A stretch of 64,000 nucleotides of DNA, taken from positions 11,126 through 75,125 of the forward strand of contig UQXO01000007.1 in the NCBI GenBank assembly GCA_900545005.1. The letters are read 5' to 3'. Below, piece after piece: positions 1-64,000 of the stretch; the first letter of the stretch is position 1; each line of letters starts with the position of its first letter. Position numbers and translations under genes: made by a program. The notes beneath the pieces were generated by a model. The model saw nothing but the letters and a program-made list of their open reading frames with translations, was not told where the DNA came from and did not search any database. Source of the DNA: an uncultured Mycoplasmatota bacterium (GTDB lineage: Bacteria; Bacillota_I; Bacilli_A; RF39; UBA660).

Positions 1-177
1 ATGTTAAATATTTTAGGCGCTATATTAGGGTATTTTGTCTACATTGCCTTAGATGCCATTTATAAGCATTTACCAAAAATTTTCCAAAAAGACTTTATTT
101 ATGATGTGATATCTCTTATAATACTAGTTATGTTTATTTTGTATGCCGCTAATATACTAGATTTGAGGTGGTTTTAA
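1..177 (+). CDS. C-terminal fragment of a membrane protein, possibly VanZ-like (5' end outside window)
   Basis: Frame-1 ORF is open from the window edge to TAA at 175..177. The hydrophobic tail carries LNILGAILGYFVY, resembling the LNxxGxxxGY motif near the C-terminus of VanZ-family proteins. Confidence 0.35.
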   Translation: MLNILGAILGYFVYIALDAIYKHLPKIFQKDFIYDVISLIILVMFILYAANILDLRWF

Positions 178-617
178 TGGCAGAAAAAGTAATTGTTGAT
201 AATAATCTTTATCATAATTATGATTATTTAGAGAAGGTTATTAATGAAACTCTAAAAGAAGAGGGGGTCTCTAATGCTGTTTTTTCAATTATCTTTGTAA
301 CCTTAGAAGAAATTCATAAGTTAAATAAAACCTATCGGGGGATTGATCGTCCTACTGATGTTATTTCTTTTGCCCTAGAAGATAGTAATGACTTTGAAGT
401 AGAAGGTATAAGAGTCTTAGGGGACATTTATGTATGTATTGATAAAATGAAAGAGCAGGCCTTAGAATATGGACATAGTGAGACTAGGGAATTATCTTTC
501 TTAGTTTGCCATGGTCTTTTACATTTACTAGGGTATGATCATATGAAAAAAGAAGAAGAACAAATTATGTTTGAAAAACAAGATAAGATATTAGAAAGGT
601 TAGGCATAACACGATGA
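177..617 (+). CDS. ybeY: rRNA maturation endoribonuclease YbeY
   Basis: HGLLHLLGYDH metal-binding motif. GAGGTG RBS lies 6 nt upstream of ATG 177; the track start at 168 is an upstream GTG. ATGA overlap with era, and ybeY-era-recO synteny. Confidence 0.9.
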   Translation: MAEKVIVDNNLYHNYDYLEKVINETLKEEGVSNAVFSIIFVTLEEIHKLNKTYRGIDRPTDVISFALEDSNDFEVEGIRVLGDIYVCIDKMKEQALEYGHSETRELSFLVCHGLLHLLGYDHMKKEEEQIMFEKQDKILERLGITR

Positions 618-1492
618 GAAGTGGTTTTGTAAGTATAATTGGGCGCCCGAATGTTGGTAAATCCACCCTTTTAAATAAATTAGTTAATTATCATGTTGCA
701 ATTACTTCTGATAAAGCGGGAACTACCCGTAATGTAATTGATGGCATCTATACTGATAATGATTCCCAGATTGTTTTTGTGGATACTCCTGGTATTAATA
801 AACCTATTGATAAGTTAGGTAAAGTCTTAAATAAACAGTCTTTAAGTCAACAAAAAGAGGTTGACTCTATTATCTTAGTCGTTGATGCTAAAGGTGGTTT
901 AGGTCGTGGGGATAGAGAAATTATAAATTCTTTAAATAAAGATATTCCCACTATCCTAGTTTTAAATAAAATTGATAAATTAGATAAAGAAGAACTAATC
1001 AAAAGAATAGTAGAGTATCAAGAACTTTTTGACTTTAGTGAGATTATTCCTCTAAGTGCTTTAAGTGGCGAAAACACCGAAGAATTAATTAAGACTGTCA
1101 AAAAATATTTAACTGATAATCTTAAGTACTTTAGTGATGATGCCATCACTAGTAGTTCTACTCGTTTTTTAATTAGTGAGTATGTAAGAGAAAAACTATT
1201 TAATAACTTAGAAGAAGAAATTCCTCATGCTATTACTTGTGTTACCACTAATTATGAAGAGACCGAACACCTTGTCAAAGTTAATGTCGATATCATCGTT
1301 GATAGAGAGTCTTTAAAAAAAATAATTATTGGGTCTAAAGGGGCGATGCTTAAAAATGTTGGTAGTGAGGCTCGTCAAGAAATTGAAGAATTAGTAGGAA
1401 AAAAAGTCTACTTAGAGCTCTATGTTAAATGTATTCCCAACTGGCGTGATAAGGAATTTGTTTTAAAAGATTTAGGATTTTATGATTTTTAA
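614..1492 (+). CDS. era: GTPase Era
   Basis: GRPNVGKST P-loop, DTPG and NKID G-motifs, plus a C-terminal KH-like region. Translationally coupled to ybeY. Confidence 0.95.
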   Translation: MRSGFVSIIGRPNVGKSTLLNKLVNYHVAITSDKAGTTRNVIDGIYTDNDSQIVFVDTPGINKPIDKLGKVLNKQSLSQQKEVDSIILVVDAKGGLGRGDREIINSLNKDIPTILVLNKIDKLDKEELIKRIVEYQELFDFSEIIPLSALSGENTEELIKTVKKYLTDNLKYFSDDAITSSSTRFLISEYVREKLFNNLEEEIPHAITCVTTNYEETEHLVKVNVDIIVDRESLKKIIIGSKGAMLKNVGSEARQEIEELVGKKVYLELYVKCIPNWRDKEFVLKDLGFYDF

Positions 1493-1541
1493 TGAATAAA
1501 AATTTATTTTTAGCATCATTATAATAATAGGTGATAAAAAT

Positions 1542-1622
1542 ATGAATAAAGAAGATTATTGGCAGTTATTTAAGGAAACGGGAAAAATTGAATATTATTT
1601 AAAGTATAAAAAATGTAAGTAA
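1542..1622 (+). CDS. yqzL: YqzL-like small protein (26 aa)
   Basis: ORF MNKEDYWQLFKETGKIEYYLKYKKCK is below the track cutoff. It lies between era and recO exactly as yqzL does in Bacillus, and shares the W..F..TG.I..YL pattern. Confidence 0.5.
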   Translation: MNKEDYWQLFKETGKIEYYLKYKKCK

Positions 1623-1623
1623 A

Positions 1624-2355
1624 ATGAAAAATAGTGTTATAAGTGGCGTTATTCTTTATGTAACGCCTTTTAAAGAAAATAGTGAAGTATTACAAGTCTT
1701 AACCCAAGAACAAGGCCTTATTGGTCTTCTTTGTCGTGGTTCCAAAAATATTAAAAGTAAATTCTTAAATAAAACTAGACTCTATAATTATGCTACCTTT
1801 CAAATTAAGTTAAAGTCCGAAGGCTTATCCATAGTAACCGAGATTAATGTTAAGGATTATTATACCACTCTCCATAGTAACATCACCTTAATTAGTTATC
1901 TTTCTTACTTAGGAAGTCTTACCTATCAGGTTGCTAAACAAGATGAAAGTAAAAGTATCTTAAATATTTTTTTAAGTACCTTAGATAAGTTAGAGAAGGG
2001 ATTAGATCCCTTAGTCCTATGTAATATTTTAGAGCTTAAATACTTGAGTTATCTAGGTATTAATCTTTCTTTAGATACTTGTGTTAAGTGTGGTAAAAAG
2101 AATAATATTATCACGTTAAATGGTGAGTCTGGAGGACTTATCTGTGAAAAGTGTTATCAAAATGAATATATTGTTTCTAAGAAGAGTATCATCTTAATTA
2201 GAAACTATATGAAAATAGATATTAATAGTCTAAAAGAAATAAGAGTAAGTGAAGTAACGAAAAGAGAAATTAATCTTTTTATTACTAATTATTATCAAAA
2301 TTATACGGGTCTATATTTAAAATCAAAAAATAATTTGAATAAACTTATCATGTGA
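1624..2355 (+). CDS. recO: DNA repair protein RecO
   Basis: 243 aa with the zinc motif CVKCGKK...CEKCY. Conserved position after era. Confidence 0.9.
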   Translation: MKNSVISGVILYVTPFKENSEVLQVLTQEQGLIGLLCRGSKNIKSKFLNKTRLYNYATFQIKLKSEGLSIVTEINVKDYYTTLHSNITLISYLSYLGSLTYQVAKQDESKSILNIFLSTLDKLEKGLDPLVLCNILELKYLSYLGINLSLDTCVKCGKKNNIITLNGESGGLICEKCYQNEYIVSKKSIILIRNYMKIDINSLKEIRVSEVTKREINLFITNYYQNYTGLYLKSKNNLNKLIM

Positions 2356-2357
2356 GC

Positions 2358-2386
2358 TTGCAAAATCTAGGTAGTTTTATTATACT
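2358..2386 (+). promoter_or_regulatory. sigma-A type promoter (TTGCAA-17-TATACT)
   Basis: Hexamers at 2358..2363 and 2381..2386 with 17-nt spacing, directly upstream of ORF 2389. Confidence 0.4.
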
Positions 2387-2388
2387 AA

Positions 2389-3099
2389 TTGATGTTAAGG
2401 GTTATGGTGGTTATTTTGAATATTGATATTATAAGGGCACTTACGGGAGATTATCATGATATTGTGATTAGTAAAGATAATATTAAGTGTTATGGATATC
2501 GAATTGTTAAGTCTCTTGAAAATGGCTTTCTAGATATCGGAGATATTTCTAAGGATAAGTTAATTTATACTGTAATAGAAGACTTTTTAAGAAAAGACAT
2601 TCTAGTCTTTGCTCCTGATGTTTCTAAAGATATGAAAGATATTATTTCTAGAAAAGATGGTAAAACTTTAAGAATTGATAGAAGTCTATTAAGTAGTGTT
2701 AATAATGATTTATTAAATCTTTTAAATACGAGAATTAGAAAGAGTATAAGTAATATTCTTTATGAAGATAAAGGGTATTTAGAAATAAATATTAATAAAG
2801 ATGAGTTAAAAATTATTGATAAGAAAAGTGGTAATGTTTGTTTTAGGACTTGTCATTTAGATATTTTAGATTTAGAATTTATTTATGATTTATTATTACA
2901 AGAAGTAAGAACTGCTGATGGTATTAAAGTATATCAAAATAGTTTAGAAAGATTAAGAGTTGATATTGATTTTTTAAATACGAAAGTTATAGTAACAGGT
3001 AATAGTAAATATATGCAAATGTTGATTGCTAAAAGTATTAAATTACGTGAAGAAATTAAAACCGCTAAGCATCTACAATTGAAAATGGAAGGATTTTAA
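2389..3099 (+). CDS. hypothetical protein (236 aa), no recognisable motif
   Basis: A 711-nt ORF without stops in AT-rich DNA is unlikely to be random. It sits between recO and glyQS. The start codon is uncertain: TTG 2389, ATG 2392 or ATG 2404. Confidence 0.5.
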   Translation: MMLRVMVVILNIDIIRALTGDYHDIVISKDNIKCYGYRIVKSLENGFLDIGDISKDKLIYTVIEDFLRKDILVFAPDVSKDMKDIISRKDGKTLRIDRSLLSSVNNDLLNLLNTRIRKSISNILYEDKGYLEININKDELKIIDKKSGNVCFRTCHLDILDLEFIYDLLLQEVRTADGIKVYQNSLERLRVDIDFLNTKVIVTGNSKYMQMLIAKSIKLREEIKTAKHLQLKMEGF

Positions 3100-3102
3100 G
3101 AT

Positions 3103-4488
3103 ATGAAAAATAGTATGGAAGATATAGTTAATTTTTGTAAACAATATGGATTTATATTTCCCGGAAGTGAGATTTATGGAGGCCTTGCAAATACTTGGGA
3201 TTTTGGTCCTTTAGGTAAAGAATTAAAAGAGAATATTAAGAAACTTTGGTGGAAGAAGTTTATTGTTGAGAATAAGTATAATTATGGGATTGATGCCGCC
3301 ATTCTGATGAATCCTAATGTCTGGGTAGCATCAGGACACGTTGCTTCATTTGCCGACCCCCTAATTGATTGTCGTAAATGTAAGACTAGAAGTCGGGCAG
3401 ATAAATTAATTGAAGAATATTTTGCTAAAGAGGGTATCTCTGGGAGTGCTGATGGTTGGAGTAACGAAGAGTTAATGAGTTACATTAAAGAACATCATAT
3501 CACTTGTCCAAAGTGTGGTTCTTGTGATTTTACTGATATCCGTCAATTTAACTTGTTATTTGAAACTAGTCAAGGAGTAACTGAGGATACTAAGAATAAG
3601 ATTTACTTAAGAGGAGAGACAGCTCAAGGAATTTTTGTTAATTTCTTAAATGTTCAAAGAACAATGCGTGCTAAAGTACCATTTGGTATTGGCCAGATTG
3701 GAAAGAGCTTCCGAAATGAAATTACTCCCGGAAACTTTATCTTTAGAGTAAGAGAATTTGAACAAATGGAATTAGAATTCTTCTGTAAACCGGATACGGA
3801 TTTAGAGTGGTTTGGGTTCTACAAGTCTTATTGTAATACTTTCTTAAAAGACTTAGGAATTAAACCTGAGAACTTAAGAAATAGAGACCATGAGAAACAA
3901 GAATTATCCTTTTATTCGAAAGCTACTACGGATATTGAATATCATTATCCCTTCGGATGGGGTGAGTTATGGGGAATAGCCGATCGTACTGATTATGATT
4001 TATCTACCCATATGGAACACTCTAAGAAAGATTTAAGATATATTGATCCGGAGACTAATGAAAGATATTTACCATACGTTATTGAACCAAGTGTGGGGGT
4101 AGAAAGATTATTCTTAGCTATTATTTGTGATGCGTATGAAAAAGAAATTTTAGAAGATGGTTCTGAAAGAGAAGTATTGCATTTAATTCCTGCTTTAGCA
4201 CCTTTTAAAGCCACTATCTTACCATTAGTTAAGAAACTACATAGTGAAAAAGCTAATGAAATCTATGCTGATTTAATTAAAGATTTCTATGTATCATATG
4301 ATGAAGCGGGTAGTATTGGAAAAAGATATCGAAGAAGTGATGCTACCGGAGTACCTTTTTGTATTACTGTAGATGATGAAACTATTAATGATGGCTTAGT
4401 AACTGTTCGTAATCGAGATACTATGGCACAAGAGAAAGTTAAAGTAAGTGAACTTAAAGCTTACTTAACTAGTGCGATTAAGTTCTAA
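3103..4488 (+). CDS. glyQS: glycine--tRNA ligase (homodimeric class II GlyQS)
   Basis: 461 aa with FRNEITPGNFIFRVREFEQMELEFF and GVERL class II motifs and a C-terminal anticodon-binding domain. Confidence 0.95.
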   Translation: MKNSMEDIVNFCKQYGFIFPGSEIYGGLANTWDFGPLGKELKENIKKLWWKKFIVENKYNYGIDAAILMNPNVWVASGHVASFADPLIDCRKCKTRSRADKLIEEYFAKEGISGSADGWSNEELMSYIKEHHITCPKCGSCDFTDIRQFNLLFETSQGVTEDTKNKIYLRGETAQGIFVNFLNVQRTMRAKVPFGIGQIGKSFRNEITPGNFIFRVREFEQMELEFFCKPDTDLEWFGFYKSYCNTFLKDLGIKPENLRNRDHEKQELSFYSKATTDIEYHYPFGWGELWGIADRTDYDLSTHMEHSKKDLRYIDPETNERYLPYVIEPSVGVERLFLAIICDAYEKEILEDGSEREVLHLIPALAPFKATILPLVKKLHSEKANEIYADLIKDFYVSYDEAGSIGKRYRRSDATGVPFCITVDDETINDGLVTVRNRDTMAQEKVKVSELKAYLTSAIKF

Positions 4489-4563
4489 AAAAATTATCCA
4501 ATTTGTGGTTGCTAAATCGAAGACAATTTGATATTATAAATAAGCACGAGAAGTCATAAATGA

Positions 4564-4592
4564 TTGCAAAAAGTGCTTATTTTATGTATAAT
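4564..4592 (+). promoter_or_regulatory. sigma-A type promoter (TTGCAA-17-TATAAT) for sepF
   Basis: Hexamers at 4564..4569 and 4587..4592, 32 nt upstream of the sepF ATG. Confidence 0.5.
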
Positions 4593-4623
4593 TGTTGTTA
4601 GATAAAGTAAGGAGATTGTAATT

Positions 4624-5031
4624 ATGGCTTTAAATTTAAAGAAAATGATGGGGTTAGATGGTGATGATAGTTCTCTTCAAACTGAAGATGAATTTTATAC
4701 AACAACGGAAGAAGATACTAAAGATAACAAAAATGGTGGCGGTTCTAAGATGATTCTTTTGGAGCCAAGAGCGTATTCAGAATCACAACAAATTGCTGAC
4801 CATTTAAAGAAAAGAAATAGTGTTGTTGTTAACTTAAAAAGAGTTACTTCTGACCAAGCAAAGAGGATAATTGACTTTTTAAGTGGCTGTATTTATGCTA
4901 TTGGTGGCACAATGCAAAAAGTTGGTGTAGGTATTTATTTATGTGCACCTAAAAATGTAAACGTTCAAGGAAAAATCACTGAAGATTCATCATCCCTTGA
5001 TGAAGAGGAGAATGAAGAAGTGAAGTGGTAA
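4624..5031 (+). CDS. sepF: cell division protein SepF
   Basis: Core [32 protein letters not shown]...[17 protein letters not shown] is typical of SepF. Followed by a DivIVA-domain gene. Confidence 0.85.
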
Positions 5032-5056
5032 TTAATAAAAATTGAGGTGGGGGATT

Positions 5057-5488
5057 ATGCCTAAAACATTTGGGATGTCTTTTTATGGCTATAATAAAAA
5101 CGAAGTAAATGATTTTTTAAATAATGTAACCAAAGAATATGAGGATATGTTAAATAAACTAAAAAAAACAGCTGATGAAAAAGCTAAATTAGAAAGTGAA
5201 TTAGAACAATATAAAAGTATTGAAACTTCTTTAAGAAGAACACTGGCTTTAGCCGAAGAATCTAACCAAACGATTAGGAAATCTGCTAACGATGAATCGA
5301 TAGCAATTTTAGAAGATGCTAAGAAAAACGCCTCAAGAATTATTAATGATGCTTTAATAAGAGCTCAAAAAATCCAAGATGATGCTGATAAAATAAAATT
5401 AGATACTATTAAGTATCGTAATAAAGCAATTAATATCTTAAAAGAACAAAAAGAAATCTTAGATAAATATGAAGACATAGAGTACTAG
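5057..5488 (+). CDS. divIVA: DivIVA-domain cell division protein
   Basis: N-terminal F..SFYGYNKNEVNDFL DivIVA motif followed by coiled coil. GAGGTGGGGG RBS precedes ATG 5057; the track start at 5042 is an upstream TTG. Confidence 0.85.
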   Translation: MPKTFGMSFYGYNKNEVNDFLNNVTKEYEDMLNKLKKTADEKAKLESELEQYKSIETSLRRTLALAEESNQTIRKSANDESIAILEDAKKNASRIINDALIRAQKIQDDADKIKLDTIKYRNKAINILKEQKEILDKYEDIEY

Positions 5489-5508
5489 AAATAGTGCTCT
5501 TCTTTTTG
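5479..5508 (+). terminator. rho-independent terminator after divIVA
   Basis: 8-bp stem AGAGTACT/AGTGCTCT (one G-U pair), 6-nt loop, then TCTTTTT. Confidence 0.6.
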
Positions 5509-5553
5509 TATAAATTTTAAAAATCAGGGAAAAATAATCTATTTCCCATCTTT

Positions 5554-5578
5554 TTCATAGAGTTAAAAACTCTATGAA
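5554..5578. repeat. 25-bp near-palindrome, left copy (TTCATAGAGTT-AAA-AACTCTATGAA)
   Basis: Exact reverse complement of 5819..5843. 11-bp arms surround an asymmetric AAA core. Confidence 0.9.
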
Positions 5579-5674
5579 TACGCATTTACGGCACCTATTT
5601 TTAACTTATAAACTAATTTTAACACAAAACATAGCCTTTTAAAACCATATTTTTTAAGAAACATAATGTTTTTG

Positions 5675-5696
5675 TAGTCAAAATTCTAGTCAAAAG
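5675..5696. repeat. tandem TAGTCAAAA(TT) direct repeat, set 1 (12-nt period)
   Basis: TAGTCAAAATT at 5675 and TAGTCAAAAG at 5687. The complement reads TTGACTA. Confidence 0.85.
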
Positions 5697-5766
5697 AAAT
5701 GTTCTCAAATTCGGGTGAATACTGGCTTTGTAAGGGGTTGCTATAGTAAAAAGTAAAAATCTATTC

Positions 5767-5789
5767 TAGTCAAAATTATGGTCAAAATG
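5767..5789. repeat. tandem TAGTCAAAATT/TGGTCAAAATG direct repeat, set 2 (12-nt period)
   Basis: Copies at 5767 and 5779, 92 nt downstream of set 1. Both sets share the TTCTAGTCAAAA core. Confidence 0.85.
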
Positions 5790-5818
5790 GCATTTAAGCC
5801 CAGTATTTACCGTACCTT

Positions 5819-5843
5819 TTCATAGAGTTTTTAACTCTATGAA
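5819..5843. repeat. 25-bp near-palindrome, right copy (TTCATAGAGTT-TTT-AACTCTATGAA)
   Basis: Exact reverse complement of 5554..5578. Lies 92 nt upstream of the 5935 start codon. Confidence 0.9.
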
Positions 5844-5934
5844 TCCAAAAATTCAATCATATTTTTAAAATAAGTATAAATTTAGTTATTATTTTCATAA
5901 ATTTGAGAATAATTAAGAAGTAAGGATTTTTATT

Positions 5935-7305
5935 ATGAAGAAAAATATATTTTTTATAGGCGTATCCATATGTCTATTAGTTTTACTAGGAGTAGGACTT
6001 TCTTATTCTATGTGGAATATGAATATTAGTCAAGATACTAATAATGTGATTGCAACCACTAGTGAATGCTTTGATGTTGCTATAACTAGTCAAGAAAATG
6101 CAATAAAGTTAGAAAATGCTTATCCCATAAGTGATACCAAGGGAAAAAGCTTAACTCCATTTACTTTTACTGTTAAGAATACCTGTGATATGTTTGCTTC
6201 TTACAGCGTTAGTTTAGAAAGCTTAAAAGAAAGTACTTTGCCTAGTGAGTTTCTAAAAGTTATGGTAAATGATAATGAACCAAAATTATTAAATTCTTTA
6301 GACAGTACCGATACGGTAAATTCAGGAAGTATTGAATCTAGAGTATTAGCTAAAGGTTCCTTATCTAAAGATAGTTCCAAAGATTATTCAGTTAGATTGT
6401 GGATTGATTATGATACTACATTAGAAGATTTAGATAATGAGATTAAAATCTTAAAATCTAAAATAATTATTAAAGCAATACCACAAGGATATGCTGGTGA
6501 AACCATATTTAACTTCAATTATACTGGTGCTGAACAAATTTTTACTGTTCCTGTTTCAGGCACTTATAAACTAGAGACGTGGGGCGCCTCTGGAGTTATT
6601 AGCCATTGGGGAGGTCAAAGTGGTTATGGCGGCTACTCAACAGGATTAATTCATTTAAACAAATCAGATTTAGTCTTTTTAAATATTGGCGGTTCGGGAA
6701 GTAATAGGGGATATAACGGTGGTGATAGCAGTGAATGCGATAATTTATCAAGTGGTGGAGGTGCCACCCATATTGCCACTAAATCAGGCCTTCTTTCATC
6801 TTTAGAAAATTATATATCAGATATTTTAATTGTATCCGGAGGCGGCGGCGGAGCCGAAAGACAAGCAGCTGGATCTGGTGGTGGAATTACAGGAAATAAT
6901 GGTTTTTCAATCACCAATGATGGCAATCTTTTTGGAACTGGTGGCTCTCAAATAGCCGGAGGAACGGGCTCCATTCATGCTGATAATCCAGCTAAATTTG
7001 ATGTTAAAGGCAGTTTTGGCCAAGGTGGTTGCGGTAGAAGTACTTTAGATTCGGGCCCCAATGGCGGTGGCGGTTTTTATGGAGGAGGTGCTACAACCCT
7101 TCTTGGCGGAGCCGGAGGTGGTTCTGGATATATCGGTAATTCCCTATTAACTGATAAGACTATGTATTGTTATAATTGTCAAGAATCATCTGAAGAAAGT
7201 ACTAAAACTATTTCAACAACTTGTAACGAAGAAACTCCAACTGAAAATTGTGCAAAAAAGGGAAATGGTTACGCTAGAATAACTTTAATAAGTATAGATG
7301 AATAG
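5935..7305 (+). CDS. secreted/anchored protein: TasA-style signal anchor + family N-module + C-terminal glycine-rich domain (ALK/LTK GRD-like, PF12810 type)
   Basis: N-terminus is MKKNIFFIGVSICLLVLLGVGLSYSMW. The N-module aligns with ORFs 7317, 26013 and 42019. The C-terminus shows FNYTGAEQIFTVPVSGTYKLETWGASG...GGGATHIA...VSGGGGGAE...GGGGFYGGG, typical of bacterial glycine-rich domain proteins. Confidence 0.75.
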   Translation: MKKNIFFIGVSICLLVLLGVGLSYSMWNMNISQDTNNVIATTSECFDVAITSQENAIKLENAYPISDTKGKSLTPFTFTVKNTCDMFASYSVSLESLKESTLPSEFLKVMVNDNEPKLLNSLDSTDTVNSGSIESRVLAKGSLSKDSSKDYSVRLWIDYDTTLEDLDNEIKILKSKIIIKAIPQGYAGETIFNFNYTGAEQIFTVPVSGTYKLETWGASGVISHWGGQSGYGGYSTGLIHLNKSDLVFLNIGGSGSNRGYNGGDSSECDNLSSGGGATHIATKSGLLSSLENYISDILIVSGGGGGAERQAAGSGGGITGNNGFSITNDGNLFGTGGSQIAGGTGSIHADNPAKFDVKGSFGQGGCGRSTLDSGPNGGGGFYGGGATTLLGGAGGGSGYIGNSLLTDKTMYCYNCQESSEESTKTISTTCNEETPTENCAKKGNGYARITLISIDE

Positions 7306-7316
7306 GAGAAAATAAA

Positions 7317-9293
7317 ATGAAAAGTAAAAAGAAATTAATAATAACTAGTATCTCTATAATAGCTATATGTATTGCCTTTATTGGTTTATCTTATGCTTAT
7401 TGGTATGTAAGAAATATCCAGGATACTACTAGCAATGCAACGACGGGATGTTTTCAAGTAGAGCTCACTAATCAATCGGGAGAAATAAATTTAGATAATG
7501 CATATCCAATTACAGATGAAGAAGGTCTTAAGTTAAAACCATTTAGTTTTACCATTCATAATACTTGTAGTATTTTTGCTCATTATTATGTAAATGTAGA
7601 ATTATTAGAAGGTACAACTTTAAATAGTCATTATGTAGCTACGAGAGTTAATAATGAAGAGATTAAGACTTTAGATAGCTTTAATACAGCAGTAACTACT
7701 ATCGACAACAGCGTATCTTCATATACGGTAGCTGAAGGTTACCTAGGAGCCGATGACCAAGAAGACTATAGTATTTCCTTATGGATAGATGAAGATGTAA
7801 CGGTAGATGATGATATCTTTGGAAAGATTTTTAAATCAAAAGTAGTAGTAAATTCTGAACCTGGTAGCTATGATCCTGTAAGTGCTGGCTATACTAAGCT
7901 AGGTGATGCTATCTTAGCTAATGAATATCAAACAACGCCAGATATAGCTAAGGCAAAAATTGCTAATAAACAAGAAGTTGATTTAACTAATACTGCTCCC
8001 GTAATTAAATGGGTTGAAAAGACAGGAGAAAATTCAACCAAAAGTATTATAAAAATTAGCTCAAATTCGATTAATATAGATGATGCTACTAGTGAATTAA
8101 CTGAGAATGATACAAAATTAAAACTATATACATCGTATTCATTTGATGCTGATACGGCAAAATATAAATTAAGTAATCCGATTGTTGCTGATCCAACTAC
8201 TTTAGATTATTCAAATGGAACTAATTATTATATTATAGAAGAAGATATGAGTTTTAACCAAATGACAAAAAAGTTATTTACTCATAATCTCTTGAGTGAC
8301 ATTACCATATATCTTATTAAAGACGCTTCTAAGTCATCTTCAAAATTGATGTTAAATAATACTTCTTATGATAGTGTAAAATATAATCTTAATGTAACGT
8401 CTTTAACAGAAATGGAGTTAGAAACTGATAAATCTGATAGAGGCTTATATCAAAGTACTGATGATTATGGGACAACCTATTATTATCGAGGCAATGTTAA
8501 GAATAACAATGTTTATTTTGCCGGATTTTATTGGCAAATAGTGAGAATAAACGGTGATGGTTCCATAAGACTTATTTATAATGGTGCCGTAAAAAATGCT
8601 AATGGCATAAATCAATCAATAAATAGTAAAACTTATCAATTTAATAAAGTATATAATGATCCTGCTTATGTTGGCTATATGTATGGTGATTCGGAGGGAA
8701 CGACAGTTGATGAAGTTCATAACAATACTAATTCATCGCCTATTAAAATAATAATAGATAACTGGTATCAAAATAACATTATTAGCAATGGTTACGACGA
8801 CTATATATCAATAACTGCCGGATTTTGTGGAGATAGAACAGTTATTAAAGGCGATGGTGTAAGTAACACAGCGGAAACAACATTTGGAGCACTAGGAAGA
8901 CTGCAGCAGAATTCTGCACAATTCAATTGTCCAGAATTATCAAGGGATTTATATACAACTGCTGATGCTAATATTGGAAATAAGGCGTTAACATATCCAA
9001 TTGGTTTAATAACTTCTGATGAATTAGTCTTTGCTGGCATGGATTCTAAACATACTAATAGGTTATCTTGGATTTATTCAGAATTAAATAGTTGGACTAT
9101 GTCACCTTCCACATTTAACGTATCATATTCGATGGGGAGATTGTTTTATCAAATTGGTAGTGGATATATTCATATTCATGGGTGGCCAACAAGCACGTTA
9201 AGTGTCCGTCCTGTTATAAATCTAAAAGAAGATGTAGAAATATCAGGTGGAATGGGGACGGCAAATGATCCATTTATTGTGAAAACTAATTAA
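7317..9293 (+). CDS. secreted/anchored paralog: same N-module + long linker + C-terminal YYYRGN..WQIVRINGDG..VRPVINLK domain
   Basis: LSYAYW signal end. NAYPITDEEG..FSFTIHNTC..DYSISLWIDEDV is shared with 26013. C-terminal domain motifs are shared with 26013 (ALTYPIGL, VRPVxNLK, DP[FY]). Starts 12 nt after the 5935 gene. Confidence 0.75.
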   Translation: MKSKKKLIITSISIIAICIAFIGLSYAYWYVRNIQDTTSNATTGCFQVELTNQSGEINLDNAYPITDEEGLKLKPFSFTIHNTCSIFAHYYVNVELLEGTTLNSHYVATRVNNEEIKTLDSFNTAVTTIDNSVSSYTVAEGYLGADDQEDYSISLWIDEDVTVDDDIFGKIFKSKVVVNSEPGSYDPVSAGYTKLGDAILANEYQTTPDIAKAKIANKQEVDLTNTAPVIKWVEKTGENSTKSIIKISSNSINIDDATSELTENDTKLKLYTSYSFDADTAKYKLSNPIVADPTTLDYSNGTNYYIIEEDMSFNQMTKKLFTHNLLSDITIYLIKDASKSSSKLMLNNTSYDSVKYNLNVTSLTEMELETDKSDRGLYQSTDDYGTTYYYRGNVKNNNVYFAGFYWQIVRINGDGSIRLIYNGAVKNANGINQSINSKTYQFNKVYNDPAYVGYMYGDSEGTTVDEVHNNTNSSPIKIIIDNWYQNNIISNGYDDYISITAGFCGDRTVIKGDGVSNTAETTFGALGRLQQNSAQFNCPELSRDLYTTADANIGNKALTYPIGLITSDELVFAGMDSKHTNRLSWIYSELNSWTMSPSTFNVSYSMGRLFYQIGSGYIHIHGWPTSTLSVRPVINLKEDVEISGGMGTANDPFIVKTN

Positions 9294-9344
9294 GTAACGG
9301 GGCCGAAATTAATGTGTTCTCTTATCAAATGGCCCCGTTACTTT
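9294..9344 (+). terminator. GC-rich hairpin (11-bp stem GTAACGGGGCC/GGCCCCGTTAC, 26-nt loop)
   Basis: Perfect stem immediately after the stop codon of 7317..9293, followed by TTTGAATATT. The large loop is atypical for a terminator. Confidence 0.45.
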
Positions 9345-9351
9345 GAATATT

Positions 9352-9383
9352 AAGACTTGTAGAAATTCTATAAGTCTTTTTTT
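9352..9383 (+). terminator. rho-independent terminator
   Basis: Stem AAGACTTGTAG/CTATAAGTCTT (one G-U pair) followed by a T-run. Confidence 0.6.
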
Positions 9384-9418
9384 AATACTAATTAAATACA
9401 ATGTACTAGGGTGGTTTA

Positions 9419-10111
9419 ATGATAAATATAATTATAAACTTCTTGAAAAGTATTTTCTTATTTACAGGGAGTTATTCTAATACAGTCTTTAAAGAACCAT
9501 TAAGTCCATTAGAAGAAGAAAAGTATATTAACTTAATGGAAACCGGAGATAAGGAAGCTAGAAATATCTTAATCGAACATAATCTTAGATTAGTAGCCCA
9601 TATCGTTAAGAAATTTAATCCTCCACTGACTCTAACTGATGATTTAATAAGTATTGGGACTATAGGACTTATTAAAGGAATAGATTCTTATAAGAAGAAT
9701 AAGAATATTAAAATTACTACTTATGCTGCTAGATGTATAGAAAATGAAATTCTTATGTATTATCGCCAATCTAAGAAATATCAAAATACTGTTTCTTTAG
9801 ATGATTATATTGGTATTGATAAAGAAGGTAATAAGATTAATTTAAAAGATGTTATTAAAGATAAGAATAAACCTATTGAAGAAGAATTATATCTTAAAGA
9901 TAATATCGACTTATTAAAGAAATTTATTACGAAGTTAAATAAAAGAGAACAGAATATCATTACTAATAGGTATGGTCTTAATAATAGAAAAGCTAAGACT
10001 CAAAAAGAAATAGCTAAAGAAATGCATATCTCTAGAAGTTATGTTTCCAGAATAGAAAAACGAGCGATAAGTAAAATCCTAAGAGAATTTATTAAGACTT
10101 CGAAGACTTAA
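9419..10111 (+). CDS. sigK: RNA polymerase sporulation sigma factor SigK (pro-sigma-K, uninterrupted)
   Basis: FKEPLSPLEEEKYINLMETGDKEARNILIEHNLRLVAHIVKKF and ISRSYVSRIEKRA closely match my recollection of B. subtilis pro-SigK. A hydrophobic pro-sequence is present. GGGTGG RBS. Confidence 0.85.
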   Translation: MINIIINFLKSIFLFTGSYSNTVFKEPLSPLEEEKYINLMETGDKEARNILIEHNLRLVAHIVKKFNPPLTLTDDLISIGTIGLIKGIDSYKKNKNIKITTYAARCIENEILMYYRQSKKYQNTVSLDDYIGIDKEGNKINLKDVIKDKNKPIEEELYLKDNIDLLKKFITKLNKREQNIITNRYGLNNRKAKTQKEIAKEMHISRSYVSRIEKRAISKILREFIKTSKT

Positions 10112-10385
10112 TAAGTTTTAAAGACTTAGAAGGTTTTATGGAATTTAAATATTCTAAGATAATAAAACCTGCTGGAAACTTATTAATATTACGAATACTT
10201 TTGATGATAATAGAACATTCAAGAAAATTGACTACTAGGTCATTACCTCTCTTATGAATGTTTTCTAAAGAACCATAATTATCATATAGAAGAGAATTAA
10301 GATATTCTAAGTTATTAGTTTTTCTCTTAAAACCATTATAATCAATTAAAATATAATTTACTTTTAAAGATATTTCTATTTTCAT
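10092..10385 (-). CDS. hypothetical small protein (97 aa)
   Basis: GAGGA RBS 7 nt before ATG at 10385. Convergent with sigK, with a 20-nt overlap of its 3' end. No recognisable motif. Confidence 0.35.
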   Translation of the reverse strand: MKIEISLKVNYILIDYNGFKRKTNNLEYLNSLLYDNYGSLENIHKRGNDLVVNFLECSIIIKSIRNINKFPAGFIILEYLNSIKPSKSLKLIKSSKS

Positions 10386-10513
10386 AATATTCCTCACTAG
10401 GTATTTAGGGTACTCTAAAGATGATGGTTTGTAAAGAAAAATATCACAAAAAATAAACTTTTTGTTTAAATAATATTATTTTTTGCTATAATGTAATCAT
10501 AGGAGGATAGAAA

Positions 10514-11245
10514 ATGAAACCACAAGATGAACCTATACATATTAAAGTTGAAAAGAAAAGTGATATAGCGCCTTTAGTATTGATGCCAGGAGATCCGTTG
10601 CGTGCTAAATACATAGCTGAAAAATTCTTAGATAATGCTAGACTCGTCACCAGTGTTCGCAATATGTTTGGCTTTACAGGAACTTATAAGGGAAAGAAAA
10701 TTACCATCATGGGAAGTGGCATGGGTATGCCTAGTATGAGTATCTATGCCTTTGAATTGTTTTATTACTTTGGAGTAGAAAAAATCATTCGCATCGGTAC
10801 CTGTGGAGTAGTGACGAAAGATATTAAAGTACCCGAGTTAATTTTAGCTGACAGTGTATATAGTCTTTCTAATTTTGCTTATAACTATGATGGGTATGAT
10901 AAAAATATGGAGTATCCTAGTAAGACTTTGAATGCTTCTATTATTAAGACGGCGGAAGAACAAGGAAAAAAACTCCATGTCGGCACGATGCTTACTTGTG
11001 ATGCTTTTGGACCTTATATTGATATGGATAAAGTCTTAAGAAGAATTCCCGAAGAAGTAAAACCAATTGCCGAAGAGATGGAAGCTTATGCTCTAGTTCA
11101 CGTTGCTAATACTTTTAAACGTGAGGCCACCGCAATTGTAACAGCGGTTGATTCCAAGTTTAGTGATGTCGTTTTACCTATAGAAGACCGGGAAAAGTCC
11201 TTGGATGATATGATTACTCTAGCACTTGATGCTATTATAAGATAA
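10514..11245 (+). CDS. deoD: purine nucleoside phosphorylase, DeoD type
   Basis: LMPGDPLRAKYIAEKFL...GFTGTYKGKKITIMGSGMGMPS...EMEAYAL motifs. AGGAGG RBS. Confidence 0.9.
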   Translation: MKPQDEPIHIKVEKKSDIAPLVLMPGDPLRAKYIAEKFLDNARLVTSVRNMFGFTGTYKGKKITIMGSGMGMPSMSIYAFELFYYFGVEKIIRIGTCGVVTKDIKVPELILADSVYSLSNFAYNYDGYDKNMEYPSKTLNASIIKTAEEQGKKLHVGTMLTCDAFGPYIDMDKVLRRIPEEVKPIAEEMEAYALVHVANTFKREATAIVTAVDSKFSDVVLPIEDREKSLDDMITLALDAIIR

Positions 11246-11271
11246 AGGGCGTTGGCAAGCACCAACTTGAA

Positions 11272-11294
11272 ATATAGGGAAACCTATATTTTTT
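11272..11294 (+). terminator. rho-independent terminator after deoD
   Basis: Stem ATATAGG/CCTATAT, GAAA loop, T-run. Confidence 0.6.
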
Positions 11295-11308
11295 AAGGAT
11301 TAATATAT

Positions 11309-12166
11309 ATGGATAATGAATATAGAAATTATTTGACAAGTGTTAGAAAGTATCCTGATAATACCGTTAATAGTTATCTTAGTGATATTACTATCTTTAA
11401 AGAGTATTTAAGTTCTTTAAAGATTAATTATCTTAAAGTAGATAAAGATATTATTAGAGAATATTTAAAAGTCTTAGGAAATAGTAATTATAAGAGTAGT
11501 AGTATTAATAGAATTCTTTCTAGTCTAAAGAATTATTATGATTATTTAGAATATAAACATCTAATAGAATATAATCCTCTTAAGGATTTAAATAGACCAA
11601 AGAAAGAAAAAAGACTACCAAATTTCATTAATAATAATGACTACGAAGAGATAATAAAGAAATCCCTAGAACGGACTGACTTTATAGGACGCAGAAATAC
11701 TCTTTTACTAGAACTTCTTTATAGTAGTGGGATAAGAATTAGTGAAGCTCTTAATATTAAGATTAAAGATATTAATATGGGTGATAAAAGTATTAGAATC
11801 CTAGGAAAAGGTAGTAAGATGCGCATAGTCTATTTTGGAGAGTATGCTAAAGAGTATTTAGAAGAGTATCTTAAAGTAAGAAATAGTTCTTTAGAATATT
11901 TATTTCTAAATAAGAATAATACTCTCTTAACAAGAAGAGGAGCCGAGTATATAATTAGTAATTTGGTTAAAACTAGTCTTCTAAAGAAGAAAGTAACACC
12001 CCATACATTTCGACATTCTTATGCTACCGAAATGTTAAATAATGGCGCCGATATTAGAAGTGTTCAAGAACTCTTAGGACATTCTTCTCTTTCCACGACA
12101 GGTATTTATACACATGTGACTAATGAAGTTGTAAGAAGAGAATATTTAAAAGCTTTTAAAAGATAA
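11309..12166 (+). CDS. tyrosine recombinase, XerC/XerD family
   Basis: N-terminal SAM-like domain (NTVNSYLSDITIFKEYL). Catalytic region RISEAL...HTFRHSYATEMLNNGADIRSVQELLGHSSLSTTGIYTHV carries the R..H-R-H..Y residues. Confidence 0.85.
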   Translation: MDNEYRNYLTSVRKYPDNTVNSYLSDITIFKEYLSSLKINYLKVDKDIIREYLKVLGNSNYKSSSINRILSSLKNYYDYLEYKHLIEYNPLKDLNRPKKEKRLPNFINNNDYEEIIKKSLERTDFIGRRNTLLLELLYSSGIRISEALNIKIKDINMGDKSIRILGKGSKMRIVYFGEYAKEYLEEYLKVRNSSLEYLFLNKNNTLLTRRGAEYIISNLVKTSLLKKKVTPHTFRHSYATEMLNNGADIRSVQELLGHSSLSTTGIYTHVTNEVVRREYLKAFKR

Positions 12167-12241
12167 AAATGGTCTAAAATAAAAAGAATATTCTATATTT
12201 AATTAGAATAAAAAGAAAGGAATAGTTAAATTTAACTAGTG

Positions 12242-14875
12242 ATGATGATGAAAAAATTTGTATATGATTTTAATGAGGGCAATAAAGACATGAGAGAACT
12301 CTTAGGAGGTAAGGGTGCTAATCTATGTAGTATGGCCTCTCTTGGTCTACCTGTTCCCGAGGGGTTTATCATAACGACTGAGGCTTGTAATAAGTATTAT
12401 GAAGAAAATGAGACCTTACCAGTTGCTATTGAAGAAGAAATCTATAAACATTTACGTACTTTAGAAGAAAAGACAAAGAAAATCTTAGGAGATGCGAATA
12501 AACCCCTATTAGTGTCAGTTCGTAGTGGAGCTAGAAGTAGTATGCCCGGGATGATGGATACTATCTTAAATTTGGGTCTTAATGATGAGGTAGCCGCTTC
12601 TTTAAGCGCGACTATGCAAAATAAAAGATTTGTCTATGACTCTTATAGACGTCTTATTATGATGTTTTGTGATGTTGTTATGGGTGGTGATAAGAGTCTT
12701 TTTGAAGAATATTTAACTACTTATAAGAAAGAAAAAGGTTATTCAAGTGATATTGAGCTTTCCGGAGATGATTGGTTCTTTATAACTAATAAATATAAAG
12801 AAATGTATAAAGATATTACTAAAGAAGAGTTTCCTAAGGATGCTACTAGTCAGTTAATAATGGCTGTGGGAGCCGTATTTAAGTCATGGAATAATAAACG
12901 AGCTATCTACTATCGTAAGATTAATAATATTCCTGATTCTTGGGGAACAGCCGTTAACATTCAAGAGATGGTTTATGGTAATAAGAATAATAATTCCGGA
13001 ACAGGAGTAGCTTTTAGTAGAAGTCCTATTACCGGAGAAGATAAACTCTTTGGAGAATATTTAATTAATGCGCAAGGAGAAGATGTAGTAGCAGGAGTAA
13101 GAACTCCTAAGAGTATTGATTCTTTAAAAGAAATTATGCCTAATGTCTATGCCGAATTCCAAAGAATTGCGAAAAGATTAGAAGACTACTATCAAGATAT
13201 GCAAGATATGGAGTTTACCATAGAAGATGGACATCTTTATATGTTACAGACGAGAAATGGTAAAAGAACGGGTTTAGCTAGTCTAAATATTGCCACCTCC
13301 CTAGTAAAAGAAGGAAAAATTACTAAGGAAGAAGCTATTGAAAGAGTTAGTATTGATGATATTACGCAAGCAATGCATCCTATATTTAAAGAAGGGAGTC
13401 TAAAGAATGCTACTCTTATTGGTAGTGGTCTTGCCGCTAGTCCTGGAGCCGCCCGAGGAGCTATTGTCTTTGAAGCTAGCAAAGCTATTGAAGAAGCTAA
13501 AAAAGGTCATAAGACCATTTTAGTCCGTCATGAAACTAGTCCCGAAGATATTGAAGGAATGCATTATGCCGAAGGTGTCTTAACTATTAGAGGAGGAATG
13601 ACTTCTCATGCCGCCGTAGTAGCTAGAGGAATGGGGATTGTCTGTGTTAGTGGTTGTAGTAATATGGATATTCTTAATAATACTTTAATTACTAAGGATA
13701 AGAAAACTCTAAAAGAGGGTGATGTAATCTCAATTGATGGGACTACTGGTAACGTATATATGGGTTCTTTAGAACTAGAAAGTGCTAGTAGTAATACCGC
13801 TTTAACGGACCTTTTAAAGATGTGTGATGAAGTTAAAAACTTAGGAGTTCGCGCGAATGCAGATACTAAAAAAGATATGGAAATTGCCAAAAACTTTGGA
13901 GCTGAAGGAATTGGTCTTGTTCGTACGGAACATATGTTCTTTGAGACGATGCGAATCTTTAAATTTAGACAGATGATTCTAGCTCCAGATAAAGAAACGC
14001 GTCTAAAAGCCTTAGTATCCCTTCTTCCTTATCAAGAAAAAGACTTCGAAGAATTATATCGTCTAAATTCCGGCTTACCAGTTGTTATTCGTTACTTAGA
14101 CCCACCTTTACATGAATTCTTACCTAAAGAAGATAAAGAAATAGCTGAACTAGCTAAAGTCTTAAATCTTAGTATAGAGGACTTAAAATTAAAAATAGAT
14201 AGTCTAAAAGAATTTAATCCGATGATGGGACATCGTGGCTCAAGATTAGATATAACTTATCCGGAGATTGCCGTTATGCAGACTAATGCCATTATCAGTG
14301 CTGCTTGTAATGTTAAGAACGAAGGAATTGAACCAGTGGTTGAAATCATGTTACCACTTATTATGGATAGTAAAGAATTTATTTATATAAAGAATATTGT
14401 AGAAAAAGAGATAAAAAGAGTCTTAACAAAGAGAAATATAGACTTATCTTATCAGATTGGCGCCATGATAGAAGTTCCTAGAGCCGCTATTCTAGCTGAT
14501 GAATTAGCTCAAGTTTGTGATTTCTTCTCTTTTGGAACGAATGATTTAACTCAATTAACTTTTGGTTTCTCTAGAGATGATGCTGCTAAATTCTTAAAAG
14601 ATTACTATGATAAGAAAATCCTAACTACTGATCCCTTTATGAACTTAGATACCAATGGGGTAGGAAAGTTAGTTAAGGTGGCAACTAAATTATCAAGAGC
14701 GATAAAACCTAATATTTCCTTAGGAGTGTGTGGAGAACATGCGGCCTCCCTAGAATCTATTATCTTCTTTGATCGTATTGGCTTATCTTATATATCAGCC
14801 TCGGCTTATCGCGTACCAATTGCCAAACTAGCCGCCGCTAAAGCCGCCCTAATTAATAAGAAAACTAATAACTAG
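12242..14875 (+). CDS. ppdK: pyruvate, phosphate dikinase
   Basis: About 875 aa. GGKGANL ATP-grasp N-terminus, GGMTSHAAVVARGMG phosphohistidine motif and GVCGEHA C-terminal PEP-utilising motif. The start lies among ATG 12242, 12245 and 12248. Confidence 0.95.
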   Translation: MMMKKFVYDFNEGNKDMRELLGGKGANLCSMASLGLPVPEGFIITTEACNKYYEENETLPVAIEEEIYKHLRTLEEKTKKILGDANKPLLVSVRSGARSSMPGMMDTILNLGLNDEVAASLSATMQNKRFVYDSYRRLIMMFCDVVMGGDKSLFEEYLTTYKKEKGYSSDIELSGDDWFFITNKYKEMYKDITKEEFPKDATSQLIMAVGAVFKSWNNKRAIYYRKINNIPDSWGTAVNIQEMVYGNKNNNSGTGVAFSRSPITGEDKLFGEYLINAQGEDVVAGVRTPKSIDSLKEIMPNVYAEFQRIAKRLEDYYQDMQDMEFTIEDGHLYMLQTRNGKRTGLASLNIATSLVKEGKITKEEAIERVSIDDITQAMHPIFKEGSLKNATLIGSGLAASPGAARGAIVFEASKAIEEAKKGHKTILVRHETSPEDIEGMHYAEGVLTIRGGMTSHAAVVARGMGIVCVSGCSNMDILNNTLITKDKKTLKEGDVISIDGTTGNVYMGSLELESASSNTALTDLLKMCDEVKNLGVRANADTKKDMEIAKNFGAEGIGLVRTEHMFFETMRIFKFRQMILAPDKETRLKALVSLLPYQEKDFEELYRLNSGLPVVIRYLDPPLHEFLPKEDKEIAELAKVLNLSIEDLKLKIDSLKEFNPMMGHRGSRLDITYPEIAVMQTNAIISAACNVKNEGIEPVVEIMLPLIMDSKEFIYIKNIVEKEIKRVLTKRNIDLSYQIGAMIEVPRAAILADELAQVCDFFSFGTNDLTQLTFGFSRDDAAKFLKDYYDKKILTTDPFMNLDTNGVGKLVKVATKLSRAIKPNISLGVCGEHAASLESIIFFDRIGLSYISASAYRVPIAKLAAAKAALINKKTNN

Positions 14876-14898
14876 TACCTTAATTGGTACTTTTTTTC
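14874..14898 (+). terminator. rho-independent terminator after ppdK
   Basis: Stem AGTACC/GGTACT, 6-nt loop, TTTTTTT. Confidence 0.6.
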
Positions 14899-14943
14899 TT
14901 TAAGAAAATATAGTATAATTTGTAATATAGATGGAGGATAAAA

Positions 14944-15849
14944 ATGATAAAAACATTATCTTTAGGACAAGCTAATTATGATATTTATGTAAGTGTAGAT
15001 ACCTTTCCACAGGAAGGAACAAAAACTAGATTTATTAATAAGATTGGTTGTGGTGGAGGAACGTCATGTAACGTTTCTTATATGTTAGCTAAATGGGGTG
15101 TTTCATCGACTTTTGCTGGAGTCGTTGGTAATGATGTTTATGGAACTAGAGTTCGTAAGGAATTAGAAAGTGCAGGAGTAGATACCAGATATATTGAAAC
15201 TTCTTATGAAAAGGATACCGTCTTAGCATTTAATATCTTAGATAGTAGTAAAAAGGTCCCAACAAAATTAGAAGTTGCCGATGAATATGTTAAATTAAAG
15301 AAGTTTGATTTTGATTTTCAACCAGACTTAATTATCTTAGATGGTGGTGATACTTATGCTTCTAAACAGACAATCGAAAGATTTCCTCGAGCTATTAGTG
15401 TCTTAAAAATAGACCGTTTTAATCAGGATATTGCTGCTGTAGCTCTAAAAGTCAATTACTTAATTTGTTCTTTAGATTTTGCTAGTGATGTGATGAAATC
15501 TCCAGTAGATAAGAGTAATGTGAGTAGCTTAGTTAATTGTTATACCGAGCTTCGCAATCGTTTTGAACATCAGAATATAATTATTACTTTAGGAAGTAAT
15601 GGGGCTATGTATTTAGTAGATGACCAAATTAAGATTTCTCCCGCTTTAAAGATGGATATCGTAGATACTTCTGGGTGTGGTGATATCTTTACCGGGGCTT
15701 TCTGTTACGGACTAGCAGCCAGTTATCCTTTAGAAAAGGCTATTAAATATGGTAATATTGCGGCAGGGTTAGCAACGAGAACTATTGGGGGAAGATTATC
15801 AATTCCTAAACTAGATGAGGTTAATAAAATCTATGAGAAAAATAATTGA
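14944..15849 (+). CDS. PfkB-family carbohydrate kinase (ribokinase-like)
   Basis: GGGTSCNVS N-terminal motif and DTSGCGDIFTGAF C-terminal PfkB signature. Confidence 0.8.
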   Translation: MIKTLSLGQANYDIYVSVDTFPQEGTKTRFINKIGCGGGTSCNVSYMLAKWGVSSTFAGVVGNDVYGTRVRKELESAGVDTRYIETSYEKDTVLAFNILDSSKKVPTKLEVADEYVKLKKFDFDFQPDLIILDGGDTYASKQTIERFPRAISVLKIDRFNQDIAAVALKVNYLICSLDFASDVMKSPVDKSNVSSLVNCYTELRNRFEHQNIIITLGSNGAMYLVDDQIKISPALKMDIVDTSGCGDIFTGAFCYGLAASYPLEKAIKYGNIAAGLATRTIGGRLSIPKLDEVNKIYEKNN

Positions 15850-16111
15850 TCCTTTTACAGATTATTTACCTCATTTAGACTTACACGGTGAGACGACTGC
15901 TACTTGTGTTTATCTTGTAGAGTCGTTTTTACGTGATAATGTGAAACTTAGAAATACGAAAGTAGTAATTATCCATGGTAAAGGTAGTGGAGCTATAAGA
16001 GGCAAGACTCATGAACTCTTAAAGAAAAATAAGACCGTTTCTAAGTATTATATAGATGGTTTAAATGATGGACAAACAATTGTTGAACTAAAAATTGCTA
16101 GAAAAATTTGA
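15833..16111 (+). CDS. Smr-domain protein
   Basis: LDLHGETTATCVYLVESFL...VVIIHGKGSGAIR matches the Smr (MutS2 C-terminal-like) pattern. Start is uncertain: 15815 or 15833. Overlaps the kinase 3' end. Confidence 0.65.
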   Translation: MRKIIDPFTDYLPHLDLHGETTATCVYLVESFLRDNVKLRNTKVVIIHGKGSGAIRGKTHELLKKNKTVSKYYIDGLNDGQTIVELKIARKI

Positions 16112-16192
16112 CAAAACCTAGGAAATTTGGTAATATTAAGTCCCAATGGTAACTCGTATATATAGTAAAGATAGGCATCTTCGGATTGAAAT

Positions 16193-16221
16193 TTGACATT
16201 TGTAAACTTTTGTGCTATAAT
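16193..16221 (+). promoter_or_regulatory. consensus sigma-A promoter TTGACA-17-TATAAT with extended -10 TGC
   Basis: Perfect hexamers at 16193..16198 and 16216..16221. A second TTGACA-17-TAATAT lies at 16108..16136. Confidence 0.6.
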
Positions 16222-16254
16222 GTCGCTATCAAAGGGTTTTTAGGGGGAATGGTT

Positions 16255-16677
16255 ATGAAAGGTTTTGTTTTAGATTATACAAACGAAAATGAGTATCACA
16301 AACTAGAAAGAGCATTAAAAAAATATAATATGCTTGCTTATAAAAAATTAAATTTTGAATATTATCCTGATTTGAGAGATGGTAAATTTGTTGGTGAATT
16401 AGTTTCTCAAAATAAGAGTAAACACACTAAGACTTATGAGTTGAAATTACCTAGTGATAGAAAATTTGCTCAAATTCATGGTGATGTCAAATTGCACTAT
16501 GTAGTGTATGAACAGGAAGAAATGGTTATGTTGGATACTATTACACCATCAGATATTTTACTTGAAGGTCATCAATCAGAACTTGCAACTTATAAAGGTG
16601 TTATGATATCTAAAGAAAATGCTTCAAAAGACATGTTTAAAATTGATTTATTAAATATGTTACAAAATAATAAGTAG
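16255..16677 (+). CDS. hypothetical protein (140 aa)
   Basis: GGGGGA RBS 6 nt before ATG 16255; the track start at 16186 would overlap the promoter. No firm motif. The C-terminal half (KLHYVVYEQEEMVMLDTITP) is weakly RelE/ParE-like. Confidence 0.5.
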   Translation: MKGFVLDYTNENEYHKLERALKKYNMLAYKKLNFEYYPDLRDGKFVGELVSQNKSKHTKTYELKLPSDRKFAQIHGDVKLHYVVYEQEEMVMLDTITPSDILLEGHQSELATYKGVMISKENASKDMFKIDLLNMLQNNK

Positions 16678-16713
16678 TGATGCTTATTTTTTTTGTTTTT
16701 TGCTATAAATTTC

Positions 16714-16742
16714 TTGCAAGTCTAAAAGATTTATGGTATATT
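16714..16742 (+). promoter_or_regulatory. sigma-A type promoter (TTGCAA-17-TATATT) for the tRNA pair
   Basis: Hexamers at 16714..16719 and 16737..16742, 25 nt upstream of the tRNA. Confidence 0.5.
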
Positions 16743-16766
16743 TAATTAGTCGAAAGAAGTATTGAT

Positions 16767-16843
16767 GGACCCTTAGCTCAATCGGTTAGAGCAATCGGCT
16801 CATAACCGATGGGTTGTAGGTTCGAGTCCTACAGGGTCCACCA
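16767..16843 (+). tRNA. tRNA with CAT anticodon (Met-type; sequence resembles lysidine-modified tRNA-Ile2 of Bacilli)
   Basis: Cloverleaf folded by hand: acceptor GGACCCT/AGGGTCC, anticodon stem ATCGG/CCGAT with loop CTCATAA, T-arm GTAGG-TTCGAGT-CCTAC, encoded CCA. Confidence 0.9.
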
Positions 16844-16855
16844 TTATAAATATTT

Positions 16856-16940
16856 GCGGGTATGGCGGAATTGGTAGACGCACTAGACTTAGGATCTAGC
16901 GGAGAGATCCATGGGGGTTCAAGTCCCTTTACCCGCACCA
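16856..16940 (+). tRNA. tRNA-Leu (TAG)
   Basis: 85 nt with a long variable arm. Anticodon stem CTAGA/TCTAG with loop CTTAGGA, T-loop GGTTCAAGTCC, encoded CCA. Confidence 0.9.
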
Positions 16941-16953
16941 ATTAAGATATTAA

Positions 16954-16979
16954 AGTCTCAAGTAATTGAGGCTTTTTTC
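16954..16979 (+). terminator. rho-independent terminator after the tRNA pair
   Basis: 8-bp stem AGTCTCAA/TTGAGGCT (one G-U pair), GTAA loop, TTTTTT. Confidence 0.6.
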
Positions 16980-17106
16980 TTTATTAAAATGATTTTAAAA
17001 AAATTATTTAACATAAAATGTCAAGTTTGGAAATATTTTGGAATTATTTGTAAAAAAGATTGAAAAAATCTTTGAACTTATGGTACTATTATAATAGGTG
17101 ATAGAT

Positions 17107-17637
17107 ATGAATATAGTGATTATAGTAGCAAAGAATTTATTAGAATATTTTAATTCTTTGAATGCTTATGATATGATATTTATGGGTGCAAATATTGTCT
17201 TAATGTTACTGATTGCTACTTTTATATATGTCTTAAAGATTAAAGATAATTCTGTAGTTAAAGAAGAAGTATTAACTGATACTAAAGATAGTGATATTTC
17301 TTTAGAGGCTTTAACTACTAAGTTACAAAATAATCCTCTTGTAAGAGAAGATTTAACTCCTTTTGAATCGGAAGAAGAGACTAAAGCTATTATTAGTTAT
17401 GATGAACTTATAAAGACTCAAAGTATTCCCGTCTTAAAATATAAAAACGAAGAAGAAATTAATGGCCTTTTAGTAAAAGCTATTGATGTTAATAATCTAA
17501 TTGAAACGATGGATCCTAAGCCTATTAGTCATCCCGTTACTTATAATGCTATGAAGAAAACTCATCGTGCTATTAGTGCTTTAAAAGAAGAAGAACTAGT
17601 TATTACTCTAAGAAAATTAGACAGTATTGATAAGTAG
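17107..17637 (+). CDS. hypothetical membrane-anchored protein
   Basis: AGGTGA RBS before ATG 17107. One N-terminal TM helix (IFMGANIVLMLLIATFIYVL) and an acidic soluble C-terminal part. Confidence 0.5.
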   Translation: MNIVIIVAKNLLEYFNSLNAYDMIFMGANIVLMLLIATFIYVLKIKDNSVVKEEVLTDTKDSDISLEALTTKLQNNPLVREDLTPFESEEETKAIISYDELIKTQSIPVLKYKNEEEINGLLVKAIDVNNLIETMDPKPISHPVTYNAMKKTHRAISALKEEELVITLRKLDSIDK

Positions 17638-17743
17638 ATAATTCTACTTATTTTTTTATGTCTTTGGAAACTAAAATTCTAAGGATAGACCGTGAAGAAA
17701 TGTCTTATCATTAAATTATAAAAAAATACTGATATTATCAGTA

Positions 17744-18193
17744 TCATTTGAACTTTTTAATATCAGTTCTAGAAGCCATATAATCCATAGAAATATTATA
17801 GACTTTACAAATACAATAAAGATTTGTAGTAGAGATTAAATTATAACCCGTTTCATAATGGCTATAAGTAGTCTGTGATAGACCACAACTACTGGCAAAT
17901 TTTTCTTGAGATAAGCCTAGTTCTTTACGAGTTTTCTTAAGATTTCTACTAATCGCACTTTTAGAAATTCTATTCTGAAGTTTAGAAGGATAGTTCTTTT
18001 TACTAAGACCAACGGCATAGTCTAGCGAATAATTATATTTTTCACAGAACTCCATTAACTTTTCTAATGGAATAGGATCATTAGCTGTTTCCCAACCAGA
18101 TACGGTTTTCCGACTTACCCCTAAAATGTTACCTAGTTGTGCTTGGGTCATCCCTAATTTTTCTCGACACCATTTCAAATTATTACCTAACAT
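17744..18193 (-). CDS. transcriptional regulator with two tandem XRE/Cro-C1 HTH domains
   Basis: Two HTH units (LGMTQAQLGNILGVSRKTVSGWE and LGLSQEKFASSCGLSQTTYSHYE). GGTGAT RBS before ATG at 18193. About 50% identical to the neighbour at 18290..18736. Confidence 0.75.
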   Translation of the reverse strand: MLGNNLKWCREKLGMTQAQLGNILGVSRKTVSGWETANDPIPLEKLMEFCEKYNYSLDYAVGLSKKNYPSKLQNRISKSAISRNLKKTRKELGLSQEKFASSCGLSQTTYSHYETGYNLISTTNLYCICKVYNISMDYMASRTDIKKFK

Positions 18194-18289
18194 ATTAAAT
18201 ATCACCAGACACATTTTCTCAAATAATTAGAAACTTTTAAAGATATATCTGGACAATATATTAAAAATCAAAAGATATTTATTAGTAAC

Positions 18290-18736
18290 TTATTTACAAA
18301 ACATATTATTAGTGCGGTTAACTATATAATCCATAGAAATATTATAAGTTTTACATAAGTAATAAAGATTAGTAGTAGTTATTAAGTATTTACCAGTCTC
18401 ATAACCACTATAAGTAGTCTGAGGAAGTTTACACTCATCAGAAAGCACTTGTTGGGAGATATTACGACTCTTACGAAACTTCTTTAGATTTTTACTTATT
18501 AAAGCTCGGTTGATTTTAAAGGGACCGTAATGCTTATTTTTTCTTGTTAAACCACAGACGAAATCTAAGGAATAATTATATTCACTACAAAACTTAGCTA
18601 GCTTGGAAAGTGGAATAGAAGAATTAGCATTTTCCCAAGCTCGAATAGAGGCATCACTAACTTCAAAAAACTTTCCTAATTGTTCTTGCGTAAGCTCTAA
18701 TTCCTCCCTACAATATCTTAAATTATTGTCAAACAT
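18290..18736 (-). CDS. transcriptional regulator with two tandem XRE/Cro-C1 HTH domains (paralog)
   Basis: LELTQEQLGKFFEVSDASIRAWE and RNISQQVLSDECKLPQTTYSGYE, with the same domain layout as 17744..18193. Confidence 0.75.
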   Translation of the reverse strand: MFDNNLRYCREELELTQEQLGKFFEVSDASIRAWENANSSIPLSKLAKFCSEYNYSLDFVCGLTRKNKHYGPFKINRALISKNLKKFRKSRNISQQVLSDECKLPQTTYSGYETGKYLITTTNLYYLCKTYNISMDYIVNRTNNMFCK

Positions 18737-18840
18737 TCTAATCACCAAGACAATTGTGCCATTAAAATAGTGAATATCTTGTAAAACCGAAGACTATCCG
18801 TTAAAAATATGATATACTTTAATTTAGAAGGAGAGTTTAT

Positions 18841-19173
18841 ATGAAGAAAGAAAGAATTAGTAGATTTATGTTAGACAAAATGCGGGAAAACAAAATAACA
18901 GACCGTGATTTAGCTATGGCTATAAGTGTTCCGGACTTTGTTATTAGTCTCTATTTAAAAGGAATAATAATGCCTAATATCTATGATTTAGAGTTGATTG
19001 CTTTTAAGTTAAATGTGAGTTTAAATGAACTTTTAGGAGGTTCAGAAGCTGATAAAGGTGATGATGATATGATTTATTATTATGCCTTAAAATCGCGAAA
19101 GAGAATAATTACGGCCATAATTATATATATTGTTCTTTTAATAGCAGCAATTATTGTAGCAATTATTGTATAA
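18841..19173 (+). CDS. XRE-like HTH protein with C-terminal transmembrane tail
   Basis: GAAGGAGAG RBS. N-terminal HTH-like region and C-terminal IITAIIIYIVLLIAAIIVAIIV helix. Divergent from the double-HTH genes and directly upstream of sigG. Confidence 0.6.
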   Translation: MKKERISRFMLDKMRENKITDRDLAMAISVPDFVISLYLKGIIMPNIYDLELIAFKLNVSLNELLGGSEADKGDDDMIYYYALKSRKRIITAIIIYIVLLIAAIIVAIIV

Positions 19174-19212
19174 ATACGAAGAAAATTGTCCATAATCTTC
19201 TTAGGTGATAAG

Positions 19213-19989
19213 ATGGGAAGATACAAAGTAGATATTGCAGGCATTAAGACTAGTGATTTAAAAGTTATCAGTAACGAAGAGATGAAAAATCTGTTTATTA
19301 AGATGCAAGCGGGAGACGCTTTAGCTAAAGAGACTATTATTAATGGTAATTTAAGACTAGTTTTATCTTTAGTACAACGTTTTGATAAGGGTAAATATAA
19401 TGTTGATGACTTATTTCAGATTGGTTGTGTTGGGTTAATTAAAGCAGTTGATAATTTTGATTTAAATTATAACTGTCTTTTTTCGACTTATGCCGTTCCT
19501 TTGATAATGGGGGAAATTAGAAGATTTATTAGAGATAATACTTCTTTAAGAATTAGTCGGAAAATTAAAGATAATGCTTATCGAATTTTAAAATATAAAG
19601 AAGAGTATATTAAAGAATATGATAAAGAACCATCTTGGGAAGAGATTGGTGCTGCTTTAGAGATTAGTTTATATGATATTAAAGATGCGATGGACAGTTT
19701 AGTAAATCCGGTAAGTATTTTTGAGCCTATTTATAATGATGGTGGGGATACGATTTATCTTTGCGATAAATTGTCGGATACAAGAAATGAAAGAACGGAT
19801 AAAGAGCTTTTGCTTACTTTGAAGAAGGCTATTTTAGGGTTAAAAAAAAGAGAACAGATTGTTCTTGAAGATCGATATGTGATGGGACACACCCAAGAAG
19901 AGATAGCGGCATCCTTAAATATTAGTCAAGCTCAGGTATCAAGAATTGAAAAGAGTGCTATTAGCACTCTTCGCCGAATTCTTAAATAA
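19213..19989 (+). CDS. sigG: RNA polymerase sporulation sigma factor SigG
   Basis: RYKVDIAGIKTSDLKVISNEEMKNLF, NGNLRLVLSLVQRF, FSTYAVPLIMGEIRRFIRD and PVSIFEPIYNDGGDTIYL closely follow my recollection of B. subtilis SigG. AGGTGA RBS before ATG 19213. Confidence 0.85.
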   Translation: MGRYKVDIAGIKTSDLKVISNEEMKNLFIKMQAGDALAKETIINGNLRLVLSLVQRFDKGKYNVDDLFQIGCVGLIKAVDNFDLNYNCLFSTYAVPLIMGEIRRFIRDNTSLRISRKIKDNAYRILKYKEEYIKEYDKEPSWEEIGAALEISLYDIKDAMDSLVNPVSIFEPIYNDGGDTIYLCDKLSDTRNERTDKELLLTLKKAILGLKKREQIVLEDRYVMGHTQEEIAASLNISQAQVSRIEKSAISTLRRILK

Positions 19990-20373
19990 CTATTTAGTTT
20001 TCTTATTTATTTCGTTTAAATTTAGATAAATCTTGTAGATAATCATAAGACTTTCAAAGGCCATTCTTAAAATTATATTACCTAAGACTAAAAGTAATAA
20101 GAAGAAAAGAAATGAAGTACCTATGTAACCAAAAGCACTAATAGTTAGATATAAACTACTAAAGATATAAGTAATCTTTAAAATAGGTTCCATAAAGAAA
20201 TTATTAAAGTGTAAATAATCATATAATCTTTTTAAGGGATTACTATAAGAAGCTTTGTTACGTTTATCCATAAATACGAAGTAAATAATGATGGTAGCAG
20301 CTAGAGCAATAATAAATGCTATTAATTTAAAATTGTAAACATTACTAGTTTTATATAGTTCGTAATCGTACAT
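19990..20373 (-). CDS. hypothetical integral membrane protein
   Basis: AAAGGA RBS before ATG at 20373. Three predicted TM helices. Its stop codon abuts the sigG stop. Confidence 0.5.
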   Translation of the reverse strand: MYDYELYKTSNVYNFKLIAFIIALAATIIIYFVFMDKRNKASYSNPLKRLYDYLHFNNFFMEPILKITYIFSSLYLTISAFGYIGTSFLFFLLLLVLGNIILRMAFESLMIIYKIYLNLNEINKKTK

Positions 20374-20445
20374 AATAATCGTCCTTTCCAAGGTTATTTT
20401 AGCAAAAAATAATTGTTCATGCAATATAATTAAATAGGTGATATT

Positions 20446-20676
20446 ATGCGTTTATCAGATTTACAAAGTAAAGATATTGTTAATATTAATGATGGAAAGA
20501 AAATTGGGCGAATTATTGATGCTAGTATTAATGATACAGGGATGATTGAATACCTAAGTATTGAAAGATTTCGCGGGATAAATGGGCTTTTTAATAAAGA
20601 TAATGAGACTACCATTACTTTTAAACAGATAAAAAGAATAGGCGAAGATGTTATTTTAGTTGATATTGTGGTATAA
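20446..20676 (+). CDS. YlmC/YmxH-family sporulation protein (PRC-barrel)
   Basis: MRLSDLQSKDIVNINDGKKIGRIIDASINDTGMIEYLSIE matches the YlmC/YmxH pattern. Confidence 0.8.
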   Translation: MRLSDLQSKDIVNINDGKKIGRIIDASINDTGMIEYLSIERFRGINGLFNKDNETTITFKQIKRIGEDVILVDIVV

Positions 20677-20692
20677 TACCTATGTGATTTTG

Positions 20693-21145
20693 ATGGAAAT
20701 AAGTGTAATTATAAGTATTATTTTAGTTATTATTGATCAATTGATTAAGTTTTTAATTGCTAAGAATGTTATGTTTATAGAAGTAATTCCCCATATTTTT
20801 AATATTCATAGAGTCTATAATTATGGGGTAGCCTTTAGTTTTTTAGAAAATAAACTATATTTAGTCCTTGGTATTAGTATGGTTTTAATCTTTTTTCTTT
20901 TTAATATGCATAAAGATTTACCTAAGACTAAAAAATATGATATATTATTTGGAGTTATCTATGGAGGTATTTTTGGTAATTTAATAGATAGAGTTATTCA
21001 TGGTTATGTTATTGATTACTTAGAAGTGTTTATTTTTAAGTATAGTTTTCCCATCTTTAATTTAGCTGATATATGTATAACTTTAGGAATTTTAATATTA
21101 CTTGTAAGTATGATGGGGGATAGAAATGATAGTAGAAGTAAATGA
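20693..21145 (+). CDS. lspA: lipoprotein signal peptidase II
   Basis: IIDQLIK, YNYGVAFSF and FNLADICITLG motifs. Start is uncertain between 20660 and 20693. Confidence 0.85.
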   Translation: MEISVIISIILVIIDQLIKFLIAKNVMFIEVIPHIFNIHRVYNYGVAFSFLENKLYLVLGISMVLIFFLFNMHKDLPKTKKYDILFGVIYGGIFGNLIDRVIHGYVIDYLEVFIFKYSFPIFNLADICITLGILILLVSMMGDRNDSRSK

Positions 21146-22016
21146 TATAAGAATAGATAAATATGTAACAGAACATACTAATTATTCCAGAAATTTGGTT
21201 TTAAATCTTCTTAAGAGTGGGAATATTTTAGTTAATGATAAAATTGTTAAACCTAGTTATAAAGTACATTCTAAAGATATAATAACTATTAAGGATGTAA
21301 AGAGACCTACGGATGAGATTATTCCTTGGGATTATCCTTTAGATATTGTTTATGAAGATGATGATATTATTATAGTTAATAAACCTTCGGGAATGGTTGT
21401 GCATCCTGGAGCTGGGAATAAAGATCATACTCTTGTTAATGCCCTAAAGTATCATACAGATAAACTTTCTGATATTAATGGGATTGAAAGACTAGGGATA
21501 GTTCATCGGATTGATAAAGATACTTCGGGACTTATTATTGTGGCTAAGACTAATAAAGCTCATGAAATCTTAGGCGAGTATTTTAAGAATCATAGTATTA
21601 AAAGAGAATATATTGCTCTTTTATGTGGGGTTTTACCTCATGATACGGCTACAATTGATGCTCCCATTGGAAGAGATGAGAAAAATAGACTTAGAATGAC
21701 AGTTACTCCTAATAATAGTAAAAGGGCCATTACTCATTTACAAGTATTAAAAAGATATAAAGACTATACCCTAGTAAAAGCTAGATTAGAAACAGGAAGA
21801 ACTCATCAGATTAGGGTTCATACTAAGTATATTGGGTATCCGGTTTATAATGATCCTGTATATGCTTCTAAGAGTGAGGGTGATTTTGGCCAGTTTTTAC
21901 ATTCTTATAGTATGGAATTTATTCATCCCCTTACGAAAAAAAAGATGTATTTTAAAAGAGAAGTTCCTAAATACTTTAAAGATTTTTTAGATAAGTTAGA
22001 AAAGGAAGAATTATAA
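21126..22016 (+). CDS. rluD: 23S rRNA pseudouridine synthase, RluD family
   Basis: N-terminal S4 domain and the catalytic HRIDKDTSGLIIVAKT motif. lspA-rluD synteny as in Bacilli. Confidence 0.9.
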   Translation: MIVEVNDIRIDKYVTEHTNYSRNLVLNLLKSGNILVNDKIVKPSYKVHSKDIITIKDVKRPTDEIIPWDYPLDIVYEDDDIIIVNKPSGMVVHPGAGNKDHTLVNALKYHTDKLSDINGIERLGIVHRIDKDTSGLIIVAKTNKAHEILGEYFKNHSIKREYIALLCGVLPHDTATIDAPIGRDEKNRLRMTVTPNNSKRAITHLQVLKRYKDYTLVKARLETGRTHQIRVHTKYIGYPVYNDPVYASKSEGDFGQFLHSYSMEFIHPLTKKKMYFKREVPKYFKDFLDKLEKEEL

Positions 22017-22334
22017 CTTAAAGATGAGGATATTAAGAAAATAAAAGTTAAAAAGAAGATAAGGAATACTAAGAAGAAAGTGTTTTAAAGATATTTTTTT
22101 AAGTTCTAAAGACATACAAATACTATTGATAAGGGTAAGAAAAGTAAATATTAAAGATAAGTAATAATCACTAAAATAGTAGTAAAATAAAAGAATACTA
22201 ATTAAGAGAATAGAATTACTTAGAATAAAATAAGCCGTATCATTGGTAAATAAATTATAATAAAGAATACTAATTAATGAAAAATTAAGAAGAGCAAAAG
22301 AAATTATAAAAAAAGAAATAGTAATAGTGGTCAT
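22011..22334 (-). CDS. hypothetical small membrane protein
   Basis: 107 aa, very hydrophobic, no motif recognised. Confidence 0.35.
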   Translation of the reverse strand: MTTITISFFIISFALLNFSLISILYYNLFTNDTAYFILSNSILLISILLFYYYFSDYYLSLIFTFLTLINSICMSLELKKISLKHFLLSIPYLLFNFYFLNILIFKL

Positions 22335-22380
22335 AAAATCTCCTTTACTAATTCTATGAAGTATAATAAAATAATAGAAG

Positions 22381-23514
22381 GTGGTTACATTGAGTACAAT
22401 TAGTATGGATAAAAAAGATGAAATTGTTATGAGATTAGTACATTTTTTAGTTACTAAAGAAAATTATACTCCTATAGTTGTTAATGGGGTAAAGAATGAA
22501 GTATGGTTAGAAAATGTCGAAGGACCATATAAAATCATTAGAATTAATTCTAATTATATTCATAATAAAGAACAATATAATTTTGATATTTATAAGACTA
22601 GTAATGTGGCTAAACAGATAAAGAAGAAGACTTTGTCTTGGAAGGTTAATGTCTTAAATATTTTTTTAGATTTAAATGATAGTGTTAAATTAAATAGTTT
22701 TAGTAATATTGATAATATTAGAGTAAGTGATACAAAGGACTTAGTCCATAATAATATTGTTGTCGATGCGTTTCCTAATATTGAAAAAGATATAATTAAT
22801 ACGGAAGATGAGGTTGACTTAATAGTTAATGTTACTAATGATATAAATAGTAAGACGGCTAAAGAAAATAAAAAGTATGAAGAAGTATTTAGACCTAAAA
22901 AAATTATTATTACTTATGCTTTGATTGCTATTTGTACACTGATTTATATTTTACAAATTATCTTTCCTGCAATTAATACTTTATTTGCCGTTAATGGAAC
23001 CTTAGTAAGACAAGGACAAGTATATCGTTTAGTAACGGGAATCTTCTTACATGGTTCGATTTGGCACTTATTATGTAATATGTATTCATTATATGTTATT
23101 GGGTGTGCAACGGAGAATTATTTTGGGAAAAGAAAGTTTATTCTTATCTACTTAGCTAGTGGCATTATTGGTTCTATGTTTTCTTGTATCTTTAATACCG
23201 GTTGGTCGCTAGGAGCTAGTGGGGCCATCTTTGGCCTTATGGGAGCGTTATGTTATTTTGGTTATTATTATCGTCTTTATATGGGTAAAGCCCTATATAA
23301 TGATATAATTCCGGTTATTATCCTAAATCTAGGACTTAGTTTAGTTCTTTCTAATATTGATTTTTATGCTCATATAGGAGGGCTAATTGGGGGAGTCTTT
23401 ATAACTATGGGTCTTGGTATTAAGAATAAAACGGATAGACAAAGTAGTATTAATGGTTGGATTACTTTTAGTATCTTAGTATTATTTCTAATATATATGT
23501 TGTTTTTTAGATAG
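22381..23514 (+). CDS. rhomboid-family intramembrane serine protease (GluP/YqgP-like)
   Basis: Cytosolic N-domain plus a rhomboid core with GASGAIFGLMG (catalytic Ser) and HIGGLIGG (catalytic His). The start may be TTG 22390, downstream of a GAAGGTGG RBS. Confidence 0.85.
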   Translation: MVTLSTISMDKKDEIVMRLVHFLVTKENYTPIVVNGVKNEVWLENVEGPYKIIRINSNYIHNKEQYNFDIYKTSNVAKQIKKKTLSWKVNVLNIFLDLNDSVKLNSFSNIDNIRVSDTKDLVHNNIVVDAFPNIEKDIINTEDEVDLIVNVTNDINSKTAKENKKYEEVFRPKKIIITYALIAICTLIYILQIIFPAINTLFAVNGTLVRQGQVYRLVTGIFLHGSIWHLLCNMYSLYVIGCATENYFGKRKFILIYLASGIIGSMFSCIFNTGWSLGASGAIFGLMGALCYFGYYYRLYMGKALYNDIIPVIILNLGLSLVLSNIDFYAHIGGLIGGVFITMGLGIKNKTDRQSSINGWITFSILVLFLIYMLFFR

Positions 23515-23539
23515 CTATATTTCATAATATAGTTTTTTT
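23515..23539 (+). terminator. rho-independent terminator after the rhomboid gene
   Basis: Stem CTATATT/AATATAG, 4-nt loop, TTTTTTT. Confidence 0.55.
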
Positions 23540-23608
23540 CTTTTTCTAAGATATATTCTAGTAAGTTTTAATTAATTTTGATATGATAATAAAGAAGAAG
23601 TGATTGTG

Positions 23609-25951
23609 ATGGAAAGATATAATCCCGATTATAAAATGGGACTTAATGAAGAACAAATTAAGGAAAGAATTCTAAATAACTTAGTAAATTTTAATGATGT
23701 TCCCCCGACGAAGACTATAAAACAGATTATCATTAGTAATTTTTGTACTTATTTTAATTTTCTTAATCTTTTATTAGGAGGAATGATTCTCGGAGCTGGT
23801 ATTTATGGTCATCAAATAATAGATGGTCTTAAGAATTGTTTATTTATGGGAGTTATTTTAGCCAATAGTGTTATAAGTACCATTCAAGAAGTAATTTCTA
23901 AGAAGATTATTGATAAATTGTCAGTTTTATCAGAATCGAAAGTTTTAAGTATTAGAGAGGGAAAAGAAGTATTACTTAAAGTTGATGAGATACTTTTAGA
24001 TGATTGTCTTTTATATAAGATGGGTAATCAAGTAGTCGTTGATAGCATAATTCTTAATGGAACAGTAGAAGTTAATGAATCTTTTATTACGGGAGAATCG
24101 AAAAGTATTGTTAAAAAGACTGGTGATATGTTATTATCAGGAAGTTTTATTAGTAGTGGGGCTTGTTATGCGAAAGTAGAGCATATTGGTTCGGATAATT
24201 ATATTGCTAAGATAAGTAAAGAAGCTAAGTATGAGAAAAAGGCTGATTCTGTGATTATGAATTCTTTTGAAGGATTATTAAAAGTCTTATCGATAGTTAT
24301 TATTCCAGTTGGAATTTTACTTCTTTATAATCAATTAGAAGTTACTAACTATGATATTACGGCTTCCATATTTAATACCGTCGGAGCTTTAATAGGAATG
24401 ATTCCGGAAGGACTTCTTTTACTTACTAGTTCCGTTATGGCCGTAAGTGTAGCTCGTCTAGCCAAATATAATGTCTTAGTACAACAATTATATTGTATTG
24501 AAACATTAGCACGAGTAGATGTTATTTGTCTTGATAAGACGGGTACTATTACTTCGGGAGAAATGGATATTCATAAGATAGTAACTATTAAAGAAGATAA
24601 GAATTCTATAGATGAGGTATTAAGTAATTTTTGTTATGCTTTTAAGAGTATTAATGATACTATGAATTCTCTTAGAAGTAAGTATCCTCATAAAGGTTCT
24701 TGGGAAGTAGAAAGTGTTACGGAGTTTTCTTCTAGTAGAAAGTATAGTGCTGTTAAGTTTAAAGATAGGGGTTTATTCTATTTAGGAGCACCTGAATTTG
24801 TTTTGAAGAGTAAGACTAAAGAGTATAGTCATATTCTTGATGAGTATAGTGATTATAGAGTATTAGTGCTGGCTAGAAGAATAGATACTCCTAATGACTT
24901 AGAAGTCTTAGGATTTATAATTTTAGCTGATACCATTAGAAAAGAAGCTCCTGATACGTTAAAATATTTTAAAGACCAGGGTGTTAATGTTAAGATTATT
25001 AGTGGAGATAACTTTAAGACTGTTACTTCTATTGCTAGAAGAGCAGGACTTGTAGATGCTAATGGCGTCGATGCTAGAACCTTAAATATAGATAATATTG
25101 ATGAAGCCGTTAAGAAATATGATGTCTTTGGACGAGTTACTCCTGAGCAGAAAAAGATGATTATTATAGCGTTACAAAGACAAGGACATACGGTGGCGAT
25201 GACCGGAGATGGTGTTAATGATGTTTTAGCGTTAAAATGTGCTGATTGCGGTGTAGCCATGGCTAGTGGTACTGATGCGGCTAAAAATGTTAGTCAATTA
25301 GTTTTATTAGATTCTAATTTTGCCTCGTTACCAGAAGTAGTAGGAGAAGGAAGACGAACTATTAATAATGTGGAAAGATCAGCATCTTTACTACTTATTA
25401 AGACTATTTTTACTTCTATTTTAGTTTGTGTTTGTATTTTAACTAAAGTTGAATATTTCTATTTACCTATTCAGTTAAGTTTAATTACTACCTGTACCAT
25501 TAGTGTTCCCTCTTTCTTCTTAGCCTTAGAACCTAATCATAATTTAGTTAAGGGTAATTTAATGTTAAAGGTAGTTAGTAAGAGTATTCCTCCGGCTTTA
25601 ACCGTAGTATTTAATGTAATTATGATTACTTTATTTAGTAAAGCTTTTAATATAGATAGTAATTTAACTAGCACTTTAATAGTTATAATGACAGGAACAA
25701 CCGGGTTTATCAATTTATCAAGAATCTCTAGACCATTTAATGTCTATAGAACTATACTTTATACCATATTATTAGGACTCTATATATATATTATTTTCTT
25801 TCATAGTTCATTCTTTTATTTAAGTCAAATTAATTTTAATACTATTCTTTTATATATTGTTTTCTATATATGTAGTATATGGGTCTTTGATAAATTAAAT
25901 CTAATAATTAATTACATTCTAAAGACTTTTGATAAATCTTATGAAGGATAA
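23609..25951 (+). CDS. cation-transporting P-type ATPase
   Basis: DKTGTIT phosphorylation site, TGES actuator motif, TGDGVNDVLALK hinge and about 10 TM segments. Confidence 0.9.
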   Translation: MERYNPDYKMGLNEEQIKERILNNLVNFNDVPPTKTIKQIIISNFCTYFNFLNLLLGGMILGAGIYGHQIIDGLKNCLFMGVILANSVISTIQEVISKKIIDKLSVLSESKVLSIREGKEVLLKVDEILLDDCLLYKMGNQVVVDSIILNGTVEVNESFITGESKSIVKKTGDMLLSGSFISSGACYAKVEHIGSDNYIAKISKEAKYEKKADSVIMNSFEGLLKVLSIVIIPVGILLLYNQLEVTNYDITASIFNTVGALIGMIPEGLLLLTSSVMAVSVARLAKYNVLVQQLYCIETLARVDVICLDKTGTITSGEMDIHKIVTIKEDKNSIDEVLSNFCYAFKSINDTMNSLRSKYPHKGSWEVESVTEFSSSRKYSAVKFKDRGLFYLGAPEFVLKSKTKEYSHILDEYSDYRVLVLARRIDTPNDLEVLGFIILADTIRKEAPDTLKYFKDQGVNVKIISGDNFKTVTSIARRAGLVDANGVDARTLNIDNIDEAVKKYDVFGRVTPEQKKMIIIALQRQGHTVAMTGDGVNDVLALKCADCGVAMASGTDAAKNVSQLVLLDSNFASLPEVVGEGRRTINNVERSASLLLIKTIFTSILVCVCILTKVEYFYLPIQLSLITTCTISVPSFFLALEPNHNLVKGNLMLKVVSKSIPPALTVVFNVIMITLFSKAFNIDSNLTSTLIVIMTGTTGFINLSRISRPFNVYRTILYTILLGLYIYIIFFHSSFFYLSQINFNTILLYIVFYICSIWVFDKLNLIINYILKTFDKSYEG

Positions 25952-26012
25952 ATTTAGTCTTTAAATAATTATTATTTTATGATATATTTAAATAGTATAG
26001 AAGGGTATAAAA

Positions 26013-27536
26013 ATGAATAGTAATATTAAAAAGAATAGGCTAATCTTAGCGATAATAACAATTACTTTAGTGGGGTTAATTGGGGTTGGTATGTCTTATG
26101 CGTATTGGCGGTTTACCGCTATTCAGGATAAGACTAACGTAGGAGCTAGTAAATGTTTTTCTATTGAGCTTGCTAATCAAGCTAATGAAATTAATTTAAC
26201 AAATGCTTATCCTATTACGGATGCCGAAGGTCGTAAGCTTACTCCTTATACTTTTACTTTAAAGAATACTTGCAGTATGGCTGCTAAGTATAATTTAAAT
26301 ATGGAGATGCTTAGTGGTACGACTTTAAATAGTAATTATTTAGCAGTATTAGTAAATAATAAAGATATTAGATTATTAAGTAGTTATGATGCTGCTACAA
26401 CCGTAATAGATGGTAGTACGGAATCTAGAACGCTTGATACAGATACTTTGGCTGGTAATAGTAGTAAAGACTATAGTATTTCTCTTTGGATTGATGAAGA
26501 TGTAACTTTAGAAGATGATATTCTAAATAAAGTATTTAAATCTAAAATAGTAGTAGATGCAGTTGCAACGGAAACTGCTATGGAAAAGATTATAGCCTCT
26601 GTTGATACCACTGGAAAATGTCCAACTATCAATAGTGATGGTACCGTAAATGTTACTGAGAAAGAGGATACTAATGGTTATTTATGTAAGGCCAAAGATG
26701 CTTATGGTGATTCGTATTACTATCGTGGTAATGTAACAAATAACTATGTGAAGTTTGCTGATAAATATTGGCGAATTGTTCGTATTAATGGTGATGGTAC
26801 GGTCCGCGTTATTTATGATGGAACGAGTGCTCATGCGAATGGTGAGTCAAGTAGTGATCGTCAAATAGGTACGAGTGCCTTTAATAGTAGTTCTAATGAC
26901 AACGCCTATGTTGGCTATATGTATGGAGCGACTGGTGCTTCAACATATGCCGCTGCTCATGCCAATACGAATGATTCCACAATTAAGGCTTACATAGATA
27001 ATTGGTATAAAACTAATATTTTAGGAACTGCCAATGAACAATATTTAGCTGATAATGTTTTTTGTAATGATCGTTCAATGAGTAATGATAATAAAGGAAC
27101 TGGTGCTGGCATGAGTGAGACAAATTATCGTTGGTATTGGGATCCATGGAAAAGTGGTAATCATAATGATAATATGAAATTAGTATGCCCACAGCAAAAT
27201 GATGCCTTTACAGTAAGTGATACTACTAATGGCAATGGAGCTTTAACGTATCCCATCGGCCTTTTAAGTACGGATGAAATCGTACTAGCCGGTGGATGGT
27301 CGTCTACTGTCAATAGTGGTTACTACCTATCCTCAGGGCAATATTGGTGGGCTTCCTCGCCGTACCTCTTCTTTAGTGACGCTTTCGTGCGTGGCGTGGA
27401 TTCGGGTGGCGGTGCATACGGCAGCGACGGCGTTGACGACTCTGTCGGCGGGGTTCGGCCAGTTTTCAATCTGAAGGCTGAAGTGCTGGCGCAAGGCACA
27501 GGGACAGCATCTGACCCATATCGCATTTCTTCGTAG
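26013..27536 (+). CDS. secreted/anchored paralog of 7317..9293, with a compositionally foreign 3' end
   Basis: MSYAYW signal end. The N-module and C-terminal domain (YYYRGNVTNNYVKFADKYWRIVRINGDG, ALTYPIGL, VRPVFNLK, DPY) align with 7317..9293. GC rises from about 26700 and peaks near 60% at 27360..27480. Confidence 0.75.
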   Translation: MNSNIKKNRLILAIITITLVGLIGVGMSYAYWRFTAIQDKTNVGASKCFSIELANQANEINLTNAYPITDAEGRKLTPYTFTLKNTCSMAAKYNLNMEMLSGTTLNSNYLAVLVNNKDIRLLSSYDAATTVIDGSTESRTLDTDTLAGNSSKDYSISLWIDEDVTLEDDILNKVFKSKIVVDAVATETAMEKIIASVDTTGKCPTINSDGTVNVTEKEDTNGYLCKAKDAYGDSYYYRGNVTNNYVKFADKYWRIVRINGDGTVRVIYDGTSAHANGESSSDRQIGTSAFNSSSNDNAYVGYMYGATGASTYAAAHANTNDSTIKAYIDNWYKTNILGTANEQYLADNVFCNDRSMSNDNKGTGAGMSETNYRWYWDPWKSGNHNDNMKLVCPQQNDAFTVSDTTNGNGALTYPIGLLSTDEIVLAGGWSSTVNSGYYLSSGQYWWASSPYLFFSDAFVRGVDSGGGAYGSDGVDDSVGGVRPVFNLKAEVLAQGTGTASDPYRISS

Positions 27537-27707
27537 AAGAAATTAAAGTAATTGAAGTGGATGTTTTGTCCAAAGTGGTAGAGGGTGTGCTAATGAATGG
27601 TACGTGATAAACCCTCAAAATTCAAGTAACCCGGGAGCGAAAGAAAAGTACGTGTGCAAGCCCCAAGGATGGGAAGCTAAGGGATCCAAAACGAACAATA
27701 ATGCGAG

Positions 27708-27744
27708 GGGTTTTGCTTAAACTATAAAAGCTTAAGCAAAACCC
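27708..27744 (+). terminator. 13-bp hairpin GGGTTTTGCTTAA/TTAAGCAAAACCC (terminator or attenuator upstream of nifJ)
   Basis: Perfect 13-bp stem with an 11-nt loop and a weak U-tract (GATTTAAATT). Sits 30 nt upstream of the nifJ start and 170 nt downstream of the previous stop. Confidence 0.5.
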
Positions 27745-27773
27745 GATTTAAATTATAGAAATGAGGTAAGAAA

Positions 27774-30700
27774 ATGAGAAAAATAGTAGATGGTAATACT
27801 GCTTGTAGTAATATTGCTAATTTATTTACAGAAATAGCATCTATTTATCCTATTACACCATCTAGTCCGATGGCTAGTAATATCGATAATTTAAAATTAA
27901 GAAAGAAGAATTTATTTAACGAATCAGTTGAAGTAGTCGAAATGCAAAGTGAAGCAGGGGCTTCCGGCGCTATGCATGGAGCTTTAATAAGTGGTTCTCT
28001 AGCAACGACTTTTACGGCATCACAAGGACTTCTATTAATGATTCCTAATATGTATAAAATTGCCGGTGAAGGCTTACCCGGCGTAATTCATGTTGCGGCT
28101 CGTACAGTGGCAACTCATGCCTTATCAATCTTTGGCGATCACAGTGATATTTATGCCACTCGTGGAACTGGTTTTGCAATACTCGCATCAACTAATGTCT
28201 TTGATGCTCAAAACTTAGCAGCCGTTGCTCATCTATCAACTATCGAAGGAAGTGTACCTTTCTTACATTTCTTTGATGGTTTTAGAACTAGTCATGAACT
28301 AAATAGTATTGAAGAATTACCAGATGAAGAATTATTAAAACTAATTGATTTTGATAAAGTAAATGCTTTTAAAAAACACGCTCTAAATGTTGGTTGCGGC
28401 TACCAAAGAGGTATGGCCGAAAACGAAGATATTTACTTCCAAAGTGTTGAAGCTCGTAATAATGATTACTTAAAGATTCCAGATATCGTAAATAACTATA
28501 TGGAAAAAATAAATGATATCATGCATACTGATTATCAACCATTTAACTATTATGGTTCCAAGACGGCAAAATATATCATAGTGGCGATGGGAAGTGTTTG
28601 TGATACAGTAAAACTTACGCTTGATGAATTAAATAAAGAAAATAATGTTTATGGTCTAATTGAAGTTCATCTATATCGTCCATTCAGTAAAGATTATTTA
28701 ACTAAAGTTTTACCAAGTACCGTTGAAAAAATTGCTGTTTTAGATCGAACTAAAGAATCAGGTAGCATTGGGGAACCATTATATCTAGATGTTGTAGCTG
28801 CTTTACATGATAAAAATATCCAAATCGTTGGCGGCCGTTACGGCTTATCTAGTAAAAATACCACTCCAAGTGATATCGCTGGTGTTTATAAAATGCTAGC
28901 AACAGAGTTAAAAAATAACTTTACAATTGGTATTAATGATGATGTAACTAATTTAAGCTTAGCTAAAGTACCTATGGATATTCAAGTAGCTGACAAAGAA
29001 ATTATAATCTATGGCTATGGTTCTGATGGTATGGTTTCAACTTCTAAAGACATTATGCATTATCTAGGCGAAGAAAAAGATTTACACGTTCAAGGTTATT
29101 TCCAATATGATAGTAAAAAATCGGGTGGGGTAACTGTATCAAACTTAAGAATGTCAAGTAAACCAATAAATGCTCCATATTACGTATCCCATCCATCATT
29201 ACTAGTTATTACCAAAGATGCTTATTTAAAAGACTTCGATATGTTTAGTAACTTAAAAGAAAATGGAATTTGCTTAATCAATACTAATAAAAAATCTCAT
29301 GAATTAAACGAGATTCTACCTAATAAAGCTAAAGAACTTATTAAAGATAAAAATATCAAAGTATTACTAATAGATGCTGATAAAATTGCGTTAGAAAATG
29401 GTATTAAAGGTAAGATTAGTAAGATAATGGAAATAGTTATCTTAAAACTAATGGGATTTAATGATGCCGAAGACTATATTAAAGATTCTATTCGTAAGAA
29501 ATTTGGCACTAAAGGTGATGATATCGTTAATGCTAATATTAATTCTCTAAGTAGTGCTGTTAAGAGTGTAATCCTTGTAAAAGGCGAATTTAAAGATAAA
29601 GAAGAAGTTAAGACTCCTGATGATATCTTTACTCTTATTAATAAAAGAGAAGGAGATAACTTAAAAGTCTCTGATTTAATGCCTTATAAGAATGGTATAT
29701 TTCCGACTGGCTTAGCTGCTAATGAAAAACGTAAAATAACTAATATGGTTCCTAAATGGAAGCCTGAAAACTGTATTCAATGTGGAATGTGTGCTACCGT
29801 TTGTCCTCATGCTGTAATTAGACCAATTATTACTGAGGCTAAAGATACTGAAAAAGGTCTTAAAGTCTTAGGACATACTGAGTATAATTATGAAATTGTC
29901 GTTAGTGAAGCTGATTGCACTAGTTGTGGTCTATGTATTAATGCTTGTCTTGGTAAGGCTGGTAAAAAAGCCTTAGAATTTGGTGAAGCTACTTACGAGA
30001 CCCAAGAGTATGCCGATAAAATGTTTAAAGAATATCAAAATCCAGAACTATATGATCGATTTACTTTAAAAGGCGCTTCTCTAAGAAAACCATGTTTTGA
30101 ATTTAGTGGCGCTTGTGCCGGTTGTGGAGAAACCCCTTACTTAAAGATGTTAAGTCAGTTATTTGGCGAAAAATTAGTTATTGCCAATGCCACTGGTTGT
30201 TCCTCAATCTATGGTGGTTCAGCCCCATCAACTCCATACTTAATTCCTTGGGCTAACTCTTTATTTGAAGATAATGCAGAATTTGGCTATGGTATGTATT
30301 TAACTTATAAAAATACGAAAAAGCGAATTCACGATATTATTACAAAGTCCATAGATTGTGTTAATCCAGAAGTAAAAGAACTTTTAAATAAATGGTTAGA
30401 ACAAGAAAATGACTATGATGCTACTAAGAAAATCGTAACTAAATTAGAGACTATGGAGATTCCTAAAGATTTAAAAGATATCCTAGAATATATGGTTGCC
30501 CGTAGTGTCTTTATCGTCGGTGGTGATGGTTGGGCTTATGATATCGGCTTTGGAGGAATAGACCATGTCTTATCTAGTGGCGAAAATGTTAATATTATCG
30601 TACTTGATACCGAGGTATATTCTAATACTGGTGGTCAAGCATCAAAATCAAGTCGTGTTGGGGCTGTGGCTGAATTTGCTAATATGGGTAAAAAGACAGC

Positions 30701-31142
30701 GAAAAAAGACTTATTTAGAATTGCTATGTCTTATCCAAACTGTTATATAGGAAGTATTTCCTTTGGAGCTAATTTCATGCAGACTATTAAAACGATGAAA
30801 GAAGCGGAAGCTCACAATGGACCAAGTTTAATCATTTGTTATTGTCCATGTATTGAACAAGGTCTTCATGGTGGTATGTCTAACTCTATAAGTGAAGAAA
30901 AACTAGCAGTTGAATGTGGTTATGTCAATTTGATGCGTTATGTACCTGAAGATAAAAAATTATATATAGATTCTAAAGAACCAGATTTTACTAAATATGA
31001 AGATTTCTTAAAGAATGAAGTAAGATATAGTAGTTTAATGAAGAAAGATAACGAGTTAGCTAAAGAGTTATTAGATATTCAAGTAAATAATGCTAAAGAA
31101 AGATATAATTTCTATAAAGATATTCAAAGTAAGAATAATTAA
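27774..31142 (+). CDS. nifJ: pyruvate:ferredoxin (flavodoxin) oxidoreductase
   Basis: 1122 aa. Two 4Fe-4S motifs (CIQCGMCATVCP, CTSCGLCINAC) and the TPP-binding GGDGWAYDIGFGG. Confidence 0.95.
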   Translation: MRKIVDGNTACSNIANLFTEIASIYPITPSSPMASNIDNLKLRKKNLFNESVEVVEMQSEAGASGAMHGALISGSLATTFTASQGLLLMIPNMYKIAGEGLPGVIHVAARTVATHALSIFGDHSDIYATRGTGFAILASTNVFDAQNLAAVAHLSTIEGSVPFLHFFDGFRTSHELNSIEELPDEELLKLIDFDKVNAFKKHALNVGCGYQRGMAENEDIYFQSVEARNNDYLKIPDIVNNYMEKINDIMHTDYQPFNYYGSKTAKYIIVAMGSVCDTVKLTLDELNKENNVYGLIEVHLYRPFSKDYLTKVLPSTVEKIAVLDRTKESGSIGEPLYLDVVAALHDKNIQIVGGRYGLSSKNTTPSDIAGVYKMLATELKNNFTIGINDDVTNLSLAKVPMDIQVADKEIIIYGYGSDGMVSTSKDIMHYLGEEKDLHVQGYFQYDSKKSGGVTVSNLRMSSKPINAPYYVSHPSLLVITKDAYLKDFDMFSNLKENGICLINTNKKSHELNEILPNKAKELIKDKNIKVLLIDADKIALENGIKGKISKIMEIVILKLMGFNDAEDYIKDSIRKKFGTKGDDIVNANINSLSSAVKSVILVKGEFKDKEEVKTPDDIFTLINKREGDNLKVSDLMPYKNGIFPTGLAANEKRKITNMVPKWKPENCIQCGMCATVCPHAVIRPIITEAKDTEKGLKVLGHTEYNYEIVVSEADCTSCGLCINACLGKAGKKALEFGEATYETQEYADKMFKEYQNPELYDRFTLKGASLRKPCFEFSGACAGCGETPYLKMLSQLFGEKLVIANATGCSSIYGGSAPSTPYLIPWANSLFEDNAEFGYGMYLTYKNTKKRIHDIITKSIDCVNPEVKELLNKWLEQENDYDATKKIVTKLETMEIPKDLKDILEYMVARSVFIVGGDGWAYDIGFGGIDHVLSSGENVNIIVLDTEVYSNTGGQASKSSRVGAVAEFANMGKKTAKKDLFRIAMSYPNCYIGSISFGANFMQTIKTMKEAEAHNGPSLIICYCPCIEQGLHGGMSNSISEEKLAVECGYVNLMRYVPEDKKLYIDSKEPDFTKYEDFLKNEVRYSSLMKKDNELAKELLDIQVNNAKERYNFYKDIQSKNN

Positions 31143-31269
31143 GTTTAAGATGTAGACTTATGGTCTATGTCTTTTTCTTTCTATTCATATTTTTCTATAG
31201 AAAGAATAAAACTGTGATATAATCTACTTATTAAAAGTTAATTTGAAATTACAGAAAGAAGAGGTATTT

Positions 31270-32214
31270 ATGCAAAATTTTGATAATTTAAAATTAAGTG
31301 GTCTTAGATATGGTGGTCATGCAGGCAATAAATTAGGAGTAATTATTAATAACGAGAATTGGTTTTTAAAATTTCCCCAATCAACTAGAAATCTTACAAG
31401 GAAAGTTGAAATTTCTTACACTACTTCTCCCATATCTGAGTATATAGGCTCCCACATATACGAAATTATCGGTATTCCTGTCCACAAGACTAAACTAGGT
31501 ATAAAAGATAAAAAATTAGTAGTAGCCTGTAAGGACTTTAGAAAAGATCCCTTTCTTTATACATTTGATGACTTTAATTCTATAAAAAACGACTATGTTG
31601 AAGGTCTCGATGAAAAGTTGGAATCTACATCATCAAGCTCTAATCACGCTGTTAGTTTAGAAGAAGTTATGATAATTATGGATAATAACCCTTTATTTCA
31701 AAAGCATCCCGAACTAAAAAAACGTTTCTGGGATATGTTTGTAGTTGATGCATTTATTGGCAATAATGATAGAAATAATGGAAACTGGGGGGTACTAGTT
31801 AATAATCAGACAGGAGAGACTACATTAGCACCTGTTTTTGATAATGGTTCTTCATTTAATACTAAATCAAGTGATGAACAAATACAAATAATTTTAAATA
31901 ATGAAGAGCGTTTTGCCTCTAGTGCTTATACTAGCAGAGTCTGCATTTTTGAAGAAAATGCCAAACCTCTAAATCCTTTTAAGTATTTAGAGTCTCTAAA
32001 AAATAGAGAATGTAATGAAGCTTTGCTTAGAATTGTACCAAAAATAGACATTGAAAAGATTAGTAAAATGATTGCGGAAATTCCCGAAAGTTATGAGGGA
32101 ATAGAAGTTATAAGTCCTGTTAGAAAAGAGTTTTACATTAAGTGTTTAAAATATCGTTATAATAAGTCTTTGTATCCTGCTTACTTAGAAGCTCTAAAAC
32201 TAAAAGAAAATTAA
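31270..32214 (+). CDS. HipA-like / CtkA-like Ser/Thr kinase family protein
   Basis: FWDMFVVDAFIGNNDRNNGNWGVL....LAPVFDNGSSF matches the HipA C-terminal catalytic loop (D.HxxN) and the DxG-like motif. AGAAGAGG RBS before ATG 31270. Confidence 0.65.
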   Translation: MQNFDNLKLSGLRYGGHAGNKLGVIINNENWFLKFPQSTRNLTRKVEISYTTSPISEYIGSHIYEIIGIPVHKTKLGIKDKKLVVACKDFRKDPFLYTFDDFNSIKNDYVEGLDEKLESTSSSSNHAVSLEEVMIIMDNNPLFQKHPELKKRFWDMFVVDAFIGNNDRNNGNWGVLVNNQTGETTLAPVFDNGSSFNTKSSDEQIQIILNNEERFASSAYTSRVCIFEENAKPLNPFKYLESLKNRECNEALLRIVPKIDIEKISKMIAEIPESYEGIEVISPVRKEFYIKCLKYRYNKSLYPAYLEALKLKEN

Positions 32215-32434
32215 TTAATGCAAGATTTAAATGTATGATGGCTTGGTTGATGGTCTTGAGTCTTTTCTAAAATCAGCTCTGATATCTGGACAAATAAATA
32301 ATGAGCAGTTTAATTTGCTTTTAAAGAAATATCGAGGTGGAAAATGAAAAATAAAGTCAAAATACATCCAATAATCTTGAATAAAAATTTACTGAATTTA
32401 TTTGAATGTTTTAAAAGAAAAAGAGAGGTAATTT

Positions 32435-33232
32435 ATGCATAATTATTTAGAAATAATAGCTTACTGGCAACAACAAAATATAGATAGCATTTCCAAGTTA
32501 GAACAAGCTTTAGACAATTTTAATATCTTGTTTGCTTATAATTCAGGAGTAATTGAAAATCCAAGTATTACTTATCATGATACTAGAGAAATTTTTGAAA
32601 ATGGAAAAATCAATAACTATACAGGAAACTTAAGAACTCTTTACGAAATAGCTAATCAAAAAGACTGTGCTTCTTATTTATTACCAAAGATTATTAAGAA
32701 AGAACCATTAACGGAAGAATTATTAAAAAAAATCCATAAATTATTAACCAAAGGAACATATGATGAAACAAGATATAATATTAATGGTGAGAGACCAGGA
32801 GAGTATAAAAAGCACGATTATGTTACTGGTCGAAATGAAGTAGGAGCCGATGTTTTAAGTGTTGCTAGAGAAATTAAAGATTTACTTGAGGAAGTAGCAA
32901 GTATAAAAACTAATGATGCAGAAACTATCATCAAAATAGCAGCTTATACGCATAATGTTTTAGAATCTATTCACGCATTTGCTGATGGTAATGGGCGCTT
33001 AGGACGTACTATCGCAAATTATATTTTATTAACTAATAATCTGCCACCGATAATTATCTATGATGAAGATAAAAAATATTATTATGCTTGTTTAGAAAAG
33101 TTTGATGAAGAAGAAGATTTATCAGCAATGATTGAATTCTTTAAATACGAAATGGAGAAGACTTGGCGTAAAACTCTAGACTTAAAAGAGGGAAAAAGTA
33201 AAAAGACTTTCAAAATAAGTGATTGTAATTAA
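32435..33232 (+). CDS. Fic-family protein (AMPylase-type) with intramolecular inhibitory motif
   Basis: Canonical Fic motif HAFADGNGRLGR (HxFx[DE]GNGRxxR), plus the N-terminal SGVIEN matching the inhibitory (S/T)xxxE(G/N) motif. Confidence 0.85.
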   Translation: MHNYLEIIAYWQQQNIDSISKLEQALDNFNILFAYNSGVIENPSITYHDTREIFENGKINNYTGNLRTLYEIANQKDCASYLLPKIIKKEPLTEELLKKIHKLLTKGTYDETRYNINGERPGEYKKHDYVTGRNEVGADVLSVAREIKDLLEEVASIKTNDAETIIKIAAYTHNVLESIHAFADGNGRLGRTIANYILLTNNLPPIIIYDEDKKYYYACLEKFDEEEDLSAMIEFFKYEMEKTWRKTLDLKEGKSKKTFKISDCN

Positions 33233-33270
33233 CTAGGAGTATGTTATCATATAGATGTAAAGGAGATTTT

Positions 33271-34623
33271 ATGATTAAAATAAAAACAGATTCGAGAAAA
33301 ATTGAGCCGGGAGATACATTTGTCGCTATTAAAGGCTTAACGGTTGATGGTCATGATTTTATTGAAAAGGCTATTTCCCTAGGAGCTAGTAAGATTGTTT
33401 GTGAACATGGTTCTTATAGTGTTGAGACTCTTGTAGTTCCCGATACTAAAGAGTGGCTTCAGAAGTATTTAGTTACTAATTATAAAGAAGAAGTTAATAA
33501 GATTAAGATTATTGGTATGACAGGTACTAATGGGAAGACTACTACTTGTTTCCTTACTTATCAGATGTTACTTAAACTAGGAAAAAAGGCAGCTTATATG
33601 GGGACTATTGGCTTTTATATGCCGGGAGTTAAAAGAGTCCTAAATAATACGACTCCCGAGATTTTAGATGTTTATAGTCTTATTATTGAGGCAATCGAGG
33701 CTGGTTGTGAATACTTTGTAATGGAAGTATCTAGTCATTCTTTAGTAGAAAAAAGAATTGAAGGATTAGAGTTTACGGTAGAAGCTTTTTCTAATCTTAC
33801 AGAAGATCACTTAGATTTTCATAAGACCATGGAAAACTATTTAAAAGCTAAATTACTTATTTTAGACCAGTTAAAGGGGACAATTATTGTAAATAGTGAT
33901 GATCCTTATGGAAAGTATTTTGAGACTAAGAATTATAAAACTCTAGGATATACAGGTAAAGATTATCAGATAATTTTCTATGAAGAGACTGATAAAGGGA
34001 CTTTAATTAAATTTAAAGCTTTAGATAAAGAGTATACGGTAGAGACTAATTTAAAGTGTAAGTACAATGTCTATAACTATTTAACGGCCTTAGGACTTCT
34101 TAATACTCTAGGAATTAGTATTTCTGATATCATTAATATTACTAAAGATATATATGCTCCTAAAGGACGTTGTGAACAGATTAAAGTAAGAGAGGCTTAT
34201 GCCGTTATTGATTATGCCCATACTCCTGATGCTGTTGAAAAGATTATTACTTCCTTTTTAGAAAATAAAAAAGGGAAAATCTATACTATTGTAGGATGTG
34301 GTGGTGATAGAGATCCTCTTAAAAGACCAATTATGGGCAAAATTGCCACAGATTTAAGTGATTATGTTATTTTTACTAGTGATAATCCTAGAACTGAAGA
34401 TCCTAAGAAGATTTTAGAAGATATTATAAAAGGGGTTTCTAAAGATAATTATGTTGTTGAACCAGACCGGAAAGAAGCTATTAGAAAAGGGCTTAATCTG
34501 TTAAAGAAGAATGATGTTTTACTTATCTTAGGTAAGGGTCATGAAGATTATCAAATTATTGGGCATACTAAGTATCATTTAGATGATTTAGAAGAAGTTA
34601 AGAAGTATTTAGAAACAAACTAA
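33271..34623 (+). CDS. murE: UDP-N-acetylmuramoyl-L-alanyl-D-glutamate--2,6-diaminopimelate ligase
   Basis: GMTGTNGKTT P-loop and Mur ligase domains. The SDNPRTEDP (DNPR) motif indicates the meso-DAP-adding type. AAAGGAG RBS before ATG 33271. Confidence 0.9.
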   Translation: MIKIKTDSRKIEPGDTFVAIKGLTVDGHDFIEKAISLGASKIVCEHGSYSVETLVVPDTKEWLQKYLVTNYKEEVNKIKIIGMTGTNGKTTTCFLTYQMLLKLGKKAAYMGTIGFYMPGVKRVLNNTTPEILDVYSLIIEAIEAGCEYFVMEVSSHSLVEKRIEGLEFTVEAFSNLTEDHLDFHKTMENYLKAKLLILDQLKGTIIVNSDDPYGKYFETKNYKTLGYTGKDYQIIFYEETDKGTLIKFKALDKEYTVETNLKCKYNVYNYLTALGLLNTLGISISDIINITKDIYAPKGRCEQIKVREAYAVIDYAHTPDAVEKIITSFLENKKGKIYTIVGCGGDRDPLKRPIMGKIATDLSDYVIFTSDNPRTEDPKKILEDIIKGVSKDNYVVEPDRKEAIRKGLNLLKKNDVLLILGKGHEDYQIIGHTKYHLDDLEEVKKYLETN

Positions 34624-34708
34624 GTACTTTTTTCTTTTAAAAATTTTCTTGACAAATAGAAACCAAAAAGAGACAATAGATGAATAAATTTTAAGGAAGG
34701 GGTATTTT

Positions 34709-35650
34709 ATGTTAGATTCTTTTAAAGATAAGAAAACTGATACTTTTAGACAATTAAATAAACTCTTAAAAAGTAAGAGTATAGTAAGTGATTTTGCTCC
34801 CTTTTCCTCTTATTCGCCTGTTTATATAGAGACTAATGAATGTCAAAGAGGAGTTTTAAGTAAGCTTGATGTTGCTGGTAAAGATGTTCTTTGTGTGACT
34901 TCGAGTGCTGATTTTGCTTTTAATGCTTTAGCTAGTGGAGCCCGTAAGGTAACAACTTTTGATAAGAATAAGTTTGCTAAGTATGTCTTAGCTTTAAAGA
35001 TAGCAACCATTAAGACTTATTATAGTGCTTCGGGATATTCACGATTTTGGTTAAAAGATAGTCCTGATTACTTATCTAAAAGACTATTTAATGATATTAA
35101 AAATTATTTATCGCCAAGAGATTATGAGTTTTGGACCTATGTTTTTCAAGATGATTTTAATCTTAGAGAAAGTAATTTCATTAGAAAAACGATGTATGGG
35201 ACTTATAATATGCAAAATAAATATAATATTTATTATAATAATTATTATTATCTTCTTTTAAGACAAGCCCTTTTGAAAGAACCTATTATAACCTATGACT
35301 TAGATATTACGGATATCTTTAAGATTAAAGAGTCTTTTGATGTTATTTATCTATCTAATATATTACAATATTATAAAGAAATTGAGCTTCTTAAAGATGC
35401 GGATACAGTTCATAAATTTCTTAATAATCTTAAAAGACTAATGGTAAAACCAGGAGGAGTAGTAAGTGTTAATTATTGTTATTGGGCTAATCTATTAGAG
35501 TTTTGTGATTTCTTGGATACTACCCTTGAAGACTTAGTTAATATTCTTACTTTAAAATATCCAAGTGAATATGATTTACAAACCTTTAGTACTGTTTTTG
35601 ATGATACTTTAGAAGGGATTTGTTTGACTAGAAAAAGAGCTCTAAAATGA
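34709..35650 (+). CDS. DUF3419/BtaA-like SAM-dependent enzyme family protein
   Basis: DVLCVTSSADFAFNALASGARKVTTFDKNKFAKYVLALKIA and FDVIYLSNILQY resemble the DUF3419 pattern (itSaGdNal...avDlN..Q..LleLK...fD.i.LSn). Confidence 0.5.
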   Translation: MLDSFKDKKTDTFRQLNKLLKSKSIVSDFAPFSSYSPVYIETNECQRGVLSKLDVAGKDVLCVTSSADFAFNALASGARKVTTFDKNKFAKYVLALKIATIKTYYSASGYSRFWLKDSPDYLSKRLFNDIKNYLSPRDYEFWTYVFQDDFNLRESNFIRKTMYGTYNMQNKYNIYYNNYYYLLLRQALLKEPIITYDLDITDIFKIKESFDVIYLSNILQYYKEIELLKDADTVHKFLNNLKRLMVKPGGVVSVNYCYWANLLEFCDFLDTTLEDLVNILTLKYPSEYDLQTFSTVFDDTLEGICLTRKRALK

Positions 35651-36534
35651 TTTTAAACATTAGTGGGCGAACAGATATAGTTGGCTTTTATACGCCTTGT
35701 TTTCTTAAGAGATTAAAGGCTGGTTTTGTTGATGTTAGAAATCCCTATAATGAGACTCAAGTTAGTAGAATTTATTTTGAAGATGTGGAATTATTAGTCT
35801 TTTGTACCAAAAATCCTAGACCTATTATTCCATATCTAAAAAGTATTCCTAAACCGCTTCTTTTTCATATTACTGTTACTGGATATCATCAGGATATTGA
35901 ACCTAACGTCAAAGATAAGAAAAGTATTATTGAAGATATTAAAGAGATTAGTAAGACTATAGGAAAAGAAAGAGTCTATTTAAGATATGATCCAATATTT
36001 CTTAATGATAAGTATACCGTAGAATATCATATCAGCTGTATTAAAAGATTATGTGAGCTTTTAGAAGGGTATATTGATAAGATAATTATATCCTTCATTG
36101 ATGATTATAAGAATGTTAGAAAGAATGAGAAAGTCTTAAGATTTAGAGAGTTTAAGGAAAGTGATTATAAATCCTTAGGAGAAAATATTAGTAAGATATG
36201 TCACTCTCATGGCATAAGAGTCCATACATGTTTTGAAAAGAGAAATCTAGTAGAGTATGGTTTTGATGAAGAAATGTGTTTATCTCATGAATTAGCTTAT
36301 ATCTTAACCGGAAAGAAGTATCCTAATTGGAAAGCCCGAAAAGAAGGTTTATGTAATTGTGTTAATATCATTGATATAGGAGTCTTTAATACTTGTTCTC
36401 ATTTTTGTAAATATTGCTATGCTAATTTTAAAGAAGAGGATGTCTTAAAGAATAAGAGTCTCCATGATTCTAATTCCTCCCTTTTAATAGGCTATCTTAA
36501 ACCCGAAGATAAAATAACCAGAAGAAAAAAATAA
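35647..36534 (+). CDS. DUF1848-domain protein (C-terminal Cys cluster, radical-SAM-like Fe-S site)
   Basis: N-terminal ISGRTDIVGFYTPCFLKRLKAGFVDVRNPYN and C-terminal CNCVNIIDIGVFNTCSHFCKYCYAN are typical of DUF1848. ATGA overlap with 34709..35650. Confidence 0.65.
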   Translation: MILNISGRTDIVGFYTPCFLKRLKAGFVDVRNPYNETQVSRIYFEDVELLVFCTKNPRPIIPYLKSIPKPLLFHITVTGYHQDIEPNVKDKKSIIEDIKEISKTIGKERVYLRYDPIFLNDKYTVEYHISCIKRLCELLEGYIDKIIISFIDDYKNVRKNEKVLRFREFKESDYKSLGENISKICHSHGIRVHTCFEKRNLVEYGFDEEMCLSHELAYILTGKKYPNWKARKEGLCNCVNIIDIGVFNTCSHFCKYCYANFKEEDVLKNKSLHDSNSSLLIGYLKPEDKITRRKK

Positions 36535-36587
36535 CTTTTTGAAACTAATTGCCTCCTTTTAGGGATTATTTGATAGAAGGAGTAATT

Positions 36588-36992
36588 ATGAAGAAGAAAA
36601 ATATTTTAATAATTAGTATCATTATAATACTTATCTTAGGAGGAATAACGTTTCTAAGATTAATAAATAATCAAGTAGTAAGAGAGACTTTACCTAAAGA
36701 TAAGACTACTTCTTATCAAGAAGTAATTAAGTTAAAAGATGGAAGAATTGTATATTCTAAGTACCAAGATAATACTAACTTAAAAGCAAAATTAGAAGAA
36801 AATAATAATTATCTTGATGATTTAGTTAAATCTATTAATAATAAAGTAATTCTTAAAGATGGAGGTAGTATTGTCTATAAGAAAAATGATATTTATATCG
36901 TAATGTGTCATCGGATAGGCAGTTTAGATGCAGATAAGACTATAGAAGATATCTATTTAGGGGATACTTATCAAGATGTTTGTTTAGAGTAA
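36588..36992 (+). CDS. hypothetical N-terminally anchored protein
   Basis: GAAGGAG RBS before ATG 36588. One TM helix, then a soluble domain of about 105 aa. Confidence 0.45.
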   Translation: MKKKNILIISIIIILILGGITFLRLINNQVVRETLPKDKTTSYQEVIKLKDGRIVYSKYQDNTNLKAKLEENNNYLDDLVKSINNKVILKDGGSIVYKKNDIYIVMCHRIGSLDADKTIEDIYLGDTYQDVCLE

Positions 36993-37091
36993 TATCTTGC
37001 CTTTAAAATTACTTGGAGAAAACCTCTAAGTCTTTTTTTCTTCTTAAAACCATTATTATGTAGTATAATGTATTAAGAAAAAGGTGATTAT

Positions 37092-38168
37092 ATGCGAATT
37101 ATAATAAGTGCTGGGGGAACAGGGGGCCATATTTATCCTGCTTTATCCATAATAGAAGGTTTTAAAAAGTATGATAAATCTTTAGAAGTATTATATATTG
37201 GGACTAAGAATCGAATGGAAAAGGATATAGTTCCTAAAGAAAATATTCCCTATTATGGCATTGAAATCTATGGCTTAACTAAAAACATTCTAAGAGATAT
37301 TAAAGATGTCTTTTTGATTGTAAAAGCTAAAAAAGAAGTAAAGAAACTCATAGAGGAGTTTAAGCCTGATGTTATCTTAGGAGTAGGAGGATATGTTACT
37401 TATCCTGTCTTAATGGCTGCTAGAGCCAAACATATTAAGACATTTATTCATGAACAGAATGCTATTCCCGGAAAAACTAATAAAATGATAAGTAAATATG
37501 CCGATATAATTGGGGTTTCTTTTCCTGAGACTAGGAAGTATTTTCCTAATAAAAACGTCATTTATACAGGAAATCCCACGGGAATAAGAGCTCTAAATAC
37601 CCCTATAATCTCCAAGACATCTTTAGGACTTAAAGAGTCTTTACCCTTAGTAGTTGTTGTTTGTGGTTCCCTAGGGAGTGCCACCGTTAATAAGATAATG
37701 ACCGGATATTTAAGCACTTTAGAAAATGCTAAATATCAAATCGTTTATATTACGGGCAAAGCTTTATACCCAGAGTTTACCAAGACTAAGTATCCCAAAA
37801 ATGTTTTGGTATTACCTTATTTAGACAATTTAAGTGGTCTTTTAAAAAGTGCTGATATTCTAGTTGCCAGAGCCGGTGCTTCCACTATCGCCGAAATTAA
37901 AGCCTTAAATATTCCTAGTATTTTAATACCTAGTCCTTATGTTGCCAATAATCATCAATATTTTAATGCCAAAGCTCTAGTTGATAATGATGAGGCTATT
38001 ATGTTAGAAGAGGAAAATCTTAGTACCGATAATATTAAGAAGACAATTGAGAATCTTCTTAATGATAAAGAAAAGTATCAAAGGATAAAGAATAATTTAA
38101 GTAAAGTAAATACCCTAGATAGTGCTAAGATTATTTATGAAGCAGTTAAGGAGCTTATTAAGAAATGA
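37092..38168 (+). CDS. murG: undecaprenyldiphospho-muramoylpentapeptide beta-N-acetylglucosaminyltransferase
   Basis: GGTGGHIYPAL N-terminal motif and a GT28 C-terminal domain (ARAGASTIAE). Confidence 0.95.
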   Translation: MRIIISAGGTGGHIYPALSIIEGFKKYDKSLEVLYIGTKNRMEKDIVPKENIPYYGIEIYGLTKNILRDIKDVFLIVKAKKEVKKLIEEFKPDVILGVGGYVTYPVLMAARAKHIKTFIHEQNAIPGKTNKMISKYADIIGVSFPETRKYFPNKNVIYTGNPTGIRALNTPIISKTSLGLKESLPLVVVVCGSLGSATVNKIMTGYLSTLENAKYQIVYITGKALYPEFTKTKYPKNVLVLPYLDNLSGLLKSADILVARAGASTIAEIKALNIPSILIPSPYVANNHQYFNAKALVDNDEAIMLEEENLSTDNIKKTIENLLNDKEKYQRIKNNLSKVNTLDSAKIIYEAVKELIKK

Positions 38169-39052
38169 ATAAAAAGTGTGAATTAAAGAAAAATGTGAAT
38201 TTGTTAGATTATAATACTTATCGGGTAGAAGCTAGATGTCATTATATGGCTTGTCCAGCAACCCTAAAAGACTTAGAAAACTTACTTACTTATGTTATAA
38301 ATCATCAAATTAAATATTTTGTTTTAGGTAATGGCTCGAATGTGATATTAGATGGTTACTTTGATGGTTTAGTTATCAATATGAAAAATTTAGATAAGGT
38401 GATTAAGAAAAGTCCAACCGACATCATTGCCTATAGTGGAATTATGCTACCTAAACTCGTTAATTTTTGTGTTAAAAATAATATGGCTGGACTAGAGTGG
38501 GCTAGTGGTATTCCTGGCACTTTAGGGGGCGCTATTTACGGTAATGCCGGTGCTTATAATGAAGCTATCTATGACTATTTAGAAGAGATAATTGTTCTTC
38601 ATAATGGCAAACTAGAAACTTTAAAGAAAAGTAAAATTAACTATGGTTACCGAACTAGTTTTTTTCAAGGAAAACGCCAATATATCATCATCGCCGCTCA
38701 TTTAAAATTAAAACCTGGTGATAAAGAAACTTCTCTTAAAATTATGAATGACCGCTTAACAAGACGCTTAAAAACACAACCCTTAAGTTATCCATCAGCA
38801 GGTTCTGTCTTCCGTAATCCCAGTAAAGACCTACCGGCAGGAAAACTAATTGAAGATGCTAATCTTAAAGGCTATAAAGAAGGTGGTGCCACCGTTTCTA
38901 CTAAACATGCCAACTTTATAATCAATGAAAATAAGGCTACATCTAAAGACATTATTAATCTTATCAGCCATATTAAAAAAGTCATTAAAGAAAAAGATAA
39001 TATCGATTTAATCTTAGAACAAGAAATAGTAAAGTGGGATTCATATGAATAA
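38165..39052 (+). CDS. murB: UDP-N-acetylenolpyruvoylglucosamine reductase
   Basis: FAD-binding domain (GNGSNV), GSVFRNP motif and ATGA overlap with murG. Confidence 0.95.
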   Translation: MNKKCELKKNVNLLDYNTYRVEARCHYMACPATLKDLENLLTYVINHQIKYFVLGNGSNVILDGYFDGLVINMKNLDKVIKKSPTDIIAYSGIMLPKLVNFCVKNNMAGLEWASGIPGTLGGAIYGNAGAYNEAIYDYLEEIIVLHNGKLETLKKSKINYGYRTSFFQGKRQYIIIAAHLKLKPGDKETSLKIMNDRLTRRLKTQPLSYPSAGSVFRNPSKDLPAGKLIEDANLKGYKEGGATVSTKHANFIINENKATSKDIINLISHIKKVIKEKDNIDLILEQEIVKWDSYE

Positions 39053-39797
39053 AAAGAAGAGACATCGTAAATTAAATAAAAAAAGAGTCTTTACTCTTCT
39101 TATCTTTCTATTAGGAATTATATTCTTTATTATATTTCTTTTAAATCTAAGAGTTAAAAACATCTTAATAATAGGTAATACTTATATAAAAGATAGTGAA
39201 ATTATAAGAAAGTGTAATTTAAAAGACTATCCTTACTATAAAGATATTAATAAAAAGACTATTGAAAATACTATTAATAATATTCCTTTACTTAATAAAA
39301 CGAAAGTTCTAAAGAAATTAAATGGTACTTTAAAAATAATTGTTGAAGAAGAAAAACCACTTCTTTACTTAAATGATACTAGTAAGATTATAACAGATCA
39401 AAATAATACCTATGAAAATATAAACTTAGATATTATTTCTATGCCAACTTTAAAGAATAATATAAGTATAGAGACTCAAAAATATCTAGTTACAGCTTTA
39501 AGTAAAATAAAAACTAATCTTTTAGAAATGATAAGTGAAATTGAATATACTCCTACTATTAGTCAAAATGGGACTATAATTGATGATAAACGCTTTACTT
39601 TTTATATGAATGATTCTAATATAGCAGTGATAAATGCCATTAATATCGATAAATTTAATAATTACTTAAAGATAGTTAGTAAAACGATGGATAGTTTTGA
39701 TTCTAGTGTTAAAGGAACTTATAACTTTGATTCGGGGACTAGTAATGTTTTCTTTAGTAAGTTTGGTAGTAAGGAGAGTTCTAATGATGAAAATTAA
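39045..39797 (+). CDS. divIB: cell division protein DivIB/FtsQ
   Basis: Basic N-terminus, single TM helix and a POTRA-like region (VKNILIIGNTYIKDSEI...). Position after murB. Confidence 0.75.
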   Translation: MNKKKRHRKLNKKRVFTLLIFLLGIIFFIIFLLNLRVKNILIIGNTYIKDSEIIRKCNLKDYPYYKDINKKTIENTINNIPLLNKTKVLKKLNGTLKIIVEEEKPLLYLNDTSKIITDQNNTYENINLDIISMPTLKNNISIETQKYLVTALSKIKTNLLEMISEIEYTPTISQNGTIIDDKRFTFYMNDSNIAVINAINIDKFNNYLKIVSKTMDSFDSSVKGTYNFDSGTSNVFFSKFGSKESSNDEN

Positions 39798-40404
39798 TTA
39801 TGATAAGAAAATGTGGGAGATTATAGATAAAGAAAAGAAGTTAAAAAGACTTTTATTACATTCTTGTTGTGCTCCTTGTAGTAGTGCTTGTCTTGAGAAA
39901 TTAACTCCTTATTTTGATATTACAATTCTTTATTATAATCCTAATATTGAACCTTATGAAGAATATTTAAAAAGAAAAGAAGAAGAAATAAGATTTATTG
40001 AATATTATCCCCATCAAAATAAAATAGACATCCTTGATTGTGACTATGATCATGAAAAGTTTATAAAGATTGCTAAAGGACTGGAAGAAGAACCTGAACG
40101 GGGAAAAAGATGTCTTAAATGCTATAATCTTCGAATGGAATATACGGCTATAAAAGCTAAAGAACTAGGATATGATTACTTTGCTACTACTCTTACTTTA
40201 AGTCCTCTAAAGGATAGTCAAGTCCTTAATAATATTGGTTATGCTATTAGTAAGAAAATAGATATTCCTTATCTACCCAGTGACTTTAAAAAGAATAATG
40301 GCTATCAAAGAAGTATTGAACTATCAAAAGAATATAACTTATATAGACAAAACTTCTGTGGATGTATCTATTCTAAAGAAAAAAGTATAAGTAAAGATAA
40401 CTAG
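39784..40404 (+). CDS. queH: epoxyqueuosine reductase QueH (DUF208)
   Basis: LLLHSCCAPCSS...YYNPNI...RCLKCY...TLTLSP...FCGC motif set of QueH. AAGGAGAG RBS before ATG 39784; the track start at 39697 lies inside divIB. Confidence 0.85.
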   Translation: MMKINYDKKMWEIIDKEKKLKRLLLHSCCAPCSSACLEKLTPYFDITILYYNPNIEPYEEYLKRKEEEIRFIEYYPHQNKIDILDCDYDHEKFIKIAKGLEEEPERGKRCLKCYNLRMEYTAIKAKELGYDYFATTLTLSPLKDSQVLNNIGYAISKKIDIPYLPSDFKKNNGYQRSIELSKEYNLYRQNFCGCIYSKEKSISKDN

Positions 40405-40634
40405 ATTTCTAGTTTCTTTTTTTCGTTACTTAATCTTTTATAAGTATTTAGATAAAAAATTAAAAGCCAAAAAAATCTTAAGAAATTTAATTTAGAAGCG
40501 TTTTTAATAGGAGATAAACTTCTTTAGAAGTTATTAAAGTTTTTCCTTGCAATTAACCTTCTAATTACTTATAATTAACTAAGTAATAGGGAGTCTAAAA
40601 GAGCTTAAAAACTTTCTAAAAAATACTTAAAACA

Positions 40635-40663
40635 ATTGACTTGTAGCTTTCCCTAAGATAGAA
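40635..40663 (+). promoter_or_regulatory. sigma-A type promoter (TTGACT-17-TAGAAT) for mtaB
   Basis: Hexamers at 40635..40640 and 40658..40663. A further TTGCAA-17-TATAAT lies about 80 nt upstream, near 40556..40584. Confidence 0.5.
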
Positions 40664-40705
40664 TACAGCTACCAGAAAGAAAAATAACATAAGAGGAGCG
40701 ATAAT

Positions 40706-41983
40706 ATGACCTTTAAAATCATAACATTAGGATGCAAAGTAAATACCTATGAATCAGAAGTGATGCAGGAGCATCTTCTTAAGGCAGGATATAAACTAGT
40801 AGAAGGGGATGCTAAGAGTGATATTGTTATCATTAATACCTGTTCTGTGACTAATATGGCTGATAGTAAATCAAGAAAACTAATTCGCCATACGAAAAGA
40901 GAAAATCCATCTGGAGTTTTAGTTGTCTGTGGTTGTTCAGCAGAAAATCATCAAGAAGAGTTAAAAGATTTAAATATTGATATTCTAATTGGAAATAATG
41001 GTAAATCTAAGATAGTTAGCCTTATTAATAACTATTTAGCCTCTAAGACTCCGTATACCTATTTTGCGGGGACAAGAGATTTAGACTTTGAAGATATGGA
41101 AGTTGATAAGTTTACAACTCATACTAGAGGATTTATTAAAGTTCAGGATGGATGTAATAATTTTTGTACTTATTGTATTATCCCTTATATGCGGGGAAAT
41201 ATTCGAAGTAAGAATTTTAATGTGGCTTTAAAAGAGGCCGAAAACCTAGTTAATAATGGGCATCAAGAAATCGTTTTAACCGGAATTCATACTGGTTCTT
41301 ATGGTCGTGGTACCGACCATGATTTAACAGATTTAATTAATGCTATGTCAAAAATTGCCGGTTTAAAAAACATTCGTATATCTAGTATTGAAATAACCGA
41401 ATTAGATGAAAAATTTATGGAAATGTTAAAGACTAATCCTAAAGTTTGTCATCATATGCATATTCCTTTACAATCGGGTTCTGATAAGATTTTAAAACTT
41501 ATGAATAGAAAATATAATAAGAGTGAGTTCTTAAAGAAAATTAAAGAGATTAGAGAATGTATTCCCGATATTAATATTACTACCGATGTTATTACCGGGT
41601 TTCCTAGTGAGACGGAAAGTGATTTTGAAGAATGTTTAGAATTTTGCAAGACGGTTGGCTTTAGTAAAATTCATACCTTTCCTTATTCCGAAAGAACCGG
41701 GACAGTGGCTGCTAAAATGCCTAATCAAGTACCTGTAAACATCAGAAAAGAGCGTGCTAAAAGACTAATTGCTTTATCTGATAAATTAGAACTTATCTAT
41801 AACCAAGACCAAATTGGTAAGACTTTTCCAGTCTTAATTGAAGAAGTAAAAAATGATACTTCCATTGGACATACTTCGACTTACTTAAAAGTTTTGGTAA
41901 ATAAAAGTCTTGAACATAATAAGTTCTATGATATTACGATTACCCAGGCTTTTAATGACCATGTTATAGGCATTGTAAAATAA
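40706..41983 (+). CDS. mtaB: tRNA (N6-threonylcarbamoyladenosine) methylthiotransferase MtaB
   Basis: UPF0004 N-domain (FKIITLGCKVNTYESE), radical SAM CNNFCTYC motif and a TRAM C-terminus. The size and lack of the MiaB N-terminal extension favour MtaB. Confidence 0.85.
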   Translation: MTFKIITLGCKVNTYESEVMQEHLLKAGYKLVEGDAKSDIVIINTCSVTNMADSKSRKLIRHTKRENPSGVLVVCGCSAENHQEELKDLNIDILIGNNGKSKIVSLINNYLASKTPYTYFAGTRDLDFEDMEVDKFTTHTRGFIKVQDGCNNFCTYCIIPYMRGNIRSKNFNVALKEAENLVNNGHQEIVLTGIHTGSYGRGTDHDLTDLINAMSKIAGLKNIRISSIEITELDEKFMEMLKTNPKVCHHMHIPLQSGSDKILKLMNRKYNKSEFLKKIKEIRECIPDINITTDVITGFPSETESDFEECLEFCKTVGFSKIHTFPYSERTGTVAAKMPNQVPVNIRKERAKRLIALSDKLELIYNQDQIGKTFPVLIEEVKNDTSIGHTSTYLKVLVNKSLEHNKFYDITITQAFNDHVIGIVK

Positions 41984-42018
41984 ATGTGCTATACTGATTA
42001 TAATGATAGGTGGTAGTT

Positions 42019-42513
42019 ATGTATCCAAAAATCTTAAATAATTATATTTTTAATGAATTTTTAAAGTCTTTAATCATCACCTTAATTCTCATAATAGTGG
42101 CTTTTAATATTGCTAGTTATCTTTATAAGAAAAATATGAGTAATGTTTATACTACTTCTAATTTAGTTATTGATATTGCTCCGGAAATTAAACATGACCT
42201 TGCTAAACTTACCGATGTTGATTCTTTTAAGGAAAAAGGAAATATCATTGGCATTACTAATAATAGGAAAGATACTTCTTATAAAATTCTTCTTTGTGGA
42301 AAGAAAAATGATAATCTGCGTCTTAATATTAATAATACCTCTATTAAGAATTTAAGTTCTTATACTTATAATAATTCTTGTTATACCTTAGTAGAGGCTC
42401 CTAGCTATAAAGAAACTACTGATATGTATGAAGTAAAACTCTTTATTCCTGCTAGTTCCCTAATAAGTGATTATTATGCCTCATATGAACTTAAAGTCCA
42501 AGAAAATAACTAA
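42019..42513 (+). CDS. stand-alone short member of the surface-protein N-module family
   Basis: N-terminal TM anchor. LRLNINNTSIKNLSSY aligns with LAVLVNNKDIRLLSSY (26013) and VATRVNNEEIKTLDSF (7317). The YEVKLFIP...YELKVQ end parallels DYSISLWID...KSKIVV. Confidence 0.5.
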   Translation: MYPKILNNYIFNEFLKSLIITLILIIVAFNIASYLYKKNMSNVYTTSNLVIDIAPEIKHDLAKLTDVDSFKEKGNIIGITNNRKDTSYKILLCGKKNDNLRLNINNTSIKNLSSYTYNNSCYTLVEAPSYKETTDMYEVKLFIPASSLISDYYASYELKVQENN

Positions 42514-43342
42514 GTAAAAAGATACTAACACTTAAAAAAGAGGCATAAAATCTTCCTAAGATATATCTAGTAAGTGAGATATAACTATTCTTTAAAACTG
42601 CTTTAATCTGCATAAAGATAGAAATACCACCAAAATTAATAAAGATTAAAGCTAGCATACTTTTAGACATCAAAGAAGTATTTAAAGTAACTAAATAATT
42701 AAGACCATTACTGACTTCTAAAATACCTACTAAAAAGCCTAAATCTTTAGGAATTAAAAGACTTAAAAGATTAAAAAGAATAATCATACCTAGGACATTT
42801 AAAAAGATATCTTTAGCATTATTAACTTCCTCTACTAGTAAATCTCCTAAAGAAATTTCTTTATTTCTTTTTAAAGGTTTACCTTTAGTCTTATGAATAA
42901 AATATAATAAGATATTACTAAAATAAGAGATAAATATAATCTTAAAGACAATATTAAGTGGTAGGAATAGTTTTAACATCGTATACAAGAAGAGAGGATT
43001 AAGAAAGAAGTTAGCCATTATATAAGAATTAGCATCTTCTTTACTAATTATGCCCTTAATAACTAAGTCATTAAGAATAATATAGCTACTAGGACTTCCA
43101 CATAAAAGGCTTAAAAGAAAGATATAAAGATAATTTGACTTTGTTAACCGATAAATATAGTAGGGAAAGTTATAATTAATTAAGACTTTACTTAAAATAT
43201 ACATTGGAAACAAAGAAATAAAGACCTTGGTAATAAAAAGCTTACAACTATTTAAAATAGAATTGGCAATGATTCCAGTATTTGTAAACAATAAGTAAAC
43301 TATAAATAGACAACAAAGTATAATAAGTAAATTTCGTTTCAT
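42491..43342 (-). CDS. ylbJ: YlbJ-like sporulation integral membrane protein (nucleoside-recognition-type)
   Basis: Polytopic membrane protein with an N-terminus (SILNSCKLFITKVFISLFPMYILSKVL) like YlbJ. The opposite-strand position next to ylbL matches Bacillus synteny. Confidence 0.55.
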   Translation of the reverse strand: MKRNLLIILCCLFIVYLLFTNTGIIANSILNSCKLFITKVFISLFPMYILSKVLINYNFPYYIYRLTKSNYLYIFLLSLLCGSPSSYIILNDLVIKGIISKEDANSYIMANFFLNPLFLYTMLKLFLPLNIVFKIIFISYFSNILLYFIHKTKGKPLKRNKEISLGDLLVEEVNNAKDIFLNVLGMIILFNLLSLLIPKDLGFLVGILEVSNGLNYLVTLNTSLMSKSMLALIFINFGGISIFMQIKAVLKNSYISLTRYILGRFYASFLSVSIFLLSYFLGL

Positions 43343-43384
43343 ATCTTTATCCTTTTTTGGTATAATTAAGTAAGGTGATTCAAT

Positions 43385-44392
43385 TTGACTAATAAATACT
43401 ATGCAAAATTAAAAAAAATTATCCAAGAAAATCTTGGCTATATAATAATTACGCTGGGAATAATTACTCTTTTTTGGATTGATACTCCTTATGTCATTTA
43501 TACTCCAGGTTCTTTTATTGATTTAAGTGATCGTATTACAGTGGATAATACGAAAGAAGAGATTAATGGGACTTTGGGAATGGCTTATGTTAGTGTCGTT
43601 AAAGCTTCACCCTTCTTTGTAGGATTAAGTTATTTAAATAAAAATTGGGATTTAGTTAGTAAAGACCAAATTAAGTATGATGATGAGTCAATTAAAGATG
43701 CTAATGAAAGAGAAAAACTTAGTATGGAAGAATCCATTAGTAATGCCAAACTTGCCGCTTTTAAAGAGGCCGGTAAACCCTCTACCATTACTAATACGAG
43801 ACATGTTATAACTTATTTAGATAGTAGTGATACCGAACTTAAATTATTTGATGAAATTAAAAGAGTAGAGGGTAAAGATATTAGTGATATTGAATCGATT
43901 AAGAAAATAGTAGCTACTAAAGAGGTAGGGGATTATCTTACTTTAGAAGTCGTAAGAAAAGATAATCTTATAAGTGTAAAGTCGGTTGTCTATGAAGAAG
44001 ATGGTCGTAAACTAATCGGCGTATCCTTAACTAATGTTAATGAAGTAACGACTGAGCCCCAAATAAAATTACAAGCTAAAACCAATGAATCTGGTCCTTC
44101 TGGCGGATTAATGATGTCTTTAAGTATCTATGATGCTATTAGTCCCCTAGACCTAGCTAAGGGGCGAAAGATTATTGGTACTGGCACCATAGCGCCTGAT
44201 GGCACCGTCGGCGCTATTGGGGGCGTTAAATATAAATTAATCGGGGCGGTTAAAAATAAGGCTGATATCTTCTTAGTTCCTAAAGATAATTATGAAGAAG
44301 CTAAAAAAGTAGCAAAAGATTATAAATTTAATATTAAAATAATCTCTGTATCTAGTCTTAAAGAAGCAATAAAGGAGTTAGAAAGTGAATAA
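43385..44392 (+). CDS. ylbL: YlbL/SepM-family PDZ + Lon-like serine protease
   Basis: TM anchor, PDZ region and Lon C-terminal protease motif GPSGGLMMSL...GTGTIAPDGTVGAIGGVKYK. TTG start after an AAGGTGA RBS. Confidence 0.8.
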   Translation: MTNKYYAKLKKIIQENLGYIIITLGIITLFWIDTPYVIYTPGSFIDLSDRITVDNTKEEINGTLGMAYVSVVKASPFFVGLSYLNKNWDLVSKDQIKYDDESIKDANEREKLSMEESISNAKLAAFKEAGKPSTITNTRHVITYLDSSDTELKLFDEIKRVEGKDISDIESIKKIVATKEVGDYLTLEVVRKDNLISVKSVVYEEDGRKLIGVSLTNVNEVTTEPQIKLQAKTNESGPSGGLMMSLSIYDAISPLDLAKGRKIIGTGTIAPDGTVGAIGGVKYKLIGAVKNKADIFLVPKDNYEEAKKVAKDYKFNIKIISVSSLKEAIKELESE

Positions 44393-44984
44393 CAGTTATT
44401 ATAATAAAGATGTCTATAACGATTTAGAACCTATTAATAAATGTACTTATTTTAATGAATGGTTTAAGATAGTTGAACCTATTCTTTTGAATGACGAATT
44501 TCAACGTCGTAAACTATTCCTTCATCATGAGAACTCAGTCTGGGAACATTCAATCATTGTTTCTTTTAAATCCTTTTTAGTAGCTAAATTTTATAATCTA
44601 AATGTCTATGATGCGACAATTGCTGGGCTTTTACATGACTTTTATCCCCAAGCTTGGCAATTTAATCAAGAATTATATGACCTTGACCCTACTTATTTTT
44701 TAAGATATTTTAAAAAACATAAAAATATCAAAGAATGGCACGGACTTGTCCATGGCAAAGAAGCTGCTCTTAATGCCAAGAAATATTTTCCTGACTTTGT
44801 TAATAAACGTATTCTTGATAGTATTAAATATCATATGTTTCCCCTTACGGTTATTCCTCCTCACTATCTTGAAGGTTGGATTGTAACTTCAATGGATAAA
44901 AAAGCTTCCGTATCTGTTCTTAAAGATTTTAAAGAACTACCTAATTATGTAGGAATTCGTACTCATCGCGTTCGTAAAGATTAG
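44385..44984 (+). CDS. HD-domain phosphohydrolase
   Basis: H...HD motif (WEHS...GLLHDFY). GTG start 7 nt after AAGGAG, overlapping the ylbL stop. Confidence 0.7.
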   Translation: MNNSYYNKDVYNDLEPINKCTYFNEWFKIVEPILLNDEFQRRKLFLHHENSVWEHSIIVSFKSFLVAKFYNLNVYDATIAGLLHDFYPQAWQFNQELYDLDPTYFLRYFKKHKNIKEWHGLVHGKEAALNAKKYFPDFVNKRILDSIKYHMFPLTVIPPHYLEGWIVTSMDKKASVSVLKDFKELPNYVGIRTHRVRKD

Positions 44985-45027
44985 TATAAATAATAAAAAT
45001 AAGCCCATAATAAAAATGGGTGATTAG

Positions 45028-45864
45028 ATGAAAAATTTACTTAGCTATAGTCTTGTTTTAATATTTATTGGGATTATAGTTTTTTTAAATCCTGTTAAAA
45101 TATCTGAACAGTCAGTAACTCATAATCAAAATCTAGGAATAGATACGACGAGTAGAGAAGATAAAATTACCAATGAAGAAGATAATTCTAAAAGAAATGA
45201 AATCCTAGATGAAAATAATGATATTGATGATAAAGAAAAAGATAATATTAAAGAAAAGAAACCCCTTAAATATGTAGCTTTAACTTTTGATGATGGTCCT
45301 AGTAGTTTTACGGAAGAAATCATCGATTTATTACAAAAATACAATTATAATGCAACCTTTTTTGTCCTCGGAAATAAGCTTAATCTTAATTATAAAGATA
45401 TTTTAAAGAAGTCAATTAAAAATGGTAATGAAATAGGAGTTCATGGTTATTCTCATCGTTCATTTACTAAAATGCGCCAAGCTACTATGGAAGAAGAAAT
45501 TACTAAGACTAAAAAATATATTAAAAACTTAACTGGTTATGAATCCACTTTAGTAAGACCACCCTATGGAAATATTACGAAAACTATCAAAAATTATAAT
45601 CTAGGACCTTATATTCTTTGGAATAATGATACCCTAGATTGGAAATTAAGAGATGCTAATAAAATATCATCAAGATTAATTAATAGTATTGAAGATAAGA
45701 GTATTATTTTGATGCATGATACTTATTTAACGACTTTTAAAGCTCTAGAGATAATTTTACCTTACTTAAAAGAAAATAATTATGTTGTAACTACGGTCTC
45801 TAAAATCTATGAATTAAATGGAATTACTTTAGAAAATAATAAGAGCTATCGTTATATTAAATAA
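45028..45864 (+). CDS. polysaccharide deacetylase (NodB homology, peptidoglycan deacetylase-like)
   Basis: VALTFDDGPS, HGYSH and LMHD NodB motifs. Signal anchor plus an acidic linker. Confidence 0.85.
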   Translation: MKNLLSYSLVLIFIGIIVFLNPVKISEQSVTHNQNLGIDTTSREDKITNEEDNSKRNEILDENNDIDDKEKDNIKEKKPLKYVALTFDDGPSSFTEEIIDLLQKYNYNATFFVLGNKLNLNYKDILKKSIKNGNEIGVHGYSHRSFTKMRQATMEEEITKTKKYIKNLTGYESTLVRPPYGNITKTIKNYNLGPYILWNNDTLDWKLRDANKISSRLINSIEDKSIILMHDTYLTTFKALEIILPYLKENNYVVTTVSKIYELNGITLENNKSYRYIK

Positions 45865-46240
45865 GAGGAAGTTCTTCATCAATAACATCACTCTTAGAGG
45901 CTACATATAGACTTATGGCCCCTCCAATTAAAAAGAGAATACTAGCTATAAAGATTAAATCGGTATAGAATTTTTTCTTCTTATTAGAATTATATCTTGT
46001 TAAGCTAGTCTCATCTTGATAAGCTATATAAACAAAATAAATATAAATTAAAAGAATAACTGTTAAAACAACTTTATTAATATTTTGAAATTTCTTTTTG
46101 TAGAAAGGTTGATTAGTCTTAAGATAAAGTTTTTCTAAATAATTAGAGTATAAATTAAAACCGATTAAAAAAATATAGATAATCCATATAAAGCTTTCTA
46201 TATCAATTCGTTTTAATGATAGTTTCTTTTCTGTATCCAT
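45857..46240 (-). CDS. hypothetical membrane protein
   Basis: 127 aa with three TM helices and no motif. Convergent with and slightly overlapping the deacetylase. Confidence 0.4.
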   Translation of the reverse strand: MDTEKKLSLKRIDIESFIWIIYIFLIGFNLYSNYLEKLYLKTNQPFYKKKFQNINKVVLTVILLIYIYFVYIAYQDETSLTRYNSNKKKKFYTDLIFIASILFLIGGAISLYVASKSDVIDEELPLI

Positions 46241-46378
46241 ACTAAATTATATGAGCAAGATGATTATTTTCATACAAGAAATAAGCCTTTTTAAATTTAC
46301 TATAAGTAAAACAAAGAAACTTATTTCTAAAAAAATAAATAGTTTAAACGAAAATTATTAAAAATAATAAAAAAACAG

Positions 46379-46407
46379 TTGCAAAATAAATTAAAGTTTA
46401 GTAAAAT
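46379..46407 (+). promoter_or_regulatory. sigma-A type promoter (TTGCAA-17-TAAAAT) for the tRNA pair
   Basis: Hexamers at 46379..46384 and 46402..46407, 21 nt upstream of tRNA-Ile. Confidence 0.5.
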
Positions 46408-46427
46408 TAAGAAGTCAGCAAGAAAAT

Positions 46428-46504
<77 letters not shown>

Positions 46505-46516
46505 TTTTATTTTACT

Positions 46517-46592
46517 GGCCTGTTGGTGAAGCGGTTAACACATATGCCTTTCACGCATACATACATGGGTTCAAATCCCGTACAGGTCACCA
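46517..46592 (+). tRNA. tRNA-Glu (TTC)
   Basis: Acceptor GGCCTGT/ACAGGTC, anticodon stem TATGC/GCATA with loop CTTTCAC, T-loop GGTTCAAATCC, encoded CCA. Confidence 0.9.
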
Positions 46593-46602
46593 ATTGACAA
46601 TC

Positions 46603-46627
46603 AAAGCCCCGTGTTGTGGGCTTTTTT
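46603..46627 (+). terminator. rho-independent terminator after the tRNA pair
   Basis: Stem AAAGCCC/GGGCTTT, 8-nt loop, T-run. Confidence 0.65.
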
Positions 46628-46711
46628 AATTTATCAGATATTTAAAAACCGTAAGGACAAGTTGGACTTTAAAACCCAAGTTTCCTATGTTATAATAAGA
46701 CCGGTGATTTT

Positions 46712-46984
46712 GTGAAAAAAGAAAAAGATTATTTTCAAACCGAAGAAGGAAAATTTATTAAACATCAAGTAAAAAAAATTAAGATTGAAGGAATTTTATG
46801 TCTTGCTTTAGGACTCATTTACTTAGTATTTAATATCTATCAAAAAGAAAAATGGTATATGTATTTAGTAACTTTAGCTTTATTTGTCTTTGGCATTTAT
46901 TTTCTTTATCAAGCAAATAAGATTAAAATTACGAAACAACTACTTTATAATTATAAAGTAAATAATGAGGAAAAAAAGGAGTAA
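46712..46984 (+). CDS. hypothetical small membrane protein (2 TM)
   Basis: GTG start after a GGTGA RBS. Two hydrophobic helices. Immediately upstream of ruvX. Confidence 0.4.
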   Translation: MKKEKDYFQTEEGKFIKHQVKKIKIEGILCLALGLIYLVFNIYQKEKWYMYLVTLALFVFGIYFLYQANKIKITKQLLYNYKVNNEEKKE

Positions 46985-46987
46985 AAA

Positions 46988-47413
46988 ATGAGTACAATTG
47001 GTCTTGATCTTGGCACGAGAACCTTAGGAGTAGCAATCTCTAGAACTGGATTAATAGCGGGTCCTTATACTCTTTTAAAATATCAAGATGAAAACTATGA
47101 TTATTTAGCTTCTGAGATTAAAAAAATTGTTTTAAAAGAGCAGGTTGATTCTATAGCGTTAGGATTTCCTAAGAATATGAATAATACTTGTGGCTTTGCT
47201 ACCGAGCGAACTATGAAATTCTTAAATGTTTTAAAGAATTATGTCGAGGTTCCGATTACTTTGATTGATGAAAGATTGAGTACGGTGGAAGCTAATAATA
47301 TCCTGCTTACTAATGATATGTCAAGAAAGAAAAGAAAAGAAATTATAGATGTAACAGCGGCGATGATTATACTTGATACTTATTTAAAGAAAAGGAATAA
47401 TAATGAAAAATAA
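46988..47413 (+). CDS. ruvX: putative pre-16S rRNA nuclease / Holliday junction resolvase-like RuvX (YqgF)
   Basis: IGLDLGTRTLGVAIS N-terminal motif and DERLST motif. Synteny with yrzB and mltG. Confidence 0.9.
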   Translation: MSTIGLDLGTRTLGVAISRTGLIAGPYTLLKYQDENYDYLASEIKKIVLKEQVDSIALGFPKNMNNTCGFATERTMKFLNVLKNYVEVPITLIDERLSTVEANNILLTNDMSRKKRKEIIDVTAAMIILDTYLKKRNNNEK

Positions 47414-47681
47414 TAAAATTAGATTAATAAATGATGCGGGGGAAGAAAAAGAATTTGACCCATTATTTACTTTTGAAAGTGATGAAACCAAGAAAAGTTA
47501 CATTGTCTATACTGACCATGAAAAAGATAAGGATGGTAAAGAAAAAGTTTATGCCTCTATCTATGATAGTACCGGTAAAGACAATAATCTTTATCCAATT
47601 GAAACGGAAAAAGAATGGAATTTAATTTTCAATGTTTTAGAATCAATTCAAAAGAAGTTGGAAGAAGAACAACATGTCTAA
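47403..47681 (+). CDS. yrzB: DUF1292 protein (YrzB-like)
   Basis: IRLINDAGEEKEFDPLFTFESDETKKSYIVYTD...EKEWNLIFNVLE matches the DUF1292 pattern. Conserved position between ruvX and mltG. Confidence 0.8.
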   Translation: MKNNKIRLINDAGEEKEFDPLFTFESDETKKSYIVYTDHEKDKDGKEKVYASIYDSTGKDNNLYPIETEKEWNLIFNVLESIQKKLEEEQHV

Positions 47682-48747
47682 GAAAAAACTCAAGATTATA
47701 ACTATTATTATAATAATTTTAATTCTTCTTATTGGTCTTCCTCTTAGTATTTATGCTAGTCTTTTAAGACCAGTTAATAAAAAAGATAGTACCCTAATTA
47801 CTTTTGATATTCCTTATAAGACTTCTTCTAATGAGGTTTTAAATTCTTTAGAAGCACAAGGTCTTATTAAGAGTAGCTTGATAGCTAAGATTTATATGAA
47901 AACTCATCAGATAACTAATATTCAAGCAGGAACTTATATTCTTAGTAAAGATATGGATTTAAAGACTATTTTAAATAAATTTACGACAGGGAAAGTCTTA
48001 GATGATGAGATTACCATTACTTTTATTGAAGGAAAAAGACTAAGTTATTATGTTAATCTAATTACAAAGAATTTTTCTTATACGGCTTCCGAGATTAATG
48101 ATGTCTTAAATGATAAAGAATTTTTAAAAGAATTAATAGATAAGTATTGGTTTATTACGGATGAAATCCTTAATAAAGATATTTATTATCCTTTAGAAGG
48201 GTATATTTTTCCTGATACTTATAACTTTAAGAAAGATGCTACCATTAAAGAGATAATATTAACTCTAATTGAAGGTTTAAATACTAAGTTAGAGCCTTAT
48301 AAAGATACTATTTTAAATAGTGGATATACTCCTCATGAAATCTTAACTTTAGCTTCTATAGTGGAGTTAGAAGGGGTAGATGATAGTTCTCGTAGTAAGG
48401 TTGCTGGCGTCTTTTATAACCGTTTAAAATCCGGTTGGACTTTAGGTAGTGATGTAACGACTTATTATGCTTTCAAGAAAGATTTCTCTAGTGAGTTAAC
48501 TCTTGAAGAATATAATAAATGTAATCCCTATAATACAAGATCTGCTTGTGTTAAAGGGCTTCCTGTGGGACCCATTTGTGCCAGTGGCTTAGAAAGTCTA
48601 AAAGCAACAATTAACCCGGAGACTACCGAATACTACTATTTTGTAGCCGATAAAAATAAAAATACTTACTATGCTAAGACAGATAGTGAATTTAATGCCA
48701 TAATAACTGATTTGAAAAATAAAAACTTATGGTATACTTATAATTAA
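47674..48747 (+). CDS. mltG: endolytic murein transglycosylase MltG (YceG)
   Basis: N-terminal TM helix, LysM-like region, and YceG motifs LASIVELEG...YNRL...LGSDVT..Y and YNTR. Confidence 0.9.
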   Translation: MSKKKLKIITIIIIILILLIGLPLSIYASLLRPVNKKDSTLITFDIPYKTSSNEVLNSLEAQGLIKSSLIAKIYMKTHQITNIQAGTYILSKDMDLKTILNKFTTGKVLDDEITITFIEGKRLSYYVNLITKNFSYTASEINDVLNDKEFLKELIDKYWFITDEILNKDIYYPLEGYIFPDTYNFKKDATIKEIILTLIEGLNTKLEPYKDTILNSGYTPHEILTLASIVELEGVDDSSRSKVAGVFYNRLKSGWTLGSDVTTYYAFKKDFSSELTLEEYNKCNPYNTRSACVKGLPVGPICASGLESLKATINPETTEYYYFVADKNKNTYYAKTDSEFNAIITDLKNKNLWYTYN

Positions 48748-48761
48748 AAGGTGTGATAAAA

Positions 48762-49355
48762 ATGAAAGAACAAATACAAGAAATAGAAAAATATGCAAAA
48801 GAAAATAATGTTCCCATAATTGAAAAAGAATCAATTTGTTATATAATGAAATATATTAAAGAACATAATATTAAAAATATCTTAGAGATTGGTAGTGCCA
48901 TTGGCTATTCGGCTATTTTAATGGCCTCTAGTAATGTAAATACGACAGTTACGACCATTGAACGCGATGAGGCTCGTTATATGGAGTGTCTAAAGAATAT
49001 TAAAAAATGTGGTCTTGATAAGAAGATTAATGTTGTTTATCAAGATGCTCTTGATGTCAACTTGACGGGGGTTTCTTATGACCTTATCTTTATTGATGCC
49101 GCTAAAGGCCAATATACGAAATTTTTTGAAAAATATAAGTATTTCTTAAATAAAGGTGGCGTTATTATAACGGATAATATTAATTTCCATGGTTATGTAG
49201 GAAAAAGCCAGACTATTGAAAGCAAAAATCTGCGTCAATTAGTTAGTAAAATTGAATCTTATCTTGAATTTTTAAAGAATAATGAGGAGTTTACTACAGA
49301 ATTTTTAAATATTGGAGATGGTATTAGTGTTAGTAGACGTAAAAATGAAGAATAA
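48762..49355 (+). CDS. trmR: class I SAM-dependent O-methyltransferase (YrrM/TrmR-like)
   Basis: ILEIGSAIGYSA SAM motif and DLIFIDAAK. Conserved yrrM-yrrN-yrrO arrangement after mltG. Confidence 0.75.
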   Translation: MKEQIQEIEKYAKENNVPIIEKESICYIMKYIKEHNIKNILEIGSAIGYSAILMASSNVNTTVTTIERDEARYMECLKNIKKCGLDKKINVVYQDALDVNLTGVSYDLIFIDAAKGQYTKFFEKYKYFLNKGGVIITDNINFHGYVGKSQTIESKNLRQLVSKIESYLEFLKNNEEFTTEFLNIGDGISVSRRKNEE

Positions 49356-50127
49356 ATTCTTGATTAGTTTAAATAATCTAGAAGAAATTGAAATCTATAA
49401 GAAAGAGGGAATAAATTCCTTCCTTTTACCTCTTAAGGACTATACAGTTGGGTATCCAAATACTTATAGTGTTTCCAAGATTAATAGTATTAATGAGACT
49501 AAATATTGTTTAATTAATAAAGTCTTAGATAATAAAGAAATAGATAATCTAGAGGATATATTACCAACTATAGATGTAAAAGGTTTTGTCATTGAAGATA
49601 TTGGGCTTATAAGACCTTTAAAAGCTCTAAAGAAAGAGATTATTCTCTTTATTAATCATTTCAATTGTAATTATAATTCTATTAATGAGTGGTTAAACTA
49701 TGTTGATAGTGTTTTTGTCTCAAATGAATTAACTAAAGAAGAATTAGAAGAAATAACTAAGAATGCCCATAAACCAGTGGTTTTACATCTATTTGGGTAT
49801 AATCAAGTTATGTATTCTAAAAGAAGTTTAGTAACTAACTATGAGACTCATTATCACTTGCCCTTAACAAATACTTTAGATATCGAAGATAAGATGGGAC
49901 AAGTTAAATTCCATTTATATCAAGATGCAGCCGGGACAGTAGCTTTATCTAATCATATTGCTACTTTAGATGTTTTAGATTTACCTAATGTTTATTATTA
50001 CTATTTAAATACTTCTTTTATTCCTTTAGAGACAACTTTGGCCTTTTTACGAAAAGAAGAGATTACTAATAGTGATGAAGGTTTTCTAAGACGAGCTACC
50101 GTATTTAAGATTGGAGACTTAAAATGA
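49345..50127 (+). CDS. peptidase U32 family protein (YrrN-like)
   Basis: Position and size match yrrN. ATGA-type overlap with the downstream U32 gene. The start is uncertain: 49312 or 49345. Confidence 0.6.
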   Translation: MKNKFLISLNNLEEIEIYKKEGINSFLLPLKDYTVGYPNTYSVSKINSINETKYCLINKVLDNKEIDNLEDILPTIDVKGFVIEDIGLIRPLKALKKEIILFINHFNCNYNSINEWLNYVDSVFVSNELTKEELEEITKNAHKPVVLHLFGYNQVMYSKRSLVTNYETHYHLPLTNTLDIEDKMGQVKFHLYQDAAGTVALSNHIATLDVLDLPNVYYYYLNTSFIPLETTLAFLRKEEITNSDEGFLRRATVFKIGDLK

Positions 50128-51305
50128 TTGAGTTATTAGCGCCCGCTGGGGATTTAGAAAAATTAAAAATAGCTCTTTTATATGGAGCTGATGCCGTTTA
50201 TGTGGGAGGAAGAGACTACTCATTACGCGCTAATGCGAAGAATTTTAGCTTAGAAGACTTGCGTGAAGGTGTTTTATATGCCCATAATCTTGGGAAAAAA
50301 GTTTATGTGACTGTTAATATTGTTCCTCATAATAAAGATACGGAAGGACTTAGTGACTACTTAAAAGCCTTAGATATTATTGGAATCGATGGTATTATTG
50401 TTAGTGATATTTATATTATGGCTTTACATAAGAAATTAAACTTAAAGATGGAGTTACATATTTCAACGCAAGCATCTACTTCTAATTACGAGACCGCTTT
50501 ATTTTATAAGAATTTAGGAGCTAAAAGAGTGGTTTTAGCAAGAGAAGCTTCCAAAGAAGATATTAAACGAATTAAAGAAGAAACTAATCTGGAATTAGAA
50601 TGCTTTATTCAAGGAGCAATGTGTACTAGTGTTAGTGGCCGTTGTGTGATGAGTAATTATGCTACGAATAGAGATTCTAATAGAGGTGGTTGTAGTCAGG
50701 TATGTAGATATGTCTTTACGACTAATAAGTATCCTAATGATTTTACAATGATGCCTAAAGACTTAAATATGGCCAAATATATTAAAGAGATGATTGCCGT
50801 AGGAGTTAATTCTTTTAAAGTTGAAGGCCGTATGCGAAGTATATATTATATTGCTACTGTTATTTCGATGTATCGTAGTATTATTGATAAAACCTTAGAT
50901 AATACAATTACCCCAAAGTATTTAGAGTATTCCAAAAAAATTCTTAATCGCTGTGCGAATAGAGACTCTGTACCTCAGTTTTTTCAGGGACATCCCAAAG
51001 AGACTGAACAATATTATCAAGATCGTACAGAAATAAGTAATCAAGATTTTTTAGGTATTGTAATAGAATATGATAAGGATAAATTAGAAGCTACAATAGA
51101 ACAAAGAAATTATTTTAAGACTGGTGATGTCATTGAAATCATTGGACCCCATAAGAAACCTGTAACTATCACGGTTCCTGAGATTTTTGATGAAGAGGGT
51201 AAACCTTTAGAAGTTGCTCGTCATCCCAGAGAAATAATTAAATTTAAGACCAGTGTACCACTAGAGAAAATGGATATGTTGAGACTAAAAGTGTTTGACA
51301 TTTAA
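50124..51305 (+). CDS. peptidase U32 family protein (YrrO-like)
   Basis: U32 signature ECFIQGAMCTSVSGRCVMS and N-terminal ELLAPAG. Confidence 0.85.
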   Translation: MIELLAPAGDLEKLKIALLYGADAVYVGGRDYSLRANAKNFSLEDLREGVLYAHNLGKKVYVTVNIVPHNKDTEGLSDYLKALDIIGIDGIIVSDIYIMALHKKLNLKMELHISTQASTSNYETALFYKNLGAKRVVLAREASKEDIKRIKEETNLELECFIQGAMCTSVSGRCVMSNYATNRDSNRGGCSQVCRYVFTTNKYPNDFTMMPKDLNMAKYIKEMIAVGVNSFKVEGRMRSIYYIATVISMYRSIIDKTLDNTITPKYLEYSKKILNRCANRDSVPQFFQGHPKETEQYYQDRTEISNQDFLGIVIEYDKDKLEATIEQRNYFKTGDVIEIIGPHKKPVTITVPEIFDEEGKPLEVARHPREIIKFKTSVPLEKMDMLRLKVFDI

Positions 51306-51356
51306 TTCTATTTGTAGTATCCTTAGATAGATAATTTTTTAGAGGAGAGAATAAAA

Positions 51357-51827
51357 ATGACAAAAGAACAAACAATTCTAATAACACCTCAAGGATATTT
51401 GGCGTTAGAAACTGAATTGAATGATTTAAAATTAAATAAAAGACCAGAAGTAATTGCTGCTCTTCAAGAAGCAAGAAGCTTAGGGGACTTATCGGAAAAT
51501 GCTGAATATGATGCGGCTCGTAATGAACAAGCTCAAGTAGAAGCAAGAATTAAGGAATTAGAATTTAAACTAGAACATTGCCAAGTTATGGATGGTAATT
51601 CTAAAGACACTGTTAGTGTTGGTTCTAGTGTAGTTTTAAACTATATAGATGATGATGAAGAAGAAGAATACTCTATTGTTGGCTCAATGGAAGCTGATCC
51701 TTTTGCCAATAAGATTTCTAATGAATCACCAATCGGAAAAGCTATTTTAGGTCACAAAGCAGGAGAAACTGTTAATGTTGTTACTCCTAATGGCTCTTAT
51801 GATGTAAAAATCGTTAAGATTGCTTAA
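51357..51827 (+). CDS. greA: transcription elongation factor GreA
   Basis: Coiled-coil N-domain with ARSLGDLSENAEYDAA, plus a C-terminal FKBP-like domain. Confidence 0.95.
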   Translation: MTKEQTILITPQGYLALETELNDLKLNKRPEVIAALQEARSLGDLSENAEYDAARNEQAQVEARIKELEFKLEHCQVMDGNSKDTVSVGSSVVLNYIDDDEEEEYSIVGSMEADPFANKISNESPIGKAILGHKAGETVNVVTPNGSYDVKIVKIA

Positions 51828-51890
51828 TTTTGTTGGTAAAATAGAAAAGAATAAGATATAATATAGAAGTTATTAGAAAAGGAAGATTTT

Positions 51891-53135
51891 ATGAATAATG
51901 TAAAGAAAATCGTAAAAGAATATAATGGGGAAGTATGGACTAAAGCTATTGGCAGTGCTTATGATAAAATTAAGAAAGATGTAACTGTTGATGGTTTTAG
52001 AAAAGGAATGGTTCCTTTTGATATGTTCGTTAGCAAAAACGGGGTAGAACCTTTGTATAATGATGCTATCGATATTTTACTTACTACGGAATATAAGAAA
52101 GTTTTCGATGAAGTAAAAGAAATTCCTGTAGTTCAACCATCAATTGATATTAAAAATATTAGTAAAGATGCCATTAGCATTGAATATACTTTTATTTCTA
52201 GTCCCGAAGTTAAGTTAGGAGCTTATAAAAACTTAGGTATTAAAAAAGAAACAGCGAAAGTAACAGCTAAAGAAGTAAAAGAAGAAATAGAAAAATTACA
52301 AGCTAAATATGCGGAAATCCAAGTTAAAGAAACTGGTAAAGTAGAAAATGGTAATACTGTTGTAATTGATTTTGAAGGTTTCTTAAATGGTAAGCCATTT
52401 GAAGGTGGTAAAGCTGAAAACTATCCATTAGAAATTGGCTCTCATACTTTTATTCCCGGTTTTGAAGAAGGCTTAATTGGAATGAGTACAGGTGAAGAAA
52501 AAGATTTAAACTTAACTTTCCCTGAAAACTATACTGAAGAACTTAAAGGTAAAAATGTAACTTTCAAAGTTAAAGTTAATATTATTAAAGAAAAAGTTTT
52601 ACCCGAAATTAATGAAGATTTCTTTAAAGATTTAGGCTATGATGATGTTAAGACTAAAGAAGAATTAGAAGCTAAAATTAAAGAACAAATTAAGACTCGT
52701 AAAGAAGCTGATATTGAAAATAAATATATTGATGAATGCTTAGAGGCTGCTACTTCTAATATGAAAGTTGAAATTAATCCTGAGATTATTGATGATGAAA
52801 TTCATAGAATGATTGATCAAATGAGTGAACAACTAAAAATGAATGGTATTACTTTAGAACAATACATGCAATTTACAGGGATGACTCATGAAGACTTGCA
52901 TAAACAATATGAAGAAATGGCTACTAAGAGAGTAAAAGAAAGATTCTTACTTGAGAATGTGGCTAAAGTAGAAAAGATTGAAGTTAGTGATAAAGATGCT
53001 GAAGCTAAAGCTGAAGAAATGGCTAAAAACTACGGCATGACTAAAGAAGATTTATTAAAAGAATTTGGTGGCTTAGACATGGTTAAATATGATATGAAAA
53101 TGCGTGCTGCTATCAATATTGTTAAGGGAGAATAA
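51891..53135 (+). CDS. tig: trigger factor
   Basis: GFRKGMVP ribosome-binding motif, central FKBP PPIase (VVIDFEGFLNGKPFEGG...FIPGFEEGLIGM) and a C-terminal chaperone domain. Confidence 0.9.
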   Translation: MNNVKKIVKEYNGEVWTKAIGSAYDKIKKDVTVDGFRKGMVPFDMFVSKNGVEPLYNDAIDILLTTEYKKVFDEVKEIPVVQPSIDIKNISKDAISIEYTFISSPEVKLGAYKNLGIKKETAKVTAKEVKEEIEKLQAKYAEIQVKETGKVENGNTVVIDFEGFLNGKPFEGGKAENYPLEIGSHTFIPGFEEGLIGMSTGEEKDLNLTFPENYTEELKGKNVTFKVKVNIIKEKVLPEINEDFFKDLGYDDVKTKEELEAKIKEQIKTRKEADIENKYIDECLEAATSNMKVEINPEIIDDEIHRMIDQMSEQLKMNGITLEQYMQFTGMTHEDLHKQYEEMATKRVKERFLLENVAKVEKIEVSDKDAEAKAEEMAKNYGMTKEDLLKEFGGLDMVKYDMKMRAAINIVKGE

Positions 53136-53251
53136 TTCTTCCTTTTTTTCTTAGCAAGTTATCATAAAAAAGTGTCTGTTAACTAAAAAAGATTGACAGA
53201 TGATATAGCAAGTGTTAAAATAAAAGTACATTGAAAGAAGGAGGAACAATT

Positions 53252-53527
53252 ATGGCTGTTAAATTAAGATTAAAAAGAATGGGTTCTAAACAAAAACCAT
53301 TTTATAGAATTGTAGCCGCTGACTCTAGATGTCCTAGAGATGGTAGATTTATTGAAACTGTTGGTACTTATAATCCTATTAAGACTCCAGCAGTAGTTAC
53401 TGTTGATGAAGAAAAAGCTCTTAAATGGTTAAATAATGGGGCTGAACCAACTGATACAGTTAAAAATATTCTAGCTCACGAAGGCATTATGAAGAAGTAT
53501 GCTGATTCAAAAAAGAAAGAAAACTAA
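53252..53527 (+). CDS. rpsP: 30S ribosomal protein S16
   Basis: [36 protein letters not shown] before ATG 53252. Confidence 0.95.
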
Positions 53528-53530
53528 TTT

Positions 53531-53773
53531 ATGGAATTAAGAGAATTTACTGAATACCTAGTTAAATCAATTGTTAGTAATCCCGATAAAGTTCGTGTTA
53601 GCGAATTTAAGTTTGAAGATGGTCTGGTTTTGGAAGTTTTAGTTAGCGACACTGACCGTTCTAGTGTAATTGGAAAAGGTGGTAAGATGGCTAATTCCAT
53701 CCGTGTTCTTGTTCAAGCCAAGGCTTACATCATGAAATTAGGTAAAGTAAAGATAAATATTGATTCAATTTAG
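53531..53773 (+). CDS. ylqC: KH-domain RNA-binding protein (YlqC-like)
   Basis: 80 aa with the VIGKGGKMANSIR KH motif. Follows rpsP as in Bacilli. Confidence 0.85.
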   Translation: MELREFTEYLVKSIVSNPDKVRVSEFKFEDGLVLEVLVSDTDRSSVIGKGGKMANSIRVLVQAKAYIMKLGKVKINIDSI

Positions 53774-53797
53774 AAGGCGTTTATTCGTCTTTTTTTC
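53772..53797 (+). terminator. rho-independent terminator after rpsP-ylqC
   Basis: Stem with two G-U pairs (AGAAGGCG/CGTCTTTT) followed by a T-run. Confidence 0.45.
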
Positions 53798-53867
53798 TTT
53801 CTAAGATTAAAATTATCGCTCTTTTTCTTCCTAATTGTGAAAGTCTTGTGAAATTAGAAAAAATAAC

Positions 53868-53896
53868 TTGTAATTTACAAAATGATAACTTATAAT
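53868..53896 (+). promoter_or_regulatory. sigma-A type promoter (TTGTAA-17-TATAAT)
   Basis: Hexamers at 53868..53873 and 53891..53896, upstream of the 53920 cluster. Confidence 0.5.
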
Positions 53897-53919
53897 TAGA
53901 ACTTGCAGAAAAGAGGATC

Positions 53920-54378
53920 ATGATGAAAATAGAAATTAAAAAGATAAAAAAATATGCTAGTAGCGCTTTATTAGCCTTGGTGGTAACAGGCAGTTTAGTG
54001 GTGGCAATTAATGAATATACCGTTAATCATAACGACAATATTTGTTTATTAACAAGGATTGTTGGTTACGAGCATCAGATAACTAAAATTAATACTGATG
54101 AATATAATATTGAGAATGGCATCTTCGCCGTTTATAGTCCTAAATTATATGAATTACCTGATGGATATGTCTTAAACTATGATGATAAATTAGGTTATAA
54201 AACGGAAGAATCTTATATTGCCTATGATGTTAATAATAATAATGAACCTTATGTAGTTTCCGAAAATATTCGCACTACTGAGCCAACTTTTGAGCCTATT
54301 CCTAGTATTTTAATGGTTAAGACTATAGATAATAATCAGCCGAAAAGAGTAGTAATTAAGTCTTTAAGATTAAAGTGA
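53920..54378 (+). CDS. hypothetical N-terminally anchored protein
   Basis: One TM helix (ALLALVVTGSLVVAI) and an extracytoplasmic domain of about 115 aa with no motif. Confidence 0.5.
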   Translation: MMKIEIKKIKKYASSALLALVVTGSLVVAINEYTVNHNDNICLLTRIVGYEHQITKINTDEYNIENGIFAVYSPKLYELPDGYVLNYDDKLGYKTEESYIAYDVNNNNEPYVVSENIRTTEPTFEPIPSILMVKTIDNNQPKRVVIKSLRLK

Positions 54379-54384
54379 GGCATT

Positions 54385-54636
54385 ATGGAAGATTTAAGAT
54401 TTGTAAATAATAATATAACTTATTATGTTATAGCAACCTATTATGATGAAGAATATACGAAGAAAAACTATATTATCTATACCGATAAAAATCTAATAGA
54501 TAATAAACTGCAAGTATATTATTCTTTATATGAAAAAGTAAGTAATAAAGAAATAAAGCTTGTTGATATAAAGACCCCCCTAGAAAAAAAGGTGGCTTTA
54601 TCATTTTTAAAAGAAGTAATGAAGACTAGCAAATAG
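54385..54636 (+). CDS. small DUF1292-like protein
   Basis: YYVIATYYDEEYTKKNYIIYTD...LQVYYSLYEKV..EIKLVDIKTPLEK follows the DUF1292 pattern seen in 47403..47681. Starts 7 nt after the previous stop. Confidence 0.5.
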   Translation: MEDLRFVNNNITYYVIATYYDEEYTKKNYIIYTDKNLIDNKLQVYYSLYEKVSNKEIKLVDIKTPLEKKVALSFLKEVMKTSK

Positions 54637-54722
54637 TCTTTTTTTTCATGTATGAGACTTTCTTCAGCAAAATCCGACAATCATAAATAGTATGATTATC
54701 TCGAAAGAAAGAGAGAATAATT

Positions 54723-56009
54723 ATGAAAAAAGTATTTATACCAGCAGTAATTGTCCTAAGTCTAATGAATGTTTCGGCTAAAGGAAAATGGGATGCTCCC
54801 TATAATGATACGATGTTAGAAAGCAATGGTCTTACGAAAAACTTAATCTGTGTGAAAAAAGAGTGTGTAGAAACTATTACTATCCCTGAAAATTTTAAAG
54901 GAAAAATTTTAAATATAAAACCTAATGTTTTTTCTAATGAACATGATGTCTCTATGCCCGGAGATACCAGAACTTATACTCTAAAAATCATTAATTTAAG
55001 TAATAATAACTATACTTATCAAGATAATTCCCTATATTTAAAACCCGTCGAAGCTAAAGAATCCTATAAAGATATTCTAAGCTATAATAATGCTTATATT
55101 CCGGTTTTTTCTACTATGTATCGCCTCTATAATTCCGAGCCTTTAAAATTTTTATATGAGGGGAAAGACTTAACCGATGAACAAATTAAAGATGAGAATA
55201 TCGAGGCTAAACTTCAAGCCTTAGGTTATAGTGGTATTTCGGAGTTAGATAAATATTATATTGATTATTTTAATAAAAATTATGGGACTAATTTTAAGTC
55301 TTTAGAAGATTTAACCCCCAAATATATTAATAAGATATGGACTAATATCAGTAGAAATAGTAAGATTCCGGAGACTAATAAAAATCTAATTGAATTTCAT
55401 CATAATTACTTCTATAACACTCTATTATCAATGAAATATAATGATAAGAAAGATTTAGATAATAATATCTATTCAGTAGGAGCATATTCTAGGAAAGAAG
55501 AAAGCTATCAAAATATAAATACAGCTTTACGTTCTATTACGATTCCTAAAACAAGTGAGACCTCTTTAGATCCCTTCTATTTCCATTTAAATGGTCCTTT
55601 AACCAGAAACTCCTTTACTTTATTTACTTATGGTGTTGATATAGGTTTATCTTTTGATAAAGAAATTAAGTATGGAAAAGTTAAAGCTTATTATATTGAT
55701 TCTTTAGGTAATCTTTTAAGTGATACTGTTACCTATGAAGATGAAATTGATAAGGAGTATGAAACTGAAGAAAAGACTTTTCCGGGATATAAATTAATCC
55801 GAATAGATGGCAATAAGAGTGGTACCTACATTGAAAAATTACAAGAAGTCTATTATATGTATGATTTAGTTAATGAGATTCCGGTAGATAATATTATTCC
55901 TAATGATAATCTATATACAGGTGTAACTGATAGTAATTGGCCTTTTTATAGTTTAATAGTTTCTTTTTTACTTTTAATAGGAGCTAAGATAAAATATGCT
56001 AGAAAATAA
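54723..56009 (+). CDS. cell-surface protein with MucBP-like domain and C-terminal sorting signal (NLYTG + TM + KIKYARK)
   Basis: Signal peptide, MucBP-like GKVKAYYIDSLGNLLSDTVTYEDEIDKEYETEEKTFPGYKL, and a C-terminal motif/hydrophobic/basic tail tripartite signal. Confidence 0.7.
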   Translation: MKKVFIPAVIVLSLMNVSAKGKWDAPYNDTMLESNGLTKNLICVKKECVETITIPENFKGKILNIKPNVFSNEHDVSMPGDTRTYTLKIINLSNNNYTYQDNSLYLKPVEAKESYKDILSYNNAYIPVFSTMYRLYNSEPLKFLYEGKDLTDEQIKDENIEAKLQALGYSGISELDKYYIDYFNKNYGTNFKSLEDLTPKYINKIWTNISRNSKIPETNKNLIEFHHNYFYNTLLSMKYNDKKDLDNNIYSVGAYSRKEESYQNINTALRSITIPKTSETSLDPFYFHLNGPLTRNSFTLFTYGVDIGLSFDKEIKYGKVKAYYIDSLGNLLSDTVTYEDEIDKEYETEEKTFPGYKLIRIDGNKSGTYIEKLQEVYYMYDLVNEIPVDNIIPNDNLYTGVTDSNWPFYSLIVSFLLLIGAKIKYARK

Positions 56010-56565
56010 GAGTATTAGAAGATTATTAACTTTATTACTTCTACTGAATTTTATCTTAATTATCGTGTGTCTAGTAAGAATAAAATTTAGTTATGCTAAT
56101 ACTAAGACTTATAATGTAATGGCAAAAAGTTCTTATAAAGATGATTATACTAAAAAGATGAATACTGATATCGTAGGAAGTATAACTCTTGCTAATAAAA
56201 CCTATCTTTTAGTTCAGACTGATAATAATACTTATTACTTAAATCATGATTATGAGAAAAAAGAAGATAAGTTTGGGGCTATATTTGTTGATTATCGTTG
56301 CAGTTTATTAGAGGATACCAATTGTTATATATATGGTCATAGTTCGGCAAAATATGACCTTCCTTTTAATATTTTATTTTCTTATCAAGATATTAATTTC
56401 CAAGCTATGAATAATTTAATTACTATTAATTATAAAGGAATTGATCTAACTTATGAGATTGTTAAAGTAACCGATAATTATGATGATTTAGGAAAGTTTT
56501 TATATATTCAAACTTGTGATGAATTTGCCCAAGGAAATATAATTTTAGTTGCGAAAAAAGTCTAA
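55996..56565 (+). CDS. srtB: class B sortase-like transpeptidase
   Basis: NTDIVGSITL...QTDNNTYYLNHDY...GAIFVDYR...CYIYGHSS (His) and LYIQTC (Cys) match class B sortases. 14-nt overlap with the substrate gene. Confidence 0.75.
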   Translation: MLENKSIRRLLTLLLLLNFILIIVCLVRIKFSYANTKTYNVMAKSSYKDDYTKKMNTDIVGSITLANKTYLLVQTDNNTYYLNHDYEKKEDKFGAIFVDYRCSLLEDTNCYIYGHSSAKYDLPFNILFSYQDINFQAMNNLITINYKGIDLTYEIVKVTDNYDDLGKFLYIQTCDEFAQGNIILVAKKV

Positions 56566-56595
56566 GAATGCTATCATTATAGTAGGTGATATAAT

Positions 56596-57384
56596 ATGGA
56601 AAATAAAAATAACGATGTTTTTAGTGATATAGTTAATAATCATCGTAGTCAAATTCAAGATGATGAAGTAATTAATTTTGCTAATAAGCATCACTATGAA
56701 AATAAAGTGGCTCCTAATCTCGAAGCTCCTAAAGTAACAGACTTCAAGATAGATTATGAAGGTAAAGAATATCAGGGAGTTTCCAAAGAAAGTAAGAAAA
56801 TGGACCGTCGTACCTTCTTAAAACTTCTTGGAGCTACGGCACTTGCGGCTATGGGCTATAAAATGGCTAAAGATAAAATAGGTCCTGAGGTTGCTTTAGC
56901 AACTGCAATGCAAGAAACGCGAGATTTAGTAGAACAAATTGTCGCTATGGATCCAAGTTTTGAAAATAATTCAGAATTTATAAGTGGTACGAATGAGAAA
57001 GGTGAATTTTATATTGAAACAAGTAACCAAAAAGGTTATGATGATTTAATTAATTATTTAACTACTTATAGTAAAAATAGTGATGGTAAAGATGCCGGAA
57101 AAGGATTAAGTCACGACCAGGCCATTTATGCGATTAGTCTTTGCGGCGAGCCTAAAGGACTTTATGAAACTTACTATAATTTAAGCCAACCTGAATTTAT
57201 GGAAAGTTATTTTAAAGGACCAGGTAGTGAAATAAATGGTAGTGCTTACCAAAACTATATGCAAAGTGGTAAGAGTATTAAAACTGGGGTTATGACAGGA
57301 ATACCTTACGCTGAGGGAATTAAAAATTTAGAACAAAATATCTATTTAATAGATGAGACAAAAGAAAGTGGTAAAGCTTTATGA
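56596..57384 (+). CDS. hypothetical single-pass membrane protein with internal RRTFLK motif
   Basis: About 70 aa of cytosolic N-terminus, DRRTFLKLLGATALAAMG (Tat-signal-like, or simply a TM anchor), then a soluble domain of about 170 aa. Confidence 0.5.
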   Translation: MENKNNDVFSDIVNNHRSQIQDDEVINFANKHHYENKVAPNLEAPKVTDFKIDYEGKEYQGVSKESKKMDRRTFLKLLGATALAAMGYKMAKDKIGPEVALATAMQETRDLVEQIVAMDPSFENNSEFISGTNEKGEFYIETSNQKGYDDLINYLTTYSKNSDGKDAGKGLSHDQAIYAISLCGEPKGLYETYYNLSQPEFMESYFKGPGSEINGSAYQNYMQSGKSIKTGVMTGIPYAEGIKNLEQNIYLIDETKESGKAL

Positions 57385-57590
57385 ATATGAATGATACAAT
57401 TGATTTTTATACTTTAGATGGTAAAATCTACTTGATTGTTAAAGAAATTAATTTTAATAATCATAAATATGTATACTTAACTAATGAAATGGATTATCAT
57501 GATTTGCTTTTAAGAAGAGTAGAGGGCAATGATTTACTTCCTTTATCTAAGGATGAAGCTACTGCCGTTTTAAGTATATTATTTTCATAA
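57381..57590 (+). CDS. small DUF1292-like protein
   Basis: IDFYTLDGKIYLIVKEINFNNHKYVYLTNE...LLPLSKDEATAVL follows the DUF1292 pattern. ATGA overlap with 56596..57384. Confidence 0.45.
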   Translation: MNMNDTIDFYTLDGKIYLIVKEINFNNHKYVYLTNEMDYHDLLLRRVEGNDLLPLSKDEATAVLSILFS

Positions 57591-57666
57591 TTAGACTTTC
57601 TTAGTCTTTTTTTCATTTATTTTTCACAATTAATATCTAAAATTAAATCTGTAGGAGTGATACTTT

Positions 57667-59100
57667 ATGCAAAGAAAAAATAAAAATATAATTCTAATTA
57701 CTGTGATGTTACTGTTCTTAAGTTTTAGTATGATTTTGTATCAGGACTTAACTGCTAAAGAAAATGTTGATTCTAGTTATAATGATAAGTATAGTGAATC
57801 TATAGGAGGTAGTGATTATAATTACCAATTTCCTAGTGATGGTTATAATAATTCTGATACCGTTAAAACTTCTTATAAGACTAGAGGTATTCAGATTTTT
57901 ACTACTATAATCATGAGTATTTTAATTATTATTAGTCTACAAATAGCTTTCTTTCTTATCTTTTCTGGATTTAATTATTTAACATTTCATTTGACCTTTT
58001 TTCCTTTGGCTAAAATAGGAGTTTATCTAATATTAAGTTTAGGATTAACTAGTACTATTTTATATTTGACAATTAAACCTATTACCTTCTTACCGGCTGA
58101 TAGTATAGTTGAAGAAAAACCTAATGGCAATAATAATGATAAAGACGCAAAAAAATTAGAAGGAACAGAAGTTACTGATAAAGATATTAACTTAAATGAT
58201 TATAGCACCAATATTTCTTTAACAAGAGGAGGTACTTATAATTTAACGGGTGAATTTACCCATACGATTATTGTCAATTGTAATGGGGATATTACTCTTT
58301 CTTTAAACAATGTTAATATTAAGTCCCAAGATATGGCTAGTATTGTAAATCTTGGTAGTGGTAAGTTAAAGATTGAGACTCTAGAGAATACGATTAATAC
58401 TCTTAGTGATGCTGGTTCATCTAACTATGATAGTGTTATTTATTCTACTGGTCCTTTAGAGCTTAAAGGCAATGGTACTTTAAATATTGAGGGTAACCAG
58501 AGTATGGGAATTAATGTTTCTAGTAATGATTTTACTCTAAGTAGTGGTAATGTCCAAATTAAGGCCAAAAAATATGGCATCGTTACCTCTAGTGATGGGG
58601 GATTAATTAATATTACCAATGGTTATCTAACTATTAATAGTAGTCTTACTAATTTAAAATCTAAACAAAATATTATTATCGATGGCGGTACTATCTATCT
58701 TACCGGAACCGAAGAAGATTCTCCAATCGATACCGTAAATGGTTATGAGATAAACGGTGGTACTTTGCTTGCTTTAGGCAAAGATATCTATGAGGCTCCA
58801 ATTACTAGTTCTAAAAACTATACTATTTGTTTGAAGTTAAAAGATATAATAAAAAAAGATAGTATTTTAAGTTTAATGAATAGTAAAAAAGAAGAAATAT
58901 TAACTTTCTTAGCGACGGATGATGCTAGTAGCATCATTATTAGTACGAAGTCTTTAACTAAAGGAACTTATAGTCTTTTAAAAGACGGGAAGAGTAGTGG
59001 TACTTTAGAAAATAATATCTATCAGAATGGTACCTTTACTGATGGGGTTATAGTTGATAAAAATATCGAAGTAACTAGTAAAATTACAACTAAAAAATAG
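57667..59100 (+). CDS. membrane protein with C-terminal Cthe_2159-type carbohydrate-binding beta-helix domain
   Basis: Four hydrophobic segments, then ISLTRGGTYNLTGEF..IIVNCNGDITLSLNNVNIKS...NTLSD...IYSTGPLELKGNGTLNIEG, typical of PF14262-like proteins. Confidence 0.65.
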   Translation: MQRKNKNIILITVMLLFLSFSMILYQDLTAKENVDSSYNDKYSESIGGSDYNYQFPSDGYNNSDTVKTSYKTRGIQIFTTIIMSILIIISLQIAFFLIFSGFNYLTFHLTFFPLAKIGVYLILSLGLTSTILYLTIKPITFLPADSIVEEKPNGNNNDKDAKKLEGTEVTDKDINLNDYSTNISLTRGGTYNLTGEFTHTIIVNCNGDITLSLNNVNIKSQDMASIVNLGSGKLKIETLENTINTLSDAGSSNYDSVIYSTGPLELKGNGTLNIEGNQSMGINVSSNDFTLSSGNVQIKAKKYGIVTSSDGGLINITNGYLTINSSLTNLKSKQNIIIDGGTIYLTGTEEDSPIDTVNGYEINGGTLLALGKDIYEAPITSSKNYTICLKLKDIIKKDSILSLMNSKKEEILTFLATDDASSIIISTKSLTKGTYSLLKDGKSSGTLENNIYQNGTFTDGVIVDKNIEVTSKITTKK

Positions 59101-59128
59101 TGAACTTATGTAAGCTCACTATTTTTTT
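59099..59128. terminator. bidirectional terminator-like hairpin between convergent genes
   Basis: Stem AGTGAACT/AGCTCACT (one mismatch) followed by TTTTTTT. Confidence 0.45.
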
Positions 59129-59143
59129 AAACCTTCTAAAGAA

Positions 59144-59698
59144 TTAAATCTCTCGCATTAATTCTTTGTCTTTAAAAGGATTCTTCTTATCAATCTTATC
59201 GACAAATAAAATACCATCTAAATGGTCAATTTCATGTTGAAAAGCTACCGCTATATCTTCACGAACACGAATACGATAAGTATCCCCATTATAATCGTTA
59301 TATTCCACTGTAACACGAGCCGCTCTTGGTACAATGCCCTCGACTTCGCGATTAACCGATAGACACCCTTCACCCTCACCAACATAGATTAATTCTTCAC
59401 TTTGAGAAACAATCTTCGGATTAATGATAACATAATTTTCAAATTTGCCTTTTTCGACCTCATCAACTATGACAAATATTCTTTTAGCCACGCCAATTTG
59501 GGGATAAGCAAGCCCCATACCCGGTCTTAAGTCATATTTTTCGGCATATTCATCTATCTGACTCATTGTTAGATATTTAATCATATCATCAATTTTCTTT
59601 TGATCTTCTTTAGCTAAGGGAAATTCTGTTACTGGTTTAGCTTTTTCATGTAAAATCTTTTCTTTTTCATCAAGAATAACTATTTCTGGTAATTTCAT
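59144..59698 (-). CDS. def: peptide deformylase
   Basis: GLAYPQIG, EGCLS and HEIDHLDG motifs. GGTGGA RBS before ATG at 59698. Confidence 0.95.
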   Translation of the reverse strand: MKLPEIVILDEKEKILHEKAKPVTEFPLAKEDQKKIDDMIKYLTMSQIDEYAEKYDLRPGMGLAYPQIGVAKRIFVIVDEVEKGKFENYVIINPKIVSQSEELIYVGEGEGCLSVNREVEGIVPRAARVTVEYNDYNGDTYRIRVREDIAVAFQHEIDHLDGILFVDKIDKKNPFKDKELMREI

Positions 59699-59782
59699 CA
59701 ATTTCCACCCCACATTCATTGGTATTTTATCAAAAAACCAAATAAAAATAAAGAGGGTAAAAGAAAAAAGAGAGAAAACTCT

Positions 59783-59968
59783 CTAACGATTATTATTGCC
59801 ACCAAAAGTCCAGCCAGCCCCGATGATGATTACTAAAAGAATAAATAAAACGATCCAAATAGCAGCCCCGTAGCCATAACCATAACCTGCCGTGGTACCA
59901 ACATAAGTACTACAAGGATTTTGATAACCGTAGCCGCCGTAGTAGCCATTATTTCCATAATAATACAT
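59783..59968 (-). CDS. Gly/Tyr-rich tiny transmembrane protein (YjcZ-family-like sporulation protein)
   Basis: MYYYGNNGYYGGYGY...GYGYGYGAAIWIVLFILLVIIIGAGW: a G/Y-rich head and one TM helix. Strong AAAGGAGG RBS. Confidence 0.6.
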   Translation of the reverse strand: MYYYGNNGYYGGYGYQNPCSTYVGTTAGYGYGYGAAIWIVLFILLVIIIGAGWTFGGNNNR

Positions 59969-60086
59969 ACTTATACCTCCTTTATGTATCTATTATATTT
60001 TATGGGTTGACAATTTTTTTGACACAATAGATGAACTAGAAAACAAAATGAGTATAATTTATGCTATTATATTGTAGGAGGATATT

Positions 60087-61247
60087 ATGAAAAAGCTTTT
60101 ATCAAAAATGAATCTATCTCTTTTGGGACTTACTATTCTTTATTCAATCTTAGGATGTATTATGATTTATAGTGCTTCTAGTGTCTTAACGGTCTTAAAG
60201 CAAGGAGTGGCCAGTAATTATTATTTTCTAAGACAAGTAGCTATTTTAATTATTAGTATCTTTGTTACTATTATTGTAACTAGATTTCCCTTAGGATCTT
60301 ATAAGTACTTTTCGTATCCCTTAGTAATAGGAATTGGAGCCTCACTAGTAGGACTGCTTCTTGCCGGTAAAATTACTAATGGTACTAAGGGATGGTACGA
60401 TTTAGGTTTCTTTAATCTCCAGCCGGCCGAATTTGCTAAGTCTATTATTATTATCTATCTAGCAACATCTTATGAAAAATTAGTAAAGAAAAAAGAGTCT
60501 AGGACGATTATTTATTTTTTACCTTTATGTGTTGCTATGATAATTGCTCTTTTAGTCTTAAAACAACCCGATTTAGGTAGTGCTATTATTATTGGAGCCT
60601 TATCTTTAATGATATTCTTAAGTGTCCCAATGCCTAAGAAAAATCATCATCAAGCTTGCCTTGGACTTTTAATTATCGGAATAGTGGGAATCAGTCTCTG
60701 TATGGCTTTTAAAGATAAAATATTTACTGAATATCAGCTATCACGTTTTTCCTTTCTAGCCCCTTGTAGTAGTGAAAAAAGAAACGAACGTCTAGGATAT
60801 CAAGTTTGTAATGGTTATATTGCTATTAAAAATGGTGGCCTATTTGGCCTAGGCTTTGGTAATTCAACCCAGAAATATCTATATCTACCCGAAGCTCATA
60901 CTGACTTTATATTCCCAATCATCGTTGAAGAACTAGGACTCGTTACCGGCATCTTAATTATCTTAGGCTATATCATTATGTTAAGAGAAATCTTAAAAAT
61001 TGCTAAAAACGCTCTAACAGTTAGTAACTGTTTAATTGCTTATGGTACCGCTTGCTACCTAGGACTTCATATCCTAGTTAACCTTTTAGGCGTCTTAGGA
61101 CTTATGCCCCTAACGGGAGTACCTTTACCCTTCTTTAGCTATGGTGGTTCCTTTGCTATTAATGCCATTATGATGATTGGAATTACCGAAAAAATCGCTA
61201 TTGAGACAAAAAATAGCAAATTTCGTGCGAAAATTATCAATTTATGA
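60087..61247 (+). CDS. ftsW: SEDS-family peptidoglycan polymerase FtsW/RodA/SpoVE
   Basis: About 10 TM helices, QPAEFAK, EAHTDFIF and PLPFFSYGGS motifs. Confidence 0.9.
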   Translation: MKKLLSKMNLSLLGLTILYSILGCIMIYSASSVLTVLKQGVASNYYFLRQVAILIISIFVTIIVTRFPLGSYKYFSYPLVIGIGASLVGLLLAGKITNGTKGWYDLGFFNLQPAEFAKSIIIIYLATSYEKLVKKKESRTIIYFLPLCVAMIIALLVLKQPDLGSAIIIGALSLMIFLSVPMPKKNHHQACLGLLIIGIVGISLCMAFKDKIFTEYQLSRFSFLAPCSSEKRNERLGYQVCNGYIAIKNGGLFGLGFGNSTQKYLYLPEAHTDFIFPIIVEELGLVTGILIILGYIIMLREILKIAKNALTVSNCLIAYGTACYLGLHILVNLLGVLGLMPLTGVPLPFFSYGGSFAINAIMMIGITEKIAIETKNSKFRAKIINL

Positions 61248-61297
61248 AAAAAATTCGTGATTTATTTCTAATATATATATATAGGAGGTGATAAATC

Positions 61298-62005
61298 ATG
61301 AATTTTTATTTTGACTTAGTAAAGTCTTTTTTACAGAAATATTTTCTTTTAATTATTATGTTTCTTTTAAGTTTAACTTCTTTAGGATTTAGTCTTTATA
61401 ATACTTACTATTTGAGTAATCAATATTCTAAAGAAACGGTTACTCTACCAGATAATCATCTAGAAGAGAGTAGTAAAGAAGAAACTAAAGAATTAGAAAG
61501 TATTCCCGAAGAAAAGTATTATGTTGATATTAAAGGCTATGTTAAAAAACCAGGTGTCTACGAAGTAAGTAAAACCTCGATAGTTAATGACTGTCTAAAA
61601 TTAGCTGGTGGCCTTCTTAAGAATGCAGATACGACGACAATAAACTTAAGTAAGCCTGTAAGTGCGGCGATGGTTATTTATGTTCCCAAGAAAAATGAAG
61701 TTATTAAAAGTACAACCGATAAGACAACCACCACTACGACCGAAATTCCTAATAACGCAGCTATTCCTGATAATAGTAATACTTCTAATGATACATCTAG
61801 TGCAACTCTAAACTTAAAAATCAATCTTAATACAGCTTCCAAAGAAGAACTAACTAAACTAAGTGGAATCGGCGAGGCAAAAGCCCAAGATATTATTGAC
61901 TATCGAAATACTAACGGTTCCTTTAAGACTATTGAAGAAATAAAAAATATTTCGGGGATAGGAGATGCTTTATTTGCTAAAATCAAAGACAACATTACTA
62001 TCTAA
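61298..62005 (+). CDS. comEA: competence protein ComEA (DNA receptor)
   Basis: TM anchor, SLBB-like region (YVDIKGYVKKPGVYEV) and a C-terminal tandem helix-hairpin-helix (INLNTASKEELTKLSGIGEAKAQDII...ISGIGDALFAKI). Confidence 0.9.
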   Translation: MNFYFDLVKSFLQKYFLLIIMFLLSLTSLGFSLYNTYYLSNQYSKETVTLPDNHLEESSKEETKELESIPEEKYYVDIKGYVKKPGVYEVSKTSIVNDCLKLAGGLLKNADTTTINLSKPVSAAMVIYVPKKNEVIKSTTDKTTTTTTEIPNNAAIPDNSNTSNDTSSATLNLKINLNTASKEELTKLSGIGEAKAQDIIDYRNTNGSFKTIEEIKNISGIGDALFAKIKDNITI

Positions 62006-64000
62006 TTTTACTATTTTACTTCTTATTATCTTAGTTGTTTTTCTAGCATATTTTAGAAGCACTATCCAAAGAAATACTTCTATCTATGATATTAATGAAA
62101 CCAATCTAACAGGTTATATTATAGATTATCAAGTAAAGACTGATAAGATAACTTATACTATTATGACTATTAAAGATAAGAAGAAAGAAAAAATTCTAGC
62201 TACTAAATATTTAAACTCAGACAAGAAGATACCTAGTATTACTCTTGGAGATATCATAACTTTAACAGGAAAATTAAAACTCCCTAGTAAGAATACTATT
62301 CCTAATACTTTTAACTATCAAGAATATCTTTATCATAAAGAAATATATTATTTATTTACGATTGAAGATATTACTCTTCTAAAGAAAAATACTAATCCTT
62401 ATTACCAAGTTCAAAATCTTCTTTACCAAAGAACTAAGTCTCTTGATGATACTGGTTATTTAACTATGTTAATCTATGGAAAAAAAGAGATAGACCAAGA
62501 TACTTATGAGACCCTAGCTAACTTAGGAGTTATTCATCTTTTTGCTATCTCTGGGCTTCATTTACAAATATTTACTCTGTTACTAGAACATCTTTTAAAA
62601 AAACTAAAAGTTCTTCCGCATATTAGAACTCTTCTTATCATTATCTTTCTTACTCTTTATGCTTCTCTAATAAACTTTCCGGCTAGTATCCTAAGAGCCT
62701 TGACTCTTTATATCTTTATGCATCTTTTACCTATTATCTTCAAGCAAAAGATAACTTTACCAACATATCAAGTGTTAATCCTAAGTACTAGTTTTTTACT
62801 TCTAATAAATCCCCATTTTCTTTATGATATAGGATTTCTTTATTCTTCTTTATGTACCTTTGGTCTTTTGTATTTTAATGATCAAACGAAGAATAAAATT
62901 CTAAAAGCCCTTAAAACCACTCTAATAGCAACCATCTGGTCTTTACCAATAAGTATCTCCCTAAATTATACTTATAACTTGCTGAGTCCTATCTATAACC
63001 TAATTTATGTTCCCTTTATTAGTATTATCTTTTATCCTTGTTGTCTCTTAACCTTTATCTTTCCTTTTCTTTTGCCTCTTCTAAAAGTCTTAATAACTCT
63101 CTTAGAACTTCTTACTTTTCTTTTTAGTCAGATTAGTCTTAATATTATCTTTCCTAAAATGAGTATTTTAGTAATTATTATCTACTATATAAGTATTTAT
63201 CTTCTTTCTAAATATCAGAATATTTATTGCTATTTAATAACTACTCTTATCTTATGTTTATATCCTTTAAAATATAACTCTATAACTAGTTTAAATATCT
63301 ATTATCTAGATGTTAATCAAGGAGATTGTAGTCTTATTATAAGTCCTAAGAAGAAAGACGTCACAATGATTGATACGGGTGGTCTAACTAGGGATACTAA
63401 TAACTATACGATTAAAAACATCATTAGATTTATGCATAGTCTTAATATTAAGAAAATAGATAATTTACTTATTAGTCATGGCGATTATGATCATATTGGT
63501 AATGCTACTTATCTAGTCGATAATTTTAAGATAAAGAATGTTTATTTTAATTATGATGATTACGATGAATTAGAAGAGTCTTTAAAACTTAAATTAGAAC
63601 AAAAGAAAGTAAATTACTATAAAGGTTTAAAGTCTTTAAAAGCACCTTACTATACATTTAATTTTTTAAACAGTAGTCTATATGACAATGAAAATGATAA
63701 CTCTTTAGTAACTTATTTTAAGTATTTAGATTATACTTTTCTATATATGGGTGATGCCTCAAGTACTAGAGAGACAGATATTATAAAGAAATATAATCCA
63801 GAAAAGATAACCATCTTAAAAGTAGGGCATCATGGTAGTAAGACTAGTAGTAGTAAAGAGTTTATTAATGAAATAAATCCTAAGTATTCTATAATTAGTG
63901 TAGGAAAAAATAATCGTTATGGTCATCCGAATAAAGAAGCTGTAAATAATCTGAATAACTCAAAAATATATAGAACCGATGAAGACGGTAGTATTATGTT
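61965..64000 (+). CDS. comEC: DNA internalisation competence protein ComEC/Rec2 (3' end outside window)
   Basis: The frame stays open from TAG 61959 to the window end, so it is absent from the ORF track. First ATG is at 61965. Competence domain GVIHLFAISGLHLQIF and metallo-beta-lactamase YYLDVNQGDCSLII...ISHGDYDHIG...GHHGS. Overlaps comEA by 41 nt. Confidence 0.85.
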   Translation, partial: MLYLLKSKTTLLSNFTILLLIILVVFLAYFRSTIQRNTSIYDINETNLTGYIIDYQVKTDKITYTIMTIKDKKKEKILATKYLNSDKKIPSITLGDIITLTGKLKLPSKNTIPNTFNYQEYLYHKEIYYLFTIEDITLLKKNTNPYYQVQNLLYQRTKSLDDTGYLTMLIYGKKEIDQDTYETLANLGVIHLFAISGLHLQIFTLLLEHLLKKLKVLPHIRTLLIIIFLTLYASLINFPASILRALTLYIFMHLLPIIFKQKITLPTYQVLILSTSFLLLINPHFLYDIGFLYSSLCTFGLLYFNDQTKNKILKALKTTLIATIWSLPISISLNYTYNLLSPIYNLIYVPFISIIFYPCCLLTFIFPFLLPLLKVLITLLELLTFLFSQISLNIIFPKMSILVIIIYYISIYLLSKYQNIYCYLITTLILCLYPLKYNSITSLNIYYLDVNQGDCSLIISPKKKDVTMIDTGGLTRDTNNYTIKNIIRFMHSLNIKKIDNLLISHGDYDHIGNATYLVDNFKIKNVYFNYDDYDELEESLKLKLEQKKVNYYKGLKSLKAPYYTFNFLNSSLYDNENDNSLVTYFKYLDYTFLYMGDASSTRETDIIKKYNPEKITILKVGHHGSKTSSSKEFINEINPKYSIISVGKNNRYGHPNKEAVNNLNNSKIYRTDEDGSIM

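Follow-up and report, generated by a model that had tools for sequence, protein, structure and literature searches.

The question raised by this locus is whether the short segment of DNA that precedes a surface-protein operon in an uncultured Mycoplasmatota bacterium is a switch that turns around on the chromosome, and, if so, which enzyme turns it and in which direction its promoter fires. The segment lies in the window, that is, the whole stretch of 64,000 nucleotides that was analysed, and the two 25-nt sequences at its ends are 100% reverse-complementary to one another and separated by 240 nt. Each of them is a palindrome of the 11+3+11 type, and together they have the layout known from the lox and FRT sites, in which two inverted arms surround a short asymmetric centre, here of 5 nt. 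When the 64-kb window was searched with the pattern TTCATAGAGTNNNAACTCTATGAA, allowing three mismatches or fewer, the only matches were these two sites, and 100 dinucleotide-preserving shuffles of the window contained no match, which confirmed the exact inverted repeats of the original prediction. A search of Rfam with the region gave no match, as the best hits, with E values between 0.55 and 2.6, came nowhere near the gathering thresholds.

The repeat pair is located between the divIVA terminator and the start of the 456-aa gene at 5935, both of which are as they had been described beforehand, and the features of the locus are collected in Table 1.

Table 1. Features of the invertible segment and of its surroundings, in coordinates of the window.
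Feature	Position	Strand	Description
divIVA terminator	5479-5500		
Left core recombination site, TTCATAGAGTTAAAAACTCTATGAA	5554-5578		Arms TTCATAGAGT and ACTCTATGAA, 10 bp each, around the 5-nt spacer TAAAA; promoter-proximal in the window orientation
Invertible interior	5579-5818		240 bp
Strongly conserved block, TATAAGTTAAAAATA (promoter strand)	5596-5610	minus	Around +1 to +14 of the predicted transcript; from the conservation profile of 126 elements
Predicted extended -10, TGTTAAAAT	5616-5624	minus	Directed leftward, across the left repeat and in the direction of the divIVA 3' end; also found by a consensus scan, with the TG
-35-like hexamer, TTTAAA	5638-5643	minus	16 nt upstream of the -10 hexamer; weak as a -35; the family has a conserved CTTTAAAA block here
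Tandem box pair 1, TAGTCAAAATTCTAGTCAAAA	5675-5695	plus	Period of 11 nt; around 50-70 nt upstream of the predicted promoter
Tandem box pair 2, TAGTCAAAATTATGGTCAAAA	5767-5787	plus	
Right core recombination site, TTCATAGAGTTTTTAACTCTATGAA	5819-5843		Arms identical to those of the left site; spacer TTTTA, the reverse complement of the left spacer; gene-proximal
First controlled gene	5935-7305	plus	456 aa; N-terminal signal anchor, C-terminal glycine-rich domain PF12810
Second cassette gene	7317-9293	plus	658 aa; same paralogous family by its N-terminal module; no Pfam match
Xer-type tyrosine recombinase	11309-12166	plus	XerC/XerD-like; 5.4 kb from the switch; less likely invertase

The inversion was assessed through the comparison of independent public metagenome assemblies, that is, between samples. 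The contigs were retrieved by means of the identical DivIVA protein, in its ATG-start form, and then by means of the 661-aa gene found downstream of the switch in contig L006, while exact look-ups with the TTG-start form of DivIVA and with the C6 flanking protein gave no match. Among the contigs that bear DivIVA, the window orientation is present in most samples, and the first example of the opposite state was L006, in which the segment is reverse-complemented in relation to the window and to L008, with flanks and repeats unchanged. The look-up with the 661-aa gene yielded six contigs from different samples, all of which have the switch, identical flanks and an identical gene, and the interior points toward the gene in three of them (L157, L158 and L162) and away from it, as in the window, in the other three (L159, L160 and L161). 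Once flipped to the same direction, the interiors of the six are 99.6-100% identical, and the repeats and flanks are the same throughout. Among the flipped contigs, L006 and L157 are paired as one entry (L006/L157).

As the repeats, at 25 bp, are shorter than the k-mers of the assemblers (k141 and k119 in the contig names), both junctions must exist in the reads. The layout of symmetric arms around an asymmetric core, with the two cores opposed, had been taken originally to predict inversion, and the prediction held, given that the same locus is found both ways in independent assemblies; the locus has what is expected of an inverton, namely inverted repeats around a short segment and two orientations of the segment with their breakpoints inside the 25-mers. 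Two other genera likewise differ in the orientation of a homologous switch relative to its flanks (L176 versus L177). At the ProRS locus, all nine of the contigs examined have a single orientation, so that polymorphism is not seen at every locus in a sample of this small size. The 240-bp segment inverts in nature, a conclusion that is held with high confidence, and from the differences between samples we infer the flipping within a single population, as well as its rate.

The switch of the window is one of a family. Its genome (1.225 Mb, 29% G+C, 25 contigs, 93.5% completeness) has 44 sites, which form 22 pairs on 13 contigs, nearly all of them paired 253-266 bp apart, at a density of around one switch per 55 kb. 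A conserved interior is enclosed by each of the 22 pairs, and 20 of the 21 full-length switches are directly 5' of a paralogous surface-protein gene, with the remaining one at the end of a contig. The presence of the 25-mer at many unrelated intergenic sites, which had been named as the outcome that would favour a generic repeat, was not found in the sense intended, as its ~44 occurrences always come in pairs around one and the same conserved interior, with a paralogue directly downstream wherever the flank was assembled. Sister species have 5-80 inverted-repeat (IR) sites each, and in the other 150 genomes that were sampled in the order the repeat motif does not occur in its exact form, the single site at two mismatches being at the level of chance. 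In the conservation profile of 126 elements, the repeats stand out together with a block at positions 43-57, a TAnCCATA block at 65-73, TTTTAAAG at 85-92 and two tandem pairs of TAGTCAAA boxes.

The genes that accompany these switches are also related to one another. The 456-aa protein of the window is paralogous to the genes beside the other switches of the genome that have an assembled flank, and the members of this family have an N-terminal signal anchor, with PF12810 present in several. The content of the cassette at the window locus varies by strain, and consists of either one gene of 661 aa or a pair of genes of 466/511 aa and 658/667 aa. In the strains that have no element at this locus, the whole of the ~3.8 kb is absent (from ~5520 to 9315, both genes included), and at orthologous loci in other strains the centre and the downstream gene are sometimes both different, which shows that whole cassettes are exchanged. 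On the whole, it is highly probable that the element is an invertible promoter switch, or inverton, worked by a tyrosine recombinase, with a single conserved promoter and around 22 members in this genome, and that the integrase described below is the likeliest enzyme.

The point of exchange could be narrowed down by orienting all of the elements by their interior and tabulating their four arms. Variants such as TTCCTAGAGT and TTCATAGAGG are confined to the outer arm on the gene-proximal side, in loci predicted to be ON (promoter toward the gene) and OFF (promoter away from it) alike, and others, for example TTCTTAAAGT, to the inner arm on the promoter-distal side. The outer arms stay with the flanks and the inner arms travel with the interior, which places the exchange in the 5-nt centre or no more than around one base from it. 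This asymmetric centre is probably part of a strand-exchange region of 6-7 bp.

In the full-length pairs of this genome and its relatives, the two centres are exactly reverse-complementary in 124 of 126 cases, compared with 7.0 on average and 21 at most when the partners are shuffled. There are 30 distinct centres among the 126 pairs, with positions 1 and 5 almost always A or T and positions 2-4 free to vary. The simple notion of one unique spacer per locus was ruled out, given that the genome of the window has 14 kinds of centre for 21 loci, with TAAAA occurring three times. Two explanations fit this diversity, one being selection for crossover sequences that are incompatible with one another, which would make recombination between different loci less likely, and the other neutral drift, in which the two members of a pair would be homogenised through heteroduplex at each inversion; our confidence in the idea of orthogonal spacers is low to moderate.

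A census of the recombinases in the genome returned three intact tyrosine recombinases, and no serine recombinase was found there. One of the three is the 355-aa integrase of contig C16, whose start is 196 bp away from a switch; on the other side of this switch is a divergent surface gene. Orthologues of this integrase, with 75-98% identity, are present in 10 of the 13 switch-bearing genomes of the genus, where the other three genomes are 58-89% complete, and in none of the four switch-free ones (0/4). As these four are also the most divergent genomes by Xer identity, the co-occurrence of integrase and switches counts as around one independent event. In five species of the genus, a switch is found 160-200 bp (184-249 bp in locus coordinates) upstream of the integrase gene, and its promoter is predicted to face the integrase in four of the five, so that the expression of the integrase may depend on that switch.

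Evidence of a more independent kind comes from beyond the genus, where homologues of the integrase are found in 28 of 200 genera. In five other genera, a homologue with 36-40% identity adjoins a single switch of ~170 bp that has the same design and an internal extended -10, and whose sites consist of the arm T-Y-W-AAGT, five variable bases and the arm ACTT-W-R-A; when the genomes of these five genera were scanned with this arm pattern, no other paired site was found. In the simplest history, a single integrase would have begun with one switch beside it, and this arrangement would have been expanded in the present genus to 20-40 switches served in trans.

The integrase itself matches PF00589 with an E value of 8e-24, and 36 homologues all share its catalytic residues R193, H302, R305, H328 and Y338 (R..HxxR..H..Y). 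Among solved structures, the best match in both sequence and fold is the Tn1549 integrase, followed by XerA and lambda Int, with full-length lambda Int aligning to the 355-aa protein over ~350 columns. The likeness to the Tn916/Tn1549 and lambda integrases, which are heterobivalent (PDB 6EMY/6EMZ and 1Z1G), may extend to an N-terminal unit of sheet and helix, as judged from an AlphaFold model with a mean pLDDT of 87, in which strands at residues 8-10, 16-25 and 28-36 and a helix at 39-55 form a block (pLDDT 70-91) ahead of the core-binding domain. Residues 1-60 have no sequence match in Pfam or the PDB, and the predicted beta3-alpha fold would have the topology of an arm-binding domain. Those integrases serve for the integration and excision of mobile elements, whereas here no mobile element is involved and it is a chromosomal promoter that is inverted. 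The invertase is most likely this single 355-aa integrase of the Tn1549/lambda-Int type, an assignment to which we give moderate confidence.

The best placed of the competing readings assigns the flipping to a recombinase of the Xer type, either the one of the window, which had been pointed out from the start as the only recombinase there, or its XerC/D-like paralogue on contig C4, and leaves some other task to the 355-aa integrase. Xer1 acts in the vpma and vsp systems of Mycoplasma agalactiae and M. bovis. Surface-antigen inversions in mycoplasmas are driven by Xer-like recombinases (PMC2268961), the window gene is close to the switch, and palindromic arms around a spacer are also a dif-like layout. 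Against this, the orthologues of the window Xer gene are found in all 17 of the 17 genomes of the genus, including the four that have no switches, and the gene keeps its neighbours in strains without the cassette, as would be expected of a housekeeping-like function, whereas it is the integrase that tracks the switches and that adjoins one of them in five species of the genus and in five other genera. An invertase of the Xer type is, on this evidence, unlikely, and the integrase on the other contig is the better candidate. The sites were also considered as Xer/dif dimer-resolution sites, which was rejected, as a single site per replicon near the terminus would be expected, and 44 sites in inverted pairs were found on 13 contigs.

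If the integrase has an arm-binding domain, arm-type sites would be expected for it within the switch. The original prediction had reported four TTGAC(T/C) hexamers that face away from the operon and resemble -35 elements; these hexamers are real, being the reverse strand of the two tandem pairs of TAGTCAAA boxes, but they are not the -35 elements of any mapped promoter, and are instead boxes specific to the switches. There are four to five of these boxes per switch, and in the whole genome 36 tandem boxes are inside switches and two weak ones outside. Tandem direct repeats at around one helical turn resemble, in their spacing, the arm-type sites of the Tn916/lambda class, and the TAGTCAAA boxes may be candidate arm-type sites for the N-terminal domain of the integrase, with an activator site as the alternative candidate role. 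Confidence in the arm-site idea is low to moderate. Four boxes for four protomers would be an attractive fit to arm-type sites, as a hypothesis.

The promoter of the family was located from its conservation. The pattern TGnTAnnnT is present in 126 of 126 elements, its strand relative to the boxes never changes, and its distance from the outer end of the nearer repeat is 61-63 nt in 125 of them and 67 nt in one. The -10 hexamer varies (TATATT, TATAGT, TAAAAT and TATCAT) and the TGnTAnnnT pattern is kept, and changes of the hexamer without a loss of the pattern are what selection on a promoter looks like. Our confidence in the direction of this predicted promoter is good, and the window copy is probably OFF, as the conserved promoter would fire toward divIVA and away from the gene at 5935, whereas contigs L157, L158 and L162 are predicted to be ON.

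Of the switches scored across the genus, 100 have their promoter directed away from the surface gene and 17 have it directed toward that gene, or around 15% ON in the assemblies, which is the pattern to be expected if, at any one time, only a few members of the family are expressed. Contig C5 has a relic (L004:1501-1525) with one repeat and the minus-strand promoter half, which faces a surface gene, but no boxes and no second repeat, and this relic looks like a copy locked in the ON state.

A second competing reading places the functional promoter on the opposite strand, in TGCTATAGT (5738-5746), which had been proposed initially as an extended -10 facing the operon, and which would make the window copy ON, together with most of the assembled switches. 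The element is indeed present, and is a good extended -10 in the window copy, and given that 100 of the 117 switches have the window orientation relative to their gene, the default state could be ON. It lies, however, in the least conserved part of the whole element, where the information is near zero in the 126 copies, and it was rejected as the promoter of the family for this reason, whereas the extended -10 shared by all of the copies, at a nearly constant distance from the repeat, is on the other strand. The C5 relic also keeps exactly the minus-strand half, facing its gene. An operon-facing promoter at TGCTATAGT is, given this, improbable, and the minus-strand promoter is retained in what follows.

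It is far less probable still that the DNA is not rearranged at all, as would be the case if the palindromes were paired operators for a dimeric repressor acting through DNA looping, or if CATAGAGT were a -10 element of the sigma-E/K type, both of which had been offered as alternatives to a switch. The 25-mers are, like operators, near-perfect palindromes, and CATAGAGT resembles CATAcanT, but both orientations of the segment have been observed, and an operator model leaves unexplained why the centres are reverse-complementary within a pair and different between loci. In other genera, moreover, half-sites of the recombinase type are found with a different sequence and the same layout. Neither of the two readings found support, and the observed rearrangement contradicts both; a regulator may bind the arms in addition to the recombination.

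The last reading, a miniature transposable element or generic REP-like repeat, in which the differences in orientation would come from independent insertions, would account for a sequence of ~290 bp with terminal inverted repeats in 22 copies per genome, but its probability is close to nil, and the MITE form of it was rejected, given that target-site duplications of at least 5 bp were found in 0 of 129 cases, with no excess at shorter lengths, that every copy with an assembled flank has next to it the 5' end of a gene from one and the same family, that element-free strains are without the whole 3.8-kb cassette and not the 290 bp alone, that the ON and OFF alleles share flanks, repeats and interior, and so differ by a precise inversion, and that no transposase is associated with the element.

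Under the preferred reading, that of an inverton worked by the integrase, the enzyme would bind the 10-bp arms of both core sites, and the recombination between the two sites, given their opposite orientation, would flip the 240-bp interior. In one orientation, transcription from the outward-directed promoter would cross the repeat and enter the surface-protein operon at 5935 (ON), and in the other, that of the window, it would run toward divIVA (OFF). With around 22 such switches, each of them before a different member of the surface family, the outcome would be a combinatorial variation of the cell surface.

A more elaborate form of this mechanism can be put forward tentatively, with the odds rather against it. 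In this form, the switch would be a self-contained "invertasome", in which four protomers would sit on the core half-sites with their N-terminal domains on four TAGTCAAA boxes, the variable crossovers would be natural orthogonal (heterospecific) sites, and the expression of the integrase would be toggled by its own switch. If this is true, one Tn916-like integrase would run 20-40 switches independently without scrambling a chromosome of 1.2 Mb, and the rate of flipping would itself be phase-variable.

In the mpl (P35) system of Mycoplasma penetrans, many surface-protein genes have an invertible promoter each (Horino et al. 2003, from the summaries in PMC2268961 and PMC10502178), and, as far as these summaries describe it, the system resembles the present one in its small low-GC genome, in the dozens of surface paralogues at several loci, each with its own short invertible promoter and switching independently, and in the tyrosine recombinase or recombinases that act in trans on many sites. 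Paralogous surface genes at several loci were found here as well (22 switches on 13 contigs). The sequences are presumably not homologous, and mpl, compared by its description, is treated as an analogue; the cargo of the present switches is also different, being signal-anchored and glycine-rich (PF12810) and not a lipoprotein. The switches of M. penetrans reportedly have repeats of 12 bp around ~135 bp, whereas the present sites are longer, being palindromes of 25 bp with arms and a variable spacer around an interior of 240 bp, which includes four tandem boxes. The candidate enzyme is another point of difference, as it belongs to the Tn916/lambda type and has a predicted additional domain at its N terminus. 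In functional terms, mpl is the closest known system, as an analogue and not as a relative.

The fimS switch of Escherichia coli is similar in that a promoter segment of ~300 bp with short inverted repeats is inverted by tyrosine recombinases for the control of a surface structure. In that system, the expression of a recombinase is coupled to the orientation of fimS, through the orientational control of fimE, and this coupling resembles the arrangement here in which a switch is placed between the integrase gene and a surface gene. Unlike the present family, fimS is single and has repeats of 9 bp, and FimB and FimE are without N-terminal DNA-binding domains and need IHF and Lrp, whereas one enzyme would serve 20-40 switches here.

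At the level of the individual sites, the likeness is to Cre/loxP and FLP/FRT, including the engineered heterospecific lox spacers (e.g., PMC1479339), with inverted arms, an asymmetric spacer that gives the orientation, partners that share their spacer and several spacers per genome. The dimensions are different, as the present sites have arms of 10 bp and a centre of 5 nt, and loxP is organized as 13 + 8 + 13, and in contrast to the engineered lox variants the variety of spacers is natural here, and is not strictly one per locus.

The switches belong to the same general class as the invertons of gut Firmicutes and Bacteroidota, and a homologous integrase with a single adjacent switch is found in five sister genera. 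Surveys of cultured gut bacteria (PhaseFinder and PhaseFinderDC) have reported groups of recombinase-linked invertons, of up to 72 members, near surface genes (PMC11892184). That survey covers cultured strains only, and so not the present uncultured lineage. The present genus has 20-40 trans-acting sites per genome of 1.2-1.9 Mb. The switch family itself is undescribed, its general kind being already known, and in the literature on the invertons of this lineage, or on natural heterospecific spacers, no relevant description was found.

Human-gut samples commonly contain this uncultured lineage with its small genome, and the DivIVA protein of the window alone is indexed in 676 blocks of assemblies. 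The density of its invertons is comparable to, or above, that of the classic mycoplasma and Bacteroides systems, and the multi-copy switches explain the fragmentation of the assemblies of this lineage. The switches offer an entry point to the way in which such bacteria vary their surface, and this variation would most plausibly be directed against host immunity or phages. The ~30 natural spacer variants for one recombinase could serve to test the identity of the crossover as a means of keeping sites independent, and, if this were confirmed, they would provide a compact toolkit for multiplex inversion.

Finally, two minor features of the arrangement may be added. Three switches are found within 4.4 kb on contig C21. 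Within the interior of the window copy, there is an internal inverted repeat formed by GGTGAATACTGG (5714-5725) and CCAGTATTTACC (5800-5811), which is common among the copies, and is present as a direct repeat in some of them.

Within the genome from which the window derives, one switch lies between the gene of the 355-aa integrase, the candidate invertase, and a divergent surface-protein gene, and in four of the five species in which this integrase-switch-surface gene layout is found, the predicted switch promoter is directed at the integrase. Given this, the expression of the integrase may itself depend on the orientation of the switch, as the arrangement of these genes suggests. For the closest integrase clusters, P0001 and P0002 (168 and 327 member sequences, respectively), every recorded contig is 1.5-1.9 kb long, which is consistent with assembly breaks at the flanking switch and repeats.

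Features of the switches and of the genes adjoining their cassettes
Feature	Location	Description
Switch between 355-aa integrase gene and divergent surface-protein gene	L146:1800-3351, own genome C16	
Internal inverted repeat GGTGAATACTGG / CCAGTATTTACC	window 5714-5725 and 5800-5811	flanks box pair 2 on both sides
Lone repeat with promoter half of switch	L004:1501-1525 = own genome C5:78995-79019	
Group-3-like sigma factor gene	window 9419-10111	Sigma70 regions 2 and 4, about 230 aa
Group-3-like sigma factor gene	own genome C2:126045-126731	Sigma70 regions 2 and 4, about 230 aa

Five further genera of this family (L171, L175, L176, L177 and L178) likewise have an integrase of 36-40% identity beside a switch of approximately 170 bp, whose arms follow the pattern TYWAAGT-N5-ACTTWRA and whose interior contains an extended -10 element. 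The orthologous switch lies in opposite orientations in L176 and L177, and a scan of the genomes of these five genera for the arm pattern found no second paired site.

The internal inverted repeat was found in many copies of the switch, and those in which its first unit is in direct rather than inverted orientation include C3:15315 and C21:7316. At the ProRS locus, strains differ in the centre of the orthologous switch (L142, L147-L156), which is either ATGTA or ATTAA, and the downstream gene differs along with it. L151 has an IS encoding an rve transposase between a lone repeat and ProRS.

Immediately past the uvrB terminator on contig C5, a single repeat is preceded only by the promoter half of the switch (CTTTAAAA, TGATATAGT and the leader), which is directed toward a surface-protein paralogue, while the TAGTCAAA boxes and the second repeat are both absent from this site. 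Judging from its sequence, this half-switch looks like a relic locked in the ON orientation.

The whole cassette of switch and genes (window 5520-9315) is missing from three of the 11 strains with an identical DivIVA (L007, L013 and L014), in which the sigma factor gene directly follows divIVA. As no leftover repeat is present at the empty site, the cassette is, on this comparison, a strain-level insertion/deletion that is not bounded by the recombination sites. The two group-3-like sigma factor genes each adjoin a different switch cassette.
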